DNA of 64,000 bases. Source: Prasinococcaceae sp. CCMP 1430. Taxonomy: Eukaryota > Plantae > Prasinodermophyta. Below are positions 1-64,000 of the stretch, in pieces; position 1 is the first letter of the stretch; the number at the start of each line of letters is the position of its first letter. The translations under genes and the position numbers were made by a program. Location: positions 689,105 to 753,104 of the forward strand of contig RQSC01000028.1 of NCBI GenBank assembly GCA_013416795.1, written 5' to 3'. The notes under the pieces are model-generated. The model did no database searches. It saw only the letters and a program-made list of their open reading frames with translations, and was not told the origin of the DNA.

Positions 1-45
1 GCGCATGCGCACGCGCACGCGCACGCGCGCTCACGCACGCGCCAG

Positions 46-1711
46 CCCAAGTGCCCGCGCGCGCCGGCGAAGGCGAGGGGCTTCGCCGTCGAGGCGGTCG
101 GCGACGGCGCAACCGCGCCGCCGGCGCTCGGCGCGTCGTATCGCACCGCGCTCGCAGCGGACGTGCGCCTCGGCGATGGCGGCAGGTACGCATGAGCGTA
201 CGCGCACACGCGCAGTGGCACTCACAAACACACGCACACGCACGCACGCGCGCACACGCACGCTGACGCGGCCCCTCTTCTCTCTGTCGCGCCCTCTCCC
301 CCCTTCCTCGTCGCGCGATGCGCTCTCTCTCTCTCTCTCTCGCAGCGCGCCCGACGGCGTGGTGCTGAGCGGCTGGCTGTCCTCCGTGCGCCGCTTCGGC
401 GGCGTGGCGTTCGCGCGGCTGCGCGACGCGTCGGGCGAGCTGCAGCTGGTGGCGGACGCGAGGGGGACGTCAGGGGGCGGCGAGGGCGCCCTGGCCGCGC
501 TGGCGGGCGCGCCCGAGGAGAGCGCCGTGCGCGTGCGTGGCGCAGTGCGCTTGCGCCCCCCCGCCGAGGCGCGGCCCGAGGAGGGCCCCGCGGGGGAGCT
601 CGAGCTCGCCGTGCACGACGTCGAGGTGCTCAACGCGGCGGTCACGCCGCTGCCCATCCCCGTGGGCGCCAGCCGCCCCGCGGCGTCCGCCGGCCGCGAG
701 GCGGCACTGCGGTGGCGCCACCTCGAGCTGCGCGGCAGCGCCGCCTTGCGGCGCAACCTGCGCACGCGCNNNNNNNNNNNNNNNNNNNNNNNNNNNNNNN
801 NNNNNNNNNNNNNNNNNNNNNNNNNNNNNNNNNNNNNNNNNNNNNNNNNNNNNNNNNNNNNNNNNNNNNNNNNNNNNNNNNNNNNNNNNNNNNNNNNNNN
901 NNNNNNNNNNNNNNNNNNNNNNNNNNNNNNNNNNNNNNNNNNNNNNNNNNNNNNNNNNNNNNNNNNNNNNNNNNNNNNNNNNNNNNNNNNNNNNNNGCTG
1001 GTGCTCGCGGCGGCTCCCGACGCGCGCGAGGCCGCCGCCCGGCTCGCGCGCGCGCGCGAGGCGCTGCAGGGCGCCCTGCGGAGCGCGGGGCACACGCTGG
1101 TTCCCCCCGAGCGCGCGGGGTACGAGTTCGTGTTCGTGACCGACTTCCCGTTATTCGAGCGCGCGGGCGACGTGCGGGGCGGCGAGGGGGGGCCTGAGGG
1201 GGGTGCCGGTGTGTCCCCAGCGCACCACCCCTTCACTGCTCCCGCACCCGGCCACGAGGGGGCGCTGCTGGCGGCGCTGCGCGACGCCGACGCAGAGGCG
1301 CTGCTGCGCGTGCCCTCACAGGCGTACGACCTCGTGTGCAACGGCGTGGAGCTCGGCGGCGGCTCGGTGCGCATCCACGACGCCGGCATGCAGCGTGCTG
1401 TGCTGCGCGGCGCGCTGGGCCTCGACGCGGCGGCGCAGGAGGCCTCCTTCGGCCACCTGCTCGCTGCGCTGTCGCACGGCTGCCCACCACACGCCGGCGC
1501 GGCGCTGGGACTCGACCGCGCAGTGGCGCTCCTCGCGGGGGGGCCGCGGGGCGCGTCGGCGCCCATCCGCGACGCCATCGCCTTTCCCAAGTCGGTGGCG
1601 GGCAACGAGCCGCTCACGGGGGCGCCGGCGATCGCCAGCGCCGAGGCGCTCGCTGAGTACGGCGTGCGCACCCTGGGCGGTGGAGGGGCGGACGACGCGC
1701 CGGGGGGCTGA
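46..1711 (+). CDS. aspS: Aspartyl-tRNA synthetase, bacterial/organellar type (5'-partial; intron 186-345; gap 770-997)
   Basis: YRTALAADVRLGDGG spliced to SAPDGVVLSGWLSSVRRFGGVAF (OB-fold); motifs FVTDFPLFE, HHPFTAP, AYDLVCNGVELGGGSVRIHD, GCPPHAGAALGLDR, IRDAIAFPK; stop 1709-1711. Confidence 0.95.
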
Positions 1712-1802
1712 GGGAGAGCGCGCGCGCATTTGCTTATAATATTGCTCGCATCTCGCCGAAAGCGCGCGCTGTCTAAACCTTCTTCAAGTGAAGTCACAGC
1801 AA

Positions 1803-4408
1803 CTACTTGTCGAGCTTGACGAGGAAGCGCTGGTTGAGGAGGGCGATGAAGTTGAAGACGACGGTGAAGAGCGCCATGATGCCGATGGCCCACCACTTGA
1901 GCGCGTCGTTGATGTTGTAGATGTTCTTGATGCCGTTGGGGATCACCTCTCCGGTGACCTCGTCGAGACAGAGCTCGGGAAAGGCCTCCTGCTCGCGCTC
2001 CTGGAAGCAGTCCCATGGGTACCCCGAGAAGTTCTCGAAGACCTCCGTCGCGATGGCGATGAAGGCGTAGTACGCCGACGACAGGTACTGGATCCAAATT
2101 ATCCAGTCAGGGCTCGACGTCGAGTTGGCGGTGAAGCCGTTGAAAAGGAACACGATCGTCAGCACGGCGCTCGCCAGCGTGTTGGCGACCTCGTGCGAGG
2201 CCGACATCGTGGCCAGCCACGCCATGATCGCGTCGAGCGAGAAGTAGGCGACGCCCAGCGCCAGCCAAAAGAACGGGAACGTGGAGGCGTCGAAGCCCGC
2301 CATCATGAAGGACGTGATCGCGAAGATGAACACGCCGGTCTGGCCGACGAGCGAGCGCACGACGAACTTTGCGAACATGTAGGGGACCACGCTGTACAGT
2401 CCCTCCTCGTGCTCGTTGAGGTACACCACTCGATCATTGATGAGCACCGGCAGGTTGGCGAAGCTTAGCAGGGCGCCGGTCGTGATGCTGATGTACAGGA
2501 AGCTCACCTGCAAGCGCGCGCAAAAATACCTTGCGGCGTCAGCCCTACTACTTGTATGCTCAGCGGACGGAGGCGGCGCCGGGCTGCAATGCTGTCAGAG
2601 GGCTCGACTGCTACTACACTCATCTAGGCACTGACCTGAAATTGCACGAAATCCGTGGCGAAGCCGTCCTCGCCAGTCTTGCCGCGGATGCCCAGGAAGA
2701 GCGCGCCGATGAGGAAGCCCAGGAAGAGGCCGTTGGACACCACCACCACCAGCTCCGCCCAGTTGCGCCGGAGCAGCCTGAATTCGCGTGAGAGCAGCAT
2801 GCGAGTCTGGAAGAGGGCTCCTTGCGGTTGCCGCTGAGAGCGGGGGAGCGCACGCAGTGCGGCCTTCTGCTCGGCGATTATCTCGCTGAAGGGGCGCAGC
2901 GGCGGCGGCGAAGCGGCGGCATCAGCAGCGGCCTCCTCACCCGCCTCGCCGTCCTCTTTGTCGACCTCGTGTTCGGCGCCACCGTTCGTGTCTCCGCCTT
3001 CCTCCGAGTCGCGGTCATCTCGGGGGCTGATCTCGGCATCAGGCCTCTCTTCGGCGGTGTCGCCGCCATTTGCATTCTCCTCATTCTGAACCTCCGCCTG
3101 CTTCTCCTCGTACAACGCAGTGAGGGCGTCGGGATCTGCGCCCTCCACGCCTTCCGTGAGCATGTCGAGATAGTAGTCGGCCGGGTTGACGCCCACGGGC
3201 ATGCTCACGCCCAATGCGTGCTCAAAGTGCTCGCTCGCGCCCTCGCGCGGGCCAAAGTAGGCGACGCGGCCTTCGGCCATCAGCAGGAGCGTGTCGAAGA
3301 GCCTGAAGGTGCTCGCCTTGGGTTGGTGAATCACCATAATGATCGAAATGTTGAAAGAGTCGACCATGAGGCGACACGCCTGCACGACACGCTCCGAGTC
3401 CGAGGCAGACAGCCCGCTCGTCGGCTCGTCCATGAACATGATCGTGGGGTCCGACACGACGCCTTTGCAAAGGGTGAGGCGCCGTCTCTGCCCACCACTT
3501 ATGCCACGCACCAGTGCGCCACCGACGTAGCTGTCCGCAACCTTCGAGAGTCCCACGGCGTCCAGCACCGCGCCAATGTCGCGCTGGCGCATGACCTCGC
3601 CCTCTTGCCGAGTGCCGAGCATGCCGTAGTACCGATTTTTCATGCGGGTGACGAACTCAAGCTCTTCGCGCACGGTCGAGAGCGCATGGCCGTAGTCGCC
3701 CTGCGGCACGTAGGCCGTAATACGGCGAAAGTCCTTGTCGCTGAGCACCTCGCCGTTGACAGTGACCTCGCCCTCGTACGGTGCCGTCTTCTTGCGCGCG
3801 ATGCAGTCAAGCAGCGTCGTCTTGCCGCAGCCGGATGGTCCCATGAGCGCCACCATCGACGCGGGCGCGAACGTGCCGCTGCATTTGTGCAGCAGCACGC
3901 GTTCTTGCGTGGGATCCTCGCGGTCCTGGACGGTGAAGCGCACGTCCGAGAAACGCACCTCGGCGCGCGGCGTCTCGATGCCGCGCCGCTCAACGAGGTC
4001 CTTTATCTTCGCCAAGTAGGCCTCGGTCGGTTCGCCGGGCTCGTGGCGAGGGAGCGAACTGGGCTTGCCGTCCTTGTTCTTCAAGGTGCTGGTCGCCTCC
4101 TTGTCCACCTTGTGGCGCTTGAGCCTACTAGAGAACCACCTCTTGCGCTTGCTATATCTGCGCTTGTATCCCACCCACCAGCGCAGCGCGAGCGACACCA
4201 GGTTGTCCTCAGAGGGCTCGGGGAGCGACGGCCCGTCATCGGCCCCAGCACCGTCAGTGCCCCCTTCCTCCGCATTGTCATTGCCGGCCAGCCCCGCAAG
4301 GTTCGCCGTGGAGCCCGACGTATCACCCCAGGCGTCCGACACGAAGACATGCCCCCGTGCGTGGCCCTCGTATGGGTTTGCACGCCGCGGCACGCCGGGT
4401 GCCGCCAT
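1803..4408 (-). CDS. ABCG (White/BCRP-type) half transporter; intron 2508-2635
   Basis: Walker A GPSGCGKTT, signature ISGGQRRR, Walker B MFMDEPTSGL, IHQP; NBD before ABC2 membrane domain; GT-AG intron joins FVQFQ|VSFLY in frame. Confidence 0.95.
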
Positions 4409-4756
4409 CGGCGCCGCGCGGCGGCGGCGCGAAGCGCGGCTCTGGCGCGGTGACAGAGAGGGTCGCGCGCGCCGCGGTGTCGCCCCCACGCGCGCGCGCG
4501 CCGCGCGCGCTGTGGCGCGCGTGCGTGGAAATGCCCTCAGCCCCTTTTTTGCAAGGGTGTTAGCGTATGCGCCATTATATTTGTCTGGGCGCCAATGTTG
4601 TAGCCCTGCGCATTGTCACAGGCTCACAGCGCCCCGCCCGGGGGCACACAGCGCGCGCGCGGCGGGACTGGGCGTCCCCGCCACGCGCAGCCCGAGGCCG
4701 CGTGCGTGCTCCCGCCCAGCGTCGCGTTGAGCCGCTGGGACCGTCGCAAGCAAGCG

Positions 4757-6455
4757 ATGCGCGCGCGCTGGCAGCCGGGTCGCGCGCTGCGCGCGAGAGA
4801 GCGCAGCAGCAGGGTGCATGCAGTAAGGCTCGCTGTCCTCGCCGCCGGCGTCGTCGTCGCAGCCTGCGGGGGATTGTCGAAGGCGGCGCCCGAAGCCGCG
4901 CCCCTGCCGCGCAGCGGCGTGACGTGGGTGCGCGACGCCGCGCCGCTACGCAAAGGCATGGCTGAGGAGGCCTTGGTCTGGGGCGACGATGAGAATGGAG
5001 AGGACGGCGACGCGCACGAGGAGGCCGTGTCCCATACCGCCGCGCAGCCGTCGCCGCCCCGGCGCCGCTGGACGCTCACGTCGCGGTCGATCGCGGTGTG
5101 GCCGCCCGTTTACCACCTACACGTGCCCAAGACTGGCGGTGCCTCGTTCTGGTCTGACTGGCGCAGGCTGGTCTCCGGTAAGAGCGCGTTGACCGTCAAC
5201 GGCGGGCGCAGGGTGCCGCGGCTTGGAGGATCGTGTAACTTGACCCCGCTGGGCCCGCCGCCAGACCACCAGCTGTGGGACAAGGAGGGGATAGAGTCGA
5301 TGAGCGCGTGCGCGTACTTCACCCACGAGGCGGCTCTCGGCGCGGCACCGTCAGGCAGGGAGGCCGACGTGAATGCGGTAACTGGCACAGCGGCGGTGCG
5401 GCTCGCGTTGGGAGACGGGCGCGCGCGCATCTATACACTCGTGCGGGATCCCCTCTCGCACGTCGAGAGCCAGTGGGGGCACTGTTACAGGAAGAATCAC
5501 AATCGTGCAATGGAATGCGCGCGGCTCGATCGCGAGGCTGCGCAGGAAAATGGAGGCAACTTTACCCACATCGTACCGTGCGGCCGTCAAAACGGCGGCA
5601 TCCCCGCCACAGCCGCGGAGTGGGTGATGCGCTGGCGCGACGTCAAGCGCAGCGAGGAGGCAAATCACAAGACACCGCCCGATCTGTATCGCGTAGATGG
5701 TGTAGGCTTGAACGCGCACGACCCGACCGGGAGCCACTGCTACCGCCCCATCGACATGCAGACGCTGCGTTTCGGCATTGAAGTTGGCGCTGCCGTGGCA
5801 CCCACATCTGACGGCGCCGATGCCCTTGCCCGGATGGGCGAAGATGACGATAGTGCGACAGCGGCAGCAAACGAGGGCGCGGAAGCTCTGCGGCGCGCGG
5901 GCTTCGTCATCGGGCTCTTAGACGAGTATCCGCGAAGCCTGTGCCTGCTCACGCTGGAGGCATTTGGCGTGTTGCTAGACGCGTGCAATTGCACCGGCCG
6001 AAACGTGCGTACGCAGCAGCCAAGCGAGCGCGTGCGTCGCGCCCTCTTTCGTGCCCGGTGGATGTGCGTTCTGCAAGTGTCGCTGACGCGTATGGAGGGA
6101 CGGTGCGCGCATACACACTCGCACACGATGGTGACGGCGGTGGAACTTCGCCTGGCACACCAAGCCCGAGGTGTCCGCGGACGACGGCGAGGCGGCGCTC
6201 GCATCGGCTCTGGGCGCGCACCACGAAGCGCACCTCCATAGCAAGAGCTGGGAGTCCGACGACGCGTTGGCGCTCCTGCATGACGACGTCAAGCTCCGCG
6301 CCGCGCTCGCGGCAGAGCGCGGGGCGACGGCCGAGACCGAGGCCGCCGCGCGAGAGATCACACGCCGCGATGCCGCCCTGTACGCCGCCGCCAAGGAGCT
6401 GTTCAGGAGGCAGCTGCACGAGACGCAGGCGCGCCACGACTTTACGATGTGCTAG
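4757..6455 (+). CDS. Membrane-anchored sulfotransferase-like protein; probable intron from 6005 to 6164 or 6170
   Basis: N-terminal hydrophobic anchor; 5'-PSB motif YHLHVPKTGGASF; 3'-PB motif TLVRDPLSHVES; C-terminal DAALYAAAKELF in a second frame reached through a phase-0 GTGCGT donor. Confidence 0.75.
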
Positions 6456-6542
6456 CTAGCTAATGTTGCAATCATGAGTAAGGGGTGTGCCTGGTAAAAC
6501 ATCTGATGAGCTCGTGCTGGCATGCGCACGTCATTCGCAGCC

Positions 6543-8199
6543 TTAAAGGTCGAGCGGCTCGTCGAGCGCGAAGCGCCTACACATTCCCGCCGGCTCGCAC
6601 CAAGAGAGGCAGCGGCGGGGCGGGGCGGGGCGGGGCGGCCAGGGCTGTCAGCGCTCCAGTGCAGCATTGTGTGTGCGATCCTCTGCGGCAGGGCAGTTGG
6701 GGGGACGCCCGATCAAGGCGCACGCGTGCAGAGGTGGGCGCACTGGCGTACGAAGAGCACGTGAGGCACGGAGCCGATGGTCCATAGACCGCCTCTTAAC
6801 GCGTATGCGGACCACGCACGTACCGATTGGCGCAAAATTGGGGGACCTGCCTGAACTTGGTCGCCTACGCGCGACCAGCGCCGGCGGGCGCGTCGGTCCG
6901 AGGCGCGCACGGAAGGCGTGTCAGTGTCGGGCGTGTTCGCGCGCGCGCGCGCGCGTGCCGGCGCACCTGCATGAGCTCGCCGCTTTCTCCACGGGCGATC
7001 CCGTGCACGCACCTTGAGGCGGTGGCGAATGAAGCCCATGATCTCGCTCCACGACGCGCACCCCTCCTTGACGGCCTCGACAAAGCACCACGTGCACGCG
7101 CCCGTGGCCTCCTTAGTACCCGAAAGGGCGCGGGTGTCGGCGCTCGTCTGCGCGTCGGACGATCCGCTGAGGCAGACGACGAGGCCGCCAACGGCGTCCT
7201 CGGGTGGCGCGGCGAAGGCGTTGCGCGGCGCGAGGCACATCGCGCAGAGCATGGCGCGCACGCTGCCCGTGCGCTCGGTCACCTGCGTCGCCGGGATGGG
7301 CCGCGCGCGCGTGCGTGCGTTTTCCCGTGTGAGTGCAGAGAAAGTGTCGCGCGCGCACAGACGACGACGCAATAGCACGCACTGCTGGCATGTGCTCTCC
7401 TCCTCTCTCTCGCGCGCGGGCACGCGAGCACTTGGGCACGCGCGAACGCACCGCGAGCGAACGTGCGTCCTCGGTCACCCACAGCCAGTTGCCCGCGGGG
7501 TCGGCGCCGCGGCACAGGAAGGGCAAGTCGAGCACCGTGCCGGAGTGGCACGCGTCGACCACCGCCGTGAGCTTCGCCCCCGCGGCGCGCGCCGGCTCGA
7601 CGAGCAACGCGTCCATCTCGTCGTCGATGATCTGGTTCTTGCCGCCGTTGTGGTCGACGGGGATGAGCGTCGAGTCGTACCTATAGTCGGGCGCGCACGC
7701 GTGCGCGCGGGCGGGTGCGGGAGTCAGCGTGCGTGCGTGAAATGATGACATTTTCGGGCACGGGCGATTGAGCGCGCGCGTCCGCGCCCGCCTCCGCGTG
7801 CCTCTGCGCTCTGCCGTCGCCCAACGCGGCGGCAACGTCAGCCCCCCGAACCCCCATGAGACCGCATCTCACTCACCCCGTTCTCTCCGCGCCCGTGTAG
7901 TTGACGCTCCTGCCGCCGTGTCCGCTGTAGTGGAAGAACAGGCTGTCGCCCGCGCCCGCGCCCTCGACGAGGCGCCTGCACGCCGCCTCGATGTTGGCGC
8001 GCGTGGGCACCGACGCGCCGCCGCCGCTGAAGGCGCGGCCGGGCTCGTCGGTGAGCACCTCGATGTCCTCGGGCTTGAAGCCCAGCGAGCGCAGCGCGGC
8101 GCTCATCAGCTTGGTGTCGTTGACGCAGCCGCCCAGCTGCGCGCCCGTGCCGTAGTAGTTGATGCCGATGCACAGCGCCCTGCGTCGGCGGGCGGCCAT
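6543..8199 (-). CDS. MCA: Type I metacaspase, 5 exons (8199-7877, 7680-about 7452, 7282-7013, 6864-6824, 6576-6543)
   Basis: ALCIGINY, LGGCVND, catalytic FHYSGHG and DACHSG, LSGSSDAQTSAD, KFRQVPQ, RFALDEPLDL*; phases compatible at all junctions. Confidence 0.93.
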
Positions 8200-8383
8200 G
8201 GCCGGCGGCGCGCCGCGCCCTCGCCCAAGCCCCACGCCCAGCGCGCGCGGTGTGCCGCCGCCGCGTCCAACCACCCCCCCTCCCCTCCCCCCGCCTCGCG
8301 CGCGGGTGTTGGCCTCCACCAATGCCGGGCGCGCATTGATTGCTACTGGCCGACTACGAATTTTCATCACTCGCATTTAGGGT

Positions 8384-8610
8384 ATGAGATTGAAAAGGGT
8401 TTATTTTGTGGTCAACGTGGTGCCGAGGGTCGGCACCACCATGGACGTTGGCGACACGGACGTCGTGCACGCGGAGCAGCAGTTCACGCCGGTGGACACA
8501 GCGGGCATCGGGAAGAGGGCGAGGGTGGCCAAGGCCAAGGGCGACGCCGCGCTGGGCGGTGGTGGGCTGGGCGTGGACCCCGAGCTTGAGGAGGAGAGGC
8601 GCAGCGGCGG
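8384..8610 (+). other. Unassigned coding-like segment (first exon or gene fragment) before gap 8712-8858
   Basis: GC3-rich codons VNVVPRVGTTMDVGDTDVVHAEQQFTPVD...; no recognised family. Confidence 0.3.
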
Positions 8611-9042
8611 GCGGCGGGGGCGAGCGAGGAGGACAGGGCAGCGCAGGGGGGTCTGCGCGCGGGCGGAGCGCAGCGGAGGGAGGGCGCGCGCGGCCGGGGC
8701 GCCCTCGCCGCNNNNNNNNNNNNNNNNNNNNNNNNNNNNNNNNNNNNNNNNNNNNNNNNNNNNNNNNNNNNNNNNNNNNNNNNNNNNNNNNNNNNNNNNN
8801 NNNNNNNNNNNNNNNNNNNNNNNNNNNNNNNNNNNNNNNNNNNNNNNNNNNNNNNNNNGCGCGCGGCCAGGGCGGGGCGCTGCTCCGCGCGAGCGCGCCC
8901 GCCCGCGCGCCAGCCGCGCGCCAAGCTGGCCAGAAGCTTCTCATACAGCGCTCGGCCAGAAGCTTCTTGGTGGCCGCCGATCCCCCTCGCTCACTCAGAA
9001 CACAGCCTGCGCACAGCACTCACTGTACGCGCGCACATGCGG

Positions 9043-9300
9043 GCGTGTTCCTCGCCAGCTCGCGCGACTGCGCTCCGGGCCAGAGGGTACGCACACGGGC
9101 AGTCACCTGCACTCGACAACACGATCTTTTCCGTGCGCGCGTGTTCCTCGCCGGCGCGCGCGACTGCGCTCCGGGCCAAGGGGCACAGGCAGTCGCGACG
9201 CTCGACGAGCGCGCATGCCTCACCAGCTCACCAGCCTGGCGGCTGCGCTCCGGCCGGCCGGGCCAAAGGGCCAAAGGGCCAAAGGGCACAGGCGGTCGGC
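9043..9300. repeat. Degenerate ~95-bp tandem repeat (about 2.5 units) with GGCCAAAG microrepeat
   Basis: GCGTGTTCCTCGCC..CGCGCGACTGCGCTCCGGGCCA at about 9043 and 9138; partial third copy at about 9243. Confidence 0.8.
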
Positions 9301-9432
9301 AGCTTCCGGCCGGTACACTCCGTCAGTTCGCAGAGCGCGGCACGCCGTAGCACACCATAGCACAGCGCGCGCGCACGCGCGGCACGCGCCGCAAAGACGG
9401 TTTCATCCCCCAGCCGGCGGCAGCCGCCGTTC

Positions 9433-9465
9433 GTCCGAATTCGGTTGGTTCATCCGAATTCGGAC
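9433..9465. repeat. Perfect 12-bp inverted repeat with 9-nt spacer
   Basis: GTCCGAATTCGG-TTGGTTCAT-CCGAATTCGGAC. Confidence 0.9.
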
Positions 9466-9964
9466 CACTCATTCGTTCGCGCCCGACCAAATCTGCCAGA
9501 AAAGGGAACGAAATGGCAATTGAAAATCGCGCCATGACGCCAAATCGAATTGGGACGTGCGCATAATACGGATTGTACGGAAGGTGAATTGACTTGAATT
9601 CCGTTGGGTGCTCGCCGGCGCCGTCCGTCGGGGAACGCGAAAGAATCCCCGCGGCCAACTTTGAGGTAAGATTTATGAGGGTCTATATGAGCGCGCAGAC
9701 GCGTGCGTTTTGACGTCGCGTCGGGTCGCGAGTTCGACGCGCGGGTTGAGGTTTCGCGCGGTTCCCCGACGACGGTTCCCCGAGCGCGCGTCGCGTCGCG
9801 TCGCGCGCGTCGCGCCACGTCGCGCCGGCTGGCGNNNNNNNNNNNNNNNNNNNNNNNNNNNNNNNNNNNNNNNNNNNNNNNNNNNNNNNNNNNNNNNNNN
9901 NNNNNNNNNNNNNNNNNNNNNNNNNNNNNNNNNNNNNNNNNNNNNNNNNNNNNNNNNGGGGGGG

Positions 9965-11955
9965 ATGGGGAGGCCAGGGGGCGCGGACATGCCGTTCCCC
10001 GGTTTCAACCAACCGCCGCAACCCACGGCGGAGGCGGCGCCGCGCGAGCAGCGCGCCTCGGACGACTTGGGGGACTACGACTGCGACGACGCGGTCTCGC
10101 TCTCGCCGATGCCATCACCAGTGGTGCCCCGGCGGCGCGTGCCGGTTGCGCATGGAGTGCTCGACGCACAGGGGCTCTCGGTTGTGGCGCCCGCCGACGT
10201 CGCAGTCGACGTGAAACAGCTGCGCCACAGCAGCGCGAGCAGCCTGGCCGCCACCCTGATGTTGGACGCGTCAAAGGCGCGCTACAGCAACGCGAGCAGC
10301 CTAGCCATCGCCTTATTCGGCGTGCCGGAGCCGCGCGACACCAGCGACATGACGCACGACGAGCGGGTTGCCGAGAAGCGTGCCGCGGCCGACGCGCTGT
10401 GGGCGGCAATCGCCGATACGGTGCTCCTGCAATTCGCCGCCGACGCGGGCGGGGCGGCCGCGGTGGAGCTGTGGGCGCCGCTGCCAGACAAGCGAATCTG
10501 CAACGTGCCAGACGAGAGTATGCACCTCGTCGCGCGGCACGTCCTCATGCACAGCTGCAGGAAGGCCGAGTCGACGGCTGCGATCGGCCAGACGGCCGAG
10601 ACATGGCCGCAGCCGACTGCGCCTGGCGTTGGCTACGCGGCCGTGCTCGCGGAGGAGGACTGGCGCGGCGCGGGAGCCCTCGAGTGGAAGACGCTCCACG
10701 AGCTCGCGAACGACCCCGAGCGCGAGGAAGACACGCGCGCGAAGGCGCTCGAGGGGGTGTACGACAGGGCGGCAGCAATCCGCCTCAGAAATGGGAACGG
10801 AGCGGTGCGTCGCGAGCGGCGAGCGAGCGCGAGCAGCGCGACCGGCGAATGAAGCGCCCATCGCCCCACGCACCAACAGCTGCGCGTGATAGCGCGGCGG
10901 TGGTGATGCGCACCTCCCGAGTCGCGCGCACTGCAAACAACGCCCCGCCGCGCCCCCCGCTGAAGCGCGCTGCCCGCCGCGCTCGCGGGCGCACTGCGCT
11001 AGTCGCGACCCCCTTCATGTGACTGACGTGCCACGCGCTCGGCGCTCGCCTTCTCAACCAGGTGGTACTCTTCTTGCCGCCGAAGGACGAAAACGACCCC
11101 AACCAGCCCGATCCACCATGCACGCGCAACTCGGCTGCGCCCTTCTTGCGCAACGCGGCCAACGTTCTCGCGGAGCTCATGGCGCTGCGCCTGAAGCGCG
11201 GGCAGTACCTGAACGCGCGCGCAAGCGAGGCCGCAAGGGCGTGGCGCGTCCTGCGAACGATCGTCAAATCCCATTTTGGCAAGCTCGGGAAGGCCTCGGA
11301 GGGCGGCGCCACCAGCGGGGTTTGCGACGAGGACCCGCACGGCAGCCAGCGCTTGGGCGCCTTCACATACTTTCTGGCCAAGTTCAAGGGCAGCGGCGGC
11401 AAGGCCGAACGTCGGGGCGTGCCCCGCATGGCCTGGTCGACCTTTCTTGGCGTGTTCTTGTTGCTGCTGCCGCTCAGCAGCGGCGACCGGCTCATCAACG
11501 AGGAGACGAGCGGCGAGTACGGCCTCCTGCTGGGCTCGATGGGCGCTCTGGCCACGCTGCTCTACTCGGCGCCCGCGTCGCCATTGGTGCAGCCGCGCAA
11601 CGTCTTTTACGGACACATGCTGAGTGCGATCGTCGGCATCCTTCTCAACTACCTCACCGAGAGCGCCGCAGGGGAGGGCGACGGCATGCCGCGGTACCTC
11701 ACGCAGGCCCTGAGCCCTGCGCTGGCCATCTCATTGATGCAGTACTTGGGCATCACGCACCCGCCGGCGGGTGCCGTCAGCCTCATCATGGTCACGTCGG
11801 GCAAGATGGTCGCGCTCGAATGGGCCGCGCTGGGGGCTCCCCTGCTCGTCATGATCACCTTCGCCGTGCTGATGGCCAGCGTCTGGAACAACGCGCAGCA
11901 GGGCAAGCAGTACCCCACCGGCTGGAACCTCAACCCGAAGCTCTTCCTGGCGTAG
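9965..11955 (+). CDS. HPP-family membrane protein (nitrite-transporter-like) with long soluble N-terminal region; intron 10805-11061; start uncertain (gap upstream)
   Basis: GSMGALATLLYSAPASPLVQPRNVFYGH and THPPAGAVSL; phase-0 GTGCGT...CAG intron joins ORFs 9710 and 11062. Confidence 0.88.
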
Positions 11956-12292
11956 GTACCTTCTTACAAACTATGTAGTGTTTTCCCCCAGCGAAGCCAC
12001 TGGCGGGCACCATAAAGACTACGAATGTATCAACTGTGGGTTGCACGCCCGCTTCCCGGGTACGCGCCTCGAGCTGGTGGCACGACCTTGCCGCGCGCGC
12101 GCACAACCAAACGCACACACGAGTGCGCACACACACTTGCGCACGCACACACTTGCACACAGACAAAGACATACAGAGACACCAACACGCGCACACGCGC
12201 GCACACACGCGCACGCGCGCGCACGCGCGCACGCGCGCCGCCGCTCGAGCCCCGGTCTGCGCTCGCGAAAGCGACACGTGCTCGTCTTCTTC

Positions 12293-13528
<1,236 letters not shown>

Positions 13529-14386
13529 CTGTGCGCGCGCGCGCGTGTTTGTGTGCGCGTGCGCGTGTGTGCGTGTGCGTGTGTGCGTGTGTGCGTGTGC
13601 GTGTGCGTGTGCGTGTGCGTGTGCGTGTGCGTGCGTGTGTGTGTACGAGTGCGAGTGCGCGTGCGTGTGCGTGTGTGTGTGTGTGAGAGAGAGAAAGAGA
13701 GAGCGGCGCAGCGAGTCCTGTCAGTGCCACATTGCGTGGGCGCTCGCGCGCTCGCGCGCGCGCGTGTAGGTTTGTGTGCGTGTGCTCGCACGCGCGGCCG
13801 CGCGCGCGCGCGCGCGGCCNCACACACCCACCCACCCACCCACCCACACACACACACGCTCACACACACCCACACACGCACACACACTCACACGCGCGCG
13901 CGCGCACACACACACACACGCGCACACACACACACACACGCGCTCGCACACACACACACACACACACATCGCGCGCGCGCGCGTGGCTGCACGCCAGCCC
14001 AGCCGCCAGCCGCACGTTGCGGATCGCCCCGCAACAAAAAGCGCGCCTTTTTTTTTTTGACGTCCGATCGGGTCCATTTTCGTGTGTCATGTGAAATGTG
14101 ATCAACATTAGCCACGGGCGCACACACGCGCGCACGCACACGCACGCACACGCACACGCACACGCACACACGCGCACACGCGCACACGCACACACACAGC
14201 GCGGGCTGGCGGCGCGCTGTCGACGACGCTGTGGCGTGCGAGTAGGCGGGGCGATGGGCGGCGGCGAATGGCGACGTCGCCGCGTGCGAAGGCGAAGGCG
14301 AAGGCGGCGGTGGGGGGGGGGGGGGGGGGGGGGGGGGGGGAAGGGGGAAGAACACACAAAAAAACCTTAGGCGGCCCTCGCTCTAG

Positions 14387-17300
14387 CTAGAGCTGCTGCG
14401 GGCGCGCCTGCAGCAGGTACACCACGTCGCCCACGATGGCCCCCTCGATGTCCTGCGGCCCGCCCATTTGGTCCTCGAGCGCGGTGGCGACGGCGGCGAG
14501 CCGCCCGCCGATCGCCTCGCCGAAGGGCGCGTCCCACAGCAGCCGCTCGTGCGCGTAGTCCGTGAAGGTGTGCACGACACCGTCCTCGGTGATGTGCGAG
14601 TCGTACAGCCCCGCGCCGGCGAAGTTCTCCAGGTCCTCGCCGTTCGAGTCCGAGCGGCAGATGAGCGCCCCCGGCGCGCCCGCCCGCATGGTCTCGAGCT
14701 TGGACGGCAGCGCGAGGAGCGACGCGCAAGCGCCCGGGGCCCCCGCGGCGAAGCGCAGCGCCCTGCCTGGGTGGTTGCCGACCAGCGTCTCGCCCAGCCC
14801 GACCACCACCTCGCCCATCGCGCTGCCGCGCGGCGCGTCCGCGCGCGTGGGGTCGCGCGAGTGCAGCACGAAGGCGTAGTCCGCCGGCACCACGTCCATG
14901 ATCAGCACGCCCATGCGCAGCTCCGACTCGGGCAGCCCGAGCGCCGCGCGCGAGGCGTGCGCGCGCTCGGTCCACTTGGACGCCCACACGCGTAGCACCT
15001 CCGGCCACCACGCCGGCTCGTCGCCCGCCTCGTCGCCCTGGGCGCGCGCGCCGACGCCCGCGGCGGCGGCCACTGAGGCCACCTCCTCGGCGAGGCCCGC
15101 CGGCATGGCGAGCGACTCGACGGCCTCGCGCGCGGCCTCGAGCGCGTCCAAGGTCGCCTCGCGGCTGGCGGCGGCCGCCGCGCCGCGCTCGAGGTCGACC
15201 AGCGCGTCGTTCAGCAACGCGGCGGCGAGCGCGTTCTCCGGCGCGGCGAGCGCGCGCTCGAAGGCGCCGAAGGGCAGCGCCACCGAGGGCGGCACGCGCA
15301 CGTCCATTCCGAGGGCCGCGCCCACCGCGCTTGCGACCTCCCCCAGCCGGGCGAGGTTGGCGCTCTTGCCGCCAACCACGCCACGGGCGTATTGTGGCGG
15401 TGCGATCGCCCACGCCGAGCTCTCCGTCACCGCGGACAGCGCCACCGCGGCCGTCGCGCCGGCCGTGGCCGCCGGCGACGGCGGTGCGAGCGCATCTTGG
15501 CCAGCCCGTTCCACTTGCCGCCGCCGCCTCGGCGGCAGCAGCCGCCGCCTCGGCCTCCGCTGCCGCCTTGGCCTCGGCCTCCGCCGCAGCCTTGGCGTCG
15601 GCCGCCGCCTTGGCCTCGGCCGCCGCCTTGGCCTCGGCCTCGGCCTCGACTGCGAGCGCCGCCTCGAGCTTCTCCACGAGGTCGGCCTTGAGCAGGTTCT
15701 TGCCGTTCTCGTCCTTGGTCTTGATGCCGCGCTTCACGAGCTCGGCGCGCAGCTCCATCACCAGCATCTTCGCAGGGGGGACGCCGCTGCTCGGAAGGAA
15801 GGTGGGGCGGGCGTCAGCCGCCTCTGGTGCAGGGGTGGCTGCCTCGACCGATGCCTCGCTGGCGGCGGTCGGCGGCGAATCAAATGCCGCGGCCGCCGCC
15901 GGAGTCGGCGGCGCCGCAGCCGGCGGCGCCGCAGCCGGCGGCGCCGCCGGAGCCGGCGCTGGCGGCGCCGCGCTCGTCACGGGCGCTTGCTTCACGACCT
16001 TGGCCTTTTCGATGGAGATGAGCCCGGCCTCCGCGTCGACGCTCGCGAGGACGCAGTCCTCGCCCGTGAGGCTGCTGACGTCGGCCAGGAACTCCGCCCA
16101 CTGGGTGGTGTCCGAGCACGTCGCCAGGAGCGCGCCCGACTGCCGCGCGCGCAGCGCCACGTGGCTGAGCAGGTCGACCTCCGAGCGCGAAAGCACCGCA
16201 ACAACGCCGGGCGGGATGTCCTCGAGGCCGTCCAGCCCGCCGGAGACGAGCACCACCCCCCCGGCATAGCCGGCCAGCGTCGCGACCGCCGCCGCCCCTG
16301 CCGCGCCCTGCAGCTCGGAGAGCTCGTTCACCGCGAGCGCGCCGCGCGCGGTGCCGGCGCCGCTGCGGCCGGCGCTCACGAGCGTCCACGGGCCCACGCC
16401 CATCGCTTGGCGCACCGTGCCCTGCAGCGCCTGCACGAGGCGCGAGCACACGAAGAGCGGGTGGCCGCGCACGGTCTCCTCGCCGAAGTTGGTAAGGTAC
16501 GCGGGGTCGGCGCGCCCCGCGCCGCCGATGAGCTCCGCGGGGGCCTGCACCGCCGCAGCGAGCTCATCCATCTCGCTCTCGAGCGCCAGCGCCACGAACT
16601 GCAGCGCGGCCGACGCCACGCGCAGCCAGCTCGCGTCGCCCCAGCGCCCCTCGCCGCCCTCGGCGTTCACGCGCGACCACAGCGCCGCGGCCTTGCGCAG
16701 GGCGGGCCCGCTGGACGCGATGGCGCCGTTCTCCAGCGCGAGGTACAGCGTCGTGGAGACCTCGTTGGCGTCCATCGCGCCGATGTGCATCGCCTCGACG
16801 TGCCCGCGGAAGTGCTGCTCGAGCGCGATGTCGAGCTGGAGCGCGTCGCGCGCGCGGTAGCCGTCCTCGGTGCCGCGCCAGCAGTGCTGCAGCCGCTGCC
16901 GGATCTCGAGGATCTTGCTGGGCACCCACCACTCGTTGCGGTTGTTGCGCAGGTCCTGCACGTCCCACGCGAGGCCGGCGTCTTCGTCCATCGTCCAGCC
17001 CGCGTTGTCCGCCGCCGCGTCGAGCGACGCGCCCGAGTGCGTCGTCTTCAGCACGCCCAGGAACCACTCCATGGCGGGGATGAGGTGGGGCAGGTGCTCG
17101 GCGGGGCCGGAGATGCCGTCGTCGTTCTTCCAGCCCACCTTCATGGACTGCAGGTCCTCGCGCGTGAGGCCGGCGTGGTAGTAGATGTGGCCAAAGAAGT
17201 CGTCGTCCCAGTTGCCGCCGCGCAAAAAGTTGAGGTAGGCCTCGCAGATGGCGATGTCGTCCTTGGTGGTCGAGCTGTGCAGCTTCTGGTGCCACTGCTG

Positions 17301-17619
17301 CAAGAACCTGCACTCGATGCCGGGCCTGTGCCCCTCCTTGATGCCGTTGTCGCGCAGGATGTTGAGGATGCCGATGCGGATGTCGTCGCCGCCGCCGCCG
17401 CCGCGCGGCAGCACGGCGAGCGTCAGGCGCGCGAGGCGCTCCGACATCGCGCCCGAGCCCGGCGCCGCGCGCGTCGCCATCGCGCAGGCGAAGCACTCCG
17501 TCATGTGCACCATGTCCTTGGTCTGGTAGTTGTGGCCCTCGTACAGCGGCAGCGCGCGCGTCTCCGCGAGGCGCAGCTGCGCGAACATCGCGGCGGCGGC
17601 GCGCGCGTCCCCCGGCGGC
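14387..17619 (-). CDS. GWD: Alpha-glucan water dikinase-like protein (5' part in gap; apparent 1-nt frameshift near 15515; SAP-like insertion)
   Basis: QWHQKLHSSTTKDDIAICEAYL; phospho-His motif LSHVALRARQ; PPDK-type ATP domain VGGKSANL, VVVGLGETLV, RSDSNGEDLENFAGAGLYDS, QDIEG...LQARPQ. Confidence 0.92.
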
Positions 17620-19240
17620 GNNNNNNNNNNNNNNNNNNNNNNNNNNNNNNNNNNNNNNNNNNNNNNNNNNNNNNNNNNNNNNNNNNNNNNNNNNNNNNNN
17701 NNNNNNNNNNNNNNNNNNNNNNNNNNNNNNNNNNNNNNNNNNNNNNNNNNNNNNNNNNNNNNNNNNNNNNNNNNNNNNNNNNNNNNNNNNNNNNNNNNNN
17801 NNNNNNNNNNNNNNNNNNNNNNNNNNNNNNNNNNNNNNNNNNNNNNNNNNNNNNNNNNNNNNNNNNNNNNNNNNNNNNNNNNNNNNNNNNNNNNNNNNNN
17901 NNNNNNNNNNNNNNNNNNNNNNNNNNNNNNNNNNNNNNNNNNNNNNNNNNNNNNNNNNNNNNNNNNNNNNNNNNNNNNNNNNNNNNNNNNNNNNNNNNNN
18001 NNNNNNNNNNNNNNNNNNNNNNNNNNNNNNNNNNNNNNNNNNNNNNNNNNNNNNNNNNNNNNNNNNNNNNNNNNNNNNNNNNNNNNNNNNNNNNNNNNNN
18101 NNNNNNNNNNNNNNNNNNNNNNNNNNNNNNNNNNNNNNNNNNNNNNNNNNNNNNNNNNNNNNNNNNNNNNNNNNNNNNNNNNNNNNNNNNNNNNNNNNNN
18201 NNNNNNNNNNNNNNNNNNNNNNNNNNNNNNNNNNNNNNNNNNNNNNNNNNNNNNNNNNNNCGCCGAGCACACGCCCCGCGCGCACGCCCCGCCCACGCAC
18301 CCCCCACGCACCCCGCGCGCGCGCGCGCGCGCTTGGCCCTCGCCCGAAAGTTATCCAAATCCATCAACCACCACGCATTTTCATCTCCCGCGTTTTTTGG
18401 GGGGAAATGTTTTTTGTTTTTGTTTTGGGAAGCGCGTTTTCCGACCCGCGAGGCCGTTTCGAACGCGCATTCCACCGCTTTCGGAGGCCCGCCCCGCGCG
18501 TTTTCACCCCCCCTTTTTTTTTTTTGCGGGGCGCGCGCGCGCGCGGGTTTCGCGGGGCTTTGCGCCCCTTTTCGTTGCCCTTGCCAACCGGATTTTTACA
18601 ACCGGATTTTGCAGATGCGAGTTACTCTAAACCAAGATCACACCGAATCGACATTCGACGGCATTCTCGAAACGCATCCCCGCATTTATCTGTTTTCTTT
18701 TATCCTTTTATTTTTCTTTCTTTTTATTTTCCCGTTTCTCCCGGGTTTCGCTGCCCAGGCGCCGGTGGACACATCAAAATACACACGCAAAACGACGGAA
18801 GAACGCACGCCGGTGGCGTTTTTTTTGCGTGTGCGCGCGCGCGCGGCGCCGCCAGCGCGGTGGCAGTGCGCCGTGCGCCACACGTCGCGCGAGCGGGGGG
18901 GGGCGCGCGCGTTATTGTGCGCGCGCGTGCGTGCGTGTGTGTGTGTGCGTGTGTGTGTGCGTGTGCGTGTGTGGGCGCCTCCGTTCGCGCGCCTGCGTGC
19001 GGCGCTGAGGTGCCAGTGCGCACTCGCCGGCGGCCGCGTTCCGCGCGCGCGACACTCGGACTCGCCGCGCGGGGCGGAGGCGCGCGCGCGCCCGCCCGTC
19101 CGAGCGGCGCGCGTCTGCGACCGGGGCCGCCCCGGCCCGCGCGTAGCGCCCCGTCCAGTCGCGCTCGGCAAGGCGTCGCCGCCGAGACGGACGACAGCCC
19201 GGCCGCCGCCGGCCGCCGCCCCGACCGCCGTCAATCCGTC

Positions 19241-20572
19241 ATGTCGGGGGCTTCGGGCCGCCTGGCCGCGTCGGTGCGCGGCCTGCTGGAGGACTTCCGC
19301 GACGACGCGGCGACCAAGCTCAAGGTGCTGCTGTGGGCGGTCTTCGGGGTGACCGGCCTGGTGCTGGCGCTGGTGCTCATCGGGCAGGACTCCGCCCCGC
19401 CCTTCTTCGCGTTCCAAGCGGACCTGAGGGTGCTCGAGAAGTTCCACGAGGAGGGCATGACGGCGATGGTGGCCACGGTGTGCCCCGTGCCGCTGCGCTG
19501 CCCCGAGTGGTGCAACACGCGCAACCACACCTGCCAGTGCCAGGCGGGCCAGGAGGTCGAGTGGGGCTTCCTGCGCAGCGCGGGCATCGTCGGCGCGAAC
19601 TGCACGTACGTGAACAAGAAGGGCGAGCACGTGCCGTTCCAGCCAGAGGACGTGCGGGAGCCCGCGCTCGTGCCGATCGAGTACCACGACGGCCGCCGCA
19701 AGGACCACGACCACTGCCTGCAGCTCAACTGGCGGCAGCAGTGGAAGGAGCGCGGCTGGGACGCGTACATCACGTGCAACCTGCACTCGCAGCTCAGGAT
19801 CTCGTCGTGGGACACCGCGCCCGTCGCGGGGCTCATGGAGCCCTACGAGGGCGCGGCGCACGACGCCATCGTCGCCGTGCAGTTCCACGCCAACCCGGAG
19901 GTCTTCCCGCCCAAGAAGGACATGGAGCGCTTCTACGACAGGCGCACCGGCGTGCGGATGTACTCCAACGCCTGGACGTACACCGCCCCGTTCACGTACG
20001 CCGAGTACCAGCTGCAGCCCGTCATCTTCCGCGCCAAGGAGTTCTCGTCGTGGAACACCAAGGTCACCGTCCACAACCAGGTGCACCTGCCCGTGAGCGG
20101 GCGGCACGACAACAGCGCCAACGGGCGCATCCCCATCGCGGCGATCGAGTGGTACTACCTGCGCGCCGAGCTGGGAACCGAGTGGCTCACCGAGATCGAC
20201 GAGGGCGACACCGGCGCGAGGCACGCGCTGGGCGTCGCCGGCGGCCTGGCCTTTCTGTTTTCGCTGCTCAACATGGCCGTGTTCTGCGTGGCCACCACGT
20301 CGCTGGGGTGGCGCACCGACGCCGTGCAGCGCCGCATGGCGGCGGTGGGCGGCGACAACGACGCGATGCCCTACCGCGCCCCGGGGGCGGGCGGGGCGGG
20401 CGCGTACGCCAGCCCGTACACGAGCGTCGCGGCTGCCTCTGGCGGCAGCGGCGGCGACGGCCGCCCCATCAACACCTTCGGCGACGGCACGGGCGCCCCG
20501 TCGCAGCCGGCGGGCCCGACCACGGTGCCCAGCGCGCTCAAGGGCGCGTACGGGTCGATAGGCGACGCATGA
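19241..20572 (+). CDS. Uncharacterised two-TM protein with large Cys-containing loop (DEG/ENaC/PAC-like topology)
   Basis: Single-exon GC3-rich ORF of about 443 aa; TM1 near the N-terminus, TM2 ALGVAGGLAFLFSLLNMAVFCV near the C-terminus. Confidence 0.8.
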   Translation: MSGASGRLAASVRGLLEDFRDDAATKLKVLLWAVFGVTGLVLALVLIGQDSAPPFFAFQADLRVLEKFHEEGMTAMVATVCPVPLRCPEWCNTRNHTCQCQAGQEVEWGFLRSAGIVGANCTYVNKKGEHVPFQPEDVREPALVPIEYHDGRRKDHDHCLQLNWRQQWKERGWDAYITCNLHSQLRISSWDTAPVAGLMEPYEGAAHDAIVAVQFHANPEVFPPKKDMERFYDRRTGVRMYSNAWTYTAPFTYAEYQLQPVIFRAKEFSSWNTKVTVHNQVHLPVSGRHDNSANGRIPIAAIEWYYLRAELGTEWLTEIDEGDTGARHALGVAGGLAFLFSLLNMAVFCVATTSLGWRTDAVQRRMAAVGGDNDAMPYRAPGAGGAGAYASPYTSVAAASGGSGGDGRPINTFGDGTGAPSQPAGPTTVPSALKGAYGSIGDA

Positions 20573-20736
20573 TGGCAATCATGGCGGGCCGCGAGGATGA
20601 GCACATGAGTGTGCGCAGTGAATGCGCGCCGGTGCGGTGTTGCGCACGCGCCACGTCGATCGGGGTACGCCGTGCGCACGAAGTCTCTGAACGACTGTTA
20701 CAGCAAGTGTTCATAAGTTTGAAAAGTGTGGCACAC

Positions 20737-21006
20737 TTGTGTATCGCATGGATTCTCTGGCTTTGTGCCAGGCGTGCTGGTGCTCCACCCTTGTGTATCG
20801 CACGGACTCTCTGGCTTTGTGCCAGGCGTGCTGGTGCTCCACCCTTGTGTATCGCACGGACTCTCTGGCTCTGTGGCAGGCGTGCTGGTGCTCCACCCTT
20901 GTGTATCGCACGGACTCTCTGGCTCTGTGGCAGGCGTGCTGGTGCTCCACCCTTGTGTATCGCACGGACTCTCTGGCTTTGTGCCAGGCGTGCTGGTGCC
21001 GCACCA
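20737..21006. repeat. 54-bp minisatellite, 5 copies
   Basis: TTGTGTATCGCACGGACTCTCTGGCT(T/C)TGTG(C/G)CAGGCGTGCTGGTGCTCCACCC starting at 20737, 20791, 20845, 20899, 20953. Confidence 0.97.
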
Positions 21007-21340
21007 GCAGCTCTTGCTTACATCTTGGGGCTGTCGACGCGCGGCTCTGTCTGTGGGTGGCTTCGGCGTGGTGGGGGGCAGGGGAGTCGAAGACCTCGAC
21101 CGCGGCATGGAACAAACCCTCTTTTCGACTCCACATGAGATAATGTGCCACTTTCATAGCATTTCCGCACGGGTAAACCTTAAACATTGCGGACCCTAAC
21201 TTTGCCCGCCCCGGCGCCAGCGTGGCGGCGGCTGCGGGCGGCAGACGGCGGCGCGGCGGCGGAGGGGGCGGCGGCTGCGGCGCCATTGGCGTTATCGACG
21301 CGCTGCTCGGCTCCGGTGGACGCTTGCCGTAGAAGTTGGT

Positions 21341-22429
21341 CAGCACGTTCTTGCCCTGCACGTCCTCGCAGCGAAGGCGATCAGCGAGGCCTGGGACGCG
21401 GGAGGCGCAGCCGTCGACGGCGACGAGGACTCAAACACGCGCGCGGACGGCGCGCAAGCCGGCGTCGACGCCGACGTCGTCGACGCCGAGGTCGTCGCCG
21501 CCGCCGCTGCGGGCGCTGACGCTGCCTTCGCTGGCGCAGCGGGCGAGGATGGCGACGCCACGGCGTATGTGGTGGACGCCTGCGGCGCGAGCGACGTCGA
21601 CAGCGAGGGCTTCCTCATCGAGGCGCGCGACGACGCCGTCGGCTTCGGCGGCGTTGCCCCCGCAACGCCGCTCATGAACCTCCACCACGACCACAACGCC
21701 AACGCCGCGCGAGTGGGCACGCTCATGGTGTACCTGGGCGGCGGAGTGGAGGGCGGCGAGACGATGTGGCCGTGTGCGGCGCCGCCAGGCGCGGGGGCAG
21801 AGGCGGGCGTCGGGATCGACACGGCGGAGGTGGACGAGTGCGCGGCGGCGCTGGACGCGCTGCACGCCGCCGGCGCGCGGCACGCGCGATGGACGACAAG
21901 GCGGAGTATCTGACGGAGGAAGAGGTAGGCCGCGCGAAGCGCGCGACGCGCGCGGTCGGCGGGGTGCAGCGGGCGCACTAGGTCGCGCGCCAGCTCAGCA
22001 TCGCCAAGTTCGACCGACGTCAGGACAGCGCGGACAAAGGCTGGCCGCAGCCGGTCATCCTCGTCCAGCATGTCGGCGGCTTCGATAGCCGGCTCGTTGC
22101 CGATCAGCGGTTCGGATGACATCGCCGCAGGTGGGGCATTTCGGTCAAATTCGGACATCGGCCTAGCGGACGCGTGCGTCGCGCGCTACTACGACCTGCG
22201 GCACGGCGCGGACGGGGACGCCGAAGCGGAGGCGTGCGAGCGCGACGGCGTGTGGCTGGCGAGCGGGGGCGACGGCATCGTGCATGGCGCGCTGGTGGCG
22301 CCGCGTGAGGGGCGCGCCGTTTGGTTCGAGCACGGCGGCGGCGCCGCAGCGTGGCACGCGCCCTGCGCGCCCACTGGCGGCGAGCCCAAGTACACGCTCA
22401 CCGTCTTCAAGGCGCCCCGGCGGGCGTAG
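21341..22429 (+). CDS. Prolyl-4-hydroxylase-like 2OG-Fe(II) oxygenase (start uncertain; interrupted at about 21890-22165)
   Basis: HxD in LHHDHN, TLMVYLGGGVEGGETMWP, APREGRAVWF, distal His WHAPC, KYTLTVFK. Confidence 0.7.
21955..22158 (-). pseudogene. mgtE: 5' fragment of a bacterial (sphingomonad-like alphaproteobacterial) MgtE magnesium transporter
   Basis: MSEFD...MLDEDDRLRPAFVRAVLTSVELGDAELARDLVRPLHPAD, ending abruptly after the HPAD motif. Confidence 0.75.
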
Positions 22430-22591
22430 TCGGCACACACAGACACACACGCGCACGAAAACACACACGGCACGCACGCACACACCGCGTGCACTCGCAC
22501 GCGCGCGCGCGCGCGCGCGCGCCATGGGCGCGCGCGGACAAGTTAATAAGGTATTGTACACTCACGCTGTCGCCTGGCTGCGCGGCCTCAA

Positions 22592-22719
22592 TCATGGCCG
22601 CCCGCTCGCGCCCAGCACCGCGTTGAGCGTCGCGGCGTCCGTGGACGCGTTGCGCTTGTGCCCCGCGTGGTGCGGGCGGGCCTCCTGCGGCTGCTGCTGC
22701 TGCTGGCGCTGCAGCAGCA

Positions 22720-22765
<46 letters not shown>

Positions 22766-24610
22766 GCCCTTCTCCGCCTCGCGCAGCTCCTTGAGCAGCA
22801 CTGGCACGATGTCCTCGAAGCCAGGCCTCAGCTGCGGGTCGTCGCTGAAGCACGCGTGGATGAGCTCGACGAGCTGCGGCGGCACGACGTCAACCTCTTT
22901 GCCGGATCGGAAGGGGTCGGCCGCGTCCATGCGCAGCGTCGCGACGGTGGCGGCGCTGCCGCGGATCGCCAGCTGCGTGATCACCTGCAGGGTGCCCAGC
23001 CCGGCGTGCTGCCAGGGGACTCGACGCGTGAGGATCTCCCACAGCAGCGTGCCGAAGCTGTACACGTCCACCTTCTCCGAGTAGAGGACCTGCTGCGCGC
23101 CGCCGTCCGACGAGCCGGGCATCCCGCTGCCGATGCGCAGTATCTCCGGCGCCGTGTACTCCGCGGTGCCCGTGCCCTTGGTGGTGACGAGCGGCGCCGC
23201 CGACCCGCCCTCCGTCGAGAGCGCCATCTGACGGCTGAGGCCGAAGTCGCAGATCTTCGCGTTGCCGCGCCGGTCGATCAGGACGTTGTTCGACGACAGG
23301 TCGCGGTGCACGAGCGGCTGCGGCAGCGAGTGCAGGTACAGCATGCCCTGCGCGACCTGGACCGCCAGCCCGAGCCTTGCGCTGCGAGGCAGCGGGCGCT
23401 TCGTCTTGTGCAGAAGCGAGAAGAGCGAGCCGCCGGACATGAACTCGGTGACGATGAAGGCCGAGCCAGGCCGCGTGCACGCGGCGAGCCAGAGGACTAT
23501 GTTCGGGTGCCGGAGCTGCGCGAGGATCTCCAGCTCGGCGCGCATCTCAGCCAGCGCGTCGTCCCCGAGCGACTGATCGAGCAGGCGCTTCACAGCCACG
23601 GTCGTGCCGCGCCACTTGGCCTTGAAGACCTCGCCGTACGAGCCGATGCCCAGGCGCACCGGCGGCGTGCCGAACGACACCTCGTCGGGGCTGATTTCGA
23701 AGGGCGCCGACAAGCTGGACGGCGCGCTCACGCCCGCGCCGTCCGCACCCGCCAGCCCCGACGAGACGGACCCGTCGTCGCCCACGCCCGGCCCTCCGGC
23801 GTGCGGCGACGTTCTCATGCTGTCGGGCGTGTCCGGCTGCACCTCGCTCTCCGTGTCAGTGCCGACGCTGACGTTGGACACCGAGCGCCCGCCGGCGCCT
23901 CCGCGCGCGCGCTGCGTGGCGCGGCGGTAGTGCCGCAGCGCCTCCATTTCGTTCACGCCGTGCGGGCGCGGCTCGCGGCGCAGCTCGCCCGTCTGGAGCG
24001 GCGTGGCGACCGCGCTGCCTCCCGCCGCGGACGGCGCTCCGCCAAACGCCGACGGCGACAGCGACTGGCACGCTCGCTGAAAGTCGTACGAGTTCATGCC
24101 GCCCACGCAGGTGTGGCCTTCGAAGCTGAGCACCGTCACCCCTCGCGCAGTCACGGTGGGCTCCACCCCATTCCCGCCCTCGGAGCTCCCCTCGGCGGCC
24201 GCGTCGGCATCCATGTCGGAGCCCGAGCTCATGCGGACGTCCGAGCCCTGCGCGGCGGGGCCGTCCCACGGCCGGCCCTTGAGCGTCCACGACACGCGCG
24301 TCGTCGGCGCGTCCTGGTGGCCCGGGAGCTCTCCGGTGCGATCGTGCCGCACGTCCTCCACGTGGATTTCGAAGCCGGGCGCCCAGAAGGTGCGCACGCG
24401 CAAGCGGTGCTGCAGGTAGCCCCTGGGGCCGCGGAAGATCTTGCCTTGCAGCAGGAAGCGCGCGGTGGGCGAGATGAGCCTGTTCGCGACGGCCTCCGCG
24501 GCGGCGTCGGGGAGCTTGTCGAGGCAGCCGATCAGCTGCAGCGCGAGCGCGCCCTGCTGCTCCGCGAGCTCCTCCGGCGTCGGCCAGGCGTCGTTCCGCG
24601 CGACCACCAC
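22592..24610 (-). CDS. Raf-like (TKL/MAPKKK) protein kinase with N-terminal SnoaL/NTF2-like region and C-terminal polyQ
   Basis: LGIGSYGEVFKAKWRGTTVAVK, HPNIV, HRDLSSNN, DFGLS, GTAEYTAPE, DVYSFG, RPGF. Confidence 0.95.
22721..22762 (-). repeat. (CAG)14 coding repeat (polyQ in the kinase tail)
   Basis: Uninterrupted CTG run on the + strand. Confidence 0.9.
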
Positions 24611-24692
24611 CCAGGACCCGCCGCCGCCCTCGCCGCCGAGCGGCGACGACTTGGCGGGGTCGGCGCCCGCGGCGGCCGCCGCGGCCTCGCCT

Positions 24693-24735
<43 letters not shown>

Positions 24736-24813
24736 CTGCACGCCCTGTGGCGCACGCCTCTGCCAGCGGGCGAAGAACCGCGCCAACGACACGCGCGCAA
24801 AAAAAAAAGGCAG

Positions 24814-25492
24814 GTCAAATCGCACGCGAATTCGATTCCCACGTGCAAAACCCAAACCAAAACGTCACGTCAAATTGCACGCGAATGCACCCCCGCAAAA
24901 CCCAACCAAAAAGTGACGTCAAATCGCAGGCGAATTCACACCCCAGCAGAAAAAAAAAGACACCAGAGCGTCGACCTCGCTGAAAACAGGGTCTGCATCC
25001 ATCTCCGAAGCCACGTCAATACGCACGCGTGCCAGCGGGCGCGCGCCCGTCGGACGCCGCGCGTCCCGAGGTTGCGGTTCGCGACCCCGCGGCGCGTTCG
25101 AAACCACGCGATCTGACGAGCCTCCCCCGCCGCTCCCCCCCCTCCAAAAAATGGCGGGGTTTAGGGTACGCGCGGCGATTGGCCGATGCGCGTCACAGGT
25201 ACGCGCAGCGCGGTACATACGTATGCACGCAGACACATTTTTTTTGTTTTTTTGTTGTTTTGTTTTGTTTTTGTTTTTGTTATTTTATTTTTATTTTTAT
25301 TTATTCGTGACTGACTTTTGTATGTGGGGGACGCCTTCGCGTGCGATGTGACGCGAAGTTTTGGTTGTGTGTGTGTGTGTGTGTGTTAAAAAAAATTGGT
25401 GACGCGAATTCGCGTGCGATTTGACGCGAAGATTTTGTTGTGTGTGTGTTTTTCATAAAAAATTGGTGACGCGAATTCGCGTGCGATTTGAC
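24814..25492. promoter_or_regulatory. Bidirectional promoter region with 3+3 inverted copies of a 20-bp motif
   Basis: GTCAAATCGCACGCGAATTC-like copies at 24814, 24869, 24918; reverse-complement copies at 25333, 25406, 25473; lies between divergent kinase and ORMDL genes. Confidence 0.7.
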
Positions 25493-25670
25493 CCGAAGAT
25501 TTTCTTTTTGATTTTTTTTTGCGGAAAAGGGGCGGGCGCACGCGGCTGCCACAGCGCGCGCGCTCTGCGCTGCGCCCCCGCGCCCCGCCCCGCCCTGGCT
25601 CCGACGCGGGACGCGCGGGGTTCGGGTGCCGGAGCGGTAGGAGCGCGCGCGCGCCGGCGCTCGCGCGGCC

Positions 25671-26426
25671 ATGGCCGCGGGCGATGGCGTGCGGCTGGTG
25701 CACCGCGAGCGCAGCGAGAACAAGCTCGAGGACGCTGCGCGACCAGCGCACCGCCGCGAGGTCTCGACCATCAACATGAACATGAACGTCAACTGGATGG
25801 ACTACCCGGGCGCGTGGTCGTTCTACGTGCTCGCTGTGGCCATCGTGTGGTTCTGCTTCTTCGTGCTCGACGGCTTCGAGAGCGGCTACGCGTGGACGTA
25901 CACGCACATGGTGCATGCGGCCATCACGTTCTACCTCTTCCACTGGAAGAAGGTGCGCACGCGCGTCTGCGCGCACGCGCGTCTGCGCGCCTGCTTTCGG
26001 CCGCGTGCTCGCGCTCCCGCGCACGGGCTGACGCCTCTGTTCGCCGTCCCTCGCCGGCTTCGCGCTGCTCTCCTCGCGCGTCCGTCTGTTTCGCCCCGGC
26101 GCCCGTCCTCCGTCCCCCGCACGCGGCGCTCGCGCTCGCAGGGCTCGCCCATCAACGACGACCAGGGCCAGTTCGATGACCTCACCTTCTGGGAGCAGAT
26201 CGACTGCGGCGTGCACTGGACGGGTACCAAGAAGTTCCTCGCGGGCGTGCCCATCGTGCTGTGCCTGCTCGCGTCGAACCCGTACACCGGCGTGCCTGCG
26301 GAGAAGGACGACTCGGCGCAGCTTTTCATCAACACCATCGTCGCGCTCGTGCTCGTCATCGCCAAGGTGCCTGAGATGCACAAGGTGCGGCTGCTGGGCA
26401 TTAACAAGGGCATCCCGACGCAATAG
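25671..26426 (+). CDS. ORMDL: ORMDL/ORM sphingolipid-synthesis regulator; intron 25953-26141
   Basis: NMNVNW...GAW, WTYTHMVH, FHWKK|GSP, DQG..DDLTFWEQID, KKFL..VPIVL, KVPEMHKVRLLGINK. Confidence 0.96.
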   Translation: MAAGDGVRLVHRERSENKLEDAARPAHRREVSTINMNMNVNWMDYPGAWSFYVLAVAIVWFCFFVLDGFESGYAWTYTHMVHAAITFYLFHWKKVRTRVCAHARLRACFRPRARAPAHGLTPLFAVPRRLRAALLARPSVSPRRPSSVPRTRRSRSQGSPINDDQGQFDDLTFWEQIDCGVHWTGTKKFLAGVPIVLCLLASNPYTGVPAEKDDSAQLFINTIVALVLVIAKVPEMHKVRLLGINKGIPTQ

Positions 26427-28179
26427 GTGGCCGGTGGAACCGGGTGGGCGGGGCCCGCGCAAGCCCAGGGGGGGAGGGGAGGCGGGCGTCGCGCCCGCCG
26501 TTCGGGTGCTGCTGCGACGGCGTCGCCACGCTTGGCGGAGATCACCTCGCCCTCCCTCCTCCGCACATCGCCGGCGGACGGAGGGCGCGCGATCGGCGCC
26601 TCCAGTGCTACGCCGCCCGCGGCCGCGGCAGCAGCGCGGTCGCAGGGGCGCCGCGCGAGGCCGCGGCCGGAGGTGCCCGCGCGCCCGCCCCCAACCCCCC
26701 GCCGCGGCCCCTCCGCATGCCGCGAGGCCGCACCTGCCGTGCCTGCGGCGCCCTCCCTCGCCTTCGCGCGCGCCCCGCTGCCCGTCGCCAGCCTGCCTTG
26801 CCCCCCCTCCCCCCTCCCAGCATGTCCACCCCCCGCCGGCGCCTGCGCGCTTCTGCGCGCCACCAGGCTGCAAAAAACAACAAAAAAAAGTCCATCAAAA
26901 TCAATTGCACCACAGCGCATTTTTCTGCAAAATAAAAGCAAATTGAACTCCCATCAAGTTCGCCTGCACGACTGGCGCCGGCGTCAGCGGGAAAAAAAAA
27001 ACGGAAACGGCGGAGTTGCCGCGGGCGGGTCCGCGCGGCGCGGCGTGAATCGCGTGCATTGTGATACGGGCCGCGCCCCCCCTCGCCCCGAACCGCACCC
27101 GAAAATCCCAATCAAAAAATGAAAATAAAAATATATCAACATAAAAAAAACGACATACACGCGCGCATGGGGTGTCGCTGTCGCGTGGGTATTCGCGTCC
27201 GCGCGATGCGCGTGCCCACGGGAGATCACCTCGTCAGATCGCATCGAAGGCGGCGCGCGACGATCGATGGCGAGCGGAAGGTCAAAATCAAAGGGCGACG
27301 TCAAAACGGCTTGAAATTGCGCGCGGGGGTGTTGAGGTTGAACGTGTATCCAGATTTGGATTCGCCGCAGCTTTGCCGAATTGGATTCCCGTTATTTACA
27401 TTTCTTTATATGATTGAATTGCATTCTTCGGAGAAATGTGGTTTCGGGAGATCAAACGTGGATTTATCTCGATAAGCGCCGCGCGCGTGCGCATTTGCGG
27501 GAGGGTTTGCTCTCGCGCGCGGGCCGCGCCACAGGGCCCGGCGGGGGCGCCCCCCCCCCTGCGGGCGTCCTTGAGGACCATCACCAGCGCCCCTTTGCCC
27601 CTCCCCTACGCCTCCCGCCGCAGCCTCGCCCGCCCTCGGCCCTCGCGCGGCGGGCGGCGGCGCGCCAGTTTGGCGGCGCCGCCGGATCGCACGCACGAAT
27701 TCCCCCGTTCTCTGGCGAGTGGGGCACTGTCCGTGTGGCAGTGGGGGTGCGGGGGCGGAGCGGGGACTGAGGAAGGGGCCGCGGGTCGATCCCCCCCCCC
27801 CCCCCCATCCCCTGCGCGCCACCTCTCCTCCGGCCACCCTCCGTGCGCCCCCTTCTCCGTGCCTCCCCCACTCCGCTGCCTTGCAGCAATTTTCCGCTCG
27901 GCCCGCCAACGCGCGGTACAGTGACGAGCCGGGTGCTAGTTCTGACGGCATTTTCTGCCGCGAGGCGGGGCGGCGCGCCGACAGGCAGGCAATCGCCCGG
28001 CGAGCTCGCCCGCGCCCTCGCCCCCCGCCCTCGCCCCTTCGACGCCACCTCCCCCGTTCTACTCCACGGTCTCCAGCACCCCACCTCCCCTCCCGCGCGC
28101 ACACTGAGACGCGCGCGGCTGCTGGGCAAGTATTGGGCGAGCTGCCCTGCGACGGCGGCGGGGGTACGAGCGAAGGAGG

Positions 28180-30671
28180 ATGCCCGGCACGCCGGAGAGC
28201 AACGACGTCATCCGAGCAGCCGCGCCGCCTGCGGCCGCGGCCGTGGGCGCGCCTGCGGCGAGCGGCGCTCCGCCGCTGGCTGGCGCGGGCCTCGGCGGCG
28301 AGAGCACGGGCGCCGCCGACGGTTCGCTGTGGCCCGGACTGGCCCCCAAAGGGGCAGGTGTGAACACCGGGCTCTCGCGCACTGGGAGCGGGGTGGGCGA
28401 GCAAAGCGGCCCGGCGGATGACCAGCCTGCCCGAAAGGCGAAGCGCCGCCGCCGCGCCAAGGACGGCCGCGTCAGGAAGCACACGTGCCACAAATGCTCC
28501 GCAGTGATCGTGCTCGACGACCCCACCGCCGGGCTCAAAGCAGGCACGGTCTGTGATGTGTGCGAGTGCACCTTCCACGTGCACGACTGCGGCAAGCGCT
28601 ACGAAAAGGCTGGCCTGCCTCCCGAGGCTGCCGCGGAGTGCCCATGCTGCAGCCGTGCTTGCGACTGCGGCGGTGGCCCCGTGTCCTGCTACTCCAAGGT
28701 CAGCCGCGAGCGCATGCGAGAGCGCCGCCTCAAGGCGAGGCAGCAGGCCGCAGGCTCAGCCGAATCGCCAACCCGAGACGAGTCGGCCAGCGCCAAGCCA
28801 AGCACTGTGACTGTCGGCACGGGCGATGCAGAGAGCGTCGATGCCATGAGCTCGGAAGGACTGCAGCGCGCCCCTTACAGCCACCCGGTTGCCCTTCACG
28901 TTGCCTCGCGCACAGCGCGCAGCTTGGTGGACGCGCCCGCCGAGCCAGCAGTACCGCCTGACGCCGCGGTGAACATAGCAATGCTTCCATCGCCTACGGC
29001 CGCGAGACAGCAGCCACTGGCAGGCACGGAGGATGCGAGCCACGGCAGCGACTCAGCGTGCGCAGGCACTGTGCCGTTGCAAACGCAGCAGTACGGTGGC
29101 GGCGCAATCGGGAGCGGTGGTTTGACCGTAGCCGACATCGACGCGGCCCTCGATGCATCGAAGAACGGCGAGGTGCTCGAGCTCTCTCCTCAGCACTTTG
29201 CTTACGACCAGCCGTGCGAGATCCTCGAGAGTCAGCCAGAGGCGTTGCGCGTGCAAGCCGCCACTTTGCAGCACCAGCACCCGAGCGAGCAGGGAGGGGC
29301 GCAGCAGGTGGGGGAGCAGCGGCCTGCGCCGGATGGTTCTCCTCACGTGTACGGCAATTCCGGCCGGTACGCGCTACTCGCCGCTGCGTCGCTCTTGTTC
29401 CTCGCGGCGTGCACAAACGTCGCCATGGAGTCGCCGCGCTTCTACGCCATGGCGGTAGCGAGGGGCCAAGGCACCCCTTCAAGTTCTGGAGCGTACGCTG
29501 GTCTTGCGCTGCGGCATTTGCTCGGACGCAATGGTACCGCCGTCCGCGATACGCATCCATGGACAATGCGGACCGAGGTAGCAGCAGCGACGTTCAGCTC
29601 CTCGGCGAGTATCATCGGATACATCCTGTCCTGCGCGTGTGTGTTGTGGCCAAACACGGCGCCAATGCAGCTGGTGCTGGCTGCATGGCTCCTCTTTTCG
29701 TCGATCGGAACGGTGCGTGGTGGGCGTCGGCTGCTCGCTCACTGCAACTGTATCGCGCCGAACACCCGTCGCTGCGTCCGTCACCCCCCCGCGCGCTCCC
29801 ACCCCACTGGCGATGCCAGTATACGCGTGCTGACACCGCATGCCCTGCATGTGCTGGCACCCATGCGCACACTCCGTCCACATACTCGCACATGTGCGCG
29901 TGGGCCGGCGTGCGCGCCTGGTCGGCCACAACGCTCGTCGAACGCCTGGTGTTCCACGCCTGCGCCTAGATCGTGTGCTGGCGGGCTGTCTGGTATCACC
30001 TACCCATCGACGAGCTCAATCCTGCGGGGCTGATGGTTCGCGCCTGTGTCACGATGATGGGCGTGCTGCATGTGCTGGGCACCGCGTGCGTCCAGCGACG
30101 AAGCGCCGCAGGTGCTGACGCGCACTGGCACTCCGATACCAGCTGGGAGGGGCGCGCAGTCTTGTTGCTGAAGAACATCACTGCCCCGACGTTGCTGTGT
30201 TCTTGGACGGCTGGCCAATTGGTGGTGTCGCGGACCTTTTCGTCTGAGTTGACGCCTCGGTTTATGGGCTGGGTGTTCACCATAACGATGGTCTTGTTTC
30301 CTGTGGGCTGGTCCGCCACCATCCAAAGCTGGAAGAAGTACTCTCACCCCGCGCTGGCCCCGCTGGTGGAGGTGTGCGATGGTGGCGGGCTGGCGATGCT
30401 TTGGTACGCCATGTGGGAGAACACGATGCAGCAACAGTCGTACGTCGGGCACGACTTCTTCGCGCAATCCTCAGCTGCGCTTGTGATCGGCATCTGCTTG
30501 GCAAAAACGGGCATCGGCAGCGAGCGCCTGAGGCGCCTCCTTCTTCCGCTCCGGAAGGGCGACAAGGTCGGTCCGGCCGGCGGCGGCAAGCACATCTTCA
30601 CGGGCACGATACTATTTTGCTACGCCATCGGCGCGTACTACGCCTGGATGAAGGCGCGCCACTCAGACTAG
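28180..30671 (+). CDS. zf-4CXXC_R1-like zinc finger plus multi-pass membrane domain; intron 29713-29969
   Basis: TCHKC...CDVC...HVHDC..RY...CPCCSRACDC...C; about 8-9 hydrophobic segments in the C-terminal half; phase-0 GTGCGT...TAG intron. Confidence 0.7.
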
Positions 30672-30860
30672 GCGCGCCTTTCGTCCTTGTATCGAAACTA
30701 CACTACTGTAGTCACGCGAGTACTACAGTAGTGGACTAGCATGCAATAAGTAAATACACAATGCTCTCCCCTCTCTCTCGCCCTTGTTCCTGCCCCTCCG
30801 TCGGGCGCCGCAGCCAGCGGCGCGGGCCGGAGGCCGCCGCACGCACCTCGAGCCGCGGCG

Positions 30861-30986
30861 GGCGAGGAGGGGCGCTTCTACATCGTCACCGATGACGGCT
30901 ACGAGCTCTTCTGGGAGGCGCTCGACCGCGCCTTCTGCTACCTGGGCGGCGAGAAATTCACGCATTTACAAACCCTACTTCGTTAA
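30861..30986 (+). pseudogene. Isolated fragment resembling 3-beta-hydroxysteroid dehydrogenase/decarboxylase (NSDHL-like)
   Basis: GRFYIVTDDGYELFWEALDRAFCYLG resembles GxxyfitDxxpxxFWxfl; no ATG and no other exons visible. Confidence 0.35.
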
Positions 30987-31079
30987 GAAACCTTTATTTC
31001 GCCGCTGCGCCGTACAAACCCGTGGAACTGAGGCCGCGCGAGCCGCCGGCGGCCGCCGCTGGGTGGCACACTGCGCGCG

Positions 31080-31170
<91 letters not shown>

Positions 31171-31254
31171 NNNNNNNNNNNNNNNNNNNNNNNNNNNNNN
31201 NNNNNNNNNNNNNNNNNNNNNNNNNNNNNNNNNNNNNNNNNNNNNNNNNNNNNN

Positions 31255-31857
31255 CCGCGCTGCGCGCCGCCGTCGCAGCGGGCGGCGGCGCGGCGCGCGA
31301 CGACGGCTTCGAGAAGTTCATGTACCTCGCGCAGGTGCTCGACTCGGGCGCGGAGGCGAAGGAGTGCCTCGAGGCCGGCGTGGCCATCCTCGAGCGGCTG
31401 CTGGCGACACCCTCGGCAACACGCTCCGGGACGCACGCGGACGCCGAGGCCGCCGCGCACCTTCGGTCGCAGCTGGCGGCGGCGCTGTGCGCGCTGGCGG
31501 AGCAGGTGTACTGCGAGGACGAGGAGCTCGGCGCGGACGCCGAGGTGGCCGCCATGCTCGCGGAGTGCGAGGCGCTCTACGCGCGCGCCGCGGGCGTCGA
31601 CGCGGGGTCGCCCGAGCCGCTGCACGGCCTCGCCAACGTGCGCCTGCAGCAGGGCAGGCGCGACGAGGCGCGGGCGCTCATGGAGAGGAGCCTGGCGATA
31701 TGGGCGCCCGACTGCCTCGAGGAGGAGGTGCGTGGGCTGCGGGCGGGTGGGCGTGGGCGCGCAGAGGCCCGCGTGCGTCGCCGAGCGCATTCGTGCGCCT
31801 GTGCGCGTGTCCGAGCGGATGCTGCGTGCGTGTGTGTGTGTGCTTGTGTCTACGCGC

Positions 31858-31918
<61 letters not shown>

Positions 31919-32509
31919 GGAGGTGGCCGGGATGACAACTCACCGATTGCCTGACGGCGGCCCGCCTGACTTGCGGGCCGCCTGTCGTGGAGGACAATCA
32001 GGATCAACCGTCTGAGCCGCGCAGCCCGCGAAGACTCCAGCGCCGCCGCGGCGGCGCGCGCGCGCAACGGTCGCGCAGTGCGCGCGCTCACAACGCACAC
32101 GCGCATGCGCACACGTACGTACGCGCGAGCGAGCCTTTGCTCGCGTCGTCCGGCTGCCGTCCGCTGACGCATCCTCTCAAACGCATGCCGACGCCCCCGC
32201 GGCATCGCTCGCGCGTGCGCGCGCAGTCTGCCCCCGCGAGCGCAGCCGCGGACGAGGTCGACCCCGCGGCCGCCGAGGCCGCCGCGCTGGCGTCGGCCGC
32301 CGCCTCGCTGGGCGCCGAGCCGCCGAGCATCGAGATGCGCGTGGAGGCCGCCAAGCTGCTGCTGGAGTGCGAGATGGCGCGCGCCGCGCGGCGCGTGCTG
32401 CGGGGGCTCGTCGCTGAGGACGACCGCGTGTTCGACGCGTGGTGTCTGCTCGGGCTCAGCCACGTCCACTGCGCGCGGGGGGGCAGCGAGGTGCGTTCGC
32501 TGCACGCCG

Positions 32510-32586
<77 letters not shown>

Positions 32587-32587
32587 N

Positions 32588-32676
<89 letters not shown>

Positions 32677-32919
32677 CGTGCGCGCGCGCGCCAGCCCGCG
32701 CAACCACGTGTGGCTCTGGACCTGTGCTGACCTCCGGGGCCTTCCCTCGTGCGCGGCTCGCGCGCCGTGGCGGCAGGCTGCGCGGCGCGACGGCGCCGAC
32801 GCCGCGCGCGAGTGCGCAGATCGCGCGGGCGCGCTCGTGCGCGAGGGCGACGCGTACACGGAGCAGTCCCGAGCGATGGTCGCCGCGCTCGTGGAGGACG
32901 CCGATGCCCTGCACACCGA

Positions 32920-32952
<33 letters not shown>

Positions 32953-32977
32953 GGGGGGGGACGACATGGAGTTGTGA
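31255..32977 (+). CDS. ACL4: TPR protein, ACL4-like assembly chaperone of RPL4 (5' part in gap); introns about 31729-32226 and 32491-32774
   Basis: KFMYLAQ..SG.EA, ALCALAE.VY, PEPLHGLANVRLQQGR.DEA, PSIEMRVEAAKLLLE, EDDRVFDAWCLLG. Confidence 0.8.
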
Positions 32978-33448
32978 CCGCAGCGTACACACGTGTGGAT
33001 TCGCGGAGACCACGCGAGCGCTCGCGCACCACATGGGTGGCTGCTGTTCAGCACACCGATCGAGTAGCTAGGACCTGACTGTCTAAGTGACCAGATAGAA
33101 AACTACCTACGGCGGCCACCTGCTACCTCCGCACGGCGTCGCCGTCGGCGGCCCTGCCCTCCTGCCGCTCTCCCCCTCGCCCGTGTCGCCTCCCTCCGCG
33201 CAGGGCCGAGAAGGCGCTGCTGCCGCCACCGTCCTCGCCCTCATCCTCCTCCTCCTCCTGCTCCTCGGCGCGCTCGTCCGCGCCTCGCCTCGACCTCTCC
33301 CTCTGAACACACGGATCAACCCCAGCTCTTCAGAAATAGTATAGACCCTAAACCAAACCGCGGGTGAATGAACCCTTATTTCAAAACCTTAACCTCGCGG
33401 CGCGGCCGCGGCGTGTGGCGCGCGCGCGCGCCGCCCGCCCGCCCGCNC

Positions 33449-33727
33449 GGCGTGCCCGTGGAATGCATCGTGTGCATCGAGAAGGTCTATGGCCCAATCA
33501 GCGAGGCGCTCGCGCGCGTTGCCGACAGCACGGGCGCGGCGGCCGTCGTCGTGGCGTCGACCGGCAAAGGCTGGCTGAAAAAGCTCTGGGCAGGCTCCAC
33601 GTCGGACGGCCTCGCACACGAGCAAAAGTGCCGCGCGGTGGTCATTTTGCACGGCACGGACGCCGGGCTGCCTCCCGAACCTGAGCCAGTGCCAGCTGCG
33701 GACGATGCTGGTCACGTGTCGGCGTAA
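33449..33727 (+). CDS. Universal stress protein, C-terminal part (5' lost at N join 33448)
   Basis: GPISEALARVAD..GAAAVVVASTGKGWLKKLWAGSTSD.LAH...CRAVVILH. Confidence 0.8.
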   Translation, partial: GVPVECIVCIEKVYGPISEALARVADSTGAAAVVVASTGKGWLKKLWAGSTSDGLAHEQKCRAVVILHGTDAGLPPEPEPVPAADDAGHVSA

Positions 33728-33842
33728 TAATCGGAGCAGACGACGGCGCCTGTACGGACGCCCCCTCGCTCGGCCTGGCGGTCAGGCACAACCTGCGCAG
33801 CCTAAGTGCGCACGTGGTTGTGCGAGCCGGGTTCAAGACAGA

Positions 33843-35915
33843 ATGCAGCACGCGCAGAGACGCGCGGGGCGGCGGGCGGGCGAGGCGGGCGAGCCGCTGC
33901 TCGACGGCGCGGGCGCCGACGGCGAGTCGGACGACGAGGACGCGCCGCTCAAGCTGAAAGACATGCGCGGCGCCAAGCAGTGGTGGCACATGCTCACGGC
34001 CGCGTGGACGCTCATCTGGCCGGAGACCCCGGCCATGAAGGCGCGCGTGTCGGCGTGCCTGGGGCTGCTGGTGTTCGGCCGCGTCACCAACGTGTTGGTG
34101 CCCGTGGTGTACAAGCAGATGGTCGACCGCTTCGGGGACGTGCTGGCGCGCGTGGACGAGGGCGAGCACCTGAAGATGTGGGACGCGTTCTACCCGCCCG
34201 CGCTGTGGTACTGCGTGTGCTGGTTCCTGGGCGGGCAGGGCTCGGGGTTCGTCAGCAACCTGCGCCAGTTCATCTGGATCCGCGTGGGGCAGGACACGTA
34301 CAAAAGGACGTACCTCGCCGTGTTCCGCCACCTCTTCGACCTGAGCCTCGACTTCCACCTCAAGCGAAAGAGCGGCGAGATCATCAGGCTGACCGGCAGG
34401 GGCATCTCCGCGACGCAGTCGGTGCTGAACTCGATCCTCTTCTACATCCTGCCCACCATAGTCGACGTCTTCATCGCGTGCGTGTACTTTGCGATGAGCC
34501 TGGGCCCGTGGCTCGCCCTGCTGGTCCTCGTCACCATCGGGAGCTACATCCCGCTCACCATTGCGATCACCGAGTGGCGCGTGCGCTTCAGGCGCGACAT
34601 GAACCTGGCGGACAACAAGGTGAACCAGCGCTTCACCGACGCCCTCCTCAACTACGAGACCGTCAAGTACTTCAACGCGGAGGGCCACGAGATGGAGCAC
34701 CTCTCCATGGCCGTGGACAAGTACCAGCGCGTCGAGTGGATGTCGAGCTCGAGCCTGCAGATCCTCAACACGGCGCAGTCTTTCGTCATCATCATCGGCC
34801 TGGTCGTGGGACTGGTGATGGTGTCCACGCGCGTGGTGCACGGCGAGATCGGCGTGGGCGACACCGTGCTCTTCATCAGCTACATGATGCAGCTCTACTC
34901 GCCGCTCAACTACTTCGGAACCTACTACCGCATGATCCAGCAGAACATGGTCGACCTGGAAAACATGTTCGACGTGTTCGAGCAGGATCCCGACGTCGTC
35001 GACGCGCCCGACGCCACCGAGCTGGCGCTCAGCAAGGTGCGCGGCGCCGTCGAGGTGGAGAACGTGTCGTTCGCCTACAACGCGCGCTCAGAGAAGGCCG
35101 ACGACGACGAGGACGGCAGCGCGCCGCAGCCGGTGGTCGAAGTGCTGCGCGGCGTCAGCTTCAGCGCCCCCGCGGGCAGCACGGTGGCGCTGGTGGGCTC
35201 CACGGGCTCCGGGAAGAGCACGATGCTGCGGCTGCTCTTCAGGAGCTACGACCTCAGCGGGGGCAGGATCACGCTCGATGGCCTCGACATCGCGTCCCTC
35301 TCGCAGGACTCGCTCCGGCGCGCCATCGGCGTCGTGCCTCAGGACACCGTCCTGTTCAACGACACCATCGCGCACAACGTGCGCTACGGCGACCTCAGCG
35401 CGAGCGACGAGCAGGTTCGTGACGCTTGCCGCGCCGCCGCTCTGCACGACCACATCGTGGACCGCTTCCCGCAGAAGTACGAGACGGTCGTCGGCGAGCG
35501 CGGCCTCAGGCTGAGCGGCGGCGAGAAGCAGCGCGTGGCGGTCGCCCGCGCCGTGCTCAAGAATGCTCCGGTGCTGCTGCTGGACGAGGCGACCTCGTCG
35601 CTGGACAGCATCACCGAGCGGCGCATTCAGGAGAGCATCGCCAGCCTGCGCGGCTCGCGCACGACCATCGTGGTGGCGCATCGGCTCAGCACGATCCGCG
35701 ACGCCGACACCATCGTCTTCCTGGAGCGCGGCGAGGTCAAGGAGATGGGCACGCACGAGCAGCTCCTCGAGCGGCGCGGCGGCTACTTCGCGCTGTGGGA
35801 GCGCCAGCAGCAGGCGCCGGCGTCGAGCTCGGCGAGCCTCGCCTCGCTCGACGCGGAGGCCGCCGGCGCGGCGGCGGCAGGCAAGGGCAAGGGCAAGAGC
35901 AAGGGCGCCGCTTAG
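33843..35915 (+). CDS. HMT1: ABCB half transporter, HMT1/ABCB6/ATM type; single exon
   Basis: SNLRQFIWIRV, LSLDFHLKRKSGE, DALLNYETVKYFN, GSTGSGKST, LSGGEKQRVAVAR, LLLDEATSSLD. Confidence 0.93.
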   Translation: MQHAQRRAGRRAGEAGEPLLDGAGADGESDDEDAPLKLKDMRGAKQWWHMLTAAWTLIWPETPAMKARVSACLGLLVFGRVTNVLVPVVYKQMVDRFGDVLARVDEGEHLKMWDAFYPPALWYCVCWFLGGQGSGFVSNLRQFIWIRVGQDTYKRTYLAVFRHLFDLSLDFHLKRKSGEIIRLTGRGISATQSVLNSILFYILPTIVDVFIACVYFAMSLGPWLALLVLVTIGSYIPLTIAITEWRVRFRRDMNLADNKVNQRFTDALLNYETVKYFNAEGHEMEHLSMAVDKYQRVEWMSSSSLQILNTAQSFVIIIGLVVGLVMVSTRVVHGEIGVGDTVLFISYMMQLYSPLNYFGTYYRMIQQNMVDLENMFDVFEQDPDVVDAPDATELALSKVRGAVEVENVSFAYNARSEKADDDEDGSAPQPVVEVLRGVSFSAPAGSTVALVGSTGSGKSTMLRLLFRSYDLSGGRITLDGLDIASLSQDSLRRAIGVVPQDTVLFNDTIAHNVRYGDLSASDEQVRDACRAAALHDHIVDRFPQKYETVVGERGLRLSGGEKQRVAVARAVLKNAPVLLLDEATSSLDSITERRIQESIASLRGSRTTIVVAHRLSTIRDADTIVFLERGEVKEMGTHEQLLERRGGYFALWERQQQAPASSSASLASLDAEAAGAAAAGKGKGKSKGAA

Positions 35916-36019
35916 CCTGCGTGTGCGTGCATGAGCGCGTGTGCGGCGCGCTTTTGGAATTGGCATTGAACGAATCCCCCGTACAGCAGCGTGCACGCCC
36001 CGCACCCTCGCTGCGCGGG

Positions 36020-36646
36020 CTAGGCCGTCGCCGGCTTTTTCCCGTTCTTGTGTTTGGCGGCGTCGTGCGCCACGCTCAGCGCGCCCGCGCAGAGGAGCGC
36101 GGCGACCGCGGCGAAGACCAGGTGCATCGGCTCCTTGTACGGCATGGTGATTGCCTTCTCGAGCACGTTGACCACCATCACCGCAACGAGCGTCTGTCCC
36201 AGCGACGTCTCCAGGTCGTCGATGCTGTTCACGGACAGCCACGAGGGCCGCCGCATTGGCGCGGGTGCGAAGAAGAGCTCGTACGACCCCAGGCCGAAGA
36301 CGAGGCAGACCATCCCGAGGAGGAAGTGGTCCATGGCCTCAATCGCTATCAGCACCAGGTGGTGCGCGTCGTCCGCGCGGAAGGCGTGCCAGCCCTGCGT
36401 CATCACGTCGCGAAAGCCCGTCACGAAGAGGAAGAAGGCCATCGCCAGCGCCGCGGCGACGCCGAACGCCACGAACACCTTGCTCATGCTGACCACCACC
36501 TGCACGAAGTCGAACGAGGGCGCCGACTCGGGCAGGAGCGACCTGCGGGGGCGATTAGGTTGAGGGCGCGCCGCGGCGCCCCCGTCCGAGCTCGGTGCGC
36601 CCGCCCCCGCGCCTGCCTCGCCCCCGCCGGCGGCCGCCGCGCTCAC
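36020..36646 (-). CDS. UPF0114 (YqhA-like) membrane protein; start uncertain
   Basis: IEAMDHFLLGMVCLVFGLGSYELF, PSWLSVNSIDDLETSLGQ.LV. Confidence 0.88.
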   Translation of the reverse strand: MSAAAAGGGEAGAGAGAPSSDGGAAARPQPNRPRRSLLPESAPSFDFVQVVVSMSKVFVAFGVAAALAMAFFLFVTGFRDVMTQGWHAFRADDAHHLVLIAIEAMDHFLLGMVCLVFGLGSYELFFAPAPMRRPSWLSVNSIDDLETSLGQTLVAVMVVNVLEKAITMPYKEPMHLVFAAVAALLCAGALSVAHDAAKHKNGKKPATA

Positions 36647-36652
36647 GCCGAT

Positions 36653-36704
<52 letters not shown>

Positions 36705-36959
36705 CTGACGAGGCGCGCGCGCGCGTCCCAACCTTATCCAAACGAGCGCTTTTAGGGTTTAGGGTTTGTGATGTTTAGGTTGAGGGCGCGCCCTCTGCCG
36801 GTGCCGCCCTGATGTTTCGCATGCGCGCGGCCCTTTCGGGTTCAGGCCGAGGCAACGCCGCAAAATGCTTTCAAAAAGGCCTTACCGTAGACCCTCTTTT
36901 GGTGGGTGGCCCCTCTTCATCTAAATTGGCAGCGCGCCGCCCACTCGGCAGGGGCTCCA

Positions 36960-37410
36960 CGGTATCAACCCTAACCATATATGGGGTTTACTGTAGTAGG
37001 GTTTGAATAATATATCAAAGCACATTCGCCGTTGGAAAAGGCGCCCCGCGCGCCGCCGAAAAGCGCGCCGCCTCGGAGGGCGCATCCCAAACCCTAACAT
37101 TGTATTGGGGTTAACTCAATAGGGTCTATATGCAACGTCAAAGCGCATTCGCGCGTCGGCAGAGGGCGCCCCGAAAAGGCGACCCGCCGCGGGGCCCGGA
37201 AAAGCGCGTGCCAAACCTTAACACTGTATTGGGTTGATATTATTAGGGTCTGTGCGCCACATCGACGCCGCACGGCGCCACATCAAAGCCGAAAAGCGCA
37301 TTCCAAACCTTAACATTGTGTTAGGTATGCCTCCATAGGGTCTATATCTCACGTCACAGCGCTTTCGCGCGTCGGTGCATAGTCGCCCCCGAAAAGCGCG
37401 AAAAAGCGTG
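36960..37410. repeat. Degenerate ~90-125-bp tandem repeat (4 units) with telo-box-like arms
   Basis: AACC(C/T)TAAC...TAGGGT...GAAAAGCGC units at about 36967, 37089, 37214, 37306. Confidence 0.75.
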
Positions 37411-37499
37411 CCCCTTCGCGCGGTTCGGGACAGATCTCAGATATTTATGCGAAAAAAGATCGTGTGCGCGCAGCTGTCAGCGCGCGCAGGCGCTGCTGT

Positions 37500-37537
37500 G
37501 CGTGTGTGTGTGTGTGTGTGTGTGCGTGCGCGCGCGC

Positions 37538-37580
<43 letters not shown>

Positions 37581-37779
37581 CGCGCGCTGTGCGTGTGTGT
37601 GTGTGCGCTGCGTGTGTGTGTGTGTGCGTGTGCGTGTGCGTGTGCGTGCGTGCGTGTGTGTGTGCGCGCGTGCCACTCGAGCGGCGGGGCGCGCGCTCCT
37701 TGCAGCGCGGGGCGTGCGTGTGTGCGAGTGCGTGTGCGTGTGCGCGTGTGTGCGCGTGCGCGTGCGTGTGTGTGTGCGC

Positions 37780-37834
<55 letters not shown>

Positions 37835-38065
37835 NNNNNNNNNNNNNNNNNNNNNNNNNNNNNNNNNNNNNNNNNNNNNNNNNNNNNNNNNNNNNNNNNN
37901 NNNNNNNNNNNNNNNNNNNNNNNNNNNNNNNNNNNNNNNNNNNNNNNNNNNNNNNNNNNNNNNNNNNNNNNNNNNNNNNNNNNNNNNNNNNNNNNNNNNN
38001 NNNNNNNNNNNNNNNNNNNNNNNNNNNNNNNNNNNNNNNNNNNNNNNNNNNNNNNNNNNNNNNNN

Positions 38066-38130
<65 letters not shown>
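37500..38130. repeat. Representative (GT)n/(CA)n microsatellite block around a gap; similar blocks in most introns
   Basis: Direct reading; also 13080-13180, 31080-31170, 32510-32670, 41385-41560, 46280-46770, 61540-61690. Confidence 0.95.
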
Positions 38131-38133
<3 letters not shown>

Positions 38134-38739
38134 GTCTGACACTCGCGCGGTGCGCGCCACGCAGCGCTGGGCGGAGGGCGAGAGCAACGAGGTGAGCCTC
38201 CCCGCCGACGTGCCCGGCGGGCGCGTGGGCGTCTTCCTGTGCGTGCTGCACTGCTACAAGTACGACGCCGTCGCGGAGGCGGTGCGCCGCGGCGCGCTGC
38301 TGCAGCTGCTCGCCGCCGCCGAGTACCTGCAGTTCGAGCTCGACCAGGACGACGAGAGCAACGCCGAGAGCAGCGACGCCAACGGCGCGGCGGACGGCGA
38401 CGAGGGCGTCGACAAGGGCGTGGCGGGCCTGAGCGCCCTCGTGCGGCGCGCGCAGGCGGCGCTGCGCGCCGAGCTGGAGCGCGGCGGCGCCGAGGGCGCC
38501 GCGGCCGCGCTGCTGGTGAGCGCGCGGGCCGACGCGGCGGGAGCCGTCGCGGACAGCGACAGCGGCGTGGACGCCGTGGAGGCCTGCTTCGACGCCCTCG
38601 TCGGTGCGCTGGACGCCGAGGCGGAGACGGAGGTGCGGGCGCGCGCGCGCGCGCGCGCACGTGCGCCGTGATCCCCGCGAGACAGCCAATGCGCGCACGC
38701 GCTCACGCCTGCGCCCACGCGCACACACACACACACACG

Positions 38740-38795
<56 letters not shown>

Positions 38796-38859
38796 NNNNN
38801 NNNNNNNNNNNNNNNNNNNNNNNNNNNNNNNNNNNNNNNNNNNNNNNNNNNNNNNNNNN

Positions 38860-38950
<91 letters not shown>

Positions 38951-39566
38951 ATACACTCACTCATACACACACACACACGCACGCGCGCAGGCCGCGCGCG
39001 GCGACGCGATGGCGCTGGTGGCGCCCCTCGTTCAGGAGATGCCCGTGGGGCTGTGGCTGGGCCTGCTCGAGGCGGACGCCGCGCGCGCCCCGCACGAGCA
39101 CGAGCGCCGCGCGCGCCTCGCGGGCTCGCTGCTCGCCGCCCGCGTGGACGTCATGCGCGAGGCCGACGCCGAGGACCTCAGGGCCGTCATGGAGTTCGTG
39201 CAGGCCGCCCACACGGGCGCCGGCGCCGGCGCGGGCGCGGGCGCGGAGGGCAGCGAGGAGCAGCGGGAGCGGGCGAGGGCGAGGGAGCGGGCGAGGGAGG
39301 CGGAGAGGTCCAAGGCCAGCGAGGCCGAGGCCAAGCTCACCGACGCGCTGGCGAGGGTCGCCGAGCTCGAGGGCAGGCTCAAGAGGTTCGAGATCCCGCG
39401 CCCCAGCTTCAACTTCAACCGCGACAGCAACAGCGGCAACAGCGGCAACACCAACCGCGCCAGCAACAACAGCAACAAGAAGAAGCTGTACGAGGAGCTG
39501 CTGAGCGACTGCTCCCTGGGCGCCCACCTCGGCGCCGCCGCCGCGGAGATCCTCAGCTTCTCGTAG
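38134..39566 (+). CDS. BTB/POZ-like domain protein with coiled-coil tail (5' part in gap)
   Basis: FLCVLHCYKY...LLQLLAAAEYLQF; second exon from about 38990 ends KKKLYEELLSDCSLG...SFS*. Confidence 0.65.
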
Positions 39567-39631
39567 GCCCCCGCGCGCACGGAAGAGAGGCGCGGCGCGG
39601 AGTTCTCCGCGTTCGTCGTCGCAGGCGGAAG

Positions 39632-39674
<43 letters not shown>

Positions 39675-40041
39675 GGAGGTGGGCATTGGGCATTGGACAC
39701 GTGATTGTAGTGGACATTGAAGGCCACACTGTAGTAGTGTGACAGCCAGGTTTACTCTCGCGGCGTCGCTTTCGTGCGGCGCGGCGCGGCGTTGTGTGTG
39801 GGACATGTGGTGTGTGTGTGTGGCGTGGTGTGTGTGTGTGTATGTGTGGTGTAGTGCATAGGATGGTGTGTGTTGCGATGTGTGTGTGTGTGTGGCGCGC
39901 GGTGTGTGGTGCGGCGTGGCGTGGCGTTGTGCCTGGTGTGGTGTGTGGCGCGGTGTGGTGTGTGGTGTGGTGTGTGTGGTACGGTATGGCGTGTTGTGTG
40001 ATGTGTGATGTGGTGTGTGGTGTGTGGCGTGTGGCAAGCCC

Positions 40042-41860
<1,819 letters not shown>

Positions 41861-41935
41861 TGTTCGCGCGTGTTTGCGTTCGGGTGCGTGTGTGCGCGCG
41901 TGTGTGTCAGCTTGCGCCAGCGCATGCGTGCGCAT

Positions 41936-41978
<43 letters not shown>

Positions 41979-42956
41979 AACACAAACACGCACACACACA
42001 CATACGCACACACACACACACGCACACACAAACTACGCGGACACACACACAAACACGCACACACACACGCGCGCACACACATGAGCGCGTGCACACACAC
42101 CACGCGCGCACACACACACACACACGCACACACTCACAGTGTGCGTCGCCTGCGCCGCGCCGCGGCGAGGATGCGCGGCGCGGCACCCGCCTGCGCGCGC
42201 GGTAGCGCTCGACGAGCGTGCCGAGCGCGAACGCGCCGNNNNNNNNNNNNNNNNNNNNNNNNNNNNNNNNNNNNNNNNNNNNNNNNNNNNNNNNNNNNNN
42301 NNNNNNNNNNNNNNNNNNNNNNNNNNNNNNNNNNNNNNNNNNNNNNNNNNNNNNNNNNNNNNNNNNNNNNNNNNNNNNNNNNNNNNNNNNNNNNNNNNNN
42401 NNNNNNNNNNNNNNNNNNNNNNNNNNNNNNNNNNNNNNNNNNNNNNNNNNNNNNNNNNNNNNNNNNNNNNNNNNNNNNNNNNNNNNNNNNNNNNNNNNNN
42501 NNNNNNNNNNNNNNNNNNNNNNNNNNNNNNNNNNNNNNNNNNNNNNNNNNNNNNNNNNNNNNNNNNNNNNNNNNNNNNNNNNNNNNNNNNNNNNNNNNNN
42601 NNNNNNNNNNNNNNNNNNNNNNNNNNNNNNNNNNNNNNNNNNNNNNNNNNNNNNNNNNNNNNNNNNNNNNNNNNNNNNNNNNNNNNNNNNNNGCGAGGGC
42701 GCGCGAGGACGCGCGCGCGAGCGAGCGAGCCAGCCAGCCAGCCAGCCAAGCGGCCGGCCAGCGAGCGGGCGAGCGCACAAGCGCGCGTGCACGTGCGCTC
42801 TGACGTGCGCGGAGGCGTAGGCGCAGGTGCGCGCACGCGTGTGCGCGTACGTAGATGCGCGCACGCGCTGACGCCTGCGCCACTCCCCATCCCTGCCCTT
42901 CCATCCTCGCGCCCTCCCCGTCCGCAACTGCGCCGCCGACGCCGCGGCCGACGCAG

Positions 42957-43648
42957 GTGCTCGTGGGGTTGATAAGACGCCTCGGGGGCGGCGGCGGCGC
43001 GACCGGCGAGGAAAAGTGCGCGCGCAGAGCGGCTCGTGCGCGCGGCGCGTGCGCAGCGCCCTTCGCCCTTTGCCCCGCCACGACCACGCTCTGCGCGCGC
43101 GCGCACGCGCGGGCGCAGGCGCTGCGCGCGAGCGAGCGAGCGTGGCAGCGCGTGCGCCGAGCTCCCTCTGCGCCGGCGGGTCGCTCACACTCGCGCGGCT
43201 GCGCGCGCGCAGGGTGGACACCAGCGGGGCGCTGTCCGCCGAGCGGCGCGCGGCGGCCGAGACGGCGATCTTCGGCGCGGACGAGGTCGCCAAGCACAAC
43301 TCGCGCGACGACTGCTGGCTGATTATAGAGGGGAAGGTGTACGACATCACCGAGTGCGTCGCGCACGGCCCAGCCCGACCGCAGACGCGCCCGCGCTGGC
43401 GCGGGGCCGTGCGCGCGCGCCACCGCGCGCCCGCGCGGCGGTGCGCCCAAGCGCTCTCCTGCTCGAGCAACTGACACGTGTGCCCATCCGCCGATGCCAA
43501 TCGCAGCTACGTGGACGAGCATCCCGGCGGCGACGCAATCTTGAACAACGCGGGCGGCGACGCCACGGAGGGCTTCAAGGGGCCGCAGCATCCTACGCGC
43601 GTGTGGGACGAGCTCGAGGAGTACTGGGTGGGCACGCTGGCCAAGTGA
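42957..43648 (+). CDS. CYB5: Cytochrome b5 (5' part in gap); intron 43354-43506
   Basis: EVAKHNSRDDCWLIIEGKVYDITE|YVDEHPGGDAIL..AGGDATEGF..QH. Confidence 0.95.
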
Positions 43649-43763
43649 GGGCGGCGATGTGGCCAAGCTGGCGCGCGATTGAGCGCGGCGTATCGCGCGC
43701 TCCGCTCGTGCGCGTACTAATGTAAGGGCTGGGGCTAGGGTAATACAAGTGCGCTCGTGTACT

Positions 43764-46250
43764 TTACAGTGCCTGCGGCGGCCGCACCGGCGCCCGCTCG
43801 GGTGAGCCCGGCAGCGACGGCGTCGGTGAGTGAGCGCCCACGGCGGTGCGCACGCGCTTCACGGCCGTGGTCGCTGCGGCGCGCACGTCCGCGCGCACGT
43901 CCGCCTGAAGTGCGAAGAGCCCCAGGAGGAGCAGCCCGCGGCCGTCGTTGAAGGCCATCGCGAAGATCAGCGCGAGATAGAGCTTGCTTTCCTGCACGTC
44001 CGTGCCGACGTAGTTGCTCACGTTGAGCGCCATCTGGAGCATGACGTCCAGCATGAGGATCACCAGATACACCTGCGTGCGCATGCGCGTGGGCACGTAC
44101 GCCACCTCGTTTCGCACGTCGTCCGCGCGCTGCGCCCACTCCCACTCCTGCGAGTGACGGTCGGCGACGCCGTCCCTCCCCAGCCCCGCAGGCGTTGGCG
44201 CCGCGCGCCCCCGCGCGTGCGGCAGCGCAGTCGGGCGCGCGTGCAGCCCCGCCACGGCGGACTCAACGTCGTGCAGCGAGGGCGGCACGTACGAGACGGG
44301 GAGCAGCTGCGTGCCCTCAGCTTCCACTTGGTCAGGCCCCACGCCGTAGCGTCCCGCGCCAACGTTTGGCGTCGCCACGCCGGCGTCTGCCCCCGCAGAG
44401 ACGTCGAGCTCGACCAGATCGGCGAAGGACCCGAAAGACGCGCTCGCCCGCCGCTTGTGCTCGCGGCGCATGCGAAACTCGGCGCACACCAGCAGCAGCC
44501 CCACGCACGCAAGGAGCATCGAGTCGTACGCGAGCGTCACCGCCGTCTGCGCGCGCCCGTACGCAACGTAGCAAGGCTCGTGGGCGCTGCTTGCCGCGGC
44601 GCGCGGGTCGTCAGGCGCGTCGGGCACGCCCCACAGCCGCAGCGGTAAGTTGATCGCCAGCGAGACTGTCCACAGCGCGGCGTGCGTGCGCCAGGCGGGG
44701 GAGAGCACCACGCGCGGGTACGCCGAGAGCGCGAGCAGTGCGGGCGCGAGCAGCGCGCTCGAGCAGCGCGCGAGCACGCGCGCGACGTTCTCGACGGCGT
44801 AGATGTCCTCGCGGGCGAGCATGTGCGCCTGGCCGTGGGGCACAATCAAGCACGACATGAAGGACGTGTCGAAGAGGAGCTGGTAGGCCGCGGCGACCAC
44901 CACCGTGGCGTGCACGCCGCGCGTGCGCCAGCGCGGCGAGAGCGACGCCGCGGTGAGCAGGTACGCGCACGCTGCGGCGCTGAGGGCGTGGCACCACACG
45001 CGGAACGCGCCCACGGCCTCCCCGAGCGACTCAAGCGACGCGTCCGTGAGCATGAGCGACTGCACGAGCATGAGCGGCGCCGAGGCCACCAGGCAGAGCA
45101 CCACGTACAGCGCGATCGTCGTGGGGTGCACCGCGTACTGCCGCGCGTACACGAAGACCGACGGCGCCACGGGGATGCAGCCGTACACCAGCGCAAACAT
45201 CTTGCAGTTGGCGCTCAGGCCGGGCATGAAGGCGGCCACCTCCCGCGAGACCACCGGCAGCACCACCAGCTTGAGCACGGCCAGCCACAGCGGCAGCAGC
45301 ATGGCGGACATCTTGCTGCCCGCTTGGCCGACCTTCCCATACATCGAGGCGCCCAGCAGGAACAGCGAGGTGGGCGCGAAGCTCGCGGCCACCATGGTGC
45401 ACAGCGAGTCGAAGAACGGCGGCAGCGTCCTGCCCAGGGCGGCGTTGTAGAGCACGCCGAGCAGCGCGCCCAGCACGAGCGGGTTCACCAGCGTGCGCCC
45501 GAGCAGCGGCAGGAGCAGCGACCGCCGCCGCCGCCGCCGCGGGCGACGTTCGCTGGGCAACTGCCCGCCCAGCAGCAGCTGCGCCTCCTCGTTTCCTCCC
45601 CCCAGCCCCTCCTCCTCGCGCTCCTCCCGCGCGGCGTCCGCCTTGGCCTGCCCCAGCTCCATGAGCGCGTAGCCCAGCGGGTTGAGCAGCAACATCTGCG
45701 GTATCGCAATGAGGTAGAGGTAGACCTCGTAGCCGCCGCCGGGCAGGAGCGACGCGACGAGCGGCAGGCCGATGGGCAGGTCGTTGGACTGCGTGGCCGC
45801 TATTCCCCACATGCCCGCCTTCTTCAGGCGCTCGGCGCGGGCGAGCGCCTCGCCGAGCGCGGCGCCCTCGGGCGACGCCGCCGCGGCGGCGTCGACGTCG
45901 GCGCTCGAGCCGAAGAGCGCCGCGGAGAGCGCCGCGAGCGCGAAGACGAGCGCCTTGCCCAGCGTGAGCGTGCTCAGCAGCTCCCAGCCGATGCCGTGCA
46001 GGTCCACCTGCGTCGCGAGCGCCAGGAAGAGCGTCACCGGGAGCGCGAACGACGCCACGTACGCGCCCAGGCCGCGCTCGAGCGTCTCGGCGCCGGGCGC
46101 GCCCCGCCAGCGCACGAAGTAGCCCAGCGCGACGACGAGCAGCACGTTGCCCAGCGCGCGCACCAGCCCCACGTACGACGCGTGCGCCGCCGCGCCCGCC
46201 GCCAGGTCCGCCGCGGACGCGTGCGCCATCAGCATCACCGGCGCGTCCAT
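43764..46250 (-). CDS. GPR155: GPR155/LYCHOS-like protein: PIN/AEC transporter domain followed by a GPCR-like multi-TM domain; no DEP domain
   Basis: ATQSNDLPIGLPLV, YLYLIAIPQMLLLNPLGYALMEL, NPLVLGALLGVLYN, LCLVASAPLM, KLYLAL.F.MAFNDGRGLLLLGLFAL. Confidence 0.85.
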   Translation of the reverse strand: MDAPVMLMAHASAADLAAGAAAHASYVGLVRALGNVLLVVALGYFVRWRGAPGAETLERGLGAYVASFALPVTLFLALATQVDLHGIGWELLSTLTLGKALVFALAALSAALFGSSADVDAAAAASPEGAALGEALARAERLKKAGMWGIAATQSNDLPIGLPLVASLLPGGGYEVYLYLIAIPQMLLLNPLGYALMELGQAKADAAREEREEEGLGGGNEEAQLLLGGQLPSERRPRRRRRRSLLLPLLGRTLVNPLVLGALLGVLYNAALGRTLPPFFDSLCTMVAASFAPTSLFLLGASMYGKVGQAGSKMSAMLLPLWLAVLKLVVLPVVSREVAAFMPGLSANCKMFALVYGCIPVAPSVFVYARQYAVHPTTIALYVVLCLVASAPLMLVQSLMLTDASLESLGEAVGAFRVWCHALSAAACAYLLTAASLSPRWRTRGVHATVVVAAAYQLLFDTSFMSCLIVPHGQAHMLAREDIYAVENVARVLARCSSALLAPALLALSAYPRVVLSPAWRTHAALWTVSLAINLPLRLWGVPDAPDDPRAAASSAHEPCYVAYGRAQTAVTLAYDSMLLACVGLLLVCAEFRMRREHKRRASASFGSFADLVELDVSAGADAGVATPNVGAGRYGVGPDQVEAEGTQLLPVSYVPPSLHDVESAVAGLHARPTALPHARGRAAPTPAGLGRDGVADRHSQEWEWAQRADDVRNEVAYVPTRMRTQVYLVILMLDVMLQMALNVSNYVGTDVQESKLYLALIFAMAFNDGRGLLLLGLFALQADVRADVRAAATTAVKRVRTAVGAHSPTPSLPGSPERAPVRPPQAL

Positions 46251-46317
46251 CCCTCAAACACACCAAGCAGGCCGAGGGTGTGTGTGTGTGTGTGTGTGCG
46301 TGTGTGTGTGTGTGTGC

Positions 46318-46378
<61 letters not shown>

Positions 46379-46713
46379 GCCCCCGCCGCTGACGCCGCGC
46401 GCGCGCGCGCGCGCGCCACGCGCCGCTTCGCGGATAGCACCATCAAAACGCATTGCAAAAAGGCGCAAACCTCAACCTTACACCTTTTTTGTCATATCAC
46501 ATCACATGCAAATTACGGACAGTAGACCCTGTCTATTTACCCCAATTACACACGTCAGCTGGTCGTGAGTTTTTTATCCGTGAGGCGCGTGGCGGCGACA
46601 CGTCAGCGATGGGCGCGCGTGCGCCTGCGTGTGTGTGTGTGTGTGGCGTGTGTGTGTGTGTGTGTGTGTGTGCGTGTGTGGCGTGTGTGTGTGTGTGTGG
46701 CGTGTGTGTGTGC

Positions 46714-46771
<58 letters not shown>

Positions 46772-46792
46772 CCCGCGCGCGCCGCCGCGCGG

Positions 46793-47856
46793 ATGGGCGC
46801 CTTCCACGAGCTCTCCGACACCACCGCCGCGGGCGAGGCGCTCGACTTCGCCAGCCTCAAGGGGCGCGCGGTGCTCGTCACCAACGTCGCGTCGCGCTGA
46901 GGCGCGACGGCGCGGAACTACTCGCAGTTTGCGCAGCTCGAGGAGAAGTGCGTGCGCGCGCGCGTGCTCGTGTGTGTGTGTGTGTGTGTGTGTGGAGGAG
47001 AAGGAGGCGGGGAAGGATGCAGGCGCACGCATGCACGCGCGTGTGCTGACCTCTTTCCCGACCTTCACACTCGTTGCACACACACAAAAACACACACACA
47101 CACGCGCGCGCGCACACTCACACACACACGCACACACGCACGCACAAACACACGCGCACGCGCAGCGCGTGTGCGTGTGCGTGTGCGTGTGCGTGTGCGT
47201 GTGCGTGTGCGTGTGCGTGTGTGCCCGCAGGTTCGGCGACAAGCTTGCCATCCTGGCGTACCCTTGCGACCAGTTCGGCGGGCAGGAGCTCGCGTCCGAC
47301 GCCGACGTGCAGGCGTTCGCCGCGGGCAAGGGCCTCACCGGCAAGAGCTTCACGCTCATGAAGCGCGCCGACGTCAACGGCGGCGGCGCGTCGCCCGTGT
47401 GGAGCATGCTCAAGGGGGCGTGCGACACCTGCGACGGGGACGTGGTGCGTGTGGGCGCGCGGGCGTGTGTGTGTGTGTAGTCACTGGACCCTCCGTGTGT
47501 GTGTGTGTGTACTTGCATGTGTGTAGGAGGCGTGTGTGTGTGCGTGCGTGTGCGTGCGTGTGGACGCCCTGAGTGCCGTGTGTGTGTGTGCTCGTGGGGT
47601 GCACGCGCGCATGCGTGTGTGTGTGTGTGTGTGTGCATGCACGCGCGTGCGTGTGTGTGTGCGCTCGTGTGCATGCGAGCGTGCGCGCGTGCGCGCGCGT
47701 GTGCGAAGCGGGCGCTCACGCACGCACCCGCGCCCGCGCGCGCCCGCGCAGCGCTGGAACTTCGCCGCCAAGTTCTACGTCGACAAGGAGGGCAACGTCG
47801 TGGAGCGCTCCGGCGACAACGACGCGGCGCTCATCGAAAAGCTCGTGTCGGCCTAG
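46793..47856 (+). CDS. GPX: Selenocysteine glutathione peroxidase; exons 46793-46947, 47231-47444, 47752-47856; UGA(Sec) at 46898-46900
   Basis: [17 protein letters not shown]; [11 protein letters not shown]; [19 protein letters not shown]. Confidence 0.93.
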
Positions 47857-47980
47857 GCCTGCTCACACACCCACGCACACACACGTGCGCACACACACGT
47901 GTGCGTACGCACAGTGACCACACACACGCACACACACGCACACGCACGCGCGCTCGCACACGCACGCGCGCGCAGCAAGC

Positions 47981-48030
47981 ACCATGACGGCGCCGGCGGC
48001 AAGGCGCACGCCTCGCCGGCCGCCCGACCG
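47981..48030 (+). promoter_or_regulatory. SECIS element in the GPX 3' UTR
   Basis: ATGA core 47984-47987; helix GGCGCCGGCG/CGCCGGC(C)GCC; unpaired AA 48001-48002; GGCG/CGCC mini-stem; 3' GA 48026-48027. Confidence 0.8.
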
Positions 48031-48237
48031 CGCCCCGCAGCACACACGCGCATGTGCGCGCGGGGGCCCTTGCTGCGCGCGCACGCATGCGCGCACGTAA
48101 AACCATCCGCACACGCAAAGCACCCACTCTCGCGCGTGGAGGTGCGCGAACGTACGCGCGCTTGCAGTCACAAACGCACACATGCGTACACATACACACG
48201 CGTGGTCAATGCACGCTAGCGCGTATACACACTGTCG

Positions 48238-48291
<54 letters not shown>

Positions 48292-48295
48292 CAAA

Positions 48296-48364
<69 letters not shown>

Positions 48365-48545
48365 AAACACACACACACACACACACACACGTCTGGCACA
48401 TGCTTGCACGTACACACCCCGCAGTGAGAGCGCATTATCGTACACCTCATTACAGCATCTCCTGGCACAGCTCGGTCGCCCTCGACCGCCGCATCGACGT
48501 GTGTCGGCGCGTCTCGCTCGTGGCGCGTACGCGCGAGCCACCGCA

Positions 48546-50218
48546 TCACCCCGCGCGGTGGCTGCCCTCCCTCCACGCGCGGTACTCGACCTCGGGCAGG
48601 TGCCTCAGCCAGAAGGCGAGCACCTCGTCGGCGTGCTCCGCGGTGAACTCGTGCGCCGCCCAGGCGACGTTGAGGGCCTCGGAGAGCGGCGAGGCGTCGG
48701 CGGCGAGGCCGTCGGCGGCGGAGGGCGGCGCGGCGCCCGCGGAGCGAAGCGCCTCGCGCCACCGCGAGGCTCGCGGGTCCTCTGCGCGGAGCGCGGGGTC
48801 GGGGGCGCGACGTGTGCGCGATGAGCGGGAGGTGTGGGAGGGAGAGGGCAGCGCGGAGTGAGCGAGCGGTGCGACGCGAAGCGCGGCTGCGGTGGGGAGG
48901 AGCGCTCGTGCACACGCCGCGCGAGGGCGCGCTTCACACGCGCGGGCGCGCTGCCCTGCCGCTCGCTCGCTCGCGCAGACGCACGCAGGAGGAAGCCGTC
49001 CGCGTCGACCATCCCCGCCGCGGCGAGCGCCTCGGCGACCCTCTGCGCCGCCGCGCTCGCCCCGCCGCGCGCGTCCTCGCCCGTGCGCCCGCCTGCACGC
49101 GAGCGCATGCGCGCCGCGAGGAAGGCCGCAGTGACGGCCTTGGGCATGGCGGCGAACGACGCCACGGGCACGCCGAGCCGCTCGAGCCGCTCGACGGCCA
49201 CGTCGACCTCACCGGCCGTGCGCTCATCCCTGGGCATGTGCACGAAGGCCACCGGCGGGTAGGACGCCGTGATGGTCTTCTCGACGCTCGGCACGCTCGA
49301 TATCTGCACGCCGAGGCCGCGCAGGCGCAGCGGGAAGGCGCTCGGCCCGCCCCCCGCCGGTGGCAGCCACGCCGGCGCGGTGGAGACGAACGCGCCGCCG
49401 GAGGACGCCCCCACGGCGAAGAGGGGCAGCCCCACCCAGCGTTCGCGCCGCGCGACCTCGGCGAGCGCGCGCGCCACGGGGGGCGCGTCGGACGCGCGCC
49501 AGCAGCGGGAGCCCTCCCTGTCGCCGCTCGAAACGGCCACCACCGCGAGCCTGCGCGCGAGCGCTGCGCGCGCCCACGCGGCCTCCTCGGGCAGGTCGGC
49601 GCCCGCAACAAAGACGTCGCGCGCACTGTGCGAGCACCCGTGGGCGATGAACACCACGGCGGCGGGGCGGAGCGCCAAGGGGGACGCCCAGCCTGCGCGG
49701 AAGAGCGACAGAGGGGGGAGAGGGTGTGGTTGTGTGTGTGCCCGTGCGTGGGTGCGTGGGTGCGTGCGCGTGCGCGCGTCCGCATTGCACGCGCACAATC
49801 CCGCGAGCGACCGTGTGCGTCAGGACGGGGACGGACGAGAACGCACGCAATCGCCGCAATGCCGCACGCGCCAGTGCCACCACGGGCCGATAGAAGCGCG
49901 CGCCGCGCGGTCCGCGGAGAGCTCACCCGCCTCGAGGCCGCTGCCGCCCACGTCCTGCTCGAACGTGTACGCCGCAAGCGCGTCGGCCGCGCCGTAGCCG
50001 CCCCTGCGCGCGAGCGACCAGAACGCGCCGCCCCCGCTGTGGTGATGCCCTCCATCCCCGCCACCGCCACTGCCGCCACCGCCGCTGCCCGCGAAGAGCC
50101 ACGCGGCGAGGACGTAGAGCACGCCGAGGAAGAACGCCCAGCTGCAGCACGCAGTCACCGCGAGGCGCGTGCGCACCGCACGCAGCTGCTCGGGCGTAAG
50201 CTTGGAGAGCTCGGGCAT
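48546..50218 (-). CDS. Membrane-anchored alpha/beta-hydrolase-fold protein (2 probable introns)
   Basis: N-terminal TM; FIAHGCSHS, LPEE, nucleophile elbow AVGASSGGAF, FVHMPRD; C-terminal EFTAEHADEVLAFW. Confidence 0.7.
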
Positions 50219-51082
50219 GGCGCGCGTGTGCGAGGGGCTGGTGGGCGGAGAGGCGGAGGGAGGTGACGTGGGGCGATGCTCACGGCTCGAGCGCGCGTGA
50301 ACGTGCGCGTGCTGCTGCACGCCACGCCTCCGCGTGTGCGAGCCCTCCTCGCACACACCCCGCGCATGCACGCGCGCACCCCTTCGCAATCAGCCACGCG
50401 GGCGGCGAGCCGCGGCCACGCAGATGGCGCGCGCGGCGCGACCTCGGCGCTCGCTCTGGCGCGAGGCAAGGCAAGGCGAGGCGCCGCGCGAGTCTGGCGG
50501 CCGCGGGAGCGAGCGTTGGCGCCAGCGCGCCGTGCGAGCAGTGGCGCGCATGTCGCGCGCGGGCGCTCGAGCGCGCCGCGAAAAAAAGCACCGGCGGCGT
50601 GGGCGCGCGAGCTCGCCACTCCGCGCGCGCCCCGAGTGCGCCTTCTCCCGCTCTGAGGCGCCATGCCTGCTCGCGCCGAGCAGGCATGGCGCCTCCCCCT
50701 CCGCGCATGGCGCTCCTGCGCTGTACGTGCTGTACTGTACAGAAGGTGCAGTGCCGTAGCCTGCACCCTCACTCGCATGCGCCCCCGCCTCGAGTGCCAT
50801 TCTCAGGCGGACGTGCGCGCGCGACGAGTGCGCTGGGGAGGAGGGCCGTCGCGGAATGCGCAGACAAACACCAACACCGCCGCGCGGCGCCTGCCAGTGC
50901 GCCAAGGAGATGGCGTTACAACGCGGCGGCCATGCCTGGAGTCATAGGGGCGCACCGGTGTCGCAAACTCGTTGCTAATACTTGTAGTGGTGCTGTAGTG
51001 CCCAGGCTGTAGGAGGAGACTCGCGTGCGCACTGCGCTGGATTTCGAACGCCAAGGTTGCGAAGCGCATCATCGGAGCCCGT

Positions 51083-63671: not shown

Positions 63672-64000
63672 ATTACCAGCCTTGCATCCGTTATTCCAAT
63701 TGTAGGAAATGACGTTGTTGTCTGGCTGTGGGGAGGGTTTTCCGTGGATAACGCAACCTTGAACCGATTCTTTAGCCTTCACTACCTTCTTCCCTTTGTG
63801 ATTGCTGGACTTTCTATCCTTCACATTGCAGCCCTTCACCAGTATGGGTCAAACAACCCTGTGGGAGTTCCCTCACACACAGACAAGCATCCTTTGTACC
63901 CTCTTTTCTATGTGAAAGACCTTGTGGCCTGGTTGGTCTTTGCAATTATTTTCTCTTGCTTTGTCCATTATGCACCCAACTATTTGGGGCATGCGGATAA
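63672..64000 (+). CDS. cob: Mitochondrial cytochrome b, internal fragment (NUMT or mis-joined organellar contig)
   Basis: Open frame [61 protein letters not shown]; lower GC than flanks; not listed in the ORF track. Confidence 0.95.

What the first reader, a model, noticed from the sequence alone, without database searches (positions are those of the whole stretch)
43764..46250. GPR155/LYCHOS-like PIN-transporter plus GPCR-like fusion in a green alga, without the DEP domain
Seen: an intronless 828-aa ORF with an AEC/PIN-like N-terminal half carrying TQSND and LLNPLG motifs, then further TM helices ending in AFNDGRGLLLLGLFAL. Known: this fusion is characterised as the animal lysosomal cholesterol sensor LYCHOS (PIN-like transporter, 7TM and DEP domains, signalling to GATOR1/mTORC1), whereas land-plant PIN/PILS proteins lack the 7TM part. 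Inference: the fusion predates animals or moved horizontally, and may act here as a sterol/nutrient sensor that signals without DEP.
Basis: partly seen in the sequence, partly recalled or inferred. Interest (0 to 1): 0.72.

Follow-up and report, generated by a model that had tools for sequence, protein, structure and literature searches.

The report
Alga's cholesterol-sensor-like membrane protein, lacking DEP
A marine green alga expresses a gene built like the animal lysosomal cholesterol sensor LYCHOS (a plant-PIN-like transporter fused to a receptor-like seven-helix bundle) but without its DEP tail, although recent papers say this fusion exists only in animals and their closest relatives.

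Summary
ORF 43764-46250 (minus strand, 828 aa) is intact and intronless. It is transcribed in culture transcriptomes and in ocean metatranscriptomes.

Residues 26-401 form a PIN-like/AEC transporter. This part is far closer to human LYCHOS/GPR155 (E 3e-30) than to plant PIN8 (3e-7).

Residues 406-805 are five helices, a roughly 115-residue disordered loop and two more helices. Three results tie this half to the LYCHOS receptor domain:
- Profile-profile comparison with GPR155 C-halves gives 90.6 % probability (P 1.3e-6), against 0.2-1.8 % for controls.
- An AlphaFold model of this half alone matches the LYCHOS GPCR domain best among 48,161 solved chains (Z 20.8, rmsd 2.9 A). The next 49 hits are all GPCRs.
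- The full model overlays 564 of 575 LYCHOS residues.

There is no DEP domain. The transcript ends at the stop codon, a convergent cytochrome-b5 gene follows, and no DEP is found in six frames of the window.

DEP-less 17-helix relatives also occur in a second alga, in the pelagophyte Aureococcus and in two unnamed marine eukaryote lineages. The fusion is therefore wider than Holozoa, contrary to eLife 2025.

Function is inferred, not shown. The transport residues and a sterol-type CRAC motif are kept, but the aromatic gate is not.

The scan had noted this same stretch once before in an overlapping window, not on other DNA.

The parts
43764..46250 (-). Complete intronless gene, 828 aa plus TAA stop: a DEP-less LYCHOS/GPR155-type 17-helix protein.
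   Evidence: ORF. RNA contigs lie without gaps on 43741-45954 and 45950-46266. pN/pS is 0.19 against the TARA variant.
45048..46175 (-). PIN-like/AEC transporter domain, residues 26-401 (TM1-TM10).
   Evidence: Pfam Mem_trans 5e-18. Human LYCHOS E 3e-30 against PIN8 3e-7. VIA-align: LYCHOS transporter-only chain 9jbh_A Z 38.0, rmsd 2.4 A over 327 residues; PINs Z 27-29.
46104..46133 (-). TM1 CRAC-type sterol motif V40-x3-Y44-x4-R49, equivalent to LYCHOS Val53/Tyr57/Arg61.
   Evidence: HMMER alignment to LYCHOS, residue roles from PMC11525196, positions.
45780..45794 (-). First crossover motif TQSND (residues 153-157). Asn156 corresponds to LYCHOS Asn145, the ligand-contacting asparagine.
   Evidence: Nearly invariant in the 23-sequence alignment.
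45159..45176 (-). Second crossover motif IPVAPS (residues 359-364). Pro360 and Pro363 correspond to LYCHOS Pro324 and Pro327.
43836..45035 (-). GPCR-fold 7TM domain, residues 406-805 (TM11-TM17 plus a C-terminal helix like helix 8).
   Evidence: hhalign against the GPR155 C-half profile: 90.6 %, P 1.3e-6, with controls at 0.2-1.8 %. Domain model against 48,161 chains: LYCHOS 371-718 Z 20.8, rmsd 2.9 A, and all top 50 hits are GPCRs. Foldseek top 50 are all GPCRs or LYCHOS.
44106..44453 (-). Long cytosolic loop between TM15 and TM16 (residues 600-715), at the position of the LYCHOS ICL3/LED. It starts with a basic RRASAS stretch.
   Evidence: pLDDT is below 50 over residues 608-694. Human ICL3 is residues 551-641, between helices 15 and 16. 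Only short islands are conserved with the 39 %-identical relative.
43908..43955 (-). TM17 family motif, residues 766-781 (N768-x-G770-x-G772 ... F779). It aligns with LYCHOS N700-F-G-Q-G ... F711. The gate residue Phe705 is Leu773 here.
43767..43835 (-). Short Pro/Ala-rich C-terminal tail (residues 806-828) where animal GPR155 carries its DEP domain.
   Evidence: No Pfam DEP hit at E<=1. A local DEP HMM finds nothing in six frames of the window, best E 2.5, against positives at 1e-33 to 1e-39.
42956..43759 (+). Convergent neighbour: a spliced cytochrome-b5 gene. It occupies the DNA immediately after the stop codon, so no downstream DEP exon is possible.
   Evidence: Pfam Cyt-b5. GT..AG joints at 43015>43213 and 43353>43507, with the RNA contig ending at 43759. 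The same neighbour is present on the TARA scaffold.

Best explanation
Shown: this is an expressed, selectively constrained gene for a 17-helix protein of the LYCHOS/GPR155 family. An N-terminal PIN-like elevator-type transporter domain (TM1-10) is fused directly to a GPCR-fold seven-helix domain (TM11-17). That domain carries a long disordered cytosolic loop between TM15 and TM16. The protein ends in a short tail instead of a DEP domain. Inferred: it works as a 'transceptor' on an endomembrane (vacuole or lysosome-like) or on the plasma membrane. A small organic anion (auxin-like or another carboxylate) would bind at the conserved Asn156/Pro360 crossover and drive elevator movements. Those movements would be transmitted through the TM1/TM10/TM17 interface to the seven-helix domain and its cytosolic loop and tail, which would recruit a still unknown partner. 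A sterol may occupy the interface pocket, because the TM1 CRAC residues Val40/Tyr44/Arg49 are kept. The Phe352/Phe705 gate of LYCHOS is Val388/Leu773 here, so sterol access would not be gated the same way. DEP is not needed for this basic design, since DEP-less 17-helix relatives exist in at least four other protist lineages.
For: Gene and expression. Transporter half: Pfam Mem_trans 5e-18; human LYCHOS 3e-30 against PIN8 3e-7; VIA-align Z 38.0, rmsd 2.4 A to the LYCHOS transporter domain. Seven-helix half: weak collinear BLASTP hits to insect GPR155 at TM14-15 and TM16-17. hhalign of the algal C-half profile against a 10-sequence DEP-type GPR155 C-half profile gives 90.6 %, P 1.3e-6, or 86.6 %, P 4.4e-6 end to end over 327 columns. 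Controls: transporter half 0.2 %, reversed 0.3 %, 20 column shuffles at most 1.8 %. The domain model's best match among 48,161 solved chains is LYCHOS residues 371-718, with Z 20.8, rmsd 2.9 A and 16-17 % identity, and all 50 top rows are GPCRs. Whole protein: the top 27 Foldseek hits are all LYCHOS, E down to 9e-17 over about 770-800 columns. VIA-align gives Z 39.3 with 564 of 575 residues of 8u5c_E aligned. ESM Atlas GPR155 clusters reach TM 0.70 over 658-660 residues, and language-model features are nearest to chordate GPR155 clusters at 0.95-0.98. Conserved functional residues. No DEP. Relatives with the same layout: a second alga (P0019/L002, 39 % identity, same fusion, with introns, no DEP), Aureococcus (L020), and the L030, L017/L021 and L018 lineages.
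Against: The C-half alone, and a two-lineage profile of it, find no LYCHOS chain by sequence in the PDB, and it finds no animal GPR155 among 1.84 billion representatives. The models have only moderate confidence (pLDDT 67 and 63), and their shallow alignments contained GPR155 sequences, which may pull the fold toward the family. For the domain model, LYCHOS leads Frizzled4 by only 0.6 Z units, and the Foldseek E-values are about 2e-3. Nothing here tests localisation, ligand, sterol binding or signalling. The LYCHOS photolabelled residues Glu48/Cys55 and the Phe/Phe gate are not conserved. The loop has no detectable similarity to the human LED. Rag GTPases and GATOR1/2 are reported as missing from green algae and plants (PMC9664231), so the known LYCHOS output pathway may not exist in this organism.
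Confidence: 0.72

Rival explanations
1. It is essentially a solute carrier. The PIN-like domain transports an organic anion, and the seven-helix domain is only a structural or regulatory appendage (stability, dimer geometry, trafficking) with no receptor-like signalling output.
For: The transport crossover residues are fully conserved. There is no DEP. The loop is poorly conserved even with the closest relative. Two DEP-less relatives (L017, L021) have almost no loop between TM15 and TM16. The canonical LYCHOS downstream partners are reported as absent from green algae.
Against: The 7TM helices, including the TM13 Arg, TM14 Pro, the YG..Q stretch and the TM17 N-x-G-x-G motif, are conserved across very distant lineages, which argues for a constrained function of its own. 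The CRAC motif at the domain interface is kept. For human LYCHOS no transport activity could be shown.
Confidence: 0.25
2. The gene reached this alga, and/or the other protists, by horizontal transfer from a holozoan or another protist and then lost DEP. On this view it is not an ancient eukaryotic inheritance.
For: The distribution is patchy: one alga plus one relative, a pelagophyte and two unnamed lineages. The gene is intronless here while both neighbours are spliced. An earlier preprint favours lateral transfer to explain the scattered PIN/GPR155 homologues (10.1101/2024.06.26.600818).
Against: The gene sits on a very long branch, well outside the compact DEP-type cluster (end branch 2.55 against a median of 0.43), so any transfer was not recent. 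Its GC content matches its surroundings. The relative's copy has GT-AG introns. The tree cannot name a donor because support is weak and there are long-branch and composition warnings.
Confidence: 0.3
3. The fusion is independent and convergent. An AEC transporter became joined to an unrelated seven-helix protein, so the resemblance to LYCHOS is one of architecture only.
For: The C-half has no significant single-sequence or two-sequence-profile hit to LYCHOS. Other GPCR classes score nearly as high by fold, at Z 16.5-20.2.
Against: The domain order and junction are the same, and the long loop sits at the same place. Signature residues are collinear. The profile-profile P-value is 1.3e-6 with clean controls. 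LYCHOS gives the lowest rmsd and the highest identity of all GPCR matches. The relative packing of the two domains matches LYCHOS.
Confidence: 0.06
4. The gene is an artefact: a contaminant contig, a mis-assembly or a dead gene.
For: The window has N-gaps nearby (42239-42692). The exact 828-aa product is not on record in the gene collection.
Against: DNA runs from 13 or more separate studies of the same organism hold 97 % of its sampled words. It also occurs in independent ocean metagenomes (21-member cluster) and in an MMETSP transcript. It is flanked by spliced genes of the same composition, and the frame is intact and under purifying selection.
Confidence: 0.02

Closest known systems
Human LYCHOS / GPR155 (PDB 8u54, 8u5c, 8wr3, 9jbe and others; Shin 2022; Bayly-Jones 2024, PMC11525196)
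   Same: Both have 17 helices: a PIN-like 10-helix transporter followed by a GPCR-fold 7TM. The crossover Asn and Pro residues are kept (Asn145>Asn156, Pro324>Pro360, Pro327>Pro363). The TM1 CRAC triad is kept (Val53/Tyr57/Arg61 > Val40/Tyr44/Arg49). Both have a long disordered loop between TM15 and TM16 and the TM17 N-x-G-x-G motif. The model overlays 564 of 575 LYCHOS residues, Z 39.3.
   Different: There is no DEP domain. Gate residues Phe352 and Phe705 are Val388 and Leu773. Glu48, Cys55, Pro44 and Trp678 are not conserved. The loop is unrelated in sequence to the human LED. There is a 23-residue insertion between TM3 and TM4. The 7TM is so divergent that only profile and fold methods detect it. 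The host lineage is reported to lack Rag/GATOR.
DEP-type GPR155 of insects and of unnamed marine eukaryotes (P0002-P0004; L005-L016)
   Same: The layout and junction are the same, with 22-28 % identity over the full length. The phmmer alignment of the whole protein runs from TM1 to TM17 in L010.
   Different: These all carry a C-terminal DEP domain and form a compact cluster with short branches. The algal protein lies far outside that cluster.
DEP-less 17-helix relatives: Aureococcus anophagefferens (L020; the NCBI model XP_009033702.1 is a chimera), L018/L023, L030/L034, L017/L021, and P0019/L002
   Same: They have the transporter, then five helices, a loop and two helices, with no DEP. The seven DEP-less C-halves together match the DEP-type 7TM profile at 97.9 %, P 5e-13.
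   Different: Only P0019 is close (39 % identity in the C-half). The others share about 21-28 % identity. Loop length ranges from about 30 to about 220 residues. Grouping of the alga with the high-GC DEP-less forms is weakly supported, at 71/25.
Plant PIN auxin exporters (PIN8 7qp9, PIN1 7y9t, PIN3 7wks)
   Same: They share the transporter fold and the crossover Asn/Pro arrangement. Z is 27-29 over residues 21-403.
   Different: They are much more distant by sequence (E 3e-7 to 2e-3). PINs have no 7TM domain, and canonical PINs have a long central hydrophilic loop, which here is only about 45 residues.
Adhesion (class B2), Frizzled and class A GPCR 7TM domains
   Same: They share the seven-helix fold with the C-half, Z 16.5-20.2. 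Bayly-Jones et al. call the LYCHOS 7TM closest to class B2.
   Different: There is no Pfam 7tm hit at E<=1. Identity is lower (7-15 %) and rmsd higher than with LYCHOS, and there is no extracellular ligand-binding or GAIN domain.

Membership tests
LYCHOS/GPR155 | N-terminal 10-helix PIN-like (AEC, Pfam Mem_trans) domain with the crossover Asn and Pro | tested here: met
   Pfam 5e-18. LYCHOS E 3e-30. Z 38.0, rmsd 2.4 A to 9jbh_A. Asn156, Pro360 and Pro363 are present.
LYCHOS/GPR155 | Transporter domain closer to GPR155 than to PIN or other AEC proteins | tested here: met
   E 3e-30 against 3e-7 for PIN8. Z 38 against 27-29. The nearest ESM Atlas clusters are chordate GPR155. PILS proteins were not compared separately.
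LYCHOS/GPR155 | GPCR-fold 7TM domain fused directly after TM10 and homologous to the GPR155 7TM | tested here: met
   hhalign 90.6 %, P 1.3e-6 with clean controls. LYCHOS 371-718 is the best of 48,161 chains, Z 20.8, rmsd 2.9 A. Single-sequence searches fail, so homology rests on profile and fold evidence.
LYCHOS/GPR155 | Long disordered ICL3 (LED) between TM15 and TM16 | tested here: inconclusive
   A loop of about 115 residues with low pLDDT sits at the same place. It has no detectable sequence similarity to animal loops. GATOR1 binding cannot be tested here.
LYCHOS/GPR155 | C-terminal DEP domain | tested here: not met
   No Pfam DEP hit at E<=1. The RNA ends at the stop codon and a convergent gene follows. 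No DEP in six frames of 64 kb.
LYCHOS/GPR155 | CRAC sterol motif on TM1 (Val53/Tyr57/Arg61) | tested here: met
   Val40/Tyr44/Arg49 by HMMER alignment. This shows the motif is present, not that sterol binds.
LYCHOS/GPR155 | Aromatic gate Phe352 (TM10) / Phe705 (TM17) | tested here: not met
   The aligned residues are Val388 and Leu773.
LYCHOS/GPR155 | Lysosomal localisation, cholesterol-dependent GATOR1 binding and mTORC1 activation | not testable with these tools
   Only the literature bears on this: Rag and GATOR are reported missing in Chlorophyta and Streptophyta, and Prasinoderma was not surveyed (PMC9664231).
Canonical plant PIN | 10-helix AEC fold with a long central hydrophilic loop and no further membrane domain | tested here: not met
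   The central loop is only about 45 residues (200-245). Seven further helices follow. Sequence similarity is weak.
Class B2 adhesion GPCR (Pfam 7tm_2) | Sequence match to the 7tm_2 profile, and a GAIN/extracellular region | tested here: not met
   No 7tm_2 hit at E<=1. There is only fold similarity, Z about 17-18.

The most novel reading that the evidence does not exclude
The PIN-like-plus-7TM fusion is the ancestral state of the whole eukaryotic PIN/GPR155 clade. It would already have been present before Viridiplantae, stramenopiles and Holozoa diverged. DEP would be a later addition on the line leading to animals. Plant PIN auxin carriers would be descendants that lost the receptor half. 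This deep-branching green alga would then preserve the pre-PIN condition inside the plant lineage.
Probability: 0.12. Interest if true: 0.85.

Novelty: new variant of a known kind. Interest (0 to 1): 0.62.

Why it matters
LYCHOS is currently presented as an animal, or at most holozoan, invention that joined a 'plant-like' transporter to a GPCR. A survey of 993 eukaryote species concluded that GPR155 is absent outside Holozoa.

This gene shows that the two-part membrane core also exists in a green-lineage alga, in a pelagophyte and in other marine protists, always without DEP. That has three consequences:
- It moves the origin of the fusion deeper, or it requires transfers between kingdoms.
- It separates the ancient core (transporter plus 7TM plus loop) from the later DEP addition.
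- It offers natural DEP-less, gate-less variants for testing how transport, sterol binding and signalling are coupled. These come from organisms in which the Rag/GATOR route may not exist, so a different output would have to be found.

It also bears on the origin of plant PIN auxin carriers.

Tried and rejected
**Searches that failed or gave nothing**
- The three word-index protein searches were swamped by low-complexity Ala/Leu/Arg words. They returned only the gene's own cluster plus three insect GPR155 proteins.
- The C-half alone, and a profile of the two algal lineages, found no LYCHOS chain in the PDB by sequence. The best hits were chance-level Sec61 and PAR2.
- The exhaustive representative search with the C-half found only its own cluster and P0019. 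Divergent relatives such as Aureococcus are invisible to single-sequence searches, so absence from other green algae cannot be concluded.
- The ESM Atlas feature search with the C-half gave no usable hit.
- The first metagenome scan, using C-half patterns, confirmed nothing.
- The exact-product look-up of the 828-aa protein found no record.

**Analyses that did not resolve the question**
- The phylogeny could not place the alga: long-branch and composition warnings, 71/25 support. I draw no conclusion on vertical descent versus transfer.
- I looked for a bacterial origin of the DEP-less L017 lineage. Its neighbours are tetraspanin and ARM-repeat genes, so it is eukaryotic.
- Look-ups of the scan's notes for GATOR/TORC1 found nothing.

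**Procedural note**
- In some searches a local script dropped the read-through intron residues of P0019 and joined the flanks for hhalign. I repeated the test with P0019 exactly as returned, and I rest the claim on that run.
Full report
**The gene**

An 828-codon ORF lies at 43764-46250 on the minus strand, with an ATG start and a TAA stop. The window is 56-75 % GC, and spurious ORFs of 300-700 codons occur in all frames, so ORF length alone means little.

This ORF, however, matches Pfam Mem_trans (5e-18, residues 143-395) and NCBIfam 2a69 'auxin efflux carrier'. The overlapping ORFs in other frames match nothing.

**Expression and gene model**

Twenty public runs hold the stretch or part of it. 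They include DNA runs from 13 or more separate studies of one organism (0.97 of sampled words), two transcriptome-like runs of the same organism and two marine metatranscriptomes.

When these runs were laid on 42700-47000, one contig covered 43741-45954 and another covered 45950-46266, without any joint. The same runs showed GT..AG joints at 43015>43213 and 43353>43507 in the convergent plus-strand gene. That gene is a cytochrome b5, and its RNA contig ends at 43759, five bases from the stop codon.

The runs are therefore RNA, the gene is intronless and transcribed, and no downstream exon can add a DEP domain. Metatranscriptome contigs 95-99 % alike show expression in the sea.

A 21-member cluster at 90 % identity comes from TARA and other metagenomes and from one MMETSP transcript. 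Against the TARA copy there are 12 synonymous and 6 non-synonymous codon differences, giving pN/pS of about 0.19.

**N-terminal half**

Against all PDB sequences, the best matches are the human LYCHOS/GPR155 chains. E-values are 3e-30 to 3e-28 over residues 34-407. PIN8 follows at 3e-7, and PIN3 and PIN1 at about 1e-3.

I mapped the residues named in Bayly-Jones et al. (PMC11525196) through that alignment:

| LYCHOS residue(s) | Role | Here | Kept? |
|---|---|---|---|
| Asn145, Pro324, Pro327 | transport crossover | Asn156, Pro360, Pro363 | yes |
| Val53, Tyr57, Arg61 | CRAC triad on TM1 | Val40, Tyr44, Arg49 | yes |
| Glu48, Cys55 | photolabelled by cholesterol analogues | Asn35, Leu42 | no |
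| Phe352, Phe705 | aromatic gate | Val388, Leu773 | no |
| Trp678 | mutated to Arg in the F352A/W678R constructs | Gly749 | no |

Positions were checked.

**C-terminal half, by sequence**

Single-sequence methods fail here. phmmer of residues 405-828 against the PDB gives nothing relevant. Against 1.84 billion representative proteins it finds only its own cluster and P0019, which is 39 % identical. A profile of those two lineages still finds no LYCHOS chain.

BLASTP against insect GPR155 gives only weak but collinear hits, at TM14-15 (E 0.016) and TM16-17 (E 0.06).

A metagenome scan with transporter motifs then fetched 47 loci. Eight distinct full-length sequences among them carry Mem_trans plus DEP. 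Several long ORFs carry Mem_trans without DEP. By hydropathy, all of these share one layout: ten helices, five helices, a loop, then two helices.

Profile-profile comparison gave the following results:

| Comparison | Probability | P-value | Columns |
|---|---|---|---|
| Algal C-half profile (query plus unmodified P0019) vs 10-sequence DEP-type GPR155 C-half profile | 90.6 % | 1.3e-6 | 175 |
| Variant alignment, end to end | 86.6 % | 4.4e-6 | 327 |
| Control: same query vs transporter half | 0.2 % | 0.34 | 41 |
| Control: reversed query | 0.3 % | 0.17 | 1 |
| Control: 20 column shuffles (maximum) | 1.8 % | 0.027 (minimum) | not recorded |
| All seven DEP-less C-halves merged vs DEP-type profile | 97.9 % | 5e-13 | 334 |

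Shared signature positions are an Arg in TM13, a Pro at the end of TM14, Y-G-x-x-Q before TM15, and N-x-G-x-G ... F in TM17.

**C-terminal half, by fold**

AlphaFold2 with a 23-sequence alignment gave a full-length model with pLDDT 67.3 and pTM 0.63.
- The 27 best Foldseek hits in the PDB are all LYCHOS. E-values run from 9e-17 to 3e-12, with about 770-800 aligned columns in most rows and target-normalised TM-scores up to 0.75 for full-length chains. PINs follow at about 1e-7 with roughly 380-420 columns.
- VIA-align gives Z 39.3 and rmsd 5.3 A, with 564 of 575 residues of 8u5c_E aligned (model 21-785 against chain 34-717).
- Predicted animal GPR155 structures in the ESM Atlas align over 658-660 residues at TM 0.70.

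The transporter alone already gives Z 38, so I folded residues 405-828 separately (pLDDT 63, pTM 0.58).
- An exhaustive VIA-align search of 48,161 chains puts LYCHOS residues 371-718 first: Z 20.8, rmsd 2.9 A, 239 residues, 16-17 % identity.
- Frizzled4 follows at Z 20.2 and rmsd 4.5 A, then other GPCRs down to Z 16.5. All 50 rows are GPCRs.
- The Foldseek top 50 are likewise all GPCRs or LYCHOS, with weak E-values of about 2e-3.

The fold is therefore a GPCR-type bundle, and LYCHOS is its nearest solved example. The margin over other GPCRs is small in Z but clear in rmsd and identity.

**The loop and the tail**

Residues 600-715 lie between TM15 and TM16, exactly where LYCHOS has its ICL3/LED (residues 551-641). 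The region is predicted to be disordered. It begins with a basic RRASAS stretch and is poorly conserved with P0019. Basic residues after TM11, TM15 and TM17 fit a cytosolic position for the loop and the tail, as in LYCHOS (inference from the sequence).

After TM17 come one amphipathic helix (783-805) and a 23-residue Pro/Ala tail. No DEP is detectable by Pfam. A local HMM built from ten GPR155 DEP domains finds nothing in six frames of the whole window (best E 2.5) or in the DEP-less relatives, whereas the positives score 1e-33 to 1e-39.

**Relatives**

- **P0019 lineage.** On metagenome contig L002, P0019 is preceded by a Mem_trans gene call. Reading the DNA shows a single gene interrupted by an intron in the TM9 region (AG acceptor read; the donor was not pinpointed) and a GTGAGT..CAG intron in TM17. 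It has the same fusion and the same short tail.
- **Aureococcus.** L020 (772 aa from its first ATG, 72 % GC) falls in a 90 % cluster with Aureococcus anophagefferens XP_009033702.1. That deposited model is a chimera of a Mem_trans fragment and a ChaN domain, which may explain why this architecture went unnoticed.
- **L017.** It sits among tetraspanin and ARM-repeat genes, so it is eukaryotic.
- **Tree.** The DEP-type sequences form a compact cluster. The DEP-less forms sit on long branches. The alga joins the high-GC DEP-less forms only weakly (71/25), with long-branch and composition warnings.

**Literature**

- Garcia De Las Bayonas and King (eLife 2025, PMC12716839) state that GPR155 is absent from non-holozoan lineages and arose in stem holozoans. 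Their search was BLAST at 1e-5 with 70 % coverage on EukProt, which would miss a 7TM this divergent.
- Vosolsobe et al. (bioRxiv 10.1101/2024.06.26.600818) find eukaryotic PINs and GPR155 to be monophyletic. They note PIN homologues in a few green algae and place the fusion with the receptor domain in the ancestor of Metazoa.
- Dabravolski and Isayenkov (PMC9330825) noted transporter-plus-DEP proteins in some alveolates, and a ciliate and a cryptophyte sequence inside the animal clade.
- No paper in the library links GPR155/LYCHOS to a 17-helix protein in green algae or pelagophytes.

**Organism**

Earlier notes of this scan name the genome Prasinoderma coloniale. I did not verify this. The window's GC content fits the published 69.8 % (PMC7455551), and the marine sources fit too.

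**Mechanism**

What is shown: the family architecture, the conserved transport residues and CRAC motif, expression and purifying selection.

What is inferred: a transceptor in which elevator movements of the PIN-like domain, driven by an organic anion, are read out by the 7TM and its cytosolic loop and tail. A sterol may sit at the TM1/TM10/TM17 interface, without the aromatic gate.

Rag and GATOR are reported missing from Chlorophyta and Streptophyta (PMC9664231), and Prasinoderma was not surveyed. The output partner is therefore open.

**Verdict**

This is a real, expressed, DEP-less member of the LYCHOS/GPR155 kind outside Holozoa: a new variant of a known kind. Its function and evolutionary route are unresolved.

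Noticed in passing
window 46793-47414 (+): The divergent upstream neighbour is a glutathione peroxidase. Its first exon reads ...LVTNVASR, then an in-frame TGA (46898-46900), then GATARNY.... The stop falls exactly at the catalytic position of the GSHPx profile, so this is probably a selenocysteine GPX. RNA contigs cover 46787-46945. No SECIS element was looked for.
   Followed up: partly
window 42956-43759 (+) against 43741-46266 (-): The RNA contigs of the convergent cytochrome-b5 gene and of the LYCHOS-like gene overlap by about 19 bases at their 3' ends (43741-43759). The two transcripts may share or overlap their 3' UTRs.
   Followed up: no
window 46267-46427: A long (CA)n/(CG)n microsatellite lies 17 bases upstream of the start codon, in the presumed 5' UTR or promoter shared with the divergent GPX gene. 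The reads tool skipped it as a repeat.
   Followed up: no
L020:1141-3456 and protein P0023: The deposited Aureococcus anophagefferens protein XP_009033702.1 (958 aa) combines a fragment of the transporter with a ChaN haem-binding domain. The metagenome contig shows an uninterrupted 772-aa DEP-less 17-helix ORF, so the reference gene model looks mis-joined.
   Followed up: partly
L017:3282-5390 and L021:141-2192: This is a DEP-less lineage (42-49 % GC, compact eukaryotic contigs with tetraspanin and ARM-repeat neighbours). The loop between TM15 and TM16 is only about 30 residues, so a long ICL3 is not universal in the family.
   Followed up: partly
L015:2048-4462: A 31 % GC, 805-aa family member has only a weak DEP match (2.7e-5, below the Pfam cut-off). 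It may be a degenerating DEP domain or a very divergent one. The organism is unknown.
   Followed up: no
L002:640-830 and 1901-2060: The closest relative's gene has two introns where the window's gene has none. One of them interrupts TM17 right before the family's N/T-D-x-R-G motif. The gene caller read through it and also split the gene in two.
   Followed up: yes
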